A stretch of DNA of 64,000 nt from an uncultured Gemmatimonadaceae bacterium (GCA_963740355.1 CAVUDW010000002.1:1856001-1920000); one strand, 5' to 3'. Positions 1 to 64,000 are shown, counted from the first letter of the stretch. Notes: a model not told the origin generated them from the letters alone. Program-made: numbers and translations.

Positions 1-29
1 GCGGCAAGAACGAGGTACCGAGTCTTCAT
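1..29 (-). CDS. 5' end of a gene running off the left edge (MKTRYLVLA..., signal-peptide-like)
   Basis: ATG at 29 on the minus strand preceded by GGGGAG; only about 9 codons are visible. Confidence 0.5.
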
Positions 30-212
30 GGTGTTGCTCCCCTGGGAATGGTGGCCCCCTCGGTCCGGCACAGACGCGGACCGGGCGCAGTGACGAACCT
101 GCGACGGGGGCGAACTCTCACCTCGGATCAACTGGTGTCAAATCGCGGCTCACGCTCCCTCTGTTCGCCTCTGGCTCAGCCCGCCACGATTGGCCCGCCA
201 CATTTGGCACGC

Positions 213-707
213 CTATCGCCGTCGAGACTGCCGGTGTGGTACGGTCGCCACCGCCTCGATCTCGATCGCGATGTCGTCACGGAACAGGCGGCGCACTTCG
301 ACCAGTGTGCTCGCCGGCGGTGACGCCGTGTTCAGGTAGCGGTCCCGCACCTCACGAACGACGCCGATCTGCGATGCATCGAGCACGTAGTAGTTGAGCT
401 TCACCACATCGCGAAACGTGGCGCCACCCGAGGCCAGCGCGCGCCCGAGATTCTCGAAGACCTGCACGACCTGCGCGCGGAAATCGCCGGCGCCGATGAG
501 CACGCCGGTCGAATCGAGCGGGACCTGACCCGCGATGAACAGCATGCGGCTCCCCGCAGGCACATCGGCGACATGCGAATAGCCGCGGGGAGCAGAGAGC
601 GTTGGTGGATTGACGAAGCGCGTCGAATCTGGCGCGCGCTGCGCGGCGGCCCACTCGGGTGTCAAACACGACGCAGCAAGTGTGGACAACATCGCCCAAT
701 GCCGCAT
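213..707 (-). CDS. Rid/YjgF/UK114 family protein with N-terminal signal-like extension
   Basis: GYSHVA, LFIAGQV, DVVKLNYYV, PPASTLVEV and IEIEAVA motifs. Start uncertain (ATG 707; the ORF is open to GTG 752). Confidence 0.85.
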   Translation of the reverse strand: MRHWAMLSTLAASCLTPEWAAAQRAPDSTRFVNPPTLSAPRGYSHVADVPAGSRMLFIAGQVPLDSTGVLIGAGDFRAQVVQVFENLGRALASGGATFRDVVKLNYYVLDASQIGVVREVRDRYLNTASPPASTLVEVRRLFRDDIAIEIEAVATVPHRQSRRR

Positions 708-748
708 CCGGTGGCGGGTGTGTATCACTGACTCCCCCAGCATGGCAT

Positions 749-3700
749 TCACTCGAAGATCACCGGCATCGTCACGCCAAGCTTCGCGGCCTTGGCCTGG
801 AATGCATTGAGGTCATTCGCGACGAGGTTGCCGAACTGCTTCTTCAACCCCTCCAATTGCTCGCGCAGCATGCCGTACACCGCCACGTGCTGATCAGTGG
901 GCCGGAAGTCCGAGCTCGATGCCGCCACATCACTCCCAACCGAGGCCAACTTTTCGTAGAGTTGGTTGGGTGTGCGGAACGCATCCTCACGGGCGCCCGT
1001 GAGGGCAATGTCGTACAACTTGCCCTCGATCTCGAGCACACGCTTCTCGACCACATCGATCTCCTTCAGGAAGCCTTCGGCATCGGCGATCGACAGGTCA
1101 CGACCGGGCGATGGGCCGAACTCACGCAGGTCTTTCAGGCGCTCGCGCAGGTTGCTGCGCAGCTGTTCAAAACCTCTGCGGCTCCACTCCGATTCGTCGA
1201 TCAAGGCGACGGTCTCGTTGAGCGCGTCGCGGATGCGCAACGCCAGCGCGACCTGTGCGGTGATGTCGGCATCGGTGCCTTCGCTGTTCGGATCGCGACG
1301 CACCTCGAGCTTCTGTCGCAACGTGTCGCCCTTCCACACCATGGCGACGGTGTACATGCCGGGCGGAACGAGCGGCCCCACCTGCCCACCTACGAGGTCG
1401 AGATCCCATGGTACCAGTGGGCGTGAGTCGAGCACGCGAAGCGCAGTGTTGCCGGGTGGTGCGGTACGCAGCTTCGCCTTGCGAGGGCCCTCATGGCGCA
1501 GATCCCACAAGGCGCGATTGAGCCCGCGCTTCGCTGGCGCACCCTTGAACTTCCGGATCAGCGCCCCGCTGGCGTCGTAGATGCGGAAGTTCACGGAATC
1601 CTTGGCGGTGGAATCGGTCGGTACCGACGCCACGGTGTAGTTGATCGTCGCCGCCAGCGGCGGGTCTTCACCATTCACGAGCGAGTTGGTGGCGCCAGTG
1701 GGTGTCGACACCTTGCGGAAGCGATAGGCGGCGCGCATCGGGAGCAACGCAGCGGGCTTCGATCGCAGCGAATCGGACATCGATCGCAGGTACGAGATAT
1801 CATCCGCAATCCAGAAACCTCGCCCATACGTGGCAACCACGAGATCGTGGAAGTGACCCTGAATCTGCAGCCAGCTCACCGGTGCGTGGGGCAGGCCACC
1901 ATTGATCTCGATCCAGTGCGCCCCGTCATCGAGCGAGACGTACAACGCATTCTCGGTGCCGGCATACAGCATTCCGCGACGCACGGGATCCTCGCGCACG
2001 ACATGGACGTAGCTGAAGACACTCTTCGGGATGTCGCTGTTGATGCGAACCCAGGTGCGGCCGTAATCGGTGGTGCGATAGATGTACGGATCGCGATCGT
2101 TTATGAGATGTGCATCGACCGCCATGTACGCCGTCCCAGCGTCGTACTTGCTCGGCTCGATGTTGGTGATCGTGCTCCACTTGGGCAGGCTCGGTACGTT
2201 GGCCGTGAGGTTGGTCCAGGTCTTTCCACCATCCCGCGTCACATGCACCAACCCGTCCATGGTCCCCGCCCAGATGAGATCCTTCTGCACGGGTGACTCG
2301 GCAATGGCAAACAACACCGTCACGTTTTCGACGAACAGGTTGTCGGTCACCAGCCCACCAGAGGACTGCTGCTTGGTGGTGTCGTTGGTCGAGAGGTCCG
2401 GCGAGATGATGGTCCAGGTCTGGCCGCCGTTGGTGGTCTTGTGAATGACCTGCGAGCCGACGTAGACGGTGTTGTGGTCGAACGGCGATATGTGGATGGG
2501 GAACGTCCACTGAAAGCGGTACTTGAGATCCTTGGGCGCGACGCCATACCCGGCTTCCGGCCACGGCTCGACGGCGCGTGACATGCGCGTCTGCAAGTCG
2601 AATCGCTCGAGCCCTGCGTCATAACACCCGCTCCAGATGGTGCGATTGTCCACAGTGTCGGGAATGGCCCAACCACTCTCGCAGCCACCCACCGCACTCC
2701 ACACGCCAACGGATCGCGATCCGCGCGAATTACTCGGGCCGCCATACGAATACCCATCCTGACGATTGCCGTAGAGGTTGTACGGAATCCTGGTATCGGT
2801 GGCCACGTGGTACATCTGGGCGTTCGGAAGGGCGATGCGCGTGAACGACTTGCCGCCATCGAGCGTGATGCCCACACCGCCGTCATCACCAACCATGAAT
2901 CGATCGGCATCCTTGGGGTCCCACCAGATGTCGTGCAGATCACCGCCAGCACGCGGCGCATTGGGCATCTTGGTCACGCCACCATCGCTGGTACCCACAA
3001 AGCGCACGCCGGTGATGTAGAGCCGGTCGGCTTCGGTGGGACTGACGGCGAATCGGGTGTAGTACTGCGGGCGCTCGAGGATGTCGTGATCACGATTGAC
3101 CGACCGCCAGCTCCGACCACCATCATCGGATCGATAGAGCGCGGGCTCCTTCATCTCGATCAGCGCGTACACGCGATTGGGATCGCTGCGCGCCACGCCC
3201 AGCCCGATCTTGCCCATGGTGCCGATCTTGGGCAGGCCCTTGCCCCAGCCGGTGCCGTCGGCGCCACCATCGAGGCGAACCCACGTGTCACCGGCATCTC
3301 GTGACATCCAGATCCCGCTGCCGGAGCCGCCCGAGTGTTTGTCCCACGGCACGATGTACTGCTGCCAGCTCGCGGCAAACAGCACCCGGGGATTGGTGGG
3401 GTCCATCGAGACATCGATGATGCCGGTGCTGTCGTTCACGAACAGCACCTTCTTCCACTGCTTGCCACCATCCATGGTGCGCCACAGCCCGCGATCGGCC
3501 TGCGGCCCATAACCGTGCCCCTGCGCCGCCGCGTACACGATCTCGGGGTTCGTCGGATGGATCAACACTCGACCGATACGCCCGCTGTTCTCGAGGCCCA
3601 TGCGATCCCAGTGCTGGCCGGCGTCGGTGGATCGGTACATACCATCGCCGATCGAGACGTTGCTGCGGAGGAACGTCTCACCAGTGCCGAACCAGACGAC

Positions 3701-4024
3701 GTTCGGATCGCTGGGCGCAACGGCCACTGCGCTGACGGATGCCACGCGGAGTGAATCGGTGACGGGGACCCAGCGACTACCGCCGTTCGTACTCTTGAAG
3801 AGTCCGCCGCTGGCCGCGCCGGCATAGTAGGTCCGGTACTCACCTGGCACACCGGCAACCGCGATGACGCGATTGCCGTCCGGGCCAACGAACCGCCAAC
3901 TGGGGACCTTGATGAAACCGGTGTCGAGGCCGGGCCGCGCCGCCGCCGCAGGTGCCGCGGCCCGCTGAGCGAGAAGGAGGCCGGGAAGCAGGCCGAGTGC
4001 GGACAGCGTGGTACGGAAGCGCAT
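749..4024 (-). CDS. Secreted VPS10/BNR (Asp-box) repeat protein, glycosyl-hydrolase-like
   Basis: Signal peptide MRFRTTLSALGLLPGLLLAQ; many S/T-x-D/N-GG-x-x-W Asp-boxes; WRFVGP start; helical C-terminus. The track extension to 5086 is antisense to another gene. Confidence 0.85.
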   Translation of the reverse strand: MRFRTTLSALGLLPGLLLAQRAAAPAAAARPGLDTGFIKVPSWRFVGPDGNRVIAVAGVPGEYRTYYAGAASGGLFKSTNGGSRWVPVTDSLRVASVSAVAVAPSDPNVVWFGTGETFLRSNVSIGDGMYRSTDAGQHWDRMGLENSGRIGRVLIHPTNPEIVYAAAQGHGYGPQADRGLWRTMDGGKQWKKVLFVNDSTGIIDVSMDPTNPRVLFAASWQQYIVPWDKHSGGSGSGIWMSRDAGDTWVRLDGGADGTGWGKGLPKIGTMGKIGLGVARSDPNRVYALIEMKEPALYRSDDGGRSWRSVNRDHDILERPQYYTRFAVSPTEADRLYITGVRFVGTSDGGVTKMPNAPRAGGDLHDIWWDPKDADRFMVGDDGGVGITLDGGKSFTRIALPNAQMYHVATDTRIPYNLYGNRQDGYSYGGPSNSRGSRSVGVWSAVGGCESGWAIPDTVDNRTIWSGCYDAGLERFDLQTRMSRAVEPWPEAGYGVAPKDLKYRFQWTFPIHISPFDHNTVYVGSQVIHKTTNGGQTWTIISPDLSTNDTTKQQSSGGLVTDNLFVENVTVLFAIAESPVQKDLIWAGTMDGLVHVTRDGGKTWTNLTANVPSLPKWSTITNIEPSKYDAGTAYMAVDAHLINDRDPYIYRTTDYGRTWVRINSDIPKSVFSYVHVVREDPVRRGMLYAGTENALYVSLDDGAHWIEINGGLPHAPVSWLQIQGHFHDLVVATYGRGFWIADDISYLRSMSDSLRSKPAALLPMRAAYRFRKVSTPTGATNSLVNGEDPPLAATINYTVASVPTDSTAKDSVNFRIYDASGALIRKFKGAPAKRGLNRALWDLRHEGPRKAKLRTAPPGNTALRVLDSRPLVPWDLDLVGGQVGPLVPPGMYTVAMVWKGDTLRQKLEVRRDPNSEGTDADITAQVALALRIRDALNETVALIDESEWSRRGFEQLRSNLRERLKDLREFGPSPGRDLSIADAEGFLKEIDVVEKRVLEIEGKLYDIALTGAREDAFRTPNQLYEKLASVGSDVAASSSDFRPTDQHVAVYGMLREQLEGLKKQFGNLVANDLNAFQAKAAKLGVTMPVIFE

Positions 4025-4225
4025 GACGGTTGGGCAGAAGCTGGAGAGACGGGTTCGACTCAGTCCCCGAATGTGCCATCTGCCCACACCGGACGGGAGT
4101 GTGAGATCGGTCTTCCCCAGATTCGCTCGGCGTGAGCCAGTTCGGCGCGATCCGCCGCGTGTGGATGTGGGCAGCTCCGAATCACGCTCACCCCGCCCCT
4201 GGCTTTCCTGCACCGAGAGGACACG

Positions 4226-4960
4226 ATGACCGCAATTCCTTCGCACACGCCGCGCGCCACATCCGTCGCCACCGCCGATGGTACGCTCCGCGTCCAGACG
4301 AGCCGCCTGGCGCTGGCCGCCGCCCTTTCGCTCACCCTGGTGGGCTGCAAGGGCAGCAAGGATTCCCCGACGCAGCCGGTCGTGATCCCAACGACGTCTC
4401 GATCCACCGTGGTGCCGACCACGACGTCGGGGTACGTCGAAGCGCGGACCTCTCAGATCGTGTCGAATGGCGCAGGGCCGTCGCAGGTGTTCGACGACTT
4501 CACCCTGACGGGCGCGACCACAATCCGCACGGTTGGATGGCAGGGCATCTACTGCGTGCAGCAGCCGAACGCTGCGGCACCGGCACCGACGGCCACGGCG
4601 TTCACTGTCAGCTTCTACTCCGACGTCTCGGGTCGTCCCAACACGGCGGCGCCGATCCAGACCTCGACGTATACGCTCGCCCAGACGGCACAGACGTTCG
4701 ACAAAAACGTCTCTGGTCTGACCTGCGGCACCGCAGCCAACACGACATGGCCGTTCTATCGGTACTCGGTGACGTTGACGACGCCGTTCGTGGTGACGCC
4801 GAACACGAAGTACTGGGTCAGCGTGCAGGCGCGCACGCCGTCGTACGACGTGTACTGGGGCTGGCGCGATGGCACGGTGGACAACAGCCTGTCGCTGCAA
4901 CTGTTCAACGGCACGTACACGACGTTCCCGATCGACCGGGCGTACTCGCTGACGCCGTGA
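4226..4960 (+). CDS. Hypothetical lipoprotein, Thr-rich beta domain
   Basis: GAGAGGA RBS; lipobox LVGC; strong codon bias; hairpin immediately downstream. Confidence 0.75.
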   Translation: MTAIPSHTPRATSVATADGTLRVQTSRLALAAALSLTLVGCKGSKDSPTQPVVIPTTSRSTVVPTTTSGYVEARTSQIVSNGAGPSQVFDDFTLTGATTIRTVGWQGIYCVQQPNAAAPAPTATAFTVSFYSDVSGRPNTAAPIQTSTYTLAQTAQTFDKNVSGLTCGTAANTTWPFYRYSVTLTTPFVVTPNTKYWVSVQARTPSYDVYWGWRDGTVDNSLSLQLFNGTYTTFPIDRAYSLTP

Positions 4961-4969
4961 TGCATTGAC

Positions 4970-4996
4970 GAGGGCGCTGGGATCCCTAGCGCTCTC
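4970..4996 (+). terminator. Stem-loop, possible terminator
   Basis: GAGGGCGCTGGG-atc-CCTAGCGCTCTC about 10 nt after the stop; only a weak U-tract. Confidence 0.45.
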
Positions 4997-5122
4997 GCCG
5001 CAACTTCTTCCTACACGCGCGATTTTGGTGATGCTTGCACCTGTTCGGTGTGCGATATTCGAAGGGTGAATGCGATAGTGGCGCATGCGGACGCGCCCTT
5101 CCTTTTACCTGGAGCGACACCA

Positions 5123-5701
5123 ATGGCTGAGCGATCGCCCTACAGAAAGGATTGGACGGTCACGGAGCTTCGCGGGCTGCCGGCTGACGGCAATCGGTAC
5201 GAGATCATCGACGGTGTGCTTCACGTGACGCCGTCGCCGAAGGTGGTTCACCAGCGGGCGGTGCTCGAGCTCTTGCTGCGGATTGGCCCATACGCGAAGG
5301 CCGTCGGTCTCGATCCGATGGTCTCGCCGGCCGATCTCGTGTTCTCGGATTCGACGCTCGTGCAGCCGGATCTGTTCGTCCTGCCGCGGGTGGACGGGAG
5401 AGGAATCCAGCGATGGGAAGACTTCACGTCGCTTGTGCTTGCGGTCGAGGTGTTCTCTCGGTCCACGCATCGCCGTGACCGGACGGAAAAGCGTGACCTG
5501 TATCAGAGGCAGCGCGTTCCCGAGTACTGGATCGTCGACATCGACGCGCATGTGGTGGCGCTTTGGCGGCCGGAATCACGGGTGCCTGAAGTCATGGGAT
5601 CGCTGTTGTTCTGGCAGCCGGTTTCGGAGTTCGAGCCGCTATTGATCGATCTGGTTGAATTCTTCGATTCCGTGCGGGATGATCGCCGGAGTGAGCACTA
5701 G
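5123..5701 (+). CDS. Uma2/DUF820 family PD-(D/E)xK-like endonuclease
   Basis: RYEIIDGVL, HQ, VQPDLFV, LAVEVFSRST, KRDLY, VPEYWIVD motifs; GGAG RBS. Confidence 0.9.
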   Translation: MAERSPYRKDWTVTELRGLPADGNRYEIIDGVLHVTPSPKVVHQRAVLELLLRIGPYAKAVGLDPMVSPADLVFSDSTLVQPDLFVLPRVDGRGIQRWEDFTSLVLAVEVFSRSTHRRDRTEKRDLYQRQRVPEYWIVDIDAHVVALWRPESRVPEVMGSLLFWQPVSEFEPLLIDLVEFFDSVRDDRRSEH

Positions 5702-6978
5702 CGTTCAGTACGCGCGATCGCCGTAGTCATTTTGCTGCTCACACCGAGCGCATTGGCGTGGGTGGTGAGCATCAGGTCTTCGGTGTGTTGTGACAGGGCC
5801 AGGCGCATCTCTTCTCGTGCGGGTTCGAGCTGTCCGTTGCGATAGAGGGCCCAGGCCATGAGGTCGTGGCCGTACACATCGTGGCGGTCCTGCAATTCGG
5901 CGCGTGCACGTCGCAGGACATCGGCACGTTGGGCGGCGGAGCCGTGGTCGAGGAGGTAGAGGCCCCATTGGCGGTGGATTGCGCCGGGCTGCGTGAGAAC
6001 GCTGATCGACATGGCGTTGGCGAAGGCGGCGGCCTGTGCGGAGTCGTTGATGGCGAGGTAGGCCTGACTTACCGTAGCCAGAGTGGTCGGATCGAGCTGA
6101 ATGTTCGTGGCTTGGTCGCCGTATGTGATGGCTTGGCGGTAGTCATTTCGCGCCAGTGCTGTGCGTGCGAGTCCGCCGAGGACGCGGATGTCGTTGGGGT
6201 GGCGTTGCAGAGCTGTGTGGAAGGCGGAGTCTGCTGCAGTGAGATTGCCAAGGCGCAATTCGAGTTCGCCGAGTCGGTAGTGGAACCAGGCCACCTGTTC
6301 GCGGGGGAGGTCATCGCGGCGGTCGACGTCGACGATCGCGCGTTTGAGCATGTCGCGCGCGAGTGAGGCGTTGCCGGTGACTTCGTGCCAGCGGGCGACG
6401 CGGGCGCCGACGGTGAACTGTTGGCCGCTCGAGTGCACGGCTCGGTAGTGTGTCGCTGCTGCCGGATACTCGCCGAGTTCGAGCTCGATTTCGCCCAGTA
6501 GTGCGAGGTGGGAGGGGGTGTTCGGCTCGAGCGAGTCGGCCTGGAGGGCGATCGTGTGTGCTTCCGTGAAGGCGTGTCGCGCCATGAGGATACTGGCGAG
6601 GACTTCGAAGGCGTGACCGTTGCGTTGGTTGCGGAGCGCGACCGATTCGCGGGCCAGTGTTTCAGCGCGTGCGAGGTCGGGGGCTGATCCGGTGATGCGG
6701 GAGCGTGTGAAGAGGAGGGAGGCGAGTGCGATGCGGTCGGTGGCGCCGCCGGGGTCTTCGCTGACGCGTTTGGCGTAGAACGCGATGTCCTTGTCGCGGA
6801 GTTCGGATTCGGATTCGGTGGTCGTGGACAGGGCAACGAGTGGGGTCGACGACGTGATGACTGGCTGCGAGTCTGTGCCCGCGCGCTGTCGGACGACGAC
6901 GGTCGTGAGTGCGGCCAGTGAGAGGCTGGCGAGGGCGAGGACGGCGAACCGGCCATTTGGGCGTGCGAGGCGTTGCAT
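5698..6978 (-). CDS. Membrane-anchored/exported tetratricopeptide-repeat protein
   Basis: N-terminal hydrophobic helix, then Ala/Leu-rich helical repeats (LALLGEIELELGEYPAA, WFHYRLGELELRLGNL). Confidence 0.8.
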   Translation of the reverse strand: MQRLARPNGRFAVLALASLSLAALTTVVVRQRAGTDSQPVITSSTPLVALSTTTESESELRDKDIAFYAKRVSEDPGGATDRIALASLLFTRSRITGSAPDLARAETLARESVALRNQRNGHAFEVLASILMARHAFTEAHTIALQADSLEPNTPSHLALLGEIELELGEYPAAATHYRAVHSSGQQFTVGARVARWHEVTGNASLARDMLKRAIVDVDRRDDLPREQVAWFHYRLGELELRLGNLTAADSAFHTALQRHPNDIRVLGGLARTALARNDYRQAITYGDQATNIQLDPTTLATVSQAYLAINDSAQAAAFANAMSISVLTQPGAIHRQWGLYLLDHGSAAQRADVLRRARAELQDRHDVYGHDLMAWALYRNGQLEPAREEMRLALSQHTEDLMLTTHANALGVSSKMTTAIARTER

Positions 6979-7059
6979 GTTCGCGTGGGTGAGGAGTGGC
7001 GACGGTCTGCGATGCCGCTGGATGGTGCGGCACCGCAGAGTCAGCCGAGTGGTGCGTGT

Positions 7060-7731
7060 TTAGAGCGTGGGGTCAGCGAGGTACGGGAAGCGCGTGGAGA
7101 ACGGCTTGTCGTTTTTCGGCACGTTGTCGGTGCAGAGCGGCAGTTGGCCGTTGTCGCAGTAGGCGCCGTTTGGTGAGACGACCTTGCCGAAGATGGCCGA
7201 GAGTCCCGCATCGACGACGTCGTCGCTGAGGTTGCGTCCGCCCCAGCCATTGGCGAGGGCCCACGAGAGCCAGCCGGAGGTGGATGGATTGCGCTTCGAT
7301 TCCACGATCAGCATGTCCGGATAGAGGACAGCGCCGAGTGTGTTGGCGACTTCGGGTTGTCCACCGCGAAAGGCGTTGATGAAGGCAAGGCTTTGCGGGC
7401 CGAACTCGGCCGTGTTGTAGGGCTGGGTGCGGTTGTAGCGATCGTGGTTGGCCTTCACGATCGTCACTTCGCTGACGAGCGGATTGCCGAGGAACTCCAC
7501 TTGTTCGTAGCGCATCTTGCGGCCGCGTTCGAAGAGGTCCCATCCGTCGTCGTCGAAGTCTTCGTTGCGGGCTGCGTAGACCTGTGCCAATACGTCCGGG
7601 TCGGTGATACTCGCCTGTTCGTTGGCTGAGTTGTCGCTACAGGCCGTGAAGAGCGAGGTGGAGGCGAGGGTCAAGATCATTGCGAGAGCGCGCGTGGCGC
7701 GGATGGCTCCCACTGAATTCTTCTGCAACAT
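7060..7731 (-). CDS. DUF4331-like lipoprotein (C-terminal-half type)
   Basis: Lipobox FTAC; QVEFLGNPLVSE, GGRNLSDDVVD and DNVPKNDKPFSTRFPYLADP motifs. Confidence 0.75.
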   Translation of the reverse strand: MLQKNSVGAIRATRALAMILTLASTSLFTACSDNSANEQASITDPDVLAQVYAARNEDFDDDGWDLFERGRKMRYEQVEFLGNPLVSEVTIVKANHDRYNRTQPYNTAEFGPQSLAFINAFRGGQPEVANTLGAVLYPDMLIVESKRNPSTSGWLSWALANGWGGRNLSDDVVDAGLSAIFGKVVSPNGAYCDNGQLPLCTDNVPKNDKPFSTRFPYLADPTL

Positions 7732-7781
7732 GTGATTGTCTTCCTGAAGCTCGAGAGAATTGAAAAGATTGGGGGAGCGAA

Positions 7782-8534
7782 TCAGCGGATTGCGCGGCTG
7801 GTGGTGCCCCAGACGCCGAATCGACCGTTGGTGGCGGGGTTGGCGATCAGTGCCGTCGGGACTTCGACGACGATGGCCATGTCATTGATGCCGCGGAGGA
7901 AATCGACTGCGGGATCGGCGCCGATGGCGGAGCGGAAGGAGAGCGGGCCTTGCTGCGTGTTGGCCAGCGGTCCGCCTTCCGGGCGGCGGTCGGGCAGGAT
8001 GCGGAAGAAGGCTTCGAGGTCGATGAAGAACGGGTCATCGCGCGGGCCGGCGAAGAGCTTGATGCCGCGTCCTTCGATCACTGTGTTGGTGAAGCCAAAG
8101 AGCTTGACGCCGTCGGTGAGGGTGTTGACGGCGCCCACCTGTTCCGGGCGACGTGGGCCGCGCATGGAAACCAACTGACGGCGGCCCTTGCCGAGGAACG
8201 TGAACTGGAAGACCAGGTCTTCCTTCGCGTCGCCGGTGTTATCGATCTTGATCTGGTACATCTGCTGTTCGCGCGTGCCGAAGGTGAAGCTTGGCGTTTG
8301 CGCGGGCGTCAGCGGCGAACTCGTACCGAGGACGAGGACGGTGCGTGACGGGTCGGTCGGGGAGGGGAAGGCGTAGACGTCGTTGACGTCGAACCGGGGG
8401 GACATCTCGACCAGCGGTGTGTCCTGGTGGTCGGAGGCCATCACCTGTCGCACGGTCAGTCCCGTGGCGGTGAGGACTACTGCCGCGGCGGCCAGCGCCT
8501 TGAACGGCAATTGGGTGGGAATCCACTTCTGCAT
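7782..8534 (-). CDS. DUF4331-like secreted protein (N-terminal-half type)
   Basis: Signal peptide then ASDHQDTP, DVNDVYAF, YQIKIDNTGD, FAGPRDDPFFIDL and VWGTTS; GGAG RBS. Confidence 0.85.
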   Translation of the reverse strand: MQKWIPTQLPFKALAAAAVVLTATGLTVRQVMASDHQDTPLVEMSPRFDVNDVYAFPSPTDPSRTVLVLGTSSPLTPAQTPSFTFGTREQQMYQIKIDNTGDAKEDLVFQFTFLGKGRRQLVSMRGPRRPEQVGAVNTLTDGVKLFGFTNTVIEGRGIKLFAGPRDDPFFIDLEAFFRILPDRRPEGGPLANTQQGPLSFRSAIGADPAVDFLRGINDMAIVVEVPTALIANPATNGRFGVWGTTSRAIR

Positions 8535-8589
8535 TGGTGCTCCAGAAACGAAAAGAGAGATCGAAGTCGCGCGAGCCTACGCCCGGCGA

Positions 8590-8615
8590 TACGGCGGCCA
8601 ATCCCGACCGGATTG
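8590..8615 (-). promoter_or_regulatory. Candidate SigK-type ECF sigma promoter
   Basis: Minus strand CAATCC-N15-CCGTA about 55 nt upstream of the DUF4331 start; compare M. tuberculosis SigK CCATCC-N15-CCGAA. Confidence 0.5.
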
Positions 8616-8701
8616 GCGAGCTCGACCATTCGATGTTTCTCGGCTCTCTACTGAGCTTCGCTTCTGGTTTCGCGCTCGCAATTGCAGCGGAGCGCGACGG
8701 C

Positions 8702-9565
8702 TTACAGGACCGTGCGGAGTCTCCAGATCTCGGGGAAGAGCACCACGTCGAGCATTTTGCGCAGGTAGCTCACGCCGCCGGTGCCGCCTGTGCCGCGCTT
8801 GAATCCGATGACCCGTTCGACTGTGGTCACGTGACGGAATCGCCAGAGTCGGAAGGCGTCTTCGAGGTCGGTCAGTTCCTCGCCCAGTTGGTAGAGATCC
8901 CAGTATTCGCGCGGGTTGCGGTAGACCGTGAGCCAGGCTTCCTCGACCTCGGCGGAGGCGACGTACGGTTGTGTCCAGTCGCGTGTCGTGTGCGACGCGG
9001 GCACGGCCAGTCCTCGACGGGCTAGCAGGCGCAGTGATTCGTCGTAGAGGGAGGGCGTTTCGAAGGCCGCCTGCACCAGTGCCATGCGGTCGGGGCGGTG
9101 GGCATGCGGCCGGATCATGACGCCGTTCTTGTTGCCCATCGCAAACTCGATGCAGCGATACTGGAAACTCTGGAATCCACTCGAGTTCGAGAGATAGTCT
9201 CGAATTGCACTGTATTCCGGCGGTGTCATCGTCGCCAGCACATCCCAGGCGTGCACCAGCTGCTCCATGATCTTCGAGACGCGGGCCAGCATCTTGAAGG
9301 CCGTCTGCAGGTCGTCGTTGGCCACGTGCGAGACGGCGGCCTGCAGCTCGTGCAGCATCAGCTTCATCCAGAGCTCACTCGTCTGGTGCTGGATGATGAA
9401 CAACATTTCGTCATGGGCCGGCGAGAGCGGCTTCTGGGCGCCGAGGATCGCATCCAGCTGCAGGTAGTCGCCGTAGCTCATGGCGTCGCTGAAATCGAGC
9501 TTGGCGTGCTCTGCGTGGACGATCGATTCCGGCGTGGAGTCGTCGTCGTACGAACCGGAGCCCAT
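8702..9565 (-). CDS. kynA: Tryptophan 2,3-dioxygenase
   Basis: [42 protein letters not shown] and [12 protein letters not shown] motifs. Start approximate. Confidence 0.95.
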
Positions 9566-9784
9566 GTTGGCGTAGATGCACATATCGGAAGCGTGACGGG
9601 GCGGATGGGGCGTGTCCTGTGCCCGAAAACTAAGGGTCGGCGCCGTCGGCAGCCGGTTAGACTTGGCTCGTCCTTGCCCGAGCGGCCGCCTGATCCGCCG
9701 CATGCCCGACCAATTGGCCTACCGCCTGCCCCGCCGCCTGACCCGCCGCCTGACCCTGTTGCTCGCCGACCTCACGGAGCCGGA

Positions 9785-11344
9785 ATGCGCCGCCTTGTCC
9801 TCGCCGTTGTCGCTGCTGCCTGTGTCACCCCGGCCGTCGCCCGCGCGCAAAACGATCCCGCGCTCGCCGCGCGGATCGCGACCATCATCAACCGGCCGGA
9901 GTTCAGGCACGCGCTCTGGGGCATCGAAATCTACGACGCCGATGCCGGGCGACCGATTTATGCGCTGAACGAGGAGAAACTGTTCACGCCGGGATCCACC
10001 ACCAAGCTGCTGTCGGCCGGCACCGCGCTCGCCAAGCTTGGCCCCACGCACCGCTTCGCGACGAAGGTCTACCGAACCGGCGCCGTCTCGGCCAGCGGCA
10101 CGTTGACCGGCGACCTCGTTCTCGTCGCCAGCGGTGATCCCAACCTGTCGCAGCGCATTCAGCCCGATGGTTCACTGGCCTTCGAGAATCACGACCACTC
10201 GTACGGTGGCGCGCCGGATACCAAGGCGGTTCCGGGCGATCCGTTGGTCGTGATCAAGCAACTTGCCGCGCAGGTGGCGGCGAAAGGCATCAAGCGGGTG
10301 GTTGGTCGAGTGCTGGTGGATGCGACACTGTATCACGAAGGGACGCGGGAGCTGGGGACGGGCGTCGTGGTGTCGCCGATCATGGTGAACGACAACGTGA
10401 TCGACCTGCTGGCGGCGCCCGGCGACAAGGTCGGTGACCCGGTTCGCCTCACGGTGACCCCTGCGACTCGATACGTACGCATCGTGAATCGGACGCGCAC
10501 CGTGCCCTCCGATTCGTCCACGAGCATTGACGAAAGCGACAGCGTCGGTGCCGACGGCGTGGTGACGGTCACGGTGACGGGTGGTGTGCCGCTCGGTAAA
10601 GCATCGATCCTTTATGCGTATCCGGTGCCAGTGCCTTCGCGCTTCGCCGAAGTCGTGCTGACGGAAGCACTCGCCAGTGTGGGCGTGATCGTGCAAACAC
10701 CGGTGCGCAGCCCGAAGCCGGACTTCGCGAAAATCGCCGCTGGCTACACCGCCACGAACATGGTCGCCGAGCACATCTCGGCACCGGCGACCGAGATGGT
10801 GAAAGTCATTCTCAAGGTGAGCCAGAACATGCACGCGTCCAGCATGCCGCTGCTGATGGGGGCCATGTTCGGCACGAAGGGGCAGAACGGATTCGATGTC
10901 GAGCGTGAGTGGCTGCAGTCGGTGGGCCTCGACACCAAGGGCGCGCAGCAGGCGGACGGTGCGGGCGGTGATGCACATTTCACCCCTGCCTTCATGGTCA
11001 GCTATCTGCAGATGATGTCGAAGCGGCCGGACTTCCCGGCCTTCAAGGCGGCCCTGCCCATACTCGGCAAGGATGGGACGCTCTACCAGATCCAGCCGCA
11101 GTCGCCAGCGGCGGGGCATGTGTTTGCGAAGACCGGCACCTTCGCGCTCGGTGATCCGCTGAATCAGGGACTCCTCGTGACCGGGAAGGGACTCGCTGGT
11201 TACGCGACCACCGCGTCGGGGAAGAACCTCATCGTGGTGATCTACGTGAACAACGTCTTCGTCTCGTTCGCGCCCGACGAGGTGACGCGGGTGGTGGGGC
11301 AGGCCCTCGGCGAGGTCGCGGCCACAACGTGGGACATTCCCTGA
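9785..11344 (+). CDS. dacB: D-alanyl-D-alanine carboxypeptidase/endopeptidase (peptidase S13, PBP4)
   Basis: Signal peptide; SxxK (PGSTTK), SxN (SQN), KTG; SGDPNL; GGAG RBS. Confidence 0.9.
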   Translation: MRRLVLAVVAAACVTPAVARAQNDPALAARIATIINRPEFRHALWGIEIYDADAGRPIYALNEEKLFTPGSTTKLLSAGTALAKLGPTHRFATKVYRTGAVSASGTLTGDLVLVASGDPNLSQRIQPDGSLAFENHDHSYGGAPDTKAVPGDPLVVIKQLAAQVAAKGIKRVVGRVLVDATLYHEGTRELGTGVVVSPIMVNDNVIDLLAAPGDKVGDPVRLTVTPATRYVRIVNRTRTVPSDSSTSIDESDSVGADGVVTVTVTGGVPLGKASILYAYPVPVPSRFAEVVLTEALASVGVIVQTPVRSPKPDFAKIAAGYTATNMVAEHISAPATEMVKVILKVSQNMHASSMPLLMGAMFGTKGQNGFDVEREWLQSVGLDTKGAQQADGAGGDAHFTPAFMVSYLQMMSKRPDFPAFKAALPILGKDGTLYQIQPQSPAAGHVFAKTGTFALGDPLNQGLLVTGKGLAGYATTASGKNLIVVIYVNNVFVSFAPDEVTRVVGQALGEVAATTWDIP

Positions 11345-11465
11345 CCTGAGGCGACCTCACTCCGTCGTGCGGGACGTCAGCTCGATGCCAGGCCGCAGCG
11401 GGGCAGAGATGATGGGGATCACCGGTGGCCGCGTTGCGACCGTGTCCGCTTCATATATTCTGCCG

Positions 11466-12803
11466 ATGCCTCAGCAGCGCCCGGAGCGGGAGACTGTCCT
11501 TCACAGCTGGAGCGTCCCCGCACTCTGGGATGCGCCGACGGTCGTTGGTGGCGCTGGCGCGTTCTTCTTCACCAGTGACGGACGCTCGATCCTCGACTTC
11601 AGCAGCCAGTCGGAGTGCTGCAATCTCGGCCACCAGCATCCTGGCGTGGTGGCAGCGATCAAGGCGCAGGCCGACAAGCTGTGCTACATCGCCAATGCGT
11701 GGGGTGCAGAGCCGCGCGCCGAGTTGGCGGAGCTGCTGCTCGAAAAGAGCGGCTTCGCGGGTGGGCGCGTGTTCTTCACGCTGGGCGGTGCCGACGCGAA
11801 CGAACATGCGGTGAAGTTCGCGCGACTGGCGGCTCGGCGGCCACGCGGCACGATCATCACTCGTGAGCGATCGTACCACGGTGCCAGCTACGCCGCGATG
11901 GCGCTTTCGGGTGATTCGCGCACACGCGCCCAGGTCAATCCAGCGCAGCACGGCGTGTTGCATGCGCCGCCACCCTACGCCTATCGCTGTCCCTTCGGTA
12001 GCACCGATGCCGAGGCCTGCGGACTCGCCGCTGCAGCGCGCGTCGGTGAAATGATCGACGACGCATCGGCAGCGGGTCTTCCGGGCGTCGCAGCGGTGTT
12101 GATGGAGCCCGATGCCGGCACCAATGGCATCGTGCCGCCGGCATCCTACTGGCCGGCGTTGCGCACCCAGACGCGCGCTCGCGGTGTGCTGCTGATCGCG
12201 GACGAAGTGATGAGCGGCTTCGGGCGCTGTGGCGATTGGTTTGCGTGGCAGCGCTCTGGAGAGGGTGGACGGCCCGACATGATGACGCTCGCCAAGGGGC
12301 TGACGGGTGCGCATGTCCCGCTTGGCGCAGTGGTGCTCTCGACTGACGTCGTGGCGCGATTGGAGCACGAGATGCTCTACACGGGGCTCACCTACTGCGG
12401 CCACCCGCTGGCGTGTGCTGCCGGTGTCGCCGCGGTGAAGGCGTACGACGCGGAGCAACTGATTGCGCGGTCGAGACGCCTGGGTGCCTCGATGTTCGAC
12501 GCGCTCGAGGGGTTGAAGCAGCGACACCCTGTCATCGGTGACGTGCGTGGCGGACATGGACTGTTCGCGGTGGTCGAGCTGGTCTCGGATCGCAAGACAC
12601 GTACGCCCATCGCGCTATGGCCCGAGATGGCGCCGGCGCTCAAGGCGCTGGTGCGTGACGCGCTGGACGCCGGCGTGGCGTTTGCGTCGCGCGGCAACCT
12701 GTTGATTTTGGCGCCGCCGCTGGTGATCGAGGAACGCGATCTATCAGACGCGATGTCGCTGCTCGACCGATTGCTGACCGTACACTTCCCATCTGGCACG
12801 TGA
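11466..12803 (+). CDS. Class III PLP aminotransferase (omega-amine transaminase type)
   Basis: NLGHQHP, GGADANE, SYHG, LIADEVMSGFGR and PLP lysine in TLAKGLTG. Confidence 0.9.
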   Translation: MPQQRPERETVLHSWSVPALWDAPTVVGGAGAFFFTSDGRSILDFSSQSECCNLGHQHPGVVAAIKAQADKLCYIANAWGAEPRAELAELLLEKSGFAGGRVFFTLGGADANEHAVKFARLAARRPRGTIITRERSYHGASYAAMALSGDSRTRAQVNPAQHGVLHAPPPYAYRCPFGSTDAEACGLAAAARVGEMIDDASAAGLPGVAAVLMEPDAGTNGIVPPASYWPALRTQTRARGVLLIADEVMSGFGRCGDWFAWQRSGEGGRPDMMTLAKGLTGAHVPLGAVVLSTDVVARLEHEMLYTGLTYCGHPLACAAGVAAVKAYDAEQLIARSRRLGASMFDALEGLKQRHPVIGDVRGGHGLFAVVELVSDRKTRTPIALWPEMAPALKALVRDALDAGVAFASRGNLLILAPPLVIEERDLSDAMSLLDRLLTVHFPSGT

Positions 12804-12851
12804 GATCGTGACGACCGAATCTCTCCTTCGTTCCTCGACACCGCTCGTCGG

Positions 12852-13709
12852 ATGACGCCGGAATTTCTTTCGCTGCGCGATGCGATGTCGCGATTCGTGC
12901 ACGATGGCATGACCGTCGCGCTCGAGGGGTTCACGCACCTGATCCCGTTCGCGGCAGGGCACGAACTGATTCGGCAGCGTCGGCGCGACCTGACGCTGGT
13001 TCGCATGACGCCCGACCTGATCTACGACCAGATGATCGGCATGGGCTGTGCGACCAACCTTGTGTTCTCGTGGGGAGGGAATCCTGGTGTTGGTTCGCTG
13101 CACCGTTTGCGTGACGCGGTCGAGAAGCAGTGGCCGCATCGTCTCGACCTCGATGAACACAGTCATGCGGGTATGGCCGTGCGTTATTCCGCGGGTGCCA
13201 GCGGCTTGCCGTTCGGAGTCCTGAAGGGGTATACCGGCACCGACCTGGCGAATGCCAACATCGAACGCATTGCGAAAGTCACCTGCCCGTTCTCTGGTGA
13301 AGTCGTGACGGCGTTGCCAGCACTCGCTCCCGATGTGACGATCCTTCACGCGCAGCAAGCCGATCGGGAAGGCAACGTCCTGCTGCGCGGAATCGTCGGC
13401 GCCAGTCGTGAAGCAGCGATGGCGGCGCGCACCCTCGTGGTCACGGTGGAGCAGCTGGTCGAGACACTCGACGCACCGATGAACGCCTTCGTCATTCCCG
13501 GTTGGCAAGTGAGTGCGATTGCGGAGGTCCCAGGCGGCGCCTATCCATCGTACGCGCTTGGTCACTATGCGCGGGACAATGCCTTTTATCTCGCATGGGA
13601 CGACATTGCCCGAACGAGGGAGGGCTTTCTGGCCTGGATGGAGCGCCACGTACTGGGCACGGCGGATCACGCAGCCTTCCTTCGCAGCGTCGGCGCGGTG
13701 AACGAATGA
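12852..13709 (+). CDS. CoA-transferase subunit A (CatI/PcaI-GctA type)
   Basis: VALEGFTHLIPFAAGHE, RMTPDLIYDQ, FSWGGNPGVGSLHR, HAQQADREGN. Confidence 0.9.
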   Translation: MTPEFLSLRDAMSRFVHDGMTVALEGFTHLIPFAAGHELIRQRRRDLTLVRMTPDLIYDQMIGMGCATNLVFSWGGNPGVGSLHRLRDAVEKQWPHRLDLDEHSHAGMAVRYSAGASGLPFGVLKGYTGTDLANANIERIAKVTCPFSGEVVTALPALAPDVTILHAQQADREGNVLLRGIVGASREAAMAARTLVVTVEQLVETLDAPMNAFVIPGWQVSAIAEVPGGAYPSYALGHYARDNAFYLAWDDIARTREGFLAWMERHVLGTADHAAFLRSVGAVNE

Positions 13710-14452
13710 CGGCCGTTTACACGCCCGATGAGATGATGACGATCGCGGCGGCACGTCGACTCCGGAACGGTGCCGTCTGTTTTGTCGGCATCGGCTTGCC
13801 CAGCGCGGCGTGCAACCTTGCGCGGCTGTCGCATGCGCCTGACCTGGTGCTGATCTACGAATCGGGAACCGTTGGGACACGTCCCACCGTGCTGCCGCTT
13901 TCGATCGGCGACGGTGAACTCGCCGAGACCGCCCGCTCGGTGATCCCGTTGCCGGAAATTTTCACGCACTACCTCCAGCGTGGTCGCGTTGATGTTGGCT
14001 TCCTCGGCGCCGCGCAGGTGGATCGCTTCGGGAACCTGAACAGCACCGTGATCGGCGCGTATGCGCATCCGACCGTGCGACTGCCTGGGGCGGGTGGTGC
14101 ACCGGAAATTGCCGCGCACGCGAAGGAGGTGTTCGTGGTGATGAAGCAGTCGGCGCGCACGTTCGTCGAGCAGCTGGACTTCGTGACCAGTGCCGGAAAG
14201 CCGAGCGCAATCATCACCGACCTTGGCGTGCTCGAACCTGCTGCCGGGTCTGGTGAGATGACACTCGTCGCCACGTATGACGGTGTATCGTCCGATGCGG
14301 TACGCGCGGCGTGCGGATGGTCGCTGCAGGTCGCGGACGAGGTCACGACGATTGCGCCGCCGACCGCGGCGGAGTTGGAGATCCTGCGTGCGTTGCAGCA
14401 GCGCACACGCGAAGCGCATTCGCAGCAAGTGAAGCTGACGCTCCCACGCTGA
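13706..14452 (+). CDS. CoA-transferase subunit B (CatJ/PcaJ-GctB type)
   Basis: ATGA overlap with subunit A; FVGIGLP, LIYESG (catalytic Glu), GAAQVDRFGNLN, RLPGAGGA. Confidence 0.9.
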   Translation: MTAVYTPDEMMTIAAARRLRNGAVCFVGIGLPSAACNLARLSHAPDLVLIYESGTVGTRPTVLPLSIGDGELAETARSVIPLPEIFTHYLQRGRVDVGFLGAAQVDRFGNLNSTVIGAYAHPTVRLPGAGGAPEIAAHAKEVFVVMKQSARTFVEQLDFVTSAGKPSAIITDLGVLEPAAGSGEMTLVATYDGVSSDAVRAACGWSLQVADEVTTIAPPTAAELEILRALQQRTREAHSQQVKLTLPR

Positions 14453-14520
14453 TCGCTGTTCGAGATTCAGTTGTCTCCTGATAGCCACTGCCTGATCCCG
14501 TGCGATAACCGAGTCCAACG

Positions 14521-15909
14521 ATGAAGACACCACACATCACCACCGAGCTCCCTGGCCCGAAGGCGCGCGCCATGATCCTTCGCGATGCCGCGGTCGTCTC
14601 ACCGTCATACCCGCGCGACTATCCCTTCGTGATGTCGCACGGACGGGGCGCTGAGGTGTGGGATGTGGATGGGAATCGCTTCCTCGATTTTGCGGCGGGG
14701 ATCGCCGTCTGCTCGACCGGACATTCGCATCCGAAGGTGGTGGAGGCGATCACCGAGGCTGCCAAGGGCTTCCTGCACATCTCGAGCGACTACTGGCACG
14801 AGTACCAGATCACGCTCGGTGAACGCATTCGCGACCTGAAGCCGATGGGCGATGAGCCGGTGATGAGCTTCATGTGCCAAAGCGGTACCGAGTCCGTTGA
14901 GGGGGCCTTGAAGCTGGCGCGCTACATCACTGGGCGCCCGCGCTTCATCGGATTTCTCGGTGGATTTCACGGTCGCACGATGGGCTCATTGTCGTTCACG
15001 TCGAGCAAGTACACGCAGCAGCAGGGATTCTTCCCGACGATGGCTGGCGTGACGCATGTGCCATACCCGAACAACTATCGCCCGATCTACGCCGGTGACG
15101 ATCAGGGCAAGGCGGTGCTCGACTACATCGAGAACATCCTCTTCACGCACAACGTGCCGGCGAAGGAGGTGGCAGGGATCCTGATCGAGCCGATCCAGGG
15201 AGAAGGTGGCTACATCGTGCCGCCGGATGGCTTCCTGGCAGGCCTGCGCGCCCTCTGCGATCGGCACGGCATCATGCTGATCTTCGACGAGGTGCAGTCA
15301 GGCGTTGGTCGAACTGGCAAGATGTTCGCGGCGCACCAAAGCGGTGTGGTCCCCGACATCATGACCCTGGCGAAGGGGCTTGGCTCCGGGATGCCGATCG
15401 GGCTCGTGGTTGCCAAGAAGAAGCACATGGAGCAGTGGAAGCGCGGCGCGCACGGCAACACCTATGGCGGCAATCCCGTCTGTTGTGCGGCGGCGATCGC
15501 GACCCTTGATCTCGTCGAAGGTGGCTATGCGGCCAACGCCGCCGACGTGGGTGCCTACTTCATCGACCGCCTGCGCGAATGGCAATCCCGCACGCCGCAG
15601 ATCGGCGAAGTTCGCGGCCAGGGGCTGATGATCGGGATGGAACTGATCGCGGGCCACGGCGACAAGACGCCCGCGCGCAAACTTTGCGATGACCTCGTCA
15701 CGCGGGCGTACTACAACGGCCTGATCCTCCTTTCGTGCGGCGTGAGCACGGTGCGGTTCATGCCACCCCTGTTGATCACACGCGCGGATGTAGACGAGGC
15801 GATGACGATCCTCGAGGCGAGCTTGCGCGAGGTATTGGATGAAGCCGATCGCGCTGCAGTAACTGGTGGGCTGAGTTCAGGCGGAGTGTTGGCAGAGGCG
15901 ATTGCGTGA
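14521..15909 (+). CDS. Class III aminotransferase, 4-aminobutyrate/acetylornithine aminotransferase family
   Basis: DVDGNRFLDF, SGTESVE, FHGRT, EPIQGEGGY, FDEVQSGVGRTG, LAKGLGSG. Confidence 0.9.
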   Translation: MKTPHITTELPGPKARAMILRDAAVVSPSYPRDYPFVMSHGRGAEVWDVDGNRFLDFAAGIAVCSTGHSHPKVVEAITEAAKGFLHISSDYWHEYQITLGERIRDLKPMGDEPVMSFMCQSGTESVEGALKLARYITGRPRFIGFLGGFHGRTMGSLSFTSSKYTQQQGFFPTMAGVTHVPYPNNYRPIYAGDDQGKAVLDYIENILFTHNVPAKEVAGILIEPIQGEGGYIVPPDGFLAGLRALCDRHGIMLIFDEVQSGVGRTGKMFAAHQSGVVPDIMTLAKGLGSGMPIGLVVAKKKHMEQWKRGAHGNTYGGNPVCCAAAIATLDLVEGGYAANAADVGAYFIDRLREWQSRTPQIGEVRGQGLMIGMELIAGHGDKTPARKLCDDLVTRAYYNGLILLSCGVSTVRFMPPLLITRADVDEAMTILEASLREVLDEADRAAVTGGLSSGGVLAEAIA

Positions 15910-17249
15910 GCTCTGACCGGCATGGGCAACGCAAGTTCGGCTTCTGGCTGGCGACCTCGCTCGTCGTCGGCAACATCATTGGGTCGGCGATCTTCATGCT
16001 GCCAGCCGGCCTGGCACCGTTCGGCTGGAACGCAATCTCCGCTTGGGGCGTGACGTTCGTTGGTGCACTGTGCCTGGCCTGGGTATTCGCACAGTTGGCC
16101 CGCTACCTCCCCAATGCGGGCGGCAGCTACGGTTTCATGCAGCTGGGCGTCGGTGAACGGCTCGCCTTTCTGGGGGCGTGGGGCTATCTGGTGTCGGTGT
16201 GGGCCGCCAATACGGGCATCACGATCGCGGGCATCAGCTATCTCACACGCCTGGTTCCGTGGATCGAGCGCACACCAGGGGCCTCGCTGGTCTCGGCACT
16301 GGTCGCGATCTGGCTGCTGACCTGGGTCAATTGTCGAGGCCTGCGCGCAGCCGGTGGCGTCCAACTGGTGACGACGATCATCAAGCTGCTGCCGTTCGTG
16401 GCGGTGATCGGGTTGGCCTTCTGGCGATTGTTCGCGTCCGGCGGTGCCGTGCTGCCGCCGATCCACGAGGGGTCGTTCACCTTTGTTGGCGCGACTGGCG
16501 CGGTCGGGTTGACGCTCTATGCGATGCTCGGATTGGAGAGTGCGACGGTGCCGGCCGATGCGGTCGAGAATCCGGCGCGCATAGTCCCGCTCGCGACCAT
16601 GGTGGGCACCGGTCTGAGTGCCGTCGTGAGCATCATCGCCACCTGTGCGGTCGTCCTGATGATGCCGGCTGCCGGCGTGATGGTCTCAAAGGCACCGATC
16701 TCGGATTTCATCGCCGTTTCATGGGGCGACGTTGCGGGTGGCTTCGTTGCGGTCTGCGCTGTCGTCAGCTGCTTCGGCTGCCTCAATGGCTTTCTGCTGA
16801 TTGGTGGTGAGTTGCCCGTCGCGATGGCCGACTCCGGTACGCTGCCAGCCTGGTTCTCGAGGCGAAATGCTGCCGGTGCCCCATCGCGGTCGATCATCTT
16901 CGGCGCCGTGGTGACCTCGCTCTTGGCACTGGCGGCTTACACGAAGCAGGGCGTGGGCGCCTACAATTTCGCGATCCTGATCTCGACCGCGACCAACCTC
17001 GTGATCTTCGTCTTCTGCACGATCGCCGTGGTGCGCTTCATGATCGATGGTCGTGTGCCGCGATCGCTCGGTCTCATCGTCTGCGCCACGATCGCCCTGT
17101 TGTTCTCCGGTTGGGCGCTGTACGGCTCCGGCACCGAATCGCTGTTGTGGGGCGGCGTCCTGATTGCGCTTGGGTTGCCGATTTACGCGGTGGCTCGACG
17201 CGCGGCGCAGCGTACCGCGGCCGTTGTCGGCGCACGCGCCGTGTCGTGA
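15906..17249 (+). CDS. APC-family amino acid/polyamine permease (PotE/CadB/AdiC-like)
   Basis: GNIIGSAIF in TM1, GLES in TM6, about 12 hydrophobic segments; GTGA overlap with the upstream gene. Confidence 0.88.
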   Translation: MSSDRHGQRKFGFWLATSLVVGNIIGSAIFMLPAGLAPFGWNAISAWGVTFVGALCLAWVFAQLARYLPNAGGSYGFMQLGVGERLAFLGAWGYLVSVWAANTGITIAGISYLTRLVPWIERTPGASLVSALVAIWLLTWVNCRGLRAAGGVQLVTTIIKLLPFVAVIGLAFWRLFASGGAVLPPIHEGSFTFVGATGAVGLTLYAMLGLESATVPADAVENPARIVPLATMVGTGLSAVVSIIATCAVVLMMPAAGVMVSKAPISDFIAVSWGDVAGGFVAVCAVVSCFGCLNGFLLIGGELPVAMADSGTLPAWFSRRNAAGAPSRSIIFGAVVTSLLALAAYTKQGVGAYNFAILISTATNLVIFVFCTIAVVRFMIDGRVPRSLGLIVCATIALLFSGWALYGSGTESLLWGGVLIALGLPIYAVARRAAQRTAAVVGARAVS

Positions 17250-17276
17250 TTCCATCGTTCGCCTGGAGACCGTTGC

Positions 17277-19340
17277 ATGCCGCGTGATCCCCGCTATGAC
17301 ATTCTCTTCGATTCGGTGAAGATCGGGCCGGTCACGGCGCGCAATCGGTTCTTTCAGGTGCCGCACTGCAACGGCATGGGCCACCAAATGCCGGCGGCGC
17401 ATGCCGCGATGCGTGAAGCGAAGGCGGAAGGTGGGTGGGCGGTGGTCTCGACCGAGGAGTGCGAGATCCACCCCAGTGGCGATGTCACGCCGTATGTCGA
17501 GGCTCGCCTGTGGGATGATGCCGATATCCCCGCGCTGGCGATGATGTGTGAGCGGGTGCATGCACACGGATCGCTGGCGGCAGTGGAACTGACGCACAAC
17601 GGACCGACGTCAAGCAATCTCTACTCTCGCGAGGTGGCGCTGGCACCGTCACACCAGCCGCTCAAGTACGGCTATCCGCATCAGGCGCGCGGCATGACGA
17701 AGCACGACATCCGCGAATACCGCCGCTGGCACCGCGAGGCGGCGATCCGCGGACGTACTGCTGGCTTCGACCTGATCTACGTCTACGCGGGTCACGACCT
17801 CAGCCTGGCGATGCATTTCCTGCAGCGCCGACGCAATCATCGCACCGACGAATACGGCGGCTCACTGGAGAACCGCGTTCGGCTCTTCCGCGAGATCATC
17901 GAGGATACGAAGGACGCGGTGGGCGACACCTGCGGCGTGGTCGTGCGTTTCGCGGTGGAAGAGCTGCTGGGTGACTCCGGCGTGACCGTCGCCGAGGCGA
18001 AGGAAGTCGTGCACATGCTTGCCGAACTGCCGGATCTGTGGGATGTGAACGTCGCTGCCTGGTACAACGACTCGATGACCTCGCGGTTTGCCAAGGAAGG
18101 CGCGCAGGAACCGTTCACGCACTGGGTGAAGCAGTACACCACCAAGCCGGTGGTCGGCGTTGGACGCTTCACCAGCCCTGACACGATGGTTGACCAGATC
18201 CGCCGCGGTGTGCTCGACATGATCGGCGCGGCGCGCCCGAGCATTGCCGATCCATGGTTACCGCGAAAGATCGATGAAGGCCGGCAGGATGACATTCGTG
18301 AGTGCATCGGCTGCAACATCTGCGTCACTGGCGACATGACCATCACGCCGATCCGCTGCACGCAGAACCCGAGCATGGGCGAAGAGTGGCGGAAGGGCTG
18401 GCACCCGGAGCGCATCGCGACGAAGAAGTCGGAGTCGCGGATGCTCGTCGTCGGCGCGGGACCTGCCGGCCTCGAGGCAGCGCGTGCGCTCGGCCAACGG
18501 GGCTACGAAGTGCATCTGACCGAGGCATCGCGCGAACTCGGTGGGCGGGTGTTGCGCGAGGCGCGGCTGCCCGGGCTGGCCGAATGGATGCGGGTGCGCG
18601 ACTGGCGTGTGTCACAGATTGAAAAGCTGAGCACCGTCACCGTGTATCCAGAGTCGCCTGTCTCGGCGCAGGACGTGCTCGACTTCGGGGCCAGTCATGT
18701 CGTGCTGGCAACGGGCTGCGCATGGCGACGTGACGGATACGGTCGTTCGAATGGTGCCGCAATTTCTGGATTCGGCGCGCTGACGCTGACCCCGGACGAT
18801 ATCCTGGACGGCCGCATTCCCACCGGTCACGTCGTGATCTTCGATGACGACTCGTTCTACCTCGGCAGCGTGCTCGCGGAGCTGATCGTGAATGCCGGTG
18901 CGACAGTGACGATCGTCACACCTGATGACACGGTGGCATCGTGGACTGGTAACACGCTCGACTTCCGCCACATCCAGAAGCGACTCTACAAGCTTGGCGT
19001 GAAGCAGGTGACGTCCCACAACATCGTCGAAGCGCTGCCTGGCGGTATTCGCGTCGAGCACGAATGGTCTGGCGTCGTGAGCGAGATCGCGTGTGACGCT
19101 GTCGTCTCGGTTACCGCTCGCATTCCAAACGATACGCTCTTCCTCGAACTCGACCAGCGTCGGTCGGAATGGAGCGCGGCGGGTGTGTCAGGGGTGCAGT
19201 GCATCGGCGATGCGTTCGCGCCCGGGCTCATTGCACACGCGGTGTACGCCGGTCACCGCTACGCACAGGAGTTCGACGGTGGACCGGTCAGCGACGTGCC
19301 GTTCCGGCGGCACCTGCCTGTCGCGCAGCTCGGCCCATGA
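17277..19340 (+). CDS. Histamine/trimethylamine dehydrogenase family iron-sulfur flavoprotein
   Basis: NRFFQVPHCNGMG (Cys for 6-S-cysteinyl-FMN), YVYAGH, RTDEYGGSLENR, ECIGCNIC...C 4Fe-4S motif, GAGPAG. Confidence 0.9.
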   Translation: MPRDPRYDILFDSVKIGPVTARNRFFQVPHCNGMGHQMPAAHAAMREAKAEGGWAVVSTEECEIHPSGDVTPYVEARLWDDADIPALAMMCERVHAHGSLAAVELTHNGPTSSNLYSREVALAPSHQPLKYGYPHQARGMTKHDIREYRRWHREAAIRGRTAGFDLIYVYAGHDLSLAMHFLQRRRNHRTDEYGGSLENRVRLFREIIEDTKDAVGDTCGVVVRFAVEELLGDSGVTVAEAKEVVHMLAELPDLWDVNVAAWYNDSMTSRFAKEGAQEPFTHWVKQYTTKPVVGVGRFTSPDTMVDQIRRGVLDMIGAARPSIADPWLPRKIDEGRQDDIRECIGCNICVTGDMTITPIRCTQNPSMGEEWRKGWHPERIATKKSESRMLVVGAGPAGLEAARALGQRGYEVHLTEASRELGGRVLREARLPGLAEWMRVRDWRVSQIEKLSTVTVYPESPVSAQDVLDFGASHVVLATGCAWRRDGYGRSNGAAISGFGALTLTPDDILDGRIPTGHVVIFDDDSFYLGSVLAELIVNAGATVTIVTPDDTVASWTGNTLDFRHIQKRLYKLGVKQVTSHNIVEALPGGIRVEHEWSGVVSEIACDAVVSVTARIPNDTLFLELDQRRSEWSAAGVSGVQCIGDAFAPGLIAHAVYAGHRYAQEFDGGPVSDVPFRRHLPVAQLGP

Positions 19341-19355
19341 CCGCTTGGTGCTGAG

Positions 19356-21573
19356 CTAGCGCGTGGTGGCAGCGTCGGCCGCCCGTTGTGTCGCCGCCGC
19401 TGCCGTCTCGAGCTTTTGCGCAACGATCGCCAATTGTGTGCGCGCGCGCGCCCAGTCACCGACATCGACTCCTTCCTGCACGCCGGGTAGCGTCATCGCG
19501 GCGTAGGTGTATCGCGGCGCATACAGGACATGATGAAACCATGGGCGACCGGGGATACCGTCGGCATTCAGCAACGCCTGCTCCACCGAGCGCATCGCCT
19601 CGTTCATGGCTGCCAACCGCTGCGTTCGCGCCGGTGACGGGGCCGAGGCGAGCGTTGAAGCCAATGCCCGCTCGAGCACTGCCGCCGCGGCGGCCCACTT
19701 TGCCTTCGCAGCACGTACGGCAGTGAAGTCGAGCTGCCCCGCCACTGCCGGCTGCGCAGCCAACGCATCGATGAAGCCGCCGACACGGTTTGCGTAGATC
19801 GCGAAGTCATGCGGGTAGTGCTCGGCATTCGCCAGCCGCAATGCCATCCGTCCCCACACATCCGACATCGTCGTCATGTAGCGAAAGCCCGGATCGCCGA
19901 AGTGCTCCATCCAGTAGGCGTTGTCGTAAATCGAGTGATAGACCCCGTATGGGCCGTTGAAGCTCATCTCGACGATTGGGAGACCAAGAAAGTTGAGGAA
20001 GACGGTGTAATCCGATCCGGAGCCGAGCGCGTTTCCCGGGTAGTCGATTGGGCGTTTCGCGGCCGTTTCGTGCGTCGCGCCGCCGCCGATCGTGGCATCC
20101 TCGCGTCGGGTGGCGTTCAACGTTCGTCCCCAGGCGTCGAGCACCGAGCCGTTCGTCGCCGGGTCCTTCACATCGCGGACCACCTGCGCGACGAGCGGAT
20201 TGAGGCTCGCAATCGCACCGGCATCGAAATTCGAGCCGCTGGTCGAGCCATCCACATTCAGGTACGCGATTGCATTCTTGCGCAGGTCATCGGCGAACTG
20301 TTCTCCCCATTCCGTCGATCCGGTCAGGTGCCACTCTTCGGCGTCCCAGCTGGCGAACACGATCGTGCGCTTCGGGCGGCGACCGGCGCGTGCCTGTGCA
20401 CCCATGATACGCGCCAGTTCCATCTGCGTCGCGGTACCGCTGGATGGATCGACCGCACCGAACACCCACGCATCGCGATGATTGCCGAGGACGACGTATT
20501 TTTCCGGCTCGTCGGTACCGGTGATGCGACCTTCGACCACCCAGATCGGTCGCGTCGCACCGTCCATGTCGACTTTCACGCGCACCGTCGTCGGGCCGCT
20601 ACCGACATGGTAGGGAAAGCCGAGCGCACCTTGCCAGGCTGGCGGCGCTTCCGGGCCACCCGAGCGCCTGCAGTAGCGGCTTCGCATCCCGGTACGACAT
20701 GGGGACCATCATGATGCGCGGGATCGACAGCGCGTCACTCTCGGCGATGCGTGGTGCGCCCGGCACCGAGGCATAGCCGGGTGTGAGCGGATCTCCGGCC
20801 ACCATGAAGTCGTACGTCAGCGCGCCGCGCTGGATGTGGCTCTCCGGTCCCCACGGTCCATCAGGAAATGTCTTGCCTTTCTTGAAGCCGTCTTCCGCTG
20901 GATCCGAATAGATCAGGACAGCGGCCAGGCCGCGCTTTTCAGCCGTGATCGCCTTGAAGCCGCGATAGCTGTATGGCACCGAATAGCGCACCAGCGCGAT
21001 CTTGCCCTTCAGGCTCACCCCGTGCTGTTCCAGCCAGTCGTAGTCGGCCGGATTGCCACTCGCGGCGTACACGAGTTCTCCGGTCACGTCGCCGGAGGCG
21101 CTCATCCCGATGTAGGTGATGCCGGGATCCTTGGCGGTGTGTGGGTCCTGCGGATAGGCGTCCTCACGCAGGGTGGCTTCGTACCTGGTCGGTGCGGTCA
21201 TGGTCACCTTCACTTCGCGCGGCCAGGGTAGCAGCACGTCGTAGCGATGCAGCTGCACGTGGTCCAGGCCCCAGGCGCGATACCGTTCGGCCATCCACTC
21301 CGCGAGTTCCTTGTTGCGCACCGAGCCGGCAGGATGCGGCTCGTCGGTCAGGTGCCGGAAGTACGCGCCGGTGGAGTCGCGATTCAGGTTCCGCGACAGC
21401 TCCGCTTCGATGGCGCGTTCACTGGTCGCGGCGTCGGCTGAAAAGCCACGAAGCGAATCGCCGCTGATCGGCCCGACGGCACCCGGTCGTGGTAGCGTCG
21501 TGCAAGCCACGAACGCTGTCGCCGCGAATGCCGTCAGCGAGGGGAGGAGCAATCGGGAACGGCAGCGGTGCAT
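19356..21573 (-). pseudogene. M28 peptidase (glutamate carboxypeptidase II / PA + TFR-dimer type) split by a +1 frameshift near 20660
   Basis: The 5' ORF has a lipoprotein signal and PA domain; the 3' ORF has GNHRDAW, DPSSG, WDAEE, YHSIYD. Removing one G from CTC-GGG-T restores ...PLLQALGGPEAPPAWQG. Could be an assembly error rather than a true pseudogene. Confidence 0.8.
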
Positions 21574-21717
21574 GCGGCGGCTCCAGCGGGTGCGGGAAGA
21601 TCGGACCTGCGTGACGCTACCTCGAGTCTCGCTCGGGATGACACCGGAAATTTTAGCGACGGGCGCACGGCGCTGGCGACAGGGCCACCGCCGTTCGCTG
21701 TCCCGCGGGATGCGGCG

Positions 21718-22269
21718 CTACGCGGGCAGCCTATCCCGCGCGCCCAGCAGCGCCTCGATGGCGTCGGCGAGGTGCTCCTCGGTGATGTGATGATCGCCAC
21801 GTTCCACGCGCAGGTGGTACGCCCGCATCAGGATGTCGGCCGCGCGTAGTCCCTCGGGCGTCTCGAACTTGTAGCAGGCCAGTTCGACCTTGAGGCCGTT
21901 CGGGTCCTGTAGGTAGATCGAATCCATGAAGCCGCGGTCACGCTGGATGAACTCGATGCCGCGCTCCCGCAGTCGCTCCGGTGCCATCAGGAACGTGGCG
22001 CGCGACACGTTGAAGGCGATGTGCTCGACGCAGCCCACCTCGCGTGGCGCAGGCCGTCCGGCGTCGGTGCGGCTTTCGTTCGTGAACACGGTGATCAGCC
22101 GACCATCACCTGGATCGAAGTACAGGTGATTCTCGTCGGGCTTGCCGAGGTTCGGCTGCTCGAAAAGAAAGGGCATGCCAAGGGCACCTTGCCAGAAGTC
22201 GATCGCGCTCTGCTTGGTGGAGCCGACCAGCGTGATGTGGTGCACGCCTTGCACCTGGATCTTCTTCAC
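21718..22269 (-). CDS. VOC/glyoxalase family protein
   Basis: GVHHITL, HLYFD, EHIAFNV, SIYLQDPNGLKVEL; GTG start with GAGGAAGG RBS. Confidence 0.9.
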   Translation of the reverse strand: MKKIQVQGVHHITLVGSTKQSAIDFWQGALGMPFLFEQPNLGKPDENHLYFDPGDGRLITVFTNESRTDAGRPAPREVGCVEHIAFNVSRATFLMAPERLRERGIEFIQRDRGFMDSIYLQDPNGLKVELACYKFETPEGLRAADILMRAYHLRVERGDHHITEEHLADAIEALLGARDRLPA

Positions 22270-22468
22270 GTGCCCTTCCTCTCTGAACGTGTGTGTGCGC
22301 CCTGCAGCGCCGAAAGTCGAACACCTGCCGTACGTGGGTTCCGCGGCCTCGCCGATGGGCGGGCCCGGCGTCGCCACCCGATGCCAGCGGCTCCCTGCGA
22401 TGTCCGACGTCGGTAAAATCTGCGGACTTCCGTCTGACAGCGTCAGGGAGCGGCTGCTATCCTGAGGC

Positions 22469-24079
22469 ATGCCCGCCACCCGACTCGCCGGCCTCCCGTC
22501 ACGCGGCACGCTGCTGGGCGTGCTGCTCGCCGCCACGCTCGGTCTCGGCGGAGTCTTCGCCGTCGAGACGGTCGGCATGGCGCGGTCGCACAGCGTGAGT
22601 GTGGGGCGGTTCCTCGATGAAACAGCGCAGGCAGCCGCCCGGGAGTTCCTGTCGCGGTCCCGCGACGAGGTGGATGCCCTCGCCACCGACCTGCTCAGCG
22701 GCATCACGGGCCAGCGCGCCTCGTCCCCCTACGAGGAACTGCCGACCATCGACAACCTGCAGCGAGCGGCCGACCGGGCATTCAGTTGCGGCACCGCTGG
22801 CGTGCGCGCGTTCCGCTTTGATTTTCGCAGCCAGTCCCTCGTCACCGGCAGTCGCTCCACGCCCGAGGAACGTGCGGCGCTCGGTGCGCGCATCGCCGAG
22901 GACTACCGCGCGCGGTATCGCCCGGAATGGCGTGCGACGCTGCTTTTGGCACCCCAGCCGGCGAAGCCGGTGCTGTACGCGGTGCGTTTCGCCGAGTTCC
23001 GCGCGCCGCTGGCGGTGTTCGGGGTCGAGCTCTGTGCCGCTGCGGTGAGGAATTCGATTTTCGCCGCCGCGCTGGCCCGCGGGGGATTGCTGGCCGATGA
23101 TGCTGGCAGCGTGACGCAGGATTCGCTGGTGGCCGTCGAGGTGACGGGAGCCGGCGGCGCGGTGGTGCTCGACGCGGCACCAGTTCCCGATGCTGCTCAT
23201 CGCGCGTCGGCGACCATCGAGCGGCTCGGTGGTGTGGCAGCGACGGTGACGTTACGCCCGGCGGCGGCGCGACTGCTGGCGGTCTCGCCACCATCGTCCT
23301 CGCGCGTGGAGTGGCTGGTTGGCCTCTTCGTGCTCACCGCGCTCCTCGCATTCGTCGCGCTGCTGCAGCTGCGGCGCGAAGCGGCACTGGTCAAGCTGCG
23401 CACCGATTTCACTTCGTCGGTGTCGCATGAACTGCGTACGCCGTTGGCCCAGATCCTTCTCTTCGGCGAAACCCTTCGTCTCGGTCGTACTCGCACCGAG
23501 GACGAACGTCGCTTCGCCGTCGACACGATCGTCGAGGAAGGTCGGCGCTTGATGCATCTCGTCGACAACCTGCTCCAGTTCGATCGGACGACGCGAGGTA
23601 CCGCACCACTGGAACTGACCACGGTCGCGGTGACGGACGTGGTCAGGTCGACCTGTGAGACCTTTGCCCCGATTGCAGCCGCATCGAAGATGACCTTGCG
23701 TTGCGATGTGCCGACTGACCTTTCCGTGCGCGCCGATGCGGCCGCGTTGCGCCATGTGCTGCTCAATTTTCTCGACAATGCGGCCAAGTATGGACCGTCG
23801 CCGCAGGTCGTGCGCATCGGTGCCGAGCGATCGAACGGCATGGTGAGCATCCGTGTCGACGACGAAGGGCCGGGCGTTCCGGTGGCGGAACGTGATGCGA
23901 TCTGGCCGCCCTTTGCGAGGCTCGACCGCGATCGGAGGGGGTCGCGGCCCGGCAGTGGCATCGGACTGAGTGTCGTTCGTGACCTCGTTACCCGACAGCA
24001 CGGGCAGTGCAGGGTGGAAGGTGCTCCTGGCGGTGGCGCGCGCTTCGTGGTGGAATTGGCCAGCGCGGGGAAGGCGTGA
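22469..24079 (+). CDS. Membrane sensor histidine kinase
   Basis: Two TM helices; SVSHELRTPL (H-box), NFLDNAAKY, DEGPG, GSGIGL. Confidence 0.92.
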   Translation: MPATRLAGLPSRGTLLGVLLAATLGLGGVFAVETVGMARSHSVSVGRFLDETAQAAAREFLSRSRDEVDALATDLLSGITGQRASSPYEELPTIDNLQRAADRAFSCGTAGVRAFRFDFRSQSLVTGSRSTPEERAALGARIAEDYRARYRPEWRATLLLAPQPAKPVLYAVRFAEFRAPLAVFGVELCAAAVRNSIFAAALARGGLLADDAGSVTQDSLVAVEVTGAGGAVVLDAAPVPDAAHRASATIERLGGVAATVTLRPAAARLLAVSPPSSSRVEWLVGLFVLTALLAFVALLQLRREAALVKLRTDFTSSVSHELRTPLAQILLFGETLRLGRTRTEDERRFAVDTIVEEGRRLMHLVDNLLQFDRTTRGTAPLELTTVAVTDVVRSTCETFAPIAAASKMTLRCDVPTDLSVRADAAALRHVLLNFLDNAAKYGPSPQVVRIGAERSNGMVSIRVDDEGPGVPVAERDAIWPPFARLDRDRRGSRPGSGIGLSVVRDLVTRQHGQCRVEGAPGGGARFVVELASAGKA

Positions 24080-24768
24080 TGGCGCGCATCCTGATCATCG
24101 AGGATAGCGAAAAGCTGGCGCAGGGGCTTCGTACGAACCTCGAGTTCGACGGCCATCAGGTTCGCCTGGTGCATGACGGTGTGCGTGGCCTCGAGGCCGC
24201 GCTCGAGGGCTGGGCCGAGCTGCTCATTCTCGACCTGATGTTGCCGGGCATGGATGGCTACGCGCTGCTGCGTGCGGCGCGCGAGCGAGGACTTCGAGCC
24301 CCGGTGCTGATCCTCACGGCGTTGGGTGAGGAAGCGGAGAAAGTGCGCGGCTTTCGCTTCGGCGCCGATGACTACGTCACGAAACCGTTCGGATTGATGG
24401 AGTTACTGGCGCGGGTGGAAGCCTTGCTGCGGCGTGCGTCGCGTGGTGACGATGTGCTCAAGGAGACCTACCGCCTCGGTGGGGTGGAAGTCCAGACGTC
24501 AGCACACGTGGTGACGCGCGATGGAGCACTGGTCCAGCTGCGCCCTCGCGAGTACGACCTGCTGGTGGCGCTCTGTCGCCGCCGCGGCGAGGTCATTTCG
24601 CGGGCGGATCTGTTGAAGGATGTCTGGGGATATGGCGACGATGTCGTGACGCGCACGGTCGATACCCATGTGGCCGAGTTGCGGCGCAAGCTCGAAGTCG
24701 ACCCTGCGCTGCCGCGCTGGATCGTGACGGTGCCACGCGCGGGGTATCGGCTCGAACTGGAGCCGTGA
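24079..24768 (+). CDS. OmpR/PhoB family response regulator
   Basis: ILIIED, LDLMLPGMDG, GADDYVTKPF, TRTVDTHVAELRRKLE; TGATG coupling with the kinase. Confidence 0.95.
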   Translation: MARILIIEDSEKLAQGLRTNLEFDGHQVRLVHDGVRGLEAALEGWAELLILDLMLPGMDGYALLRAARERGLRAPVLILTALGEEAEKVRGFRFGADDYVTKPFGLMELLARVEALLRRASRGDDVLKETYRLGGVEVQTSAHVVTRDGALVQLRPREYDLLVALCRRRGEVISRADLLKDVWGYGDDVVTRTVDTHVAELRRKLEVDPALPRWIVTVPRAGYRLELEP

Positions 24769-24785
24769 ACTCGAGCCGTGCACAC

Positions 24786-24817
24786 GATCGTGACCAAGAT
24801 CGTGACCAAGATCGTGA
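24786..24817. repeat. 12-bp tandem direct repeat GATCGTGACCAA (about 2.7 copies)
   Basis: Copies start at 24786, 24798 and 24810 in the intergenic gap. Confidence 0.85.
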
Positions 24818-24904
24818 ACGCGAGCTGACGAAACGCGGACGCGGCGCGGACAGACAAGGACCCTGACAACGACGACTGTTCGGGAAACAACCCAGGACAA
24901 TCGC

Positions 24905-26350
24905 GTGTCACAGTTTTACGTCAAGCCGCTCTCGAGCCTCCAGCACGACGCCGAGCACACGCCACTGAAGCGCGCGCTCGGCCCGATGCACCTGACCACC
25001 CTCGGCATCGGCTCGATCATCGGTACCGGGATATTCGTCCTGACCGGCACCGCAGCATCACAACACGCCGGACCAGCGCTGGTACTGAGCATGATCATCG
25101 CAGCGGCAGGCTGCGTCTTCGCTGGCCTCTGCTACAGTGAACTGGCGGCCATGATCCCCGTCGCGGGCAGCGCGTATACATATGCGTATGCCACGACGGG
25201 CGAACTGTTCGCGTGGATCATCGGCTGGGACTTGATGCTCGAGTATGCCCTCAGCTGCTCGACCGTCGCGGTTGGGTGGGCGGGATACGCGACGTCGCTG
25301 CTCCGGGATCTCGGCGTTCCGATCTCGCCGCAGTTCGCCGCGGCGCCAGGTGTGATGGTGACGTTGGCGGACGGGACACTGGGCCACGGCATCGTCAACC
25401 TCCCTGCCATGCTGGTCGTGCTGCTGGTGACAGGGCTGCTGACCTTCGGCATCAAGCAGTCGGCGAATACCAACACGGTGCTGGTGGTAGTGAAGGTGCT
25501 GGTCCTGGTGGCGTTCGTGCTGGCGGGTGCCTCGTACGTGAATCGTGAAAACCTGACGCCATTCATCCCGCCAAACACCGGCGAGTTCGGCCACTTCGGT
25601 TTCAGTGGCGTGTTGCGCGGCGCTGGCGTGATGTTCTTCGCCTTCATCGGCTTTGACGCCGTCTCGACCGCAGCGCAGGAGAGTCGAAACCCGCAACGTG
25701 ACTTGCCAATCGGGATTCTGGCGTCACTGACGATCTGCACGATCATCTTCATCGCGGTGGCGATCGTGCTGATCGGCATCGTCCCGTACTCGCGGTTGAA
25801 CGTCGCTGATCCGCTGGCCGTCGGCATCGACAACACGGGGCTGGTCTGGTTGCGGCCGGTGGTGAAGATCGGTGCGGTGCTCGGCTTGTTCAGCACGATC
25901 CTCGTCCAGATGATTGGCCAGACACGGATCTTCTATTCGATGAGCCGCGACGGATTGCTGCCGGAGATCTTTGGCCGTGTGCATCCGCGCTTCCGGACGC
26001 CGCATGTGAGCACGCTGCTGACCGGATCGGTGTGCGCCCTGGTGGCCGGGCTGACACCGATCAATGTGCTCGGCGAGCTGGTGTCGATGGGAACGCTGCT
26101 GGCGTTCGTGCTCGTCTGCATCGGCATCGTGGTGCTGCGGCGGACCAACCCCACGACGCCACGTCCGTTTCGGACGCCAGGGCTGCCGTGGGTGGCCGTG
26201 GCTGGTGCTGCCATCTGCCTGTTGCAGATGCTTGCGTTGCCGCTTCCGACGTGGGAGCGACTGATCATCTGGCTCGCGATCGGGATGGCGCTCTACTTCG
26301 GGTACGCAAGGAAGAGTGCGGCACGGAAGCGGGCGGCGGCGACAGTCTGA
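24905..26350 (+). CDS. APC-family amino acid permease (cationic amino acid transporter-like)
   Basis: GIGSIIGTGIF, CYSELAAMIPVAGSAYTY, FFAFIGFDAV, MSRDGLLP; AGGA RBS before GTG. Confidence 0.92.
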   Translation: MSQFYVKPLSSLQHDAEHTPLKRALGPMHLTTLGIGSIIGTGIFVLTGTAASQHAGPALVLSMIIAAAGCVFAGLCYSELAAMIPVAGSAYTYAYATTGELFAWIIGWDLMLEYALSCSTVAVGWAGYATSLLRDLGVPISPQFAAAPGVMVTLADGTLGHGIVNLPAMLVVLLVTGLLTFGIKQSANTNTVLVVVKVLVLVAFVLAGASYVNRENLTPFIPPNTGEFGHFGFSGVLRGAGVMFFAFIGFDAVSTAAQESRNPQRDLPIGILASLTICTIIFIAVAIVLIGIVPYSRLNVADPLAVGIDNTGLVWLRPVVKIGAVLGLFSTILVQMIGQTRIFYSMSRDGLLPEIFGRVHPRFRTPHVSTLLTGSVCALVAGLTPINVLGELVSMGTLLAFVLVCIGIVVLRRTNPTTPRPFRTPGLPWVAVAGAAICLLQMLALPLPTWERLIIWLAIGMALYFGYARKSAARKRAAATV

Positions 26351-26383
26351 GCGTCCAGCTGGCGCCACAGGCCGTGGCGGATT

Positions 26384-27496
26384 TCAGAAGGCAGTGTTGA
26401 AGCCGATGTACACTCCTGAAGCGCCGTCGCGGCCGCGGCCATAGTCCGCGCGAATCGCCGTGTGCTGCCGTCGATCGAGTTCGAAACGGAGGCCACTACC
26501 GTAGCTGGGAATCCAGCCGTGCGAGAAAAGGGACTCAAGGCGGGGAGCGAGCGTACCCGCTCCACCAAATAGCACGACACCCAGGTGATGCCGTATCGGC
26601 GTCCGGTATTCACCTTGCAGTGCGATCGTGCTGCGATCTCGATATCGACCGCGCGCGTAGCCGCGCATGATGTCGCTGCTGCCGATCAGCGCCATCTGGT
26701 CGAATGGTGGAGCGCCGTCGACGCTCGTGACTTGCAGTTGGGCCGCCAGCACATGCTCACGCGCAATTGACCGGTATCCGCGAGCATCAATGCGGAGTGT
26801 GCCGAACGAGAAGTCGGACCAAACGCCGCTCGCGCTGCGCGCATAGCTCAATTGCACCCATCGGCCGCGGCGCGGCGCAAACAGGTTGTCACGCGTGTCG
26901 GTCACGGCCCCTACTGAAAGCTCGGTGATCGTGCCTCCAGTGCCGCCGATCAGTAGTTGGGGATCAGTGGTACCGCCGGAGTCGAAGGTTATTTGCTGAT
27001 CGACGTGCCGAACCGAACCTGTGGCATACCACGAGGCCCGGACGCGCTGCTGGACGCTGACCGTCGCCTCGAACCCACGAGGCGTAAAGCGATCCTTCTC
27101 CGCCACCGCAGAGGTGGACCCAATGCCGAAATACGGTAGCGGGAATTTCTGCCATTGAAGGCTGCCGGCCACACGCCGTTCATTGCCACGCGACCAGTGC
27201 TCAGCGTCCAGCTTCACTCGTGTCTGCTGCTTTGCGGTCCGGAGGGCCGACGCGGTGAGCGAGGAGGGTCGTGTCTCCAGAATCGCCGCTGGCTCCCAGA
27301 CGGCCAATACAGTCGCCCCATACTGCAGCCCCGTCTCCGGGGCCGATGCGATGGCCGGTAATGGCTGCACTCGGCGCCGGCTAATTGAATCGGCCCTTGT
27401 CTGCGCGCGCGCTGTTGCCGGGACAGCGTGGCAGCAGAGAATTGCCAGGAGCACGCTGATGCGCGTCTGCTGCGCCGTGGATCGCTGCCGAATCAT
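26384..27496 (-). CDS. Omp85/BamA-TamA family beta-barrel, no obvious POTRA domains
   Basis: Signal peptide, PETG motif, DTRDNLFAP, MRGY loop-6 motif, C-terminal Phe; ATGA overlap with the upstream gene. Confidence 0.8.
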   Translation of the reverse strand: MIRQRSTAQQTRISVLLAILCCHAVPATARAQTRADSISRRRVQPLPAIASAPETGLQYGATVLAVWEPAAILETRPSSLTASALRTAKQQTRVKLDAEHWSRGNERRVAGSLQWQKFPLPYFGIGSTSAVAEKDRFTPRGFEATVSVQQRVRASWYATGSVRHVDQQITFDSGGTTDPQLLIGGTGGTITELSVGAVTDTRDNLFAPRRGRWVQLSYARSASGVWSDFSFGTLRIDARGYRSIAREHVLAAQLQVTSVDGAPPFDQMALIGSSDIMRGYARGRYRDRSTIALQGEYRTPIRHHLGVVLFGGAGTLAPRLESLFSHGWIPSYGSGLRFELDRRQHTAIRADYGRGRDGASGVYIGFNTAF

Positions 27497-28167
27497 GGGC
27501 GCTTCCAGAAGCCTGGAACGCCGTTGCGACGCACGACCCATGAAGGAATCACCAGCATTCGACTGGTATTCAGGCCGAGCACCGATCGATCGTAGTAGAC
27601 ACCGATTTCTGGCCCAAAGCTGCTGTTGCGATCTCCGAACAGGTGCCCGAAGACCAGCCCAACCACCGGATCGTCTTGCCGTGCAGACGGGGAGAGTGGA
27701 GCAACCTGAATGGCGCGCAGTGCACCATAGGATTGACCGGCTGACGTCCACTTGCCGGAGGTGATCAAGGTCGCCTCGAAGCCGGCATGTTCACCCGCGT
27801 TGATCAGTCCCCCGCCGAGCATCAGAGCAGTCCGGGACCTGTTCTCCGGCGTGGCGGACGTGTCGGCGCGGGTCAGCTGCCGCTTCCACGTGAGCATGAA
27901 GCCGCTCCAGGTCGCGATGCGGAAACCAAGGTCCGTGCGATCGTCGATGCCGAAGCGAATATCGGTGTCGACCGAGGGCCGCCGCGTCGGCTGCGTGCCC
28001 GACATGTCCTTGATCGTTCCGGGAACGAGATTGATTATCGAACTGGTAGCCTGTTCGTTCGGAGCAGTCGTTTCTGCTCCCATACCGACCGAATACGAAA
28101 TGCACCCTGTCAGGAGCGACAGGGGTGCAGCAATCATGATGACGCTTTTGAAGGCGCAATGAGACAC
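27493..28167 (-). CDS. Hypothetical lipoprotein with beta-barrel-like strands
   Basis: Lipobox LTGC; DIRFGIDDRTDLGFR; GGAG RBS. Start approximate. Confidence 0.7.
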   Translation of the reverse strand: MSHCAFKSVIMIAAPLSLLTGCISYSVGMGAETTAPNEQATSSIINLVPGTIKDMSGTQPTRRPSVDTDIRFGIDDRTDLGFRIATWSGFMLTWKRQLTRADTSATPENRSRTALMLGGGLINAGEHAGFEATLITSGKWTSAGQSYGALRAIQVAPLSPSARQDDPVVGLVFGHLFGDRNSSFGPEIGVYYDRSVLGLNTSRMLVIPSWVVRRNGVPGFWKRP

Positions 28168-28396
28168 GGGACGCTTCTCCGGAGTGAGAGGGAAACTTCA
28201 CCTCCTCCAGAGTCGGACATTCGTGGCCGGCGCGGCATACGTCAGATGACGTAGTCGGTGGGTGAATGTGGCGTAGGCAGGCGCTGGTCGCGGCCCGTGC
28301 TTTACGTTGCGTCCGACCGGCGGCATCCGCCGACCGTGTGGCAACACAAGGCAAACCCGACGCGCGACCAGCCGCGTTCTTTACAGGAGCAGACCA

Positions 28397-29017
28397 ATGG
28401 AACTCACGGACATCCTCGGCCAGATGGGCGGCCTGTCGGCGATCGCGCGCGAACTGGGCATCAGCGAAGCGCAGGCGATGAGCGGTGCGGCAGCGCTAGC
28501 GCCGGCGATCCTCGGTGGCTTCAAGAAGCAGGCGCAGGCCCAGCCTGCCGGCCTCGAGGGTCTGGGCGGCTTGTTGAGCCAGCTGGGCGGTGGTGGCTTG
28601 CTCGACTCCGTGCTATCCCCGGCACCGACCGACGTGAACGCCGGCAACAATGTGCTCGGCCAGATTTTCGGCTCCAAGGATGTCAGCCGCACCGTGGCAC
28701 AGAACGCTTCGACACAGTCGGGACTGAGCGCCGATCTGCTGAAGAAGATGCTGCCGATGCTGGCGATGCTGGTGGCCGGCTACATGGCCAAGAACCATGG
28801 AGGTAACGGCGCGACGCAGAGCGACGCTCCGCAGTCGGGAGAGACTGGTGGAGGGTTGGGTGGACTGCTGGGTGGTCTGCTCGGCGGATTGACCGGTGGC
28901 GGCAGCGGCGCGCAAGCCTCCGGCCACTCCGGCGGCTTGGCGTCCATGCTCGACATGAATGGCGACGGCAATGCGCTGGATGATGTGATGCGCATGGCTG
29001 GGAAGGCAATGCGGTAG
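28397..29017 (+). CDS. DUF937 family protein, Gly-rich, with EF-hand-like C-terminus
   Basis: AGGAG RBS; AIARELGISE, GNNVLGQIFG, KKMLPMLA, LDMNGDGNALDD. Confidence 0.85.
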   Translation: MELTDILGQMGGLSAIARELGISEAQAMSGAAALAPAILGGFKKQAQAQPAGLEGLGGLLSQLGGGGLLDSVLSPAPTDVNAGNNVLGQIFGSKDVSRTVAQNASTQSGLSADLLKKMLPMLAMLVAGYMAKNHGGNGATQSDAPQSGETGGGLGGLLGGLLGGLTGGGSGAQASGHSGGLASMLDMNGDGNALDDVMRMAGKAMR

Positions 29018-29091
29018 TGATGCCGAGTGCGGCCGTGAGCGACGCAGTGTCGCTCGCGGCCGTGACTTGGCACGCACGCGAACGGGCGTCC

Positions 29092-29886
29092 TCAGATGAG
29101 CGACGCGCTCGAGCAGAGTCGATCAGGTCGCGCCTTCGTGCTCATGTCGTTTGCGATACGCCCGGGCGCTGCGTTCGTGAGCGGCGTCGACGGCCCTGAT
29201 CCAGACTTCAGCGTCGGCACCGGTGCCGCTTCCGGCATCGATGCCACGGTGCGTGTCAGCAAGTAGTGCGCGGCGAAGTCCATGTCGACGTCGGATCCTG
29301 CTGCCGATCCGTCCATGTCCGACGCGGACAGATTTTCGATTCCAATCGAAATCAGGTCGGGCTGTGCTGCATCGCCGGTCAACCGGATTGTTTGTGGCGA
29401 CGGGCCAGTGATTTCGACTGTGACGCTCGTCCGATTGCAGTCCGCCGACCACGATGTGGCGTAGGCGAGAAGCAGGCCCGTCTCACGATCGAAGGTAGCT
29501 GGACCAGTCAGCGGAAACGCTGCAGGCGAGCGCACTCCGGGCGGCAGCAGTACTCGGGCTGCGACCTGGTGCGGGAATTGAGAGAGCGGATCCCGATGCG
29601 TGGCTGGCGATCCGTGCTCGGCCTTCAATGCAATCGTGAACGGCTGCGGGAGTATGGCGGAAGGGACCCCCGAGCCAATGGACCGCAGATCCAGCGTGTG
29701 GCCCCGGAGGGGAATTCGGGCCACGCCACCGGTCATCTGGTAGAGAAACGTTGGCTCGTGTGCTTCGATCGGATCCTTCCCGTGAAGCCTGGCCCAGTTT
29801 TCCGCGGCAGGAAACAAGATTTCCCAGTGGTTGCCGCGATCAATCCACAGTCCCAACCCTTGATGCACCAGCATCACGATGCCCAT
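29092..29886 (-). CDS. Hypothetical protein immediately downstream of the CHAT protease
   Basis: 264-aa ORF starting 9 nt after the CHAT stop with a GAGGGTG RBS; no family recognised. Confidence 0.7.
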   Translation of the reverse strand: MGIVMLVHQGLGLWIDRGNHWEILFPAAENWARLHGKDPIEAHEPTFLYQMTGGVARIPLRGHTLDLRSIGSGVPSAILPQPFTIALKAEHGSPATHRDPLSQFPHQVAARVLLPPGVRSPAAFPLTGPATFDRETGLLLAYATSWSADCNRTSVTVEITGPSPQTIRLTGDAAQPDLISIGIENLSASDMDGSAAGSDVDMDFAAHYLLTRTVASMPEAAPVPTLKSGSGPSTPLTNAAPGRIANDMSTKARPDRLCSSASLI

Positions 29887-29895
29887 GGCTCACCC

Positions 29896-32877
29896 TCAAC
29901 TCCCGAGTAGTTGAAATGCAGCCCAGGCGTCAGGAGCGCGACGTGCGGAATCGCCGGAGCGGAGCATCTCCAGCTGCGCTGACCGCAGTGCCGACGCCGG
30001 CGATGCGCCGGCGCGGAGATGCAGATGCAGAGACTGCATCAGCGCCGCCGTTTCCCGGTCGGGCACGGGCCAGCTGGCTCCAATCACATGGCGAACGCCG
30101 ATCGAGTGGAGCACGCCAGCGAGGGATTCCTGTCCGCCGAGGTCCGAGAGGAGTGCGGACCGGGTATCACAGGCCGCAAGCACGACCAGTTCCACACCGT
30201 GCAGGTCCCACTTCGACAGTGCCGCGGCCCGTAGCAACGAGTCACCGCGGGCGAATCGGATCGACAATCCGGACCGCTCCGGCGCGTCTGGGTCGAGAAT
30301 CGCGTGGCCGGCAAAGTGGACATATTTCGCGCGCTGCATCGACCGCTGAAGCGACGTCATGTCGCTCACTTGCGCGATGACGCGGGCGCGAGTGCCCCAG
30401 ATCTGCCGCAGAGAGTCGATTTCTGCGACCGCGCCAGACAACGCCCGATCGCCGGCGCGCGGCGCCGCATCGATCAGCAGGAACGCGTTCGTCGTGCCGC
30501 GCGCGACCGATTGCGTCGGCGTCGTGATGAACGCTGCGTCTACCAACTGCGGCTCGGCGTCTTCGGCCAGATAGCGACCGGTTCTGCCGTCGCGCAACGC
30601 GCTCCATGGTACCGACGCGGCCACGCCACGCGCATCGATCCGCAATCCGATTCCGTTCGCGCGTTTGGGGAGCCACGGCCGAATCAGGCCATCGTAGATC
30701 CGCACCAGCGCGGCCGAGTCTCGCGCCTCGACCAGTGACTCGAGCTGCCGCACACTAAGGCGGGAGACCATGCTCCGCACGACACCGGCCTCGGCATACC
30801 AGAGGAGCAGGGAATCGCCAAGCTGCCGGACGGCGACGGCAAGCGTACGATCGAGCGGCGTCGTCGTTGCTCGTGGCATTGCGAAGCGGCGACCGCTCAG
30901 CGCATCGAGGGCGGAGAGCGGTTCCCGGCGCGCCAGCAACAGTCGCGCTGACTCTGCGGCGGCTTCGCGTGATACCGCCGCCAGCTGTAGCCGCTCGAAG
31001 ACCGAGCCGCCGTTCCCAGCGCGCCGACGATAGTCCGAGAGCAGTGAGTCGAGCTCCAGCAACGCGAAGGTCGTGTCGCCATCCTGCGTCGCGGCGCGGG
31101 CTCGCGAGAGGCGCATCGGCAACAGGCGGGTTCGATTGCCACGCGCCTCCGTCTGGCGCACGGCCGTGTCGAGCATCGCCAGACTTCCGCGTCGATGCTG
31201 TTGCCGCGCGAGTTCGCCTCGCAGCCAGAGGACTTCTGGCGCAAAATCGTCACGTTCCGAGTCGGTTGCGGACTCCCATTGTGACACCATCCGTGCCACT
31301 GCCGCACCGGCGCCGCTGGTGTCAGGGCTCGCGAGCAACTGCTCCGCTTCCACACGGCTCGTTAGCAATGCGATGTCTGTGCGATGCAACCCTTCCGCGA
31401 CCGTGCCCAGTTCGCGCGCAAAATCAGCGGCAGCGTCGCGAAATCCGAGGCCGAGCGACAGCGTGCGCAAATAGTCGAGCGCCGTCCAGCGCCGCAGCGT
31501 GAGCGGCATCCGGCTGGTCGCAACGAGCGCGCTGCTCAGCACTGCAGCCGCCTGTTTCGTGTCGCCGAGCGTGACAAGCAGGGCACCGAGCATCGACTTG
31601 GACGCCGCCACACATTCTTCCTCCGACACGCGTTCGCACTGCGGCGCCAAGGCGGCCAGTCGCTCAGCGCCCTCTGCATGCTGTGCGAGCACGCCATAGC
31701 TGAGGGCCGTGCCCCACGCGGCACGTCGCGCCACGACTGGCGCCCGTGCCTGCTCGGCTTTCGCGAGTCGGACGAACTCCGCCCGCGCCTCGAGCGCGTG
31801 TCCTGAGAGCAACCGCAAGTTGGCATGTTCGTATCGGGTCCATCGATCGAACACCGCTTCGAATGCTGCTTCGCGTCGCGCCCGACCCAGCGCGGACTCG
31901 GCGCGGGCCCAGTCCAGGGTCTCGAGATGATGGCGATATTCTGCCAGCGAAACCAATCCTCGCGCGATCTCCAAGCGTCGCTGTGTGTTGGTATCAGCGA
32001 AGATGCGATCGCGAATTGCGCGTGGCGAGTCAACGACATCAGTATCTGCCGAACGCAGCACGATGCTGTCGATCGCCAGGCGCAGATTCAGTGCAGCCGC
32101 CGTATCCTGGCGTGCGACAGCAGCACCCCACGCCGGTAACAGTTCTCGCCAGAGATACGAGCGTGTCGCCTCTACCCATCGGCCCGATTCCGCCGCGGCT
32201 TTGCTCGACATTCGCAGCGGATCACCTTGGAGCGCGAGCGTTGGCGAAGGCGAACGAGACAGGTCGTGGTACACCTTCCACGCCGCGTCAGCCCCGTCGC
32301 GAAGACCAAGCCAGGTGAGTGCCATCGCACAGTTCCAGGCAGCTCCGGCGGAGCGTGGATCCTGGTGCAGCGCGACGCGCGCCGCATCCAGTGCGGCGAT
32401 CAAGTCGAGCGCATCCCGGCCGCGAGCGAAACGCGTGAGTAGCGCACCCGACAGGTCGGACCAGCTTGCCGATGACGTTGGGTCCAAGGCAGTCGCGGCC
32501 TGCAGGCCCAGGATCGCGCGACGAAGTGCACTGGTGTCGCTGGCTGCATACCAGAGGTCCGCCAACGCACGCGCACGCCTCACCTCCGCTTCCGGCAAGG
32601 ACGGCGCCGCGACCGCGATACCCTCCATGATGCGACCGGCGTCCGCCGCGGCTGCCGCCGATGGCATGGGCATGGCGCCGCATGGATCGTCGACAGCGCC
32701 GAGCGTCACTGTGTCGCACGATTCGGGCAGATGGCCGGCAATGGCTGCGGCGCCCTGCCATGGCAGTGTTGCCAGCGATGTGGACGTCGCTCCGCCGTCT
32801 CCACATGACGTGCCGGCGATGGCACTGATTGCAAGCCAAACCTGCCTCACGATCACACGCCGCCGCACAGTTGTCAC
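29896..32877 (-). CDS. TPR-CHAT (caspase-like) protease
   Basis: VHFAGHA (His) and VVLAACDT (Cys) dyad; ASWPVPD, ALRSAQL, WAAFQLLG; helical repeats; GTG overlaps the permease TGA. Confidence 0.85.
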   Translation of the reverse strand: MTTVRRRVIVRQVWLAISAIAGTSCGDGGATSTSLATLPWQGAAAIAGHLPESCDTVTLGAVDDPCGAMPMPSAAAAADAGRIMEGIAVAAPSLPEAEVRRARALADLWYAASDTSALRRAILGLQAATALDPTSSASWSDLSGALLTRFARGRDALDLIAALDAARVALHQDPRSAGAAWNCAMALTWLGLRDGADAAWKVYHDLSRSPSPTLALQGDPLRMSSKAAAESGRWVEATRSYLWRELLPAWGAAVARQDTAAALNLRLAIDSIVLRSADTDVVDSPRAIRDRIFADTNTQRRLEIARGLVSLAEYRHHLETLDWARAESALGRARREAAFEAVFDRWTRYEHANLRLLSGHALEARAEFVRLAKAEQARAPVVARRAAWGTALSYGVLAQHAEGAERLAALAPQCERVSEEECVAASKSMLGALLVTLGDTKQAAAVLSSALVATSRMPLTLRRWTALDYLRTLSLGLGFRDAAADFARELGTVAEGLHRTDIALLTSRVEAEQLLASPDTSGAGAAVARMVSQWESATDSERDDFAPEVLWLRGELARQQHRRGSLAMLDTAVRQTEARGNRTRLLPMRLSRARAATQDGDTTFALLELDSLLSDYRRRAGNGGSVFERLQLAAVSREAAAESARLLLARREPLSALDALSGRRFAMPRATTTPLDRTLAVAVRQLGDSLLLWYAEAGVVRSMVSRLSVRQLESLVEARDSAALVRIYDGLIRPWLPKRANGIGLRIDARGVAASVPWSALRDGRTGRYLAEDAEPQLVDAAFITTPTQSVARGTTNAFLLIDAAPRAGDRALSGAVAEIDSLRQIWGTRARVIAQVSDMTSLQRSMQRAKYVHFAGHAILDPDAPERSGLSIRFARGDSLLRAAALSKWDLHGVELVVLAACDTRSALLSDLGGQESLAGVLHSIGVRHVIGASWPVPDRETAALMQSLHLHLRAGASPASALRSAQLEMLRSGDSARRAPDAWAAFQLLGS

Positions 32878-34202
32878 GTCAGTCGCCGCGTGCGCTGCCA
32901 GAGCGCGTAGGCCACCACACCCACCACCACCGTCGCCAGCCCGAGTCCAGCGAATCCCCAACCGCTGGTCGAGAAGATGTAGAACCATCCCACCAGCGCG
33001 ATGATGCTTGGCACCGGATAGAACCACATCCGGAACGGCAGGACGAAACCCTTCCGCTGTCGCAGGATGTGCAGCGCCGCAATCTGGCCAACGAACTGGA
33101 TCAGGATCCGCGACGTCAGAAGCGCTGAAATCACATCGCCGAGCGAAAAGAAGCTGCAGAGGATCGACAACACGCCAAGCACCACCACCGCCACGTGCGG
33201 GAAGTTGCCTGTGGGATGCAGCCTGGCGAAGACCGCGAAGAAGTCGCCTTCGGCGGCTGCGGCCCACGCGATCCGGCTGTAGCCGAGCAAGAGCGCGAAG
33301 ACTGACGCCACCGCCGTCCACATCACCAACACCGTCACGGCCGACGCCGCCTTCGGACCATAGAGTCGATTCATGAAATCCGAGACGATGAAGGTGGACT
33401 TCATCGCTTCGCGCCACGGGATGACAGCGATCAGGCTCAGGTTCGTCAGGGCATACATCGTTGCGACGGCGAGCACCGACCAGATGATGGCGCGCGGAAT
33501 GACCTTGGCCGGATTCTTGATCTCGCCCGCGACGTAGCAGACATCGAAATAGCCGCTGAAGTCATACATCGCGATCAGCATCGCTGAGCCAAGCCCGCTC
33601 ACGAAGCCGAGGTTGAAGGTGAACGCGTTCGGTGGAAAGTCGAAGACGATGGCGGCATCGAAATGCGTCAGCCCGCTCACGATCACGATCGTCACCGTGA
33701 GCAGCATGCCGATCCACAACACCACCGTCAGCTTCCCGATGCTGCTGATCTTGCGGTAGAGCAGGGCAATCACCACGAGTCCGATGGCGACGCTGATGAG
33801 GCGTGCGCCCCACACGCCCATACCAGGCCAGAAATAGCCGGCGTATTGTGCGAAGCCGATGTAGCCGGACGCGATCTCGAGCGGCGCGCTGAGGATGAAT
33901 TGCCAGATGAACAAGAACGGCAGCACGCCGCCGAGTTTTGTGCTGCGGAACGCCTCGCGCAGGTATACGTAGGTGCCGCCGGTGCCTGGCATGGCCGCCG
34001 AGAGTTCGCTCCAGACCAACCCGTCACTCAAGGCGAGGACCGCGCCGAGCACCCAGCCCAGCATGCACTGCGGGCCGCCCATCGTGGCGATGATCAACGG
34101 GATCGTGATGAACGGCCCGACGCCGACCATGTTGCTCATGTTGAGCGCAATCGCCTGCACCTGTCCGAGGCTCCGCTCCAGCCCACGCGGCGACGTACTC
34201 AC
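32874..34202 (-). CDS. APC-family amino acid permease
   Basis: NMVGVGPFITIP, WSELSAAMPGTGGTYVYL, YDFSGYF, GEIKNP; multiple TM helices. Start approximate. Confidence 0.88.
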   Translation of the reverse strand: MSTSPRGLERSLGQVQAIALNMSNMVGVGPFITIPLIIATMGGPQCMLGWVLGAVLALSDGLVWSELSAAMPGTGGTYVYLREAFRSTKLGGVLPFLFIWQFILSAPLEIASGYIGFAQYAGYFWPGMGVWGARLISVAIGLVVIALLYRKISSIGKLTVVLWIGMLLTVTIVIVSGLTHFDAAIVFDFPPNAFTFNLGFVSGLGSAMLIAMYDFSGYFDVCYVAGEIKNPAKVIPRAIIWSVLAVATMYALTNLSLIAVIPWREAMKSTFIVSDFMNRLYGPKAASAVTVLVMWTAVASVFALLLGYSRIAWAAAAEGDFFAVFARLHPTGNFPHVAVVVLGVLSILCSFFSLGDVISALLTSRILIQFVGQIAALHILRQRKGFVLPFRMWFYPVPSIIALVGWFYIFSTSGWGFAGLGLATVVVGVVAYALWQRTRRLT

Positions 34203-34390
34203 TGCGGGCCCACCACGCTGCGTGCAACGCGACTGGTCGAGCCCTGCTGCTGGGTGACGTGGTGCACGGGTCGATTCCGGTGGAGGCTGCTGGATACACC
34301 TGAGTACGGTCCTGCGTACGGCCCTGAGCGGCAAAGGTACCGCTCGCGCGCGCCGGTGGGACGGGCCGCAGGGGGGCCGTGGAACCGAAG

Positions 34391-34412
34391 TACTTCAACG
34401 GTTGTAGAACTA
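34391..34412. promoter_or_regulatory. Candidate ArsR-family operator
   Basis: AT-rich imperfect palindrome TACTTCAACGGTTGTAGAACTA (14/22 self-complementary) about 50 nt upstream of the OYE-arsR pair. Confidence 0.55.
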
Positions 34413-34416
34413 CTGA

Positions 34417-35583
<1,167 letters not shown>

Positions 35584-35584
35584 C

Positions 35585-35875
35585 ATGACGACTCACGCTG
35601 CGGCGGATACGTCCGCCGAGCAACGCGCCACCGTCTTCAAGGCGCTCGGCGAACCGACGCGCCTGCGCATCGTCGACTTCCTTCGCCGGCGCGGCAAGGA
35701 AGCGACAGGCAGTGAAATCGCCGACCACGTCGGCATCAGCCTCGCCTTGCTATGCCATCACACCGATGCGCTGGTCGAAGCAGGTCTCGTCACGAAACGC
35801 AAGGAAGGCCAGACCAGCATCTGGCGCGTCAATTCGATTGCCCTCAGCGCCGCCCTGAAAAGCCTCGGCAGCTGA
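35585..35875 (+). CDS. ArsR/SmtB family transcriptional regulator
   Basis: VFKALGEPTRLRIV, EIADHVGIS, HH..L.EAGLV, RKEG; starts 1 nt after the OYE stop. Confidence 0.9.
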   Translation: MTTHAAADTSAEQRATVFKALGEPTRLRIVDFLRRRGKEATGSEIADHVGISLALLCHHTDALVEAGLVTKRKEGQTSIWRVNSIALSAALKSLGS

Positions 35876-35906
35876 CTACAAGCGGTCGGGTGCTTGCGCT
35901 CAGCAA

Positions 35907-36461
35907 CTCCGTCCCCCTTCCGCTCAGAGACTCCGTCCCCAAGTGCCAAAGACGTTCGCGGTGCGACGGACGCTGCTGCGGTCGCACTCCGTGAGCTCCG
36001 TGCGCTCCCCCTCATTGCAGTTCCTTCCCGCGCGATCGCGAGCAACCGCTGCACCGCGCACCGACGCTAACAGCAATTGGGGGGGAGGCCACGGAGCTCA
36101 CGGAGTGCTCCAGGTGCGACCTTGGCCTCTTCCCCAGCAACGGTGCTGAAGGGAACTGCTGGAGGAACTTCGTCCCCATGAACTGAAGAACTCCGTCCCC
36201 AAAGAACCAAAGACGTTCGCGGTGCGCCGGACGCTGCTGCGGTCGCACTCCGTGAGCTCCGTGCGCTCCCCCTCATTGCAGTTCCTTCCCGCGCGATCGC
36301 GAGCGGAGGCTGCACCGCGCACCGACGCTAACAGCAATTGGGGGGGAGGCCACGGAGCTCACGGAGTGCTCCGGTAGCAGTCTTGGCCTCTTCCCCAGCA
36401 ACGGTGCTGAAGGGAACTGCTGGAGGAACTTCGTCCCCTTGAGTTCTGGGAGTCCGTCCCC
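35907..36461. repeat. Tandem 261-bp palindromic (REP/BIME/MITE-like) repeat, 2 units, punctuated by paired (C/G)TYCGTCCCC boxes
   Basis: Near-identical units offset by 261 bp; each has perfect 19-bp inverted arms GCACTCCGTGAGCTCCGTG (35984-36002/36090-36108; 36245-36263/36351-36369). Confidence 0.9.
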
Positions 36462-36495
36462 AGAGCTCCCCGCCGCCACAGGCGTCGGGTGCTGT

Positions 36496-36680
36496 CCTCC
36501 GCGCCACCGCGTCCCCCGCGCCTCCGCGTGAGGGAGTGTGGACCGTCAGGCGAAAGCGCAGCGTCGCCGCGCATGCGCACGCGCCGGACGATTGCCCGAT
36601 CCACCGCCCGTGAAGTCCGTCAGTGCGGAACGCCTTCGGAGTAAAGTCTCGCGCGGAGTCGCGAACGAGAAACGCGGAGG
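36496..36680. repeat. Degenerate nested inverted repeat (CTCCGCG/CGCGGAG type)
   Basis: CCTCCGCG 36496-36503 pairs with CGCGGAGG 36673-36680; CTCCGCGTGAG 36522-36532 pairs with CTCGCGCGGAG 36648-36658. Confidence 0.55.
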
Positions 36681-36682
36681 AA

Positions 36683-37594
36683 CTACTGCAGGCTGATTCC
36701 GACCTCGAACGTCAGCGTCACGGTCACAGCCCCGCCGGCAGTGCCGGGCGCGGGTTGCAGGGTGGCGTTGATCGTGCCTTGCACGCGCGATGCCGTTTCG
36801 CTCGTGATCGTCACCGTGCCGGCGGAGAGGGCGTTGGTACCGCCCCAGGTGCCCGCGTTTGTGCCGGTGTTGATCAGGCGCAGCGTGTGCGTGGTGCCGG
36901 TGCCGAGTGTGTAGGTGCCGGGTGCCGTGTACTCGGTGAGGATCAGGCTCAGCGACTGCGCCGTGTTGGCCGCTGTGAAGGTGAGCGTACCTGACGTCGG
37001 GTTGGTGTTCGTCGTGACTGTGGCGGCGTTGAATGCAACCGTCGCAGCCGTGCCCGTGACCTTGCTCGCGGCATCAGGCGGGATCGTGATCGTCGTTGCG
37101 CCGGTGACCGGAATGCTGAACTGACCGTTCGTCACTGCACGGGTATTCGTCTGCGATTGACCCGGTAGTGGCGGTGCGTTGAAAGCGAATGATCCCGTGA
37201 TGCGCGATGTCGAGATCGTCGTGATCGTGACCGTCCCCGCAGCGCCGCTCAGTGGCGTGGCCCAGGTCGATGCGCCATTGGTGACCGTGGCACTTCCGCC
37301 TGCGACCGATGAGCCAACCCCGAGCGGATACGTGCCGGGAGTGGCGATGCCCGAAAATGTGACCGAGATCGCCGTGCCGCTCGACGTCGCAAGCCCAGCC
37401 ATCGTGAAGATCCCGCTCGACGTCGCGACTGCGGTGGGTGACAGGCTCTCCCATGGTGCCCCGTCGATGGTCGCGGTGAACTGCCGAATCACGACCGGCT
37501 CGGGCGACGTCGTCTCACTGCCACCGCCGCAGGCCGCAGCGAAGAACAGCAACGTCGCGGGCAGCACGCGGGGCAGGGCAGACCGTGGGTGCAT
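36683..37594 (-). CDS. Thr/Gly-rich beta-rich lipoprotein, paralog 1
   Basis: Lipobox AAAC; two internal domains, each with PGTYxLG...AGTVTIT...RIxGxF/I. Confidence 0.8.
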   Translation of the reverse strand: MHPRSALPRVLPATLLFFAAACGGGSETTSPEPVVIRQFTATIDGAPWESLSPTAVATSSGIFTMAGLATSSGTAISVTFSGIATPGTYPLGVGSSVAGGSATVTNGASTWATPLSGAAGTVTITTISTSRITGSFAFNAPPLPGQSQTNTRAVTNGQFSIPVTGATTITIPPDAASKVTGTAATVAFNAATVTTNTNPTSGTLTFTAANTAQSLSLILTEYTAPGTYTLGTGTTHTLRLINTGTNAGTWGGTNALSAGTVTITSETASRVQGTINATLQPAPGTAGGAVTVTLTFEVGISLQ

Positions 37595-37697
37595 CAATAC
37601 AGCCTCACAGCAACAGGTGGCTCGGTTCGGTGGCTGCTGGGAGCCTAGCGCGCCGTTCGCCCGAACGCGAGTTCCCTGTCTCCGATCTGCTGCCCCA

Positions 37698-38615
37698 TCA
37701 GGGTGTTGCGATCCCGATCTCGAATGTCACGTTGAGCGTCGTTGCGGCGGGGGCCAATGAACCGATCGGCTGGACCGTTGCCGTGAGCGTGCCCTTGATG
37801 CGTGTCGCGGTGGCGCTCGTGATGGTCAGCGTGCCGGTGGTATTGCCGTTGCTGCCACCCCACGAACCCGTCGGCGCGACCGTGTTGGTCACGCTCACCG
37901 TGCGCGATGCACCGGTGCCCAGCGTGTACGTGCCGACGCCGGTGTAGCCGGAAAGAATCACGTTCATCGTCTGCGCGCTGTTGCTTGCGCCGAAGGTGAA
38001 CGTGCCTGACGACGGCGCCGTCACCGTGACGACCGTCGCGGCGTTGAACGCCGTCCCGGCCACCGTGCCAGTCACCTTGCTGCCAGCGTAGTCGGGCACC
38101 ACCAGGGTTGCCGGCCCGCTGGTGATCGGCACATCGAACGTGCCCGCCGTGACGACACGGGTGTTCGTCACCGTCTGACCGATCAGCGGCGGTGCATTGA
38201 ACGTGAAGGTGCCCGCGACTCGCGTCGGCGAGACCGCCGTCACAGTTACCGTGCCCGCTGCGCCGCTCAACCCCGTTGACCAGATCGAACTGCCGCTGGT
38301 CACCGTCGCGGTGCCACCAGTCACCGAGGGGCCGACGCCGAGGGGATACGTCCCCGGTGCTGCGATCGAGTAGAGCGTCATCGTGATCGCTGTGCCTGAC
38401 CCCGTCTGCACGCCACCCAGGGCGAAGTTTCCGCCCGCACTGGCGCCGCCGCTCGTCACAGCCGACGACCAACTGGCGCCATCGATGCGGGCGGTGAAGG
38501 TGCCAGAGTTTCCACCGTTTCCAACCGGCCCACCACCGCCGCCGCCACACGCGGCCAGCCCGGCCAGCACGACCGCCGCAGCCAGGCGGACTGTGACTGG
38601 ATATTGAATCGCCAT
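37698..38615 (-). CDS. Thr/Gly-rich beta-rich lipoprotein, paralog 2
   Basis: Lipobox LAAC; collinear with paralog 1 (FTAxIDGAxW, PGTYPLGVG, LSGAAGTVT, FNAPPL, TFExGI); GGAGAG RBS. Confidence 0.8.
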   Translation of the reverse strand: MAIQYPVTVRLAAAVVLAGLAACGGGGGGPVGNGGNSGTFTARIDGASWSSAVTSGGASAGGNFALGGVQTGSGTAITMTLYSIAAPGTYPLGVGPSVTGGTATVTSGSSIWSTGLSGAAGTVTVTAVSPTRVAGTFTFNAPPLIGQTVTNTRVVTAGTFDVPITSGPATLVVPDYAGSKVTGTVAGTAFNAATVVTVTAPSSGTFTFGASNSAQTMNVILSGYTGVGTYTLGTGASRTVSVTNTVAPTGSWGGSNGNTTGTLTITSATATRIKGTLTATVQPIGSLAPAATTLNVTFEIGIATP

Positions 38616-38698
38616 CGCGCACTCTCCGAAAGAAGTCGCCCTACGCCTCTGCAGTGCATTGCGCAGGACGGCGATGGAAACCATCACCGATGACTCGA

Positions 38699-40963
38699 TC
38701 AGGTGCCTGTGCCGATCTGTCGGGTGTACTTGAGCACCAGCGACCGTGACTGCGGGCGGACCCAGCGGAAGAATGAATCGGCTTCTTCACCATCATTGAA
38801 GACGATGAAGAGCCCAGTCCCCGCCGTGTTCAGCCAGCCGAAGCGGGCATTGGCCGTCCAGGCGCGGGCCTGGTTGTTGTACTGCACCAGCGAGTTGATG
38901 AAGATCTTGGGCGTGAAGTTGTAGCCCAGTCGCGTGCCGATCAGCGTGCGCTGGAAGTTGCCCTGGTCCAGATGCACATCGTTGAAGTCCAGCACCAGCG
39001 ACGAGGTGAACGCGGCACCCTTGCGGAAGGTGATCTGCGTGCGGCCGCCGTTGCGCGTGCCATTGTAGAACGGTCCGAAATCGACACGCGTCGTAAGTGA
39101 CAGTGAACGACTCGGGTCGGTATCCCAGTCGAAGCCATAGACGAAGTAATCGTAGCTGCCGGCAGGCAGCGTCACACCGGGAGCGATTGTGAACGGTGCC
39201 TGCAGCCCCTCGTGATACCAGTTCACTTCCGGCCCCGCACGCCCGCCGTTGTTGAACGTCACTTCCGTCAGGTCGAAGTGCACCTGGCCACTCTGGAAGT
39301 AGTTGTCCAACCCGTAGTAGCCGCGATACGACATGTGCGGATTCCACTGCCGCACATTCGTCCACGACGGCTTCCGCACCAGGCGCATCACGGTGCCTTC
39401 GACGTAGCGATAGCCGCCAGTCCGATTGAGGAAGCCGACTTCCGGATTGAAGTCCCGCCCCGCCTGCAGCACACGCACCGAGTTGCTCCAATCACGCGTC
39501 GTGTAGCTCGCGAGTGAGCTGAAAGCGAGATCGTCGTTGCCCTTGCCCGGTGTCTCGGTCTTGCCGCCCCACCAGTCGAAAGTCACCGCGTCGCTGACGC
39601 CGATGCGGCCATCCACACCATAGGTGCGATTGTGGTCGGGACCGGTGTCGCCGAGGCCGAGGCGCTGCACGCCGATCAGGCCCACGCGCGAGCGTCGGCC
39701 CAGTTCCTTCGTCAATCGCGCCACGGAATACGAATTGCCCGGCTGTGTCGCGCTTCGATCATCGGTCACGATCTGCAACAGTCCCACCGTCATGCCACCG
39801 ATACGCCCTGACACACGTCCACCGCCGCGAATCGGCACCGGATTGCCGAGGGAGTCGATGCCGATGCGACGCGTGAAGAAGAGATCGACCGCCTGCGGCG
39901 TGCCGGCCGAAAAGATGCCGGCATTTTCGAGGAAGAAGGTGCGCTTCTCGGGAAAGAAGAGCGGGAACCGGGTCAGGTTTGTCCGCTGCTCATCGACTTC
40001 CACCTGCGCGAAGTCGGTGTTGTACGTCAGGTCGAGTGTCAGGCTTGGCGTGATGCCGTATTTCGCATCCACACCGAACTCGGTCGGATGGCGGTACTTC
40101 TGGTCCACGGCAAAGGTGCGCGTGTTGGAACTCAGCGCATATGGCGTCACCGTGGCCACCCGACGCACCGGCACGGTCAGCCCGCCAAGGGTGCCGGCGC
40201 GCGAGAGGCGATAGAGCGAGAACTGCCGCGGCACGAACGACCAGAGCGCTTCTTCATTCTTCCGTCGAATGCTGCGCGCCATGTTCATGCCCCACGTCTG
40301 CTTTGCATCGCCACCATAACGCAGCGTCGAAAACGGGATGCGGAACTCGGCATACCAGCCATTGCCATCCACCGACGTCGCCACCTTCCAGCTGCCGTCC
40401 CAGTTCAGGTTGAATCCGCCGAGCGCTCCGCTCTGCGCCCGTGTCTGCCCCGTCTGAGTCACGGCTCCACCTTCACCTTCGCGCGTCACCTGCCCATCGT
40501 ATTCGACACCGGCGGGCGTCGTCGCAAACACGAACCCGTTCTGCTTGTCGAGATAGGTGTCGAGGATGATCGCGAAATAGTCGCTGTTGGTGAGCAGCAC
40601 GTCGCGCAACTTTTCGCCGGCCACGATACCCTGTGGTTCCTTGTCATAGAGCCACGCCCCGATGTAGAGCGCCTGCCCATCGGTGAGGATGCGGACCTCG
40701 GTGCGTTCGGTCGCGGGATCGCCTTCCTTCGCTTCGCGCTGGATGAAGCCGTCGAAGGGAGTGGCCGCTTTCCACGCCTCTTCATCGAGATGGCCGTCGA
40801 TGGTCGGCGGTGTCGTAACCAGCGTCGCGAGCCCGGCGCGGCCGGCGCCAGCGTGAACGACGCGCGGCGCTGGGGCCATCGGCTGGGCGAGCGCGACACG
40901 GGTCGGGATCGAAAGCAGGGAAATCGCGCTGAGCGCGCGAATGAGGTACGAGCGTGAGGACAT
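38699..40963 (-). CDS. CBM9-like sugar-binding domain + DUF5916 beta-barrel protein
   Basis: PPTIDGHLDEEAW, WYAEFRIPFSTLRY, NTDFAQVEVD, FPEKRTFFLE, LFFTRRIG. Confidence 0.85.
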   Translation of the reverse strand: MSSRSYLIRALSAISLLSIPTRVALAQPMAPAPRVVHAGAGRAGLATLVTTPPTIDGHLDEEAWKAATPFDGFIQREAKEGDPATERTEVRILTDGQALYIGAWLYDKEPQGIVAGEKLRDVLLTNSDYFAIILDTYLDKQNGFVFATTPAGVEYDGQVTREGEGGAVTQTGQTRAQSGALGGFNLNWDGSWKVATSVDGNGWYAEFRIPFSTLRYGGDAKQTWGMNMARSIRRKNEEALWSFVPRQFSLYRLSRAGTLGGLTVPVRRVATVTPYALSSNTRTFAVDQKYRHPTEFGVDAKYGITPSLTLDLTYNTDFAQVEVDEQRTNLTRFPLFFPEKRTFFLENAGIFSAGTPQAVDLFFTRRIGIDSLGNPVPIRGGGRVSGRIGGMTVGLLQIVTDDRSATQPGNSYSVARLTKELGRRSRVGLIGVQRLGLGDTGPDHNRTYGVDGRIGVSDAVTFDWWGGKTETPGKGNDDLAFSSLASYTTRDWSNSVRVLQAGRDFNPEVGFLNRTGGYRYVEGTVMRLVRKPSWTNVRQWNPHMSYRGYYGLDNYFQSGQVHFDLTEVTFNNGGRAGPEVNWYHEGLQAPFTIAPGVTLPAGSYDYFVYGFDWDTDPSRSLSLTTRVDFGPFYNGTRNGGRTQITFRKGAAFTSSLVLDFNDVHLDQGNFQRTLIGTRLGYNFTPKIFINSLVQYNNQARAWTANARFGWLNTAGTGLFIVFNDGEEADSFFRWVRPQSRSLVLKYTRQIGTGT

Positions 40964-41166
40964 CGAATGCGTTAGTGGCGGGGAGGTCACGTGGCGCGTC
41001 GGACGAGCGGAACAGTAAGGCGTGTTCACGCCCCGTACGAGGAACAGAGGCTAGGCGTTGGGGGCTGGCCACCGGCACAGCGAACGCTGGAGCGCCGCGT
41101 TGACAGACGCTGTGAATCGGACTAACTACTGGAAAGCCAGTAGTTCATGATTTCCCCCGGAGGCGC

Positions 41167-42363
41167 ATGCGGCAGTGTGATCGAGTCGGGCAGGGCAGTG
41201 CCGGCAACGCCCGACCCACGCTGCGGCGGGCGCGAGCCATCGCGGTTGCTGTCCTCGGCTTCGCGATCGCTGCAGCGCCGACGGCCAGCGCGCAGGGGAG
41301 CGGCACCTTGCAGGGCCAGGTGATCGCGACCCAGACCGGTGTGGCGCTGGCCTATGCGGTCGTCAGCGTTCCACAACTCGCCGTCGAACGCTTCACCGAT
41401 CCGGACGGTCGGTTCACACTCACCACGCTGCCTGCCGGGAAATTCGAGGTGCTGGTCAAGCGCATCGGGTATTCGCCCTATCGTGCGCAGGTGGAGATCG
41501 CGGCGACGGGGATCACGCGACTCGACGTCCGGTTGACGCAATTGCCGGTACGAATTGCGGGCATGACCGTTCGCGCGCTCGCCAACTGCCCGCACCCGGG
41601 TGTGCCGACGGAGGCGGCGGAACCGGAGGTCTTTACGCTGATCTCACTGCTGCGTGAGAACGCGGATCGATATCGCTTGCTCTCCTCGCAGTATCCGTTC
41701 GTCTACCTGCAGGTGCGAGCCGTTGGTGCCCTGCGTGACACGACGCTATTCGTGCAGCGCGTGGACACGGTGCTGGTGAAGAGCGCGACGCGTGTCACCT
41801 ACCGCGCGGGTCGCGTGGTCGAGCGCACACGCAGTCCGCGAGGCGGCGCCGAGTACACGATGGCGATACCAACCATTCTCGACCTCGCGGACGAGGAGTT
41901 CTCGCGCAATCACTGCTTTTCGTTTGGCGGCACGAGTGTCCACGCCGGTGAAACCTGGCTTCGCCTAGAAGTGCGCGCGGCCGATCGAATCAAGGGACCT
42001 GACGTCCACGGCAACTTCTACCTCGACAGTGCCACATCGCAGCTTCGGCGCATGGACCTGACGCTCAGTCGGCCGGAGCGCTTGCCGCGTGAACTGCGCG
42101 CGGTGAGCGGCGTGGATGCGATGACCTCATTTCTCGACATCGCCGCGGGACTGTCGGTGATCGACCGCGTCTGTGGCTTGAATCACATTCGGGCGGGTAC
42201 GGCCCGGTCTGTGAAGGTGACGCCTGCTGAACTGCAACAGTTGCTGCAGTACGAGTTCACGGAGCCGCCCCCGGGTGTTCGGGCGGCGGCGGGGCGGGCG
42301 GCGCCAGAGGACTGGCGCGCCGGAGCGAAGCTGACCAAGGAAGTCGTCTGGTGCGCGAATTGA
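41167..42363 (+). CDS. Exported protein with N-terminal carboxypeptidase-regulatory-like (CarboxypepD_reg) domain
   Basis: Signal peptide; GTLQGQV, FTDPDGRFTL, PAGKFEVLVKRIGY; GGAGG RBS. Confidence 0.75.
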   Translation: MRQCDRVGQGSAGNARPTLRRARAIAVAVLGFAIAAAPTASAQGSGTLQGQVIATQTGVALAYAVVSVPQLAVERFTDPDGRFTLTTLPAGKFEVLVKRIGYSPYRAQVEIAATGITRLDVRLTQLPVRIAGMTVRALANCPHPGVPTEAAEPEVFTLISLLRENADRYRLLSSQYPFVYLQVRAVGALRDTTLFVQRVDTVLVKSATRVTYRAGRVVERTRSPRGGAEYTMAIPTILDLADEEFSRNHCFSFGGTSVHAGETWLRLEVRAADRIKGPDVHGNFYLDSATSQLRRMDLTLSRPERLPRELRAVSGVDAMTSFLDIAAGLSVIDRVCGLNHIRAGTARSVKVTPAELQQLLQYEFTEPPPGVRAAAGRAAPEDWRAGAKLTKEVVWCAN

Positions 42364-42382
42364 GCGGTGGCGTTTGGCGATG

Positions 42383-43714
42383 CTACGCCTCAGCCACCGC
42401 CGGTCGCTCCCAGAGTCGCGTCAGGGCGCCTTCGTGCGTCGCAGTCCAGAGCCAGGCGGCGTCGCCGGCGGCGATGTAGAGATCCGTCGGAAGGAGGGGC
42501 TCCTTGAACTCCTCACGCGTCTCCGGCGGAATGGCTTCGCCCGCCGCCAGCGCGGCTGCCGCTTCGTCGAGCAGAGGGGAGAGGTGGTGCGCGACATGGC
42601 CGATCTGGACCAGTTGGCGACCGTGAATCAGGCCGCCGCCCCCTAGCTGCAGCGCGCCTGCCCAGCGCACGCGACTCTTGCGAGCGAAGAGTGCGCCGAT
42701 GGTTCGTGCGACCGATGCGTGCCGCGCCTCGGGGAAGCCGCAGTTCAATACCATCGCCAGGGTCAACGGCGGTGGGGACGGATCGGCGGCCCGATCGGCA
42801 AGGATGGCCTCGAGCACACGCGTCACCAGCGAGGGTAGTGCATCGATGTAGATCGGTGACGCAATCACGAGCAGGTCGCACTCTCGGAGTGCCGCAACGA
42901 ATGCCTGCAGTGACTCGGCCGAATGGGTCTCGCGCTGCACATGTCGCACTTCCCCTTCGATGCCGCGCATCGCGAGCTGCTCCATCAGTTGTTGCCCAAG
43001 GCTTTCCGATGTGCTCGAGCCGCGTGGCTTTGCGCTACCGACCAGCAGCATCGCACGCTTCGGCGGCGCACCATCGGCGGCGAGTGGCATCACCGGCAGG
43101 AGCTGGTCGACGTTGGCCACCAGCTTAGGTTCGCTCGGCACCTTCGGCAGCGTCAGTGTCGAAACCAGCGCATCACACGCGCCGAACGCCTCACCCACGG
43201 GATGGCGGCGATTGACGATACCGACCGCATGTTTGGGCGAGGCGAAGTTGATCGCGTTGCGCATGGCCAGCACCCGCACCGTCTGCTCGCTGTCGGCGTC
43301 AGCCGCGTCCTGAACGGCGATCACGCCGAGCGACGGGGGATAGGCGTAGCGCGGCACATGGTGCACCTCACCGTCGATCTTGCGGAAGAATGGGAGCAGC
43401 GTGCCCAACGTGCGATCGAGCATCTTCTTCGTCTCCGACGAATAGCTGCCGAATTGCACGGGTGTGACCAGCACGACCACGTCGCTGACGGTGAAGTCGC
43501 GCGAGAGGTCGCGGCCGCCGTCGTCGATCTTGCAGGTGCCGGGCGTATGCGTCCAGCACTCGAAGCAGCCCTGACAGTAGGCAACCGGCACGTCGCGCAG
43601 GATCACCGACTCCACCGCGTATTTGCGCGCGACGAAGTCGGCGGTGAGCCGGGTGGTGATCTCATCGAGCAGCGGATCGGGCCCGAGGGCGCCGTTCAGG
43701 ATCAGTGCGCGCAT
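42383..43714 (-). CDS. Tandem flavodoxin-like protein with an iron-sulfur-flavoprotein Cys motif
   Basis: LILNG, CQGCFECWTHTPGTC, TPVQFGSYS; second domain LLVGSAKP, ASPIYIDALP, NCGFPE. Confidence 0.85.
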   Translation of the reverse strand: MRALILNGALGPDPLLDEITTRLTADFVARKYAVESVILRDVPVAYCQGCFECWTHTPGTCKIDDGGRDLSRDFTVSDVVVLVTPVQFGSYSSETKKMLDRTLGTLLPFFRKIDGEVHHVPRYAYPPSLGVIAVQDAADADSEQTVRVLAMRNAINFASPKHAVGIVNRRHPVGEAFGACDALVSTLTLPKVPSEPKLVANVDQLLPVMPLAADGAPPKRAMLLVGSAKPRGSSTSESLGQQLMEQLAMRGIEGEVRHVQRETHSAESLQAFVAALRECDLLVIASPIYIDALPSLVTRVLEAILADRAADPSPPPLTLAMVLNCGFPEARHASVARTIGALFARKSRVRWAGALQLGGGGLIHGRQLVQIGHVAHHLSPLLDEAAAALAAGEAIPPETREEFKEPLLPTDLYIAAGDAAWLWTATHEGALTRLWERPAVAEA

Positions 43715-44245
43715 ACACGACCTATGGGTCAGGAAGGCTGGATTCGCCCGGAGGCGGGCGGGATGCGACAAGGTTGCGATTTTGCCCCGTCTTTCTCATC
43801 GGCCGTCGCCTGACGGCGTGTGGGGGTGTGCCTGACAGGCGGCGGTTCTGCGCGCGAGGTCTCGCGCGCGCCGCATCGATTGGCGGTGTGCGTCCTCGAC
43901 GATTGCGCACGAATCTCGTGGTGCGCATACACGTATCACGTACTCGACTGACGTTGTTTACCTGAGTACGTCGCACGAGCTCCGCTCGAGCGCGGCAGCA
44001 CATGCATCAGCTTGTGAATGAATATTTGCACACATCTTGCGTAAATCACTTTTGCGTGCAGGTGTGTTGTGCGCGCAGGTGTGAAGTGCGCATTCTGTCT
44101 CGCTCGTCCTGACGCCACTGCGCGACAGCGGGCAGCCGCGAAACTCACCCTGCGACGAAGCGGGCGACGGAGCAACACTCCCGCGCCGCTCGCTCACTCG
44201 GGCATGGGAGTGCAGGGATCGCCACGTCGATTCCAGGGGGGACCG

Positions 44246-46957
44246 ATGCACGAACAGGGCAAGCGCAAGACAGGAAACGGTGGTGGGGCCACTCGTGCGT
44301 CGTCGCCCCCGCGGATCAGCAGCGCCATGCTTGGGCAGAACACGCCGGAGATGGTGGCGGCCATCGAGGCGATGCCAGCGACTGACGGCGCCATCGATTC
44401 AATGTCCGAGATGCTGCGTCAATCAGGCGGTGCCGACACGATGCCCGGGATGTCATTCACCGGCGACGCGGCCACCGAGATGCTGCATGGCATGGACATG
44501 GACGGCGGCGCTGGTGGTGGCGACGACGTGATGCGGGGCGGACCGCCACGCGATGACGCCGCGGCAACCGACACAGGTGGTGAGCAGATACCGGTGCTGC
44601 TCGAATTGCGTGTCGACGCGGGCAATGCGGCGCGGAGTGCGTTCCAGATCACCGGCGCCTTTGCCAACTCGGGCTTCGCGCTCGATGATGGGTTCGAGGC
44701 AATTCCGATGGAGGCGCCGCGTGCAGAAGGAGAGAGTCTGCGTGCGGGAGCGGCAGCCGAAGCCACGCTCATCGTGCGTGGGACGATCGCCGCTGACCAG
44801 ATCGCAGCGCTCGAAGCACGGCCGGATGTGGTCAAGGTCTGGCGCGACACACGTATCGAGCCGTTCGGTGCGTCGATCGCCGAGGTCGAGACACAAACCG
44901 CATTGGTCGCACCGCTGGCCGCATTCGGTGCCTGCCCGATCGGCACCTGCGACTGTTCGCCAGGCACTCCGAAAGGCACGATGGCGGACGTCGCGAACTA
45001 CCTCGGCGTGGACCAGATCTGGAGCGCGGGCTATCGCGGAGAGGGCATCGTGGTCGGTGTCGTCGATGGCGGCATCACCGCGCAAGGCCGTCCGATCAGC
45101 GCGTCGGACACCTCGAAGCCCGACTGGCCGAACAAGCTGGTGCCGAATGTGATCGGCGGGTTCCCGGCGACGAATTGGGGCACGACGGGTGCGGGTTGGG
45201 GATGGCACGGCAACATGACGTCCACCGACGTGCTTGGGATGGCTCCCAATGCACGTGTCTACGACATTCGAATCGGTGATGCGACCATTGCAACGACCAT
45301 CTCCAACGCACTCGCCGGCTTCCAGTGGGCGATCAACCAGCATCGCACCGACGGCACACCGCAGATCCTCACCAACAGCTGGGGTATTTTCCAGGAATCG
45401 TGGGATCCGCTTTATGCGCGCGATCCGAATCATCCCTTCACGCGCAAGGTGGTCGAGGCGCTGAACGAAGGGATCATCGTGATGTTCGCCGCCGGCAACT
45501 GTGGCGGTACCTGTCCCGACGGTCGATGTGGTGCGGATAGCGGTCCCGGTCGCAGCATCTGGGGGGCGAACAGTCACCCGCGTGTGATCACGGTGGGGGC
45601 CGTGAATCGCAACGAACAATTCGTGGGGTACAGCAGCCAGGGCCCCGGTGCACTCGATGCGAACAAGCCGGACTTCTGCTCGATCACACACTTCACCGGT
45701 TTCTTCAACAGTGACAGCGGTACCTCGGCTGCGACTCCGATTGCCGCGGGCGTGGCGGCCCTGCTGAAACAGGCGAGTCCGGGGCTGACACAGGATCAGT
45801 TGAAAGCCACGCTGCGCAACACTGCGAAAGACATCGGACCGGCCGGATGGGATCAGCACTCCGGGGCGGGCATCATTCGACCGCGCATTGCGTTCGACAC
45901 TGTTGCACCCGCACCGGAGCCCTCCGGCCCCGCGGTATCCTGGGGCCCGAATCGACTCGACATCTTCGTGCTCGGCACCAATCGCGCGATGTGGCACAAG
46001 TGGTGGAACGGTGGGTCATGGGGACCGTCGCTCACCGGCTTCGAGTCACTTGGCGGGATCTGCAACACCGCCCCTGAAGTGGTGGCGTGGGGGCCGAATC
46101 GTCTCGACGCATTCGTGCTCGGCACCGATTCCGCGCTCTACCACAAGGCGTGGAATGGCTCGTCGTGGAGCCCGTCGGTGGCTGGATACGAACGCCTCGG
46201 TGGTGTCTGTCAGTCGCGGCCGAGTGTGGCGAGTTGGGGACCGAACCGCCTCGATGCATTCGTGACCGGCACGGATTCCGCGCTGTATCACAAATGGTGG
46301 AACGGCTCCGGATGGGGCCCGTCGGCAACAGGCTTCGAATACATGGGTGGTGTGTGTCTCGGAGAACCGAAGGCGGTCGCGTGGGGACCGAACCGTCTCG
46401 ATGTGTTCGTACTGGGCACCAACCGCGCGTTGTACCACAAGTGGTGGAACGGCTCGGCGTGGGGGCCATCCGTCACGGGGTACGAGTACATGGGCGGCGT
46501 CTGCAGCAGTTCTCCTGAAGTCGTGGCCTGGGGCGCAAACCGCCTCGATGTGTTCGTGCTTGGCACCAACCGCGCGTTGTATCACAAGTGGTGGAACGGC
46601 TCGGCCTGGGGGCCGTCGGTGACCGGGTATGAGTTCATGGGTGGCGTCTGCGCATCACCGCCAACGGTGGTGTCGTGGGGTGCGAACCGGCTCGATGTCT
46701 TCGTGATCGGCACCGATTCGGCGCTCTATCACAAGTGGTGGAATGGCTCGGCGTGGGGCCCGTCCGTCACCGGCTGGGAGAACATGGGCGGCGTCTGCAC
46801 CAGCCCTCCACGCGTCGTGGCGTGGGGGCAGAACCGACTCGACGTCTTCGTCACGGGTACTGATTCGCAAGTCTACCACAAGTGGTGGAACGGATCCGCG
46901 TGGGGACCGTCGCTCACCGGCTGGGAAGCACAGGGAGGAATCGTCACCGGATTCTGA
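44246..46957 (+). CDS. S8 subtilisin-like protease with C-terminal 7x49-aa lectin-type (PLL/DUF346-like) beta-propeller
   Basis: Catalytic D (VVDGG), H (WHGNMT), N (AAGN), S (GTSAATP); seven WGxNRLDxFVxGT..LYHKWW repeats. Start approximate. Confidence 0.9.
45938..46954 (+). repeat. Seven intragenic 147-bp (49-aa) tandem repeats
   Basis: The TGG-GG (Trp-Gly) repeat start recurs at 45941 and 46088, a 147-bp period; seven copies in the translation. Confidence 0.92.
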
Positions 46958-46989
46958 TCACGACGCGGTGAACCAGAGGCAAGTCAACG

Positions 46990-47023
46990 CGGAGCGGCGT
47001 CGGGTGAGTCCGACGCCGCTTCG
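46990..47023. terminator. Strong hairpin between convergent genes
   Basis: AGCGGCGTCGG-gtgagt-CCGACGCCGCT (11-bp perfect stem). Confidence 0.65.
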
Positions 47024-47083
47024 TGTGCGTCCGCCCCACACCCTTTGAACCCCGGCCGTCGCCGCGACGCTGGGCGTGACAGT

Positions 47084-48325
47084 TCAGGCGGAGACGGTGG
47101 CGGGCTGACAGTCGAGCAGATGCCCGTGATGAAAGCCAAGTCGCGGATCGGCATTCTTCGGCATCGGGATGTACTCCTGGATGTCCGGCATCTTCACCCG
47201 CAGGCGAATCGTGTTCGACGGGTAGTCGTAGATCGTGATGTGATTCAGGCCGCGATTGGCGGTGAAGAGCAGCGACTGATCGGCACTCAGCTTGCAGGCG
47301 TGCACCGAGTCCATCATGGTGAATCGACTCACGCGCATCGCGCCAAGCAGGTGCTCGGTCTGTGTGAACAGGCCGCCGCGCGCCAGCGTGTCGTAGAGCT
47401 GCGTCTTCGCCTGGCGCCGATTGGCGAACTGCTCACGAAGGCCAGGCTTCTCGTCGATGATGCGGAAGGTGGCGAAGTCGTCGAGCTGGATGAAGACGAT
47501 CGTCTGGCTCGCGCCATTGCAGAAGATCAACTCCGTGTCGGAGATCGTGAGGTCGCTGTTGATGTGCGCTGGGATGTCGCGGCCGGCGCTCCAGTGGCGC
47601 ACGATCTCTCCAGTCGCGGCATCCACTTCGAACGCGTATTCTCGCAGGTACGAGATCGCCCACTGGTGATAGTCCACGCGGTCCATCGGGTGCACACGAA
47701 ACGAAACGCCGTAGAAGAGGTCCTCGGTGCGATGTGGCACCGTGTGCCAGCAGGTGGCCGGGAGCTTCACGACTCGGATCTCGCCGGATCTGGTGTCCCA
47801 GATCCCCATCTCACGGGCCTCGCCGTGGCGACCCTTGGCAGGGTTGTCCATTGCGCCGAACACGATGTAGCGGCCTGACTTCGTCTGCTGCAGACCGTGT
47901 ACGATGCCCATGCCATGCTGCGCGAGTTTCTCCGGCTTCGAGAGCGACTGCGCGTCGAAGAGGTAGAGATGATCGCCGACGGAAGTGACGAAGCGGCGCT
48001 CGTCGAGCCAGACCGCGTGGGTGCTCCCGCGAAGCGAACTGTCTGGGATCTCGAAGCGGAGCGTCGAGATGCGATCGAGCTCTGCGCCACTGCGTGTATC
48101 GTAGAGCAGCAGGTGCTGGCCAGCGTTGCCCAGAAATCCGATCGAACCGGTTGGGTCTACGGTGGTGGCGTGACCTCCGGCGATGCCGTCGTGGAAGCGG
48201 ATGTTGTAGGCGTAGCTGTTGTCCGCCGGATCGAACAGAAAGATGCAGAGCCCGGCACGACCCTCGAGGCCGTTGATGCCATTGCCATCGAGTGCGATGT
48301 GGAACGCGTAGGGGTACCGCTTCAT
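47084..48325 (-). CDS. Hypothetical His-rich beta-propeller protein, no signal peptide
   Basis: Propeller-like strands (LLLYDTRSG, IWDTRSGE, EVDAATGEI, LSADQSLLFTANRG); strong codon bias. Confidence 0.75.
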   Translation of the reverse strand: MKRYPYAFHIALDGNGINGLEGRAGLCIFLFDPADNSYAYNIRFHDGIAGGHATTVDPTGSIGFLGNAGQHLLLYDTRSGAELDRISTLRFEIPDSSLRGSTHAVWLDERRFVTSVGDHLYLFDAQSLSKPEKLAQHGMGIVHGLQQTKSGRYIVFGAMDNPAKGRHGEAREMGIWDTRSGEIRVVKLPATCWHTVPHRTEDLFYGVSFRVHPMDRVDYHQWAISYLREYAFEVDAATGEIVRHWSAGRDIPAHINSDLTISDTELIFCNGASQTIVFIQLDDFATFRIIDEKPGLREQFANRRQAKTQLYDTLARGGLFTQTEHLLGAMRVSRFTMMDSVHACKLSADQSLLFTANRGLNHITIYDYPSNTIRLRVKMPDIQEYIPMPKNADPRLGFHHGHLLDCQPATVSA

Positions 48326-48453
48326 GTCGCAGATTCCGGTGATGGTTCATCAGTGTCGCGCACAACGATTCGCGCCCGCCTTGCCAGAGCCGCCCCACCC
48401 AATGCACACTTCGCGTTCTGTCGTGTCACAGGAGTGGCCACTCACGAGCTGCC

Positions 48454-48798
48454 ATGCAGAACGACTTCTCTGATCTCGAACAGCGTGCGCTCGAACTTCC
48501 CGTCGGCACGGCCACACCGCTGACACGCGACGAGGTGGATCGTCTGCTGCGTGATCCCGCCTACCGCTCGAGCCTCGGCACACCCGCACACGCCACCCAC
48601 TTTCGCCGGCCCCTCGCCGATGGTCGCGGCATGCACCTGGTGATCGATGCCGAGGGGAACGCGGGTCTGCACTGGGATCGCTTCGACCCACAAGCGAGTC
48701 CGACTGGACTCATGATGCACCTGCTGACCGATGCGCCGGAGCAGGCGCTGTCGCTGTTGGCCGCTGGATCAGCGGTGCTGCGCCGGCTCGGTGGCTGA
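48454..48798 (+). CDS. Small hypothetical protein (GMHLV...HWDRFDP...HL..D)
   Basis: 114-aa ORF with good codon bias filling the gap; its 3' end overlaps the convergent gene by 30 nt. Confidence 0.6.
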   Translation: MQNDFSDLEQRALELPVGTATPLTRDEVDRLLRDPAYRSSLGTPAHATHFRRPLADGRGMHLVIDAEGNAGLHWDRFDPQASPTGLMMHLLTDAPEQALSLLAAGSAVLRRLGG

Positions 48799-49356
48799 CG
48801 CGCGCCGCGATCCTGTCGAGCCGTTGGTGACGAAGACTTCGACCGCCGCACCTAGATCCTGCAGGGTCTTCGCCAGCAACGTCGCTGCTGCATCCTCGAG
48901 CCCTCCCTTCAGCCGTCCCTGACCGAGTGGGCCCAGGGCGCCCGGACCGAGCGACGCCGAGATCTCGAACGACATGCGACTGCCACGTCCGCCCATCGCT
49001 GATTCGAGGCGCGTACTGCCGGAACCGGAGAGGCTGCCTGCCAGCAATCGCGACTCGACGGTCCAATGCGACTCGAGTTTGCCTTCGTGCCAGCTGGCGC
49101 GTTCGACCCACGTGAGCGCGTCACCATCCACGAAGCGTCCCATCGCCGAGGGCAAGGCTGCGCTCGCTCGCCACTCGTGCACGGTGCTGACCACACCATC
49201 GGCATCACCGGCATGTTCGAGTCGCGTGACCGACTCGATCCCCTTCATCCACGATGCCACCGATGGCAGGTCGTCTCGCAACGCAGACCAGACGCGCTCG
49301 GGGGGCACTCGCAGCATCACCATTCGCCGAAGGTTGACCTTCTGGTGTTCGTTCAT
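48769..49356 (-). CDS. SRPBCC/START-fold lipid-binding-like protein
   Basis: VPPERVWSALRD, IESVT, WVERASW, long C-terminal helix; ATGA overlap with the SDR gene. Confidence 0.7.
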   Translation of the reverse strand: MNEHQKVNLRRMVMLRVPPERVWSALRDDLPSVASWMKGIESVTRLEHAGDADGVVSTVHEWRASAALPSAMGRFVDGDALTWVERASWHEGKLESHWTVESRLLAGSLSGSGSTRLESAMGGRGSRMSFEISASLGPGALGPLGQGRLKGGLEDAAATLLAKTLQDLGAAVEVFVTNGSTGSRRASATEPAQHR

Positions 49357-50411
49357 GCACGCTCCGAGTAGGTGTGGAGTTCAGAGAACGGCGCCGAGGC
49401 AGGCACCTGAAGCCAGGCCCGAACGTCGGGTCGGATGTGATCGGTGCGGAGGAGCCAGCTGATTGCGGTTTGCAGCGCAGCCTGCGTCCCGGTCGATCGG
49501 TACCCGATTGCACGAGCGGCGCTGTCGTCGTACCAGTACCAACGTCCCATCATCCGCACTTCGTCTCGCGTCAGCGCGGGAGGCAGCCCGGACGTGCGCG
49601 AAAACCACTCGGCCCAGGCTGCAGTGAGGAAGGCGCCTGTATGTGTCGCCGTCAGCAAGGGGCCCGTCGTACCGCAGAGCGCGGAGATCTGGGAGTGCAG
49701 GTCGCGCCACGACAGGTTTTCAGCGCCGAGGATGTACGAGCGGCCCGGCGTGCCCTTCTCAGCGACGAGCAGATGGCCGCGTGCGATGTCGGTTGCCGCG
49801 ACCACGTTGCAACCACCGGCAAAGGTCGTGCGGAACGGATCGTTGAGATACTTCACGATGATCGCATTGCTTTCCGAGAGCCCGTAATCCCACGCACCCA
49901 TCGTCAGTGTCGGGCAGACGGCGACGAGCTCGATGCCGAGCGAGGCTGCCGTCGAAAACGCCACCGCCGACTGCCTGAACTTCGAGACGGCGTACGCTGA
50001 TGCGTCCTCCGCCGTGAATGATGCGTCCTCGTTCCGTGGCTCGGCTGACGCTGACGACCCGAAGATCACCGATGACGAGGTCAGCACCACACGCTTCACG
50101 CCAGCTCCAGCGGCGGCGGTGATCATGTTTCGCGTGCCATCGATCGCCACCTGCTCGAGCTCGGAAGCGTTGGCGTTCCCGTACGAGAACCGTGCGGCGC
50201 AGTGAAAGACGCAGTCGACACCTGCCGCCGCTGAACGCAACGAGGCTGGGTCGAGTACATCGCCTTCAGACAACTCGATCGGCAGGCCGCTCAGCGCGCG
50301 TCGTGGCGGGCCGCGGCGGACGAGGGCCCGCACGTCCCATCGTTGCGCGAGCAGTTCGCGAACGAGGTTGGCTCCGACGATGCCGGAGGCCCCCGTGACG
50401 AGCGCCTTCAT
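49353..50411 (-). CDS. Extended SDR, NAD-dependent epimerase/dehydratase (HpnA/dihydroflavonol reductase-like)
   Basis: LVTGASGIVG, VFHCAA, LTSSS, YAVSK, DIARGHL, YILGAENL. Confidence 0.9.
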   Translation of the reverse strand: MKALVTGASGIVGANLVRELLAQRWDVRALVRRGPPRRALSGLPIELSEGDVLDPASLRSAAAGVDCVFHCAARFSYGNANASELEQVAIDGTRNMITAAAGAGVKRVVLTSSSVIFGSSASAEPRNEDASFTAEDASAYAVSKFRQSAVAFSTAASLGIELVAVCPTLTMGAWDYGLSESNAIIVKYLNDPFRTTFAGGCNVVAATDIARGHLLVAEKGTPGRSYILGAENLSWRDLHSQISALCGTTGPLLTATHTGAFLTAAWAEWFSRTSGLPPALTRDEVRMMGRWYWYDDSAARAIGYRSTGTQAALQTAISWLLRTDHIRPDVRAWLQVPASAPFSELHTYSERA

Positions 50412-52627
50412 GCCGAAGCCTCGCGCGCTTGTGGCGTGAAAGGCGTGGCCCCGATCGCAGCGAGGTCGCGACCAACGGCCTTGCCCAGCTCGGCGAGAAA
50501 GGTCATGGGTGTGAGGTCGGTCACGGCGCCGATCGGCGAACGCGCTCCGGACACGACACTCGGAGAGCCAAGGTTGCCAGCGAAGTGGGCGAAGCCCAGA
50601 TCATCGATGGCCAGCGGTTGCACTGACCCGGCGGCAGCGCTCTCGTCCGGCGTCGCCCATCCGAAGATCCGCGACACGAGCGCAATCGCGCCGGTGAGCA
50701 GGGCGCGAAGCTCCGAACCTTCCTCGATCGCACCGACGAGGACGGGCGGCTTGCCGATACGAAAGCTGCGCCCATCGTAGGCGGCGCGGAGATTCGCCAT
50801 CGTGCCATCGAAGAAGCGACCGTATGCGTCCGCCACCAGTTCGCCGTGTACGCCAGGCCAGCGTTCGATGCGCGCCGCGGCAAGCATGGTTGGCAGCTTG
50901 AATCGCTGTCGTGCGAAGACCTGTACCTCGACCTGGCCGGCGCCAGTTCGCCGAAAAGCCACGCACCCGTCATCGGAGTCAGCGGATCCATTCACACTTT
51001 GCATCGTGCGCCAATCGATCCGCTGCTCATCGCTCGAGTAGTGCATCACCTCGAGCTTCTCGACATCGATACTGTCGCCACCAAAGACGGCCGTCCAGTT
51101 CGGCTGCGGCAGGTAGAGATTCCGCTCGGCCTGTCGTGTCGGACGTCCTTCGGCATCGCGGGTGATCACACGCCAGGAGCCGCCGAGGTAGTCGTTCATG
51201 TTGCGAATCGACGCCGAGATGTCCACTCGCTCGACGAAGCTGTCGTAGTCGAGCGGGAGTAGGCGTTGCGCGGCGAAGTGGATGTGCCCGGCCACGGTGC
51301 GGAATCGGAAGCCGCGTGAGTCCTGCGGCGCTCCATCCAGCACCCGAGATTGTGCCGCCACGATCCGGCGCGTTTCGTCGAAATCATTTGGCGAGAAGGT
51401 GCGCAGGTCGAGGTTGATCGGCGCCAGCGATTGTCGGACGTCGCCCTTCGTGACGTTGGTGGAGAAGGTCTCGCGTGAACCAGCGAGAAAGCCGAGCAGG
51501 CTCTCGAGGAGGGTCTCGATCCAGTCGCGCACTCGTGCATCGCTGATCTTGTCGAGACGGCCAAGCACGGTTGCCGAGACCTGATCCACGATCACATCGC
51601 GAAAAGGGAAATGCTCGCGATCGGTCACTTGCAGCACGGCGGTCGCAAAGGCGTCCAGTTCAGGCCAGCGGCTACGACTGCGAATCGCGTCGATTCGGGT
51701 GGCCGTCGGATTGGTCCAGTCACGCCATGGCGATGCGTCGCCGTCAAGCACCCATGCCGAGGGCAGACCTACCTGATCGAGCGCACGACCGTTGATGGGT
51801 GAGGAGTGTGGATCACCACTCATCTTCAACGCGCCGATCCAGTCGGCGAGCAGGGCATTGGGCGATGCAATGATCGTGTCGGTCTGGATCGGGTTCGAGA
51901 TTCGGGAGCCCGCGCGTCCGTGACTGCCGACCACCGCATCGATCAGCGCAAAGTCCGGTGGACAGGCGCGCAGCAGTTGCAGCGCGGCGTCTTCCGGCGA
52001 CCAGTGCGTGGCGTCGCATTCGGTGGAGACGAGACCCAGCAGGTTGGCGACGGCGAGCGCGTAACTCCATGCGTCGTCGGTCTTCGCTTTCGCAAAAGAG
52101 ATTCGGATATCCGCTGATGCCCATACGCCGTTGACGCGAAGTGCTCCGGAGTCATCGTAGCGATCGAGCGCCACTGGCTGCGGGTCGTCGTCCACCCACG
52201 CAAAGTCGTATGGCTGCCCTTCCGGTGCCTCGAAGTGATAGCCGATGAGATCGGGGACTGAGAGGCCTTCGCGGTTGCACAACCAGCGGTCCGGCTTGTT
52301 GCGTCCATCGCAGAGCGTGACGTTCGCATAACCGGCAGTTCGCAGCTTGACGACCAGCAACTCGACCAGCTGCGGATCAGTACCCGTGTGCGAGTCGAGG
52401 GCGAACACATCGAGATCAGGCTTGATGACGATCGCGAGGTCACTCTTTCGCCGACGTCGAGACGCCCGTCGCTTGCTGAGCATGCTCCAGAAACCGGCAG
52501 CCTCGAGCGCACGGTCGAGCAACGATTCCGGTGTTGCACCGTGCTCGTGTGCAACCGCGACGGCGACCGGTGCCGTCGTGCTTGCTGGAGTCGCGATGTT
52601 CGAAATCGAAGTGCGCGTGCCTGTCAT
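50408..52627 (-). CDS. DUF362-like domain fused to a C-terminal SRPBCC/START-like domain
   Basis: IVIKPD, TDPQLV, ADIRISFAKAKTD, PDFALID, IIASPNALLAD; C-terminal RIDWRT..S.NGSA..DDG.V.F strands plus a long helix. Start approximate. Confidence 0.7.
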   Translation of the reverse strand: MTGTRTSISNIATPASTTAPVAVAVAHEHGATPESLLDRALEAAGFWSMLSKRRASRRRRKSDLAIVIKPDLDVFALDSHTGTDPQLVELLVVKLRTAGYANVTLCDGRNKPDRWLCNREGLSVPDLIGYHFEAPEGQPYDFAWVDDDPQPVALDRYDDSGALRVNGVWASADIRISFAKAKTDDAWSYALAVANLLGLVSTECDATHWSPEDAALQLLRACPPDFALIDAVVGSHGRAGSRISNPIQTDTIIASPNALLADWIGALKMSGDPHSSPINGRALDQVGLPSAWVLDGDASPWRDWTNPTATRIDAIRSRSRWPELDAFATAVLQVTDREHFPFRDVIVDQVSATVLGRLDKISDARVRDWIETLLESLLGFLAGSRETFSTNVTKGDVRQSLAPINLDLRTFSPNDFDETRRIVAAQSRVLDGAPQDSRGFRFRTVAGHIHFAAQRLLPLDYDSFVERVDISASIRNMNDYLGGSWRVITRDAEGRPTRQAERNLYLPQPNWTAVFGGDSIDVEKLEVMHYSSDEQRIDWRTMQSVNGSADSDDGCVAFRRTGAGQVEVQVFARQRFKLPTMLAAARIERWPGVHGELVADAYGRFFDGTMANLRAAYDGRSFRIGKPPVLVGAIEEGSELRALLTGAIALVSRIFGWATPDESAAAGSVQPLAIDDLGFAHFAGNLGSPSVVSGARSPIGAVTDLTPMTFLAELGKAVGRDLAAIGATPFTPQAREASA

Positions 52628-52857
52628 CTGCGAGAGGGCGAGACGGTGGCGTACGTCTATCGATGTGAATGCTCGTGCAATTGCACTGCAAGAACGAAGT
52701 TGCAAGGTCGTGTTCGCTGATACTTCACACGACTCTTCAATACAGAAGACGTCTTGACGCAGCGAGTGTGCTCATGCAACCTGTGTCGCAATGACAACGT
52801 AGGTTTGATCGCGCGCGTCCACAACGTGCTTCGCTGCAGAAGCAGGAGTGAACGGGA

Positions 52858-53424
52858 ATGAGCGTCAGCGTACCGCAACCGTTCCACACCACGGTGCACG
52901 CCGCGCAGCCGTTTCGCGCGAAAGTCGAGGGCGTTCCGACGTCGTTCACGATTGGAATTTCCGATCTGCCGTCGCTGGATGTGTCGGTGGAGAAGATCCC
53001 GGTGCTGCACCTGAGCGTTGACGCGATCCCCGCGGTGCATCTCAGTGTGGACGCCATTCCACCGTTGCACATCAACATCGACACGCTGCCGCCGATCAAG
53101 GTGGAGCTCGCTCCGATCGAACTCAAGCTCAGCGAAATACCATCGACGCGTGTGCATATCCCGGCAGACTTTGCGGTCAGCCTGTCGCTGCTTGGAATGG
53201 ACTTCGGCTCGGTGCGGCTGTGTGGCGAGGCGCAAGTCATCACCGAGCCGTACAAGCCGAACCCGTGTGAGATCTGCAGTCGGGCACCCGCTGATGCGGT
53301 GATCGTGAAGCCCACCGAGCCGATCGTGCCCAGGCCGAACGATCCTGTCGTGGTGAAGCCGCGCGATCCGGTGGTGGGTCAGCCGGTCACGCCCGTGACG
53401 CCGACGCCACGTCCACCGAATTGA
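52858..53424 (+). CDS. Hypothetical protein with 10-aa (I/L)PxhxhxhD repeats, CxxC and Pro-rich tail
   Basis: AGGAG RBS; repeats IPVLHLSVDA/IPAVHLSVDA/IPPLHINIDT; PCEIC. Confidence 0.8.
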   Translation: MSVSVPQPFHTTVHAAQPFRAKVEGVPTSFTIGISDLPSLDVSVEKIPVLHLSVDAIPAVHLSVDAIPPLHINIDTLPPIKVELAPIELKLSEIPSTRVHIPADFAVSLSLLGMDFGSVRLCGEAQVITEPYKPNPCEICSRAPADAVIVKPTEPIVPRPNDPVVVKPRDPVVGQPVTPVTPTPRPPN

Positions 53425-53427
53425 TGT

Positions 53428-54186
53428 ATGGCGCAGGCGACAAAGACCGAGGGTGAACCGACCGCCGTCCGCTTCCGCGGCATTCCGTCCGGGCTGACAG
53501 GTGTCATCCCCGAGCTGACGGAATCGGCGTCGGAGATTGCGCTCACGATTCGTGGCGTGCGTGAACCGAAGGATTCCATCGACTTCATGGTTCAGTCCGA
53601 CATCGATCCGCGCGTGTTGCGACTCTTCCTGCCGGCGGACGTGGTGCCTGGCAAATACAGCGGTGTCCTGTCGCTCGACGGCAACACTCGACCGGCGCAG
53701 GTGGAAGTTGAGGCTGCACCCCATCTGCGCGCCTTCCCGGAACAGCTGCGACTCACTGCGCGACCCGGTGAGACAGTCAGGCAGCAGCTCACCGTGCTGA
53801 ACGATGGCAACGTGACTGTCACGCTTCGCAAGGTGCAGGCATTCGGAGTGATCCTTGCTGGAGGCATCGAACGGGCGTTGCGTCGTGCCTATGTGACCAG
53901 GCTGGCCGAGACCCAGCGGCGCGTGGATGTGATCGCCGACTCGATCGCCGCGGCACACGGCGGACTGGTGAAGATGTCGCTCGACGGTGGGGCCGTGTCG
54001 CTGCGACCCGGTGAGTTGCGCGAAATCGACGTCACGATCCGGCTTCCCAACGAGCTATCGCCGGGAGCGGAGTATGGTGGCAACTGGGAAGTCGCCGGGC
54101 TCGTCTATCCCGTCATCATCCAGGTATCGGGCACGAAGACCGAGCCGAGTGACGACGAGCATGACGATCCGCCCGTCGTCAACTGA
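53428..54186 (+). CDS. Hypothetical protein with Ig-like beta-sandwich signatures
   Basis: Starts 3 nt after the upstream stop; PGKYSG, PGETVRQQLTVLNDGN, LRPGELREIDVTIRLP, PGAEYGG. Confidence 0.78.
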   Translation: MAQATKTEGEPTAVRFRGIPSGLTGVIPELTESASEIALTIRGVREPKDSIDFMVQSDIDPRVLRLFLPADVVPGKYSGVLSLDGNTRPAQVEVEAAPHLRAFPEQLRLTARPGETVRQQLTVLNDGNVTVTLRKVQAFGVILAGGIERALRRAYVTRLAETQRRVDVIADSIAAAHGGLVKMSLDGGAVSLRPGELREIDVTIRLPNELSPGAEYGGNWEVAGLVYPVIIQVSGTKTEPSDDEHDDPPVVN

Positions 54187-54265
54187 GCAGTCGCTGTGGT
54201 ACGACGGCGAGACGAACCACCGCTCGCATGTGACGTGGGAACGCCAGACCTCTGGAGACTCTACG

Positions 54266-54910
54266 ATGGCTTCGACGACGAAAGCCCGGCCGATGGGCGA
54301 TGTGCCCGGCGCATTCATGGGACTGCTGGCCGCGCAGATGAAGCTCGGGCAGCAGTTGTATGAAGACTTCACCGGAATGAAGGCACCGGACATGACATCG
54401 TCGATGTCGCAGTCGTGGAACGCCTGGCAGGAGGCGCTCATGAATCCTCCCGTGGCGACGCCGTCCTGCAGCGTTCCGCCGCCGTGCTGGATGCCGAAGA
54501 AACTCGGCGACATCACCAGCTACGCCTGCGGCTGCAGCACCGTCAAGGTGAAGATCGAAGTCACGAACTGCGACCGTGTGGCGCGAACCTTCAGCGTGCG
54601 GAGCGATGGCGTGGAGGGGGTGAAGATCGCACCCGACTCCATCAGCCTCAACCCGATGCGGCGGGGGACGATCGAGGTCTCGTTCAAGCTGCCGGAGGAC
54701 ATCGACGAAGGCACCGAGTATGAAACGCTGCTCTGGATCGAGGGCTGCAACCAGCACGTCCTGCGGTGGACCATCGTCGCCGGACACGCGGGGATGGATT
54801 CCACGCACGAAGTGAAGGTCAGCGATTGCCCGGACTACCGGCATCACTGGTACGACCACTTCTACTGCAATCGACCCTGCTCGCACACCCGGGTAACGCG
54901 CAATGGCTGA
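54266..54910 (+). CDS. Hypothetical Cys/His-rich protein (helix + Ig-like domain + DCPDYRHHWYDHFYC tail)
   Basis: GGAGA RBS; CSVPPPCWMP, YACGC, EVTNCD, IEGC; C-terminal His/Cys cluster. Confidence 0.82.
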   Translation: MASTTKARPMGDVPGAFMGLLAAQMKLGQQLYEDFTGMKAPDMTSSMSQSWNAWQEALMNPPVATPSCSVPPPCWMPKKLGDITSYACGCSTVKVKIEVTNCDRVARTFSVRSDGVEGVKIAPDSISLNPMRRGTIEVSFKLPEDIDEGTEYETLLWIEGCNQHVLRWTIVAGHAGMDSTHEVKVSDCPDYRHHWYDHFYCNRPCSHTRVTRNG

Positions 54911-55445
54911 TCGGACACAGATGGAAGACGTTATGCGCCGCGCGTTCGACGCCAACCTGCGTTACTGGGAAACAGTCGGGCGTGCGACCACCGACTACGT
55001 GCAGACAGTCTCGAAGTTGTGGGCCGACGCGCCGATCAGTTGGAAGCCGGCCACCATGACCTGGAACCCGGCCACCTGGGCGGGGCAGCGCACCGCGCAC
55101 GCTGATCACCGTCACGACGCTGCCGTGGCGCCAGCGCTGGTGCTCGAAGGGGTGGCTGGCGCGCAGGTTCGGACGGTGCTGATGATCAGCAATGACCTCA
55201 CCTGTGATGCCGACGCGACGGTCGAGATCTCGACGCTGCGCGGTCCCGATGGCCGCTTCGCGTCGGTCGAGGTCCGCGCCATGCCCGAGTCGTTGACGCT
55301 CGTCGCTGGTGCGCGTGCACCCGTCACGCTGGTGGCCGACATCACCGACGCCTTGCATGTGGACACCGACTATCACGGAGAAGTGACGGTGCCCGGACTG
55401 TCGACGAAAGGCGTGCCGATTGTGGTGCGGCGACGGGCGAAGTAG
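54903..55445 (+). CDS. Hypothetical protein (amphipathic helix + Ig-like domain)
   Basis: 8-nt overlap with the upstream gene; LVLEGVAG, LMISN, PESLTLVAG, YHGEVTVPG. Confidence 0.78.
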   Translation: MADRTQMEDVMRRAFDANLRYWETVGRATTDYVQTVSKLWADAPISWKPATMTWNPATWAGQRTAHADHRHDAAVAPALVLEGVAGAQVRTVLMISNDLTCDADATVEISTLRGPDGRFASVEVRAMPESLTLVAGARAPVTLVADITDALHVDTDYHGEVTVPGLSTKGVPIVVRRRAK

Positions 55446-55528
55446 TCGCGGCGCGCTATCGGATTTCCGGTGGCGCCAGGTTCGGTGAGAAGACTCCGAG
55501 CAACCGTTTCGATACAGCACGTTCGCCC

Positions 55529-55702
55529 TCAGTCAGGCTCGCGCTGCGCTCTCGCAATGTTGTTCAGCTGGCGCTGCAGCCGATCCAGTCGGTCCTCGAT
55601 CGGCTCGAGTGCGCCGCGGACTATCCAGCGGATGCCGTAGCCGAGCGCCGCGATGACGCAGCCATAGAAGATCAGGTAGGACAGAAATATGCCAAGGAAC
55701 AC
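55529..55702 (-). CDS. Small membrane protein (57 aa; TM helix + coiled coil)
   Basis: GGAG RBS before GTG; FLGIFLSYLIFYGCVIAALGYGI followed by IEDRLDRLQRQL. Confidence 0.6.
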   Translation of the reverse strand: MFLGIFLSYLIFYGCVIAALGYGIRWIVRGALEPIEDRLDRLQRQLNNIARAQREPD

Positions 55703-55793
55703 GTCGGCTCCAGCGAGGTGATAGTAGCGGCGTGATCTGACATTACACCTGTTTCGACAATAAAGACATCGCCGCGCCATCCCGGACTGGTCG

Positions 55794-55840
55794 AACAAAA
55801 ACACCGGGGCCCGTCCCGATTGGCAGGACGGACCCCGGTG
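55794..55840 (-). terminator. Intrinsic terminator for the SnoaL-like gene
   Basis: Minus-strand hairpin CACCGGGG-T-CCGTCC ... GGACGG-G-CCCCGGTG followed by TTTTTGTT. Confidence 0.75.
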
Positions 55841-55888
55841 CGCTTTCATAACCCATTGATGCGTCTGGATTTACCGCTCGGGGCAGCG

Positions 55889-56278
55889 TCAGCTCCCGGC
55901 GTTATAGAAAAACTCCTCATGCACGATCTTGCCGTCGCGCACCGTGTAGAGCGCCGCCTCTTCCATCGTGAATCGCTTCTGGGTCGGCTTGAACGTGATG
56001 TCGTATTTCATGTTCACGATGAATCGGTCACCATGCGGCCACGGGCCCGAAAACTGGGCATCGTGAATTTCATGGTTGTCCATCCACCACTGGCCCTTGG
56101 CCATGCAGGCCTCCATGCCGGTGGCCGTCGCCGGGCCGCTGCCGTCGGGGCTGCCAGCCTCGACGCTCACGATATCCGTGGAATACAAGGTCCGGATGGC
56201 TTCGGAGTTCTTGCCCTGCCGGCAGAGGTCGACCAGCGTCGTGCCAATCTCCATCGTACTCATCTGTGTCGTGCTCAT
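55889..56278 (-). CDS. SnoaL-like / NTF2 family protein
   Basis: LVDLCRQGK, LYSTDIVSVE, GDRFIV, MEEAALYTVRDGKIVHEEFFY; GAGGAG RBS. Confidence 0.88.
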   Translation of the reverse strand: MSTTQMSTMEIGTTLVDLCRQGKNSEAIRTLYSTDIVSVEAGSPDGSGPATATGMEACMAKGQWWMDNHEIHDAQFSGPWPHGDRFIVNMKYDITFKPTQKRFTMEEAALYTVRDGKIVHEEFFYNAGS

Positions 56279-56401
56279 CCGGAGCTCCTCGCCTTCAAGT
56301 GTCGTTGCATTCGGAATCGGGGCAGGACGATAGAGTCGCGCGCGACCGCCCGCAACGCCCCAGCATCTCGCGCCAGCGTGGGCCGCACGTAGCTTCGGCG
56401 C

Positions 56402-58162
56402 ATGCGCCTCTCTCGACTGTTCTCCCGCTCGCTGGCCACCACTCTTCTGCCTGCAGCGCTGCTCATCGCCTGCGGCCGTGCCGCTGCCACCGATGCGCCC
56501 CCGGACCTGATCCTGCACAATGCGCGGATCTACACGCTCGGATGGAGTGAGCCCTCGCTCGATGGGGTGCCTGCAAGCGATGCTCCCTTCGACGCCACAC
56601 AAGGCTGGCATCACGACGCCTCGGCGGTCGCGATCCGCGGTGGACGAATCGTGTACGTCGGCTCCGACTCTGGCGCGCTCGCGCACCGTGGAACGGCAAC
56701 ACGCGTCGTCGATCTTCAGCAAGCGGTGATGCTGCCCGGAATGGTGGATTCGCATACCCATGTCGCCGAGTTGGGACAGTCGCTGGATCGCGTGAACCTG
56801 ACCGGCCTCGCGACGGAAGCCGAGGCAGTGCAGCGCATCGTTGATCGCGCCGCAACCACACCGAAGGGGGAATGGATCATCGGCTATGGATGGGATGAAG
56901 GCGCGTGGGCCAACCACTACCCCGACAAGAAGCTGCTCTCGGAGCGGGTGCCGGATCACCCAGTCCTGATGCGAGGGTTGCACGGCTTCGCCGCGTGGGG
57001 CAACACGCTGGCATTGCAGCAAGCCGGGATCACGCGCGACAGGGCCGCGCCAACCGGTGGCGAGATCCGCAAGGACGCGACCGGAGAACCGACTGGGTTG
57101 GTCCTCAATCGCGCGGTGCCCTTGCTCGACGATGCGGTGCCGTTGCCAACAGCCGCACAGCGCGACAAACAGGTGCTGCGCGCCCTGCACGTCATGGCAG
57201 ATGGCGGCTACACCGGTGTGCATGAGGCAGGCGTCGCACCCGACGTGATGGCGTCATTCGAGCGCCTTGCCAGGCTGGATTCACTGCCACTCCGCGTCTA
57301 CGCAATGCTCAGCGGACGTGACTCGACGTTGATCCGACAGTGGATCAAGCGCGGCCCGTACACCGCGCCCAACGGCATGTTGGTGGTGCGGTCGGTGAAG
57401 GCGTATTTCGATGGCGCGCTCGGCTCGCGCGGCGCACAGTTGTTGTCGGACTATTCGGATCGAGCGGGCCACCGCGGCATCAGCGGCGGCGCCTATGGCT
57501 TCGATCGGACTGTCGTCGGCGATGCGATGTCGGCTGGATTCCAGGTTGGAATCCACGCCATCGGTGATGCTGGCAATCGCGCGACGCTCGACTTCATCGA
57601 CTCGGTGATGAAGGTCGCACCCAAGGCTCGTGATCTCCGGCATCGCATCGAGCACGCGCAGGTGGTGTCGCCACAGGACATTCCGCGGTTTTCAGCGCTT
57701 GGTGTGATTGCCTCCATGCAGCCCCCGCACGCCGTCGAGGACAAGGGGTGGGCAGAGGAACGACTCGGGCATGCCCGCATCGCCGGCGCGTACGCATGGC
57801 GCACGCTGCGCCGAGCGGGTGCGCATCTGGCCTTCTCCTCCGACCTGCCCGGGTCCGACTGGAGTCTGTTCTACGGCCTCCACTCGGCCATGACGCGCCA
57901 GGATACCACCGGTGCGCCACCGGGCGGCTGGTATCCCGACCAGAAGATGTCGCCCGAGGAGGCGGTGCGTGGCTATTCGGCGTGGAGTGCCTTCGCCAGC
58001 TTCGATGAGAAGGAAGCCGGCAGCATCGTGGTCGGCAAACGTGCCGACTTCACCGTGCTCGATGTCGATCCATTCCGCCTTGCCGCGCCCGCTGAGATGC
58101 TGCGCGGCAAGGTGCTCGTGACCGTCTCGCGTGGGCGGTTGGTCTACCAGCGCGCCCCGTGA
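56402..58162 (+). CDS. Amidohydrolase 3 (YtcJ-like) lipoprotein
   Basis: Lipobox LIAC; PGMVDSHTH, DGALGSRGA, HAIGD, RIEHAQ, SSDLP, GKRADF. Confidence 0.92.
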   Translation: MRLSRLFSRSLATTLLPAALLIACGRAAATDAPPDLILHNARIYTLGWSEPSLDGVPASDAPFDATQGWHHDASAVAIRGGRIVYVGSDSGALAHRGTATRVVDLQQAVMLPGMVDSHTHVAELGQSLDRVNLTGLATEAEAVQRIVDRAATTPKGEWIIGYGWDEGAWANHYPDKKLLSERVPDHPVLMRGLHGFAAWGNTLALQQAGITRDRAAPTGGEIRKDATGEPTGLVLNRAVPLLDDAVPLPTAAQRDKQVLRALHVMADGGYTGVHEAGVAPDVMASFERLARLDSLPLRVYAMLSGRDSTLIRQWIKRGPYTAPNGMLVVRSVKAYFDGALGSRGAQLLSDYSDRAGHRGISGGAYGFDRTVVGDAMSAGFQVGIHAIGDAGNRATLDFIDSVMKVAPKARDLRHRIEHAQVVSPQDIPRFSALGVIASMQPPHAVEDKGWAEERLGHARIAGAYAWRTLRRAGAHLAFSSDLPGSDWSLFYGLHSAMTRQDTTGAPPGGWYPDQKMSPEEAVRGYSAWSAFASFDEKEAGSIVVGKRADFTVLDVDPFRLAAPAEMLRGKVLVTVSRGRLVYQRAP

Positions 58163-58171
58163 GACGATCGG

Positions 58172-59350
58172 TCACACGCGCAGTGTTTCCGGCAGGGCGG
58201 CGATGAACGCCTTCATTTCGTCCGGCGTCCCGATGCTGATACGGCACCAGTCGTTGTAGGGCTGAAATGGGCGGCCGACGAGAAACCCTTTCTCCTTCAT
58301 CGCCGCGGCGAAGCGCTGTACCGGCATGCCGATTTGCGCGAAGACGAAGTTTGCCTGCGACGGCAGGACGCGCTTGCCCATGCTGGTGAACGCCGCGGTG
58401 AGGAGCGCACGTCCTTCGCGGGTGCGCATCTTCACAAATTCCTGGTACTGCGTGTCCTGCAGCGATGCGATCGCGGCTTGCATGCCGAAGGCATTGGCGT
58501 TGCCCGTCATGTACTTGCCGAGCCGAGCGACGATGTCCGGGCGCGCGATTGCAAACCCGACACGCAATCCCGCCAGGCCGTGGATCTTCGAGGCTGTGCG
58601 CGAAACGATCACGTTTTCGCCCTTCAACACCAGGTCCACCAGCGACTTGGTGGTCGTGTCATCGACGAAGTCATGATACGCCTCGTCCACCAGGACCAGG
58701 GCGCGATGTTGCGTGGCGCTGACGAAGGCACGCATCTTCTGCGCGTCGGCAATCGTGCTCGTCGGGTTGTTCGGATTGCAGACGAAGACAAGGTTCACGG
58801 CACTCGTGATCCGTGTGTCCATGGCGTCGAAGTCGTGACCGAAATCGGCAGTGAGCGGCACCTTCTGGACCGTGGCTCCAATCTTCTCCGCGTAGCCAGG
58901 CAGCCCCTCGAACGTCGGCCAGGGCGTCACGACTTCACCGCCGTGCATGTTGTAGGCGAGTGCGGCAACCGACAGAGTCTCGCTCGACCCCTGCGTGATG
59001 AGGATGTTCGACGGATCGACCCCCACGCTTTTCGCGAACACGTCCTTCAGCAGCGCGTGCGAGCTCAGGCCATACAGGCTGTGTTCGAACCAGCCAGAGA
59101 GGATGCCATCCTTGGCCTTCGGCGACATGCCGAACGGATTTTCGTTGGCTGAGAGGCGAACTGGCCCCGCTGCACGGCGCGATTCCGTGGCGCTGGCTTC
59201 CATCTCGAGCAATCGGTCGCTGTAGTTGCCTGCGCCGCCGAGCGTCTTGGCGGTGCCAAGGGCGGGCAACACGGCCGGCAGGAGGACTGATGACCCAGCC
59301 GCGAGGCCGGTGGAGATCAGCCATTGGCGGCGATTCACTGGAGCAGTCAC
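58172..59350 (-). CDS. Tat-exported class I/II aminotransferase (HisC-like)
   Basis: NRRQWL twin-arginine motif; LSANENP, CNPNNPT, VDEAY, RTASKIHGLAGLRVG, RISIGT. Confidence 0.9.
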   Translation of the reverse strand: MTAPVNRRQWLISTGLAAGSSVLLPAVLPALGTAKTLGGAGNYSDRLLEMEASATESRRAAGPVRLSANENPFGMSPKAKDGILSGWFEHSLYGLSSHALLKDVFAKSVGVDPSNILITQGSSETLSVAALAYNMHGGEVVTPWPTFEGLPGYAEKIGATVQKVPLTADFGHDFDAMDTRITSAVNLVFVCNPNNPTSTIADAQKMRAFVSATQHRALVLVDEAYHDFVDDTTTKSLVDLVLKGENVIVSRTASKIHGLAGLRVGFAIARPDIVARLGKYMTGNANAFGMQAAIASLQDTQYQEFVKMRTREGRALLTAAFTSMGKRVLPSQANFVFAQIGMPVQRFAAAMKEKGFLVGRPFQPYNDWCRISIGTPDEMKAFIAALPETLRV

Positions 59351-59458
59351 GGGAGCCTCACGGTAGGGCGGGAGGGAGCGCGCGGATGTCTGAGCATAGC
59401 AGGGTGGGGGAAGGGGCTGTGTCTCCCTTACCCCGCCACGGCATCCGGTCGTGAACTG

Positions 59459-61621
59459 CTACCGGGCAGTCTGCCCGCGGATGCCAGCGCGCAAACCCAC
59501 GGCCACCTGCCGCTGGAACGCCGCGGTCCAACCCGTCGGCCGCTGATCGAACAGGTTCACCACGCCAACCGAGAGCTCCATCGCACGCCGCACACCGATT
59601 CGCAGCTGACCATCGACCGAGACGAAACCGTCCTGCGTGATGTTCCCGCGCGGCGCCGAGCTGGTGTAGCGTGTGGAGATATCACCTGCGATGCCGCCGA
59701 GCGGCTGCCACTGCTGTGACAGCGCCAGGCGCGCCGTGTGCCGCGCCCGTCCATCGAGCGTCGCACCAGTGAGGAGGTTGCGGGCTCGCAGGTAGTCGTA
59801 GCCGAGCACCACCTCCATCGTCGGCATCGTGAAACGCGCGCTGCTTTCAATTCCCTCTGTTCTTGCGCGCTCGACATTCACGTTCTGGTAGACGATCAGG
59901 CCTGCCGCATTGGTACCCGTGGCCTGTGTGGCGATCAGGTTGGAGAGGGCGTTGCGATAACCTTCCAGTTCGAGCGACAGACCTGCTGCCGGCGCCCACG
60001 CGCCACCGAGCGTGGTGCTCCACGACTTTTCTGGCTGCAGCGTCGGGTTGCCGACGATCTGGTATCCCGCGGCACCGTTGATGAAGGTGTAGCGGAGCTC
60101 CTTGAAGGACGGGGCGCGGAAGCCTCTCGCGAAGTTCGTGTGTACGCGCCAGGTCGGCGAGAGCTGCCACACGGCACCGATCGTGGGAGAAACAGCGTCA
60201 CCCCACAGGGTGCTCGACGAACTCCGCGCGCCTGCGGTAAGCAAAACCGGACCCAAGGTCCAGGCGTCGCGGGCGAAGAACTCCAGCACTCGATCATTGA
60301 CGCTGTCGCCGTCGATCTTGGTCGGTGCGACGATACCGCGAGCGCTGAACTGCACACCGGCGTCGAAGGAGTGCTGGCCAACAGCCTTCGAATAGGAGAG
60401 GAGGCCGCGGGCCATGCGTTCCTGCTGCTCCAGCGAATCAGCCGACCCCGCGATTGGCAGGTCGCCCAGTGCCTCACGGAATTGGTAGGCGTATCGCTGC
60501 CCGAACACCCGAGCACGGAACAGCCCACCACCCACCTTCACCTGCGACTCCACGAAGCCTTGCAGCGAGTGATTGTCGATGAAGCCGTTGAATCCGGCGC
60601 CCACCGGCCAGCGCTGCCGCTGTTGTGAGTACGTGAGATCGGTGCGGAGTGAAACGCGCTCGGAGACGCGCACGCGAGTGTCGCCGCGGAAATCGTAGAC
60701 GCGGTCGAGCGTCGATCCTTCGGCATTGATCGCCGTCACGCGGTCCGTCTGACGCCAACCGCCATTGAGTCGAAATCCAATCGGACCAACGGTGTTGCTC
60801 AACTCCGCCGAGCTCTCACGACGACCGAGTTCTCCGGTGCGTGCATTCACTTCGGCAGTGAGGCCAGGCGTCGGTGCGGCGGTGACGAGATTGATCACGC
60901 CGCCCAGCGCCTCACTGCCGAACTCCACGCTGCCCGGTCCCTTCACGACCTCGATACGCTCGGCGGCCAGCGTCGAGAGGCGGCCGATGTCGCGATTCTC
61001 TGTCATCGCGCCCGCCATCGGCTCACCGTCCACCAGCACGAGCACGCGTGATTGATCGAGGCCACGGATGGCAATCGATGTCTGGGCTGGCGGCGATCCA
61101 ATTTCCTGCAGGCCGGGAATGCGGCGCAACAACTGGTTGGCGGAAACCGCCCCGGCCGCGACGATGTCCGCCTTCGTCAGAACGGTCACACTGGCGGGTG
61201 ACTCACCAGCGCGGATCTCGCGCTGACCAACGGTCGTCACGACGCGATCGAGCATCGTCGGCAGCGGCAGCATGGCGATCGACAGCTGCGGTGCCTCGAC
61301 CAGCACGCGTCGCTCGCGAAATCCAAGCGCACGGATGCGCAGGCTGTCACCAACGGTGGCACGGATGCGGAACGCCCCGGCTTCGTCGGTGCGCGCGCGG
61401 GCTCCGCTCGACACGACCGTAACTTCGGCCGACACCACAATCATCCCCTGCTCGCCGCGGCCGGTGACCGTCCCGCGCACCAGCTGGCTCGCTTGCGCAG
61501 CGAGTGGCGCGGTGAAGGCTGCGCCACTCGTCAATGCCAGCGTGATCAGCAGACACACCGCGAGGGCACGCACGCGCTCCCCCACGCACGCACCCTCACG
61601 ATATGTCGTACTCCCGTTCAT
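59459..61621 (-). CDS. TonB-dependent receptor with N-terminal CarboxypepD_reg-like domain
   Basis: Plug IRGLDQSRVLVLVDG, ERIEVVKGPGS, ALGGVINL; GFRAPSFKEL, GNPTLQPEKS, GVVNLFD. Confidence 0.92.
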   Translation of the reverse strand: MNGSTTYREGACVGERVRALAVCLLITLALTSGAAFTAPLAAQASQLVRGTVTGRGEQGMIVVSAEVTVVSSGARARTDEAGAFRIRATVGDSLRIRALGFRERRVLVEAPQLSIAMLPLPTMLDRVVTTVGQREIRAGESPASVTVLTKADIVAAGAVSANQLLRRIPGLQEIGSPPAQTSIAIRGLDQSRVLVLVDGEPMAGAMTENRDIGRLSTLAAERIEVVKGPGSVEFGSEALGGVINLVTAAPTPGLTAEVNARTGELGRRESSAELSNTVGPIGFRLNGGWRQTDRVTAINAEGSTLDRVYDFRGDTRVRVSERVSLRTDLTYSQQRQRWPVGAGFNGFIDNHSLQGFVESQVKVGGGLFRARVFGQRYAYQFREALGDLPIAGSADSLEQQERMARGLLSYSKAVGQHSFDAGVQFSARGIVAPTKIDGDSVNDRVLEFFARDAWTLGPVLLTAGARSSSSTLWGDAVSPTIGAVWQLSPTWRVHTNFARGFRAPSFKELRYTFINGAAGYQIVGNPTLQPEKSWSTTLGGAWAPAAGLSLELEGYRNALSNLIATQATGTNAAGLIVYQNVNVERARTEGIESSARFTMPTMEVVLGYDYLRARNLLTGATLDGRARHTARLALSQQWQPLGGIAGDISTRYTSSAPRGNITQDGFVSVDGQLRIGVRRAMELSVGVVNLFDQRPTGWTAAFQRQVAVGLRAGIRGQTAR

Positions 61622-62673
61622 CGGATGCGCGCGTACCGGATGGTCGGGAAGCCGCCCGCGCCTGACGTGCCGTAGTATCCGATCACCTGAAGCTTGTAGG
61701 TCTTCGCCCCGTTGCGGATCAGGTAGGTGTTGAACGTCGGGGAGAGGCGCTGGTCATTGTTGAGGTCATAGCGGAACGGACCGCTGATGTCCTCGATCGA
61801 GTTCGGGATCGGGCCGGTGAGCACCGAGAGGTATGGCGCGTACTCTGGCGCGTCGCTGGCCAGCGTGGTGCCGGCAAATCCTGGAGTCGAGGCGCCTGGG
61901 TACGTCCCTGCGTTGCACGCCGAGTTGACGCTGATCTCGTAGATCGCTGGCGACAACAGCAAGTCCCAATTGCATCCAGACGCGGTGACGGCAGTGCCGG
62001 TCGCGAGGTCGATGTTGAGTGGCGTGGAACCGGTCGTGATCGTGAACGACTGTGCGGCGCCAAGCGTGCTGCCGGTCTGGATTCGGGACTCGAAGGTGAC
62101 CGAACCGAGCGCGCGACCGCTGAAGGTGATGCCCGTCACACGGACCAGCGCGAAGCCACCATTGCCGCGACGCACCTTCCAGTAGGCCGCCGCATTGGCC
62201 GTTGGTGCAGCACCACCGACGATGAGGAAGGCGTTCGCGTTCAGGATCAGGCGGTCCGCCTTGAAGAGCGAGTCCGCCGGGATCTGCGCATCGCGGATCG
62301 AGTCGAATGCCGCCAGCGTGTTCTGGTTGGTGAATGCGAGCACCTGCGCGGCGGTCGCGTTCTTGTTGTTGCCGAGCGAGTAGCCCGTGCCGCCAGCCGT
62401 GCCCGATACGCCACCGTTCACGCGCACTTCATAGCGACGGAGGGCGATGTCCCATGTCGAGGTCTTCGGGACCAGTGCCTGCGCGTCGAAGCTGAAGTAG
62501 ACGAGTGTGTCAGTCGAGCTGGCGTTGAGCGGGCCGGAGACCACGATCTCGTTCAGTGCCGCGCCCGTGACTGGATTGACTGTTGGGTCGGTGGTCGATT
62601 CGCTGCACGCTGCCAGCAGCAGCGCACTCGCGGCCGCAAGCAGCGGCGTCCGGAACATCAGTGTCGAAGACAT
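61618..62673 (-). CDS. HmuY-family lipoprotein (two HmuY-like halves)
   Basis: Lipobox LAAC; VYFSF, WDIALRR, NGGVSG, a second WDLLL, YKLQVIGYY...PTIRY; ATGA-coupled to the TonB receptor. Confidence 0.8.
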   Translation of the reverse strand: MSSTLMFRTPLLAAASALLLAACSESTTDPTVNPVTGAALNEIVVSGPLNASSTDTLVYFSFDAQALVPKTSTWDIALRRYEVRVNGGVSGTAGGTGYSLGNNKNATAAQVLAFTNQNTLAAFDSIRDAQIPADSLFKADRLILNANAFLIVGGAAPTANAAAYWKVRRGNGGFALVRVTGITFSGRALGSVTFESRIQTGSTLGAAQSFTITTGSTPLNIDLATGTAVTASGCNWDLLLSPAIYEISVNSACNAGTYPGASTPGFAGTTLASDAPEYAPYLSVLTGPIPNSIEDISGPFRYDLNNDQRLSPTFNTYLIRNGAKTYKLQVIGYYGTSGAGGFPTIRYARIR

Positions 62674-63207
62674 CAATACCTGCGTCAGTGTCGTGATTGG
62701 CAACGCGATCAATGGCGTTGCGAGTGTGCACGAACTCTGCTCGGACCAGGTGTGCGGCGAAAGTACGGAAGACTACGGACAACACCCGGCGGAAACCCGC
62801 CGTGCCGTGCCCGCGTTGTGCGCACCGTTCGGGCCGTGCGACCGACTGCGCCACGCGGCTGTGATTCGCGACCGCCGGGAGTACATCTTTCATCGCGGCG
62901 TGATCGCCGCGCCGGCAGCGGCATTGGATTCACACCATCTGTTCACACATCGCGATTCCCGGGGGCGGCATGAAGGGAGGAAAGGCGGGCAGGGAGGCGA
63001 AGCGCCCGACGACGCGCGCGGATGCGCAACCGCCGCACCCCAAGGGGCCGTCGCGCGGTGCACCGAAGCGCGACTGGGGTCCGCAGGAGTCCGCCGACGA
63101 GCTGCCGAAGGCTGTGCCGCCGAAGCGTATCAGGCCGGGTCGATAAGGCGCCGGCAAGTCGCGCCTGCTGGCTTGTGCGGACCAGACGCCCCCGGTTCGT
63201 TTCCGGG

Positions 63208-64000
63208 ATGCGTCCATCCCACATCGTTTTCGCCAGTGCGCTCCTCATCAGCGCCAGGCTTGCTTCTGCTCAAGCTCCCGCGTCACCGGCTGCCGCCTTC
63301 TGGGCACCGGTGCGCACCCAGTTCTCCGGTGATCGCGCGAAGGAAACGGTCGCGTTCCTCGATCAGTACGTCCGGTGGCCGGGCAATCGGGGCTTCGACG
63401 CCAGCATTGCGCACATCGTGCAGCGCCTAGAACGCGCCGGATACGTGGCAGAGGCGAAAGCCGCGCCCACCGATCGGCTGACATATCGCGTCGAGAAGTA
63501 TCCGATGGCGGCACCCGCATGGGAGCCCACCGGTGCCTCGCTCGACATCGTCGGTGAAGCAGCGCCGGTGCTGCGGTTCCAGACGAATCGCAACATGCTC
63601 GCGACCAACTCGTACGCGACCCCCGCAGCGGGTGTCGAGGCGGCGTTGGTGGATGCGGGCGACGGCAAGCCCGCCACCCTCGACTCGTTGAACGTGCGGG
63701 GCAAGATCGTGCTCGCCCGGATGAACGTCGGTCGGTTGTTCACCGAGGCGGTCACCAAGCGCGGCGCCATCGGTGTGCTCGCCTATTCGCTGCCGGCCTA
63801 CCTGCAGCCGGAGAAGAACCGCACCTCGATCCAGTTCGGTGGCGTCACGCGCGACACGGTCGCCAAGGCGTGGGGGATCGTGCTCTCGTATGCGGCGCAT
63901 GAACGCCTCAAGGCGGCCATCGCACGCGGTTCGGCACGGGTGCGAGTGTCGACGGCGGCAACCTGGACGCCGAATGCGGTCGAACAGGCGGTGGTGGCCG
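63208..64000 (+). CDS. Secreted PA-domain peptidase (probably M28), truncated at the window edge
   Basis: Not in the ORF track (no stop in window). I read MRPSHIVFASALLISARLASAQ...FSGDRAKETVAFLDQYVRWPGNRGF...NVRGKIVLA...AVTKRGAIGVL. Confidence 0.75.
   Translation, partial: MRPSHIVFASALLISARLASAQAPASPAAAFWAPVRTQFSGDRAKETVAFLDQYVRWPGNRGFDASIAHIVQRLERAGYVAEAKAAPTDRLTYRVEKYPMAAPAWEPTGASLDIVGEAAPVLRFQTNRNMLATNSYATPAAGVEAALVDAGDGKPATLDSLNVRGKIVLARMNVGRLFTEAVTKRGAIGVLAYSLPAYLQPEKNRTSIQFGGVTRDTVAKAWGIVLSYAAHERLKAAIARGSARVRVSTAATWTPNAVEQAVVA

Follow-up and report, generated by a model that had tools for sequence, protein, structure and literature searches.

A rare and patchily distributed gene cluster encoding a His-rich propeller, START-fold, SDR and DUF362 proteins and four proteins without a family in an uncultured Gemmatimonadaceae bacterium

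We analysed a 64,000-nucleotide stretch of DNA (the window) from an uncultured Gemmatimonadaceae bacterium and found that genes B to I, together with the small gene J, form a conserved unit that is accessory, rare and patchy in its distribution. The unit looks like an undescribed system that produces a hydrophobic compound and holds it inside the cell. We found no published description of the B–I cluster, and Pfam, NCBIfam and PADLOC gave no encapsulin, BMC, gas-vesicle or defence family, in agreement with the preliminary description of this DNA, which had recognised no named system. For the nine proteins A–I, no encapsulin, BMC, gas vesicle or R-body family was matched at E ≤ 0.01, and no shell-protein family was matched by B, F, H or I even at E ≤ 10. 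The PADLOC anti-phage models returned a generic subtilase for A only and nothing for B–I.

Gene layout and conservation of the cluster

The coordinates of the A–I reading frames agree with those given previously (Table 1), and so do the junctions, with 4-nt overlaps between E and D and between D and C, a 3-nt gap between F and G, a 79-nt gap between G and H, and an 8-nt overlap between H and I. The two proposed operons do diverge from a common intergenic region, which lies within the 500-nt bin of lowest GC (0.586) in the 20 kb profiled and contains no sigma-70-like site. Ten genes had been counted, nine of which were named; the tenth real gene is J, located between B and C. The AT-richer boundary described on the left is weak, with a GC of 0.628 versus 0.66–0.67. 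The domain calls for A, B, C, D and E hold, the DUF362-START architecture being visible only by fold comparison. As to the reported lack of signal peptides, a crude hydropathy check gave an N-terminal 10-residue hydropathy maximum of at most 1.8 for A–I, versus 2.9 and 2.6 for two exported neighbours; the hydrophobic N-terminus seen in these neighbours and missing from A–I speaks for a cytoplasmic location.

Table 1. Features of the cluster and its flank, in positions of the window
Feature	Position	Strand	Description
A	44246-46957	+	S8 subtilase with C-terminal DUF346 lectin-like propeller
B	47084-48325	-	413-aa His-rich β-propeller without Pfam family
J	48454-48798	+	114-aa conserved small protein without family
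C	48769-49356	-	195-aa START/SRPBCC protein
D	49353-50411	-	352-aa extended SDR, HpnA-like, under the HpnA cut-off
E	50408-52627	-	739-aa protein: N-terminal DUF362, middle of unknown fold, C-terminal START-fold domain
Divergent intergenic region	52628-52857	.	Separates the E-D-C and F-G-H-I operons
F	52858-53424	+	188-aa protein with 10-residue β-repeats
G	53428-54186	+	252-aa protein, two Ig-like domains and a conserved helical insert
H	54266-54910	+	214-aa protein, N-terminal helix and Ig-like domain, Cys/His-rich motifs
I	54903-55445	+	180-aa protein, N-terminal helix and Ig-like domain; H homologue

The order and orientation of B-C-D-E/F-G-H-I are kept in all three other Gemmatimonadales genome loci, at 47–89% identity. 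At least one of C, D and E adjoins B in 73 of 80 metagenome loci retrieved through it (C in 67, D in 57 and E in 42), and the seven without them are contigs of 1.5–4.6 kb. B is convergent with E-D-C in some loci and co-directional, as B-E-D-C, in others. Eighteen loci, those with at least 2.5 kb beyond E, are judgeable for F–I; F, G, H or I genes are located beside E or B in 11 of them, and the cassette is also found in L053. L022 and L023 appear to come from a single organism entered twice. The other seven judgeable loci contain B–E with no F–I within reach, which indicates that the two halves can work apart.

The adjacency of B–E and F–I recurs in loci of 44–68% GC and in at least four arrangements, with F–I divergent from E, co-directional as F-G-H-I-E-D-C, upstream of B, or on the B side. 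Related loci altogether span 34–72% GC, and the sources named are Gemmatimonas, Chthoniobacterales and Nitrospirae. B occurs in 2 of 41 relatives and in 2 of 301 genomes of the phylum, and G occurs in 7 of 41 and 5 of 301, respectively. The B–I unit, with J, has probably been passed between distant bacterial lineages.

The preliminary description had joined three sub-blocks into one system. Two of them, the propeller/lipid-binding/redox operon and the set of four unknown genes, are found together in loci that differ widely in GC and gene order, so the refuting condition given there, a lack of co-occurrence in other genomes, does not hold for these two; the S8 protease-lectin does not accompany them. 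A belongs to Peptidase S8 (PF00082, 105.2 bits, cut-off 21.8), with D-, H- and S-containing motifs recognised by eye in its translation, and also contains DUF346 repeats (114 bits). No A-like gene stands beside B in any of the 80 metagenome loci or the three Gemmatimonadales genome loci (L014–L016). The only congener with an S8 gene at the position of A, G013, carries a different protease of the fervidolysin type, which shares 28% identity with A over 126 residues and has a different architecture. A is a local neighbour outside the conserved unit B–I. The suggestion that a shell or granule arises from the four unknown proteins through maturation by A could draw on A adjoining B in the window and the other S8 gene adjoining B in G013, but the two proteases are unlike each other, and an A-like gene is present beside none of the 83 related loci, L015 and L016 among them. 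Processing by the S8 protease thus has no basis, and we regard this explanation as extremely improbable and close to refuted.

The enzyme genes and their lineage-specific neighbours

B has no Pfam or NCBIfam match. Its AF2 model is a β-propeller (pLDDT 84, pTM 0.88), and the best matches in the fold comparison (VIA) are YVTN and lactonase-type propellers with Z values of 26–31. B resembles the His-lined seven-bladed propeller enzymes in fold, such as 6-phosphogluconolactonase (Z 28.7), SBP56 (2ece, Z 26.4) and N2OR (2iwf, Z 25.9), but has no sequence similarity to lactonases, SBP56 or N2OR, and its matches tie with WD40 and designer propellers. All these fold matches are tied and non-specific (Z 25–31) and are silent on chemistry. 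There are 878 homologues of B, and the 120 listed of these 878 are all at least 59% identical and unnamed. Identity is 57–65% in loci of 34–72% GC, and B is the most conserved gene of the unit. Ten His residues are invariant, approximately one per blade-sized segment; their position at the hub is an assignment by secondary-structure register only, not by coordinates. B is presumed to be a metalloenzyme with a putative metal site.

C falls within SRPBCC/START through DUF2505 (29.6 bits, cut-off 26.9), Polyketide_cyc2 lies just below its cut-off (27.2 versus 27.4 bits), and the profile of C weakly matches the START-like structure 2d4r (E 0.014). E has an N-terminal DUF362 domain (PF04015, 53.2 bits, cut-off 24) that occupies residues 66–265 and covers profile positions 1–198 of 200; to our knowledge, DUF362 has no established function. 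The START part of E has no Pfam match even at E ≤ 10, and the hhalign probability between this C-terminal domain and the C family is 0.2%, which places it outside START at the level of sequence. In the AF2 model of the C-terminal 345 residues (pLDDT 74, core 90–98), two successive strands, two helices, six strands and a long helix form a helix-grip fold. Every Foldseek PDB match listed for this domain (best E 6e-7) is a START, Bet v 1 or cyclase protein, and comparison with 2d4r gives a TM of 0.70 by target. C, above its cut-off, and the E domain, by its helix-grip fold, therefore resemble START/SRPBCC proteins such as StAR, CERT, Coq10-type proteins and TTHA0849, but the E domain differs from the START families in showing no detectable sequence similarity to them or to C and in being fused to DUF362. 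DUF362 shares a clan (Pfam CL0471) with the LarA family DUF2088 (PMC11770544). E is like this clan in its N-terminal domain, above the DUF362 cut-off, but has no ferredoxin domain.

D has a Gly-rich N-terminus and a YxxxK motif and is classed as an extended SDR only, from its match to Epimerase (PF01370, 100.9 bits). The nearest models are those of HpnA, a hopanoid-associated SDR, and SdmB, a sterol C-4 demethylation reductase, but D is under both cut-offs: HpnA (TIGR03466), the best NCBIfam model, gives 237.6 bits against 367.65, and SdmB gives 142 bits against 600, which leaves D outside both families. The nearest solved structure is 3wj7, a 'putative oxidoreductase' (143 bits). Hopanoid or sterol genes (SHC/OSC, SdmA) are present in none of the annotated neighbourhoods.

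J was found through a conserved block on the opposite strand in an alignment of the B–C gap. It diverges from B, shares 30 nt with the 3' end of C and has no Pfam match. Homologues with E values of 1e-28 to 1e-67 are kept in seven related loci (L014–L020) and in none of the others. J was seen only in Gemmatimonadota-type loci, and in other lineages a PAP2 lipid phosphatase is located at that place. The phosphatase gene is divergent from B in 22 of the 80 loci, and the proteins of two of these 22, which were scanned, score 64.7 and 64.8 bits with PF01569 (cut-off 27.2). Neither the cluster in the window nor its close relatives include PAP2; this genome has PAP2-like genes only at other places, the nearest approximately 0.7 Mb from the window on the same contig. 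In addition, an ABC1/UbiB kinase adjoins E in L055, and three loci have a helical protein of ~140 aa between B and E; no F–I was seen in these three, of which only L033 is long enough to judge. The two START folds, the SDR nearest HpnA and SdmB, the PAP2 genes and the ABC1/UbiB kinase point to a lipid theme; against it, none of the enzymes that would define a substrate is universal.

F, G, H and I as a movable cassette

None of F, G, H and I is above any Pfam or NCBIfam cut-off. F contains about six 10-residue repeats with alternating hydrophobic and polar residues, each beginning near [ILV]P, in a register of residues 37, 47, 57, 67 and 77; they are followed by a C-terminal block, conserved in 17 homologues that vary in repeat number, and by a Pro-rich tail. 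For G, the representative clusters number 1202 at E ≤ 1e-3 and 173 at ≤ 1e-30, and 47 of 47 close homologues are unnamed or 'hypothetical'; the Atlas model of one homologue (P0024) is like two-domain NPCBM_assoc/CARDB proteins (TM ~0.5). H contains 9 Cys and 7 His, the H-type Ig-like core extends over residues 60–167 of the L015 homologue, and H and I are homologous (hhalign probability 98.6%, E 9e-16).

The likeness of G, H and I to PapD-like, MSP and CARDB/NPCBM_assoc Ig-like domains lies in the fold, but the three proteins have no signal peptide, usher or family-level match, and the Cys/His motifs of H and the helical insert of G were found named in none of these families. Ig-like folds such as those of CARDB, NPCBM_assoc and PapD usually belong to surface rather than cytoplasmic proteins, which argues against a cytoplasmic location. 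F–I might leave the cytoplasm through an export route not yet recognised and assemble on the cell surface or in the periplasm, perhaps into a donor-strand polymer of the PapD kind; the enzymes would then supply a lipid anchor or envelope lipid for this structure. Besides the folds, matches to PapD_N under the cut-off (11.8–15 bits, cut-off 23) in 5 of 11 I-family members, a secreted CHRD/PEP-CTERM protein after the cassette in G004 and G005, and the membrane nature of PAP2 agree with export. However, no signal-peptide-like N-terminus is present in F, G, H and I of the window or visible in their aligned homologues, the gene maps contain no usher and show no conserved secretin or transporter gene either, so we consider export improbable.

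F–I is modular. In other Gemmatimonadota, diverged cassettes adjoin a polyprenyl synthetase, a geranylgeranyl-reductase-like FAD enzyme or both (G005, G004, G002, G124 and G086), or a KS-AT-KR-ACP-MT polyketide synthase (G019). It could be supposed that B–E and F–I are independent units that share islands and whose adjacency has no functional meaning, given that F–I is missing from seven judgeable loci, exists without B–E in other genomes, and that both halves are rare, patchy accessory genes. This is quite improbable, since the adjacency recurs over a wide range of GC and arrangements, and F–I without B–E still stands beside lipid-type enzymes in all six annotated contexts.

The accompaniment of three different enzyme sets by one cassette, and the existence of B–E without it, would also suit a role of F–I as scaffold, chaperones or regulators, by which the adjacent enzymes are organised or controlled as a metabolon, with the Cys/His motifs of H and F as a metal or redox site. 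The co-variation of F and H also speaks for this role: in L066 and L083, F has lost its Cys residues, and a Cys-rich tail of H replaces the His/Trp/Tyr-rich C-terminal motif (F likewise has no Cys in L069 and L081, from the F alignment only). Four structural-looking Ig-fold proteins and a repeat protein of variable length would be unusual as a regulator, and F–I gave no match to a DNA-binding, kinase or nucleotide-binding domain; overall, we think this role unlikely.

Phasins and inclusion coats of PHA granules and lipid droplets provide a working analogy, as F–I are small, abundant-looking and non-enzymatic, have N-terminal helices and, by this analogy, may likewise be encoded beside enzymes for a hydrophobic product. 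The N-terminal motif of H and I is one that we take to resemble phasins. Phasin_2 was matched below its cut-off, with 16.3 bits, by one of 20 proteins scanned, the I-family member of L089 (one of 11 in that family); no F–I member is above the Phasin cut-off of 24.9, and G, H and I are mostly Ig-fold, a fold that we know of in no phasin or perilipin. No PHA synthase or wax/TAG synthase is located nearby.

A proposed cytoplasmic lipid pathway

Our preferred reading, which is tentative, is that a hydrophobic lipid, probably an isoprenoid one, is modified by enzymes of the cytoplasm and held by an F–I assembly. C and the C-terminal domain of E, both of START fold, would lift the lipid from the membrane or keep it in the cytoplasm, and in other lineages the PAP2 phosphatase would first strip a phosphate. 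The lipid would then be modified by D, an NAD(P)-dependent SDR, by the DUF362 part of E and by the His-rich B; B and possibly H would use metal. F-G-H-I, as cytoplasmic Ig-fold proteins, would jointly form a coat, carrier or scaffold that binds the product, in which F may supply a run of amphipathic β-strand repeats and H and I their N-terminal helices; such a complex might form a visible structure.

A more specific and doubtful version is that F-G-H-I are components of a new protein-bounded cytoplasmic lipid body or carrier in bacteria and that B represents a new metal-dependent propeller enzyme family. If this is true, the enzymes of that family would act on the lipid concerned, and F–I would constitute an Ig-fold coat with an amphipathic β-repeat subunit, pluggable onto B–E, onto a polyprenyl synthase and reductase, or onto a PKS.

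Gene layout and boundaries

ORF calls in the window bore out the positions and junctions of A to I in the preliminary description, overlaps and gaps included. We recognised J as the tenth gene of the interval because the apparent gap between B and C is kept in seven related loci with a coding-like pattern; J and C, on opposite strands, overlap by 30 nt at their 3′ ends. J was found in 7 Gemmatimonadota-type loci and was undetected in the remaining loci. The block from B to I (47084-55445) spans ~8.4 kb, and six of the ten interval genes (B, F, G, H, I, and J), together with two thirds of E, belong to no family. By crude hydropathy, the N-termini of A to I lack signal-peptide-like hydrophobicity, in agreement with the earlier remark that none has an evident signal peptide, and those of two flanking exported proteins possess it.

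Genes of the interval, with window positions, strands, and junctions
Gene	Position	Strand	Description
A	44246-46957	+	ORF; S8-lectin protease
B	47084-48325	-	ORF; His-rich propeller
J	48454-48798	+	114 aa, between B and C on the opposite strand, no family
C	48769-49356	-	ORF; START/SRPBCC; 4-nt overlap with D
D	49353-50411	-	ORF; SDR; 4-nt overlaps with E and C
E	50408-52627	-	ORF; DUF362-START; 4-nt overlap with D
F	52858-53424	+	ORF; four-gene cassette; 3-nt gap to G
G	53428-54186	+	ORF; four-gene cassette; 79-nt gap to H
H	54266-54910	+	ORF; four-gene cassette; 8-nt overlap with I
I	54903-55445	+	ORF; four-gene cassette

The window DNA, from a member of the Gemmatimonadota, has a GC content of ~65%, and GC was lowest, over the 20 kb profiled, in the bin that holds the divergent region between E-D-C and F-G-H-I (52628-52857). 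A sigma-70 promoter scan returned one site against 1.7 expected by chance, and no convincing sigma-54 site was seen in the divergent region when read by eye. The terminator scan returned seven sites against a chance expectation of 5.5; the only one that looks real is a strong 18-bp hairpin with a T-run, located 3′ of a SnoaL-like gene (55801-55841, minus strand) at the right edge of the cluster. Because this hairpin sits within the ORF at 55529-55849 (minus strand), that ORF was rejected as probably spurious. Immediately to the left of the interval, 42383-43771 (minus strand) encodes a 462-aa protein with two flavodoxin-like/FMN-reductase halves; its homologue directly adjoins B in the near-identical metagenome contig L017, where no S8 gene was seen in the ~490 nt present before the contig end.

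Composition of the unit across loci

A search of genome contigs with a single peptide pattern gave three loci, and scanning metagenomes with the profile of B gave 283 relatives in 437 pattern matches, of which the best 80 loci were kept, so that this sample leans to B-like sequences. Gene starts in the loci were chosen by script, and because many loci are short, a missing gene mostly reflects the end of a contig. In L014 (genome G013), L015 (genome G215), and L016, B-C-D-E lies on one strand and F-G-H-I on the other in the same order, and the unit genes are 47-89% identical to those of the window. Among the best 80 of the 283 relatives, C, D, or E adjoins B in 73 loci (C in 67, D in 57, and E in 42), and the seven loci with none of these beside B sit on contigs 1.5-4.6 kb long. 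Most loci have B convergent with E-D-C, and some have the order B-E-D-C.

The cassette could be judged in the 18 loci with E present and at least 2.5 kb past E. With iterated profiles, 11 of these showed F, G, H, or I beside E or B (L022, L023, L034, L041, L044, L051, L066, L069, L081, L083, and L089), and none was in reach in the other seven (L033, L049, L055, L058, L068, L078, and L091). L022 and L023 probably represent one organism, since their gene coordinates are identical. The placement of F-I varies: it is divergent from E, co-directional as F-G-H-I-E-D-C, or upstream of B. L081 carries the cassette without G, L053 has it on the B side, and the contig of L046 ends inside G. Three clusters (c4, c10, and c11) were discarded as antisense or out-of-frame shadows of real genes. 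The loci come from soils, sediments, and waters and range in GC content from 34 to 72%. Homologue taxonomy was taken mostly from three source names, Atlas labels, and GC content: source names of B homologues include Chthoniobacterales and Nitrospirae, Atlas labels of the G and H families include Pseudomonadota and Bacteroidota, and close homologues are named Gemmatimonas and Gemmatimonadaceae.

The protease A, an S8 subtilase with DUF346 lectin-type repeats, had been counted as part of the system. An A-like gene is present in none of the three other Gemmatimonadales genome loci; its place is taken by a fervidolysin-type S8 in G013, a GGDEF protein in L015, and, beyond those three loci, a metallo-beta-lactamase-fold protein in L019. 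Of the three sub-blocks proposed to occur together, the B-E enzymes and F-I stand and A does not, and we are highly confident that the unit consists of B to I, with J, and that A lies outside it. The S8 next to B (L014:1724-3277) in G013, the closest relative, has a fervidolysin-type prodomain and no lectin part; an S8 at the same B-side position in the window and in G013 reflects either a shared insertion site or a coincidence.

The sole extra recurrent gene encodes a PAP2 lipid phosphatase, which is divergent from B in 22 of the 80 loci. J occupies this place in Gemmatimonadota-type loci, and in this genome PAP2-like genes occur only away from the cluster. Between B and E, three loci encode a helical protein of ~140 aa that belongs to no family (L033:7964-8497, L049:3751-4179, and L096:2460-2888). 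F-I was seen in none of the three, of which L033 alone has the length needed for a judgement. The polyprenyl synthetase of a sister cassette adjoins a comparable helical protein of 141 aa (L010:13-438). The protein between B and E may be an alternative partner to F-I. An ABC1/UbiB-type atypical kinase (L055:6325-8223, 253 bits) directly adjoins E in a locus without F-I, and both L033 and L055 have sigma-54 activators of the NtrC type close to the cluster. On the uncultured Gemmatimonadales chromosome of L016, the cassette is followed by two huge ORFs of 974 and 1260 aa (L016:12167-18753), the second being a DUF6603 protein.

The propeller and the enzymes

B has no sequence match in Pfam, NCBIfam, or the PDB, and its model is a β-propeller (pLDDT 84, pTM 0.88). 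In structure it is closest to seven-bladed YVTN and lactonase-type propellers, but many further matches tie with these at Z 25-31, and the likeness of B to lactonase/SBP56/N2OR-type propellers therefore gives no chemistry. An SBP56-like propeller near the diverged cassette of the relative G005 shows no similarity to B. Ten histidines (52, 71, 103, 143, 194, 244, 254, 362, 399, and 400) are invariant among 32 homologues; they lie mostly in or beside a strand with a spacing of about one blade, from which we infer a putative metal site at the hub, placed by strand register rather than by coordinates. B is 57-65% identical to the window protein in 76 loci among the best 80 of 283. Identity above 57% is typical for core machinery and atypical for a rare accessory gene, and B is kept above this level across all loci despite the rarity of the gene.

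C is an SRPBCC/START protein whose profile gave a single weak match (2d4r) among PDB sequences, where the B and E profiles gave nothing useful. D is an extended SDR with a Gly-rich motif and YxxxK, nearest to HpnA and SdmB but below both cut-offs, and its closest solved relative is an uncharacterised oxidoreductase. E begins with a DUF362 domain, and its C-terminal third matched nothing by sequence, C included. The model of this third adopts a helix-grip fold with top PDB matches that are all START-superfamily, so the predicted structure supports the earlier reading of E as DUF362-START. In the metagenome loci, C is ~26-37% identical to its window counterpart, D 40-53%, and E 31-47%. In comparison with known systems, C and the C-terminus of E resemble START lipid-transfer proteins, D resembles HpnA/SdmB-type SDRs, and the divergent neighbour in other lineages resembles PAP2 phosphatases. 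The DUF362 domain resembles the DUF362/LarA clan (PMC11770544). No description of the cluster was found among the titles and abstracts searched in the open-access literature, DUF362 papers included, and no open-access paper was found on DUF362 together with SRPBCC.

The F-I cassette and its proposed role

None of F, G, H, and I reached any family cut-off, as anticipated when they were called unknown, and no defence or shell family matched, in line with the view that this is no named system. F contains about six 10-residue repeats with hydrophobic/polar alternation, the number differing among homologues, followed by a conserved block and a Pro-rich tail. G comprises two Ig-like domains and a conserved helical insert. 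After an N-terminal helix, H and I carry Ig-like domains that are homologous to each other (hhalign probability 98.6%), and H has additional Cys/His-rich motifs. The Ig domains resemble the PapD/CARDB type. The number of representative clusters recovered with the G profile was 1202 at E<=1e-3 and 173 at <=1e-30, and some of the weakest matches may be Ig-like proteins of other descent. In L066 and L083, F lacks Cys and the C-terminal His/Trp/Tyr-rich motif of H is replaced by a Cys-rich tail; this joint variation hints that F and H may share a site. A complex prediction of F(1-150), G, H, and I with G as the partner gave an ipSAE of 0.00 twice, in uncontrolled runs that carry no weight either way.

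Among 41 relatives, B was found in 2 and G in 7; among 301 genomes sampled across the phylum, B was found in 2 and G in 5. Where G occurs without B, the order F-G-H-I is still kept, at ~25-40% identity. In G005, G004, and G002, the genes divergent from the cassette encode a small helical protein, a polyprenyl synthetase, and an FAD enzyme resembling geranylgeranyl reductase. In G124 the divergent neighbour is such an FAD enzyme, in G086 the cassette lies 3′ of a polyprenyl synthetase, and in G019 a more distant form of it is divergent from a KS-AT-KR-ACP-MT polyketide synthase. Wherever annotated, with G018 left out, the cassette thus stands beside enzymes that make hydrophobic chains. In G004 and G005, the diverged cassette has hybrid NRPS-PKS genes at a distance of a few kb (L010:7441-15998 and L009:278-3613; A-T-KS-AT-aminotransferase and C-A-T with a TubC docking domain), and these are preceded by a CHRD/PEP-CTERM secreted protein.

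The enzyme half would form a short cytoplasmic route acting on a membrane-derived hydrophobic molecule, which the two START domains would extract or hold. In many lineages a PAP2 enzyme would remove phosphate, as from prenyl diphosphates, and the SDR D, the DUF362 domain of E, and the His-rich propeller B would modify the molecule. The PAP2 enzyme, the HpnA/SdmB-like SDR, and the polyprenyl synthase/reductase partners of the sister cassettes favour an isoprenoid substrate, an assignment that we hold loosely. That the unit handles a lipid seems to us somewhat probable. The four cassette proteins could assemble into a soluble complex that binds the product, whether as coat, carrier, or scaffold. 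This is suggested by the amphipathic β-repeats in F, by the helices at the N-termini of H and I, by the close coupling of F with G and of H with I, by the lack of catalytic signatures, and by the movement of the cassette among lipid pathways; we advance the coat or carrier role tentatively and consider it rather doubtful. To our knowledge, very hydrophobic cytoplasmic products are coated by phasins or by a small number of lipid-droplet proteins. For F-I, these are the nearest working analogy only, a Phasin_2 match being sub-threshold and seen in one of 20 proteins.

The gene set is largely without families yet is kept as a unit over loci of widely differing GC content, and its size of ~8.4 kb is convenient for heterologous expression. 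The occurrence of F-I beside three kinds of lipid-making enzymes offers a concrete and testable way into the cytoplasmic handling of very hydrophobic products by bacteria. If the enzymes do make a distinct isoprenoid or other lipid, the product could be an unassigned environmental lipid biomarker.
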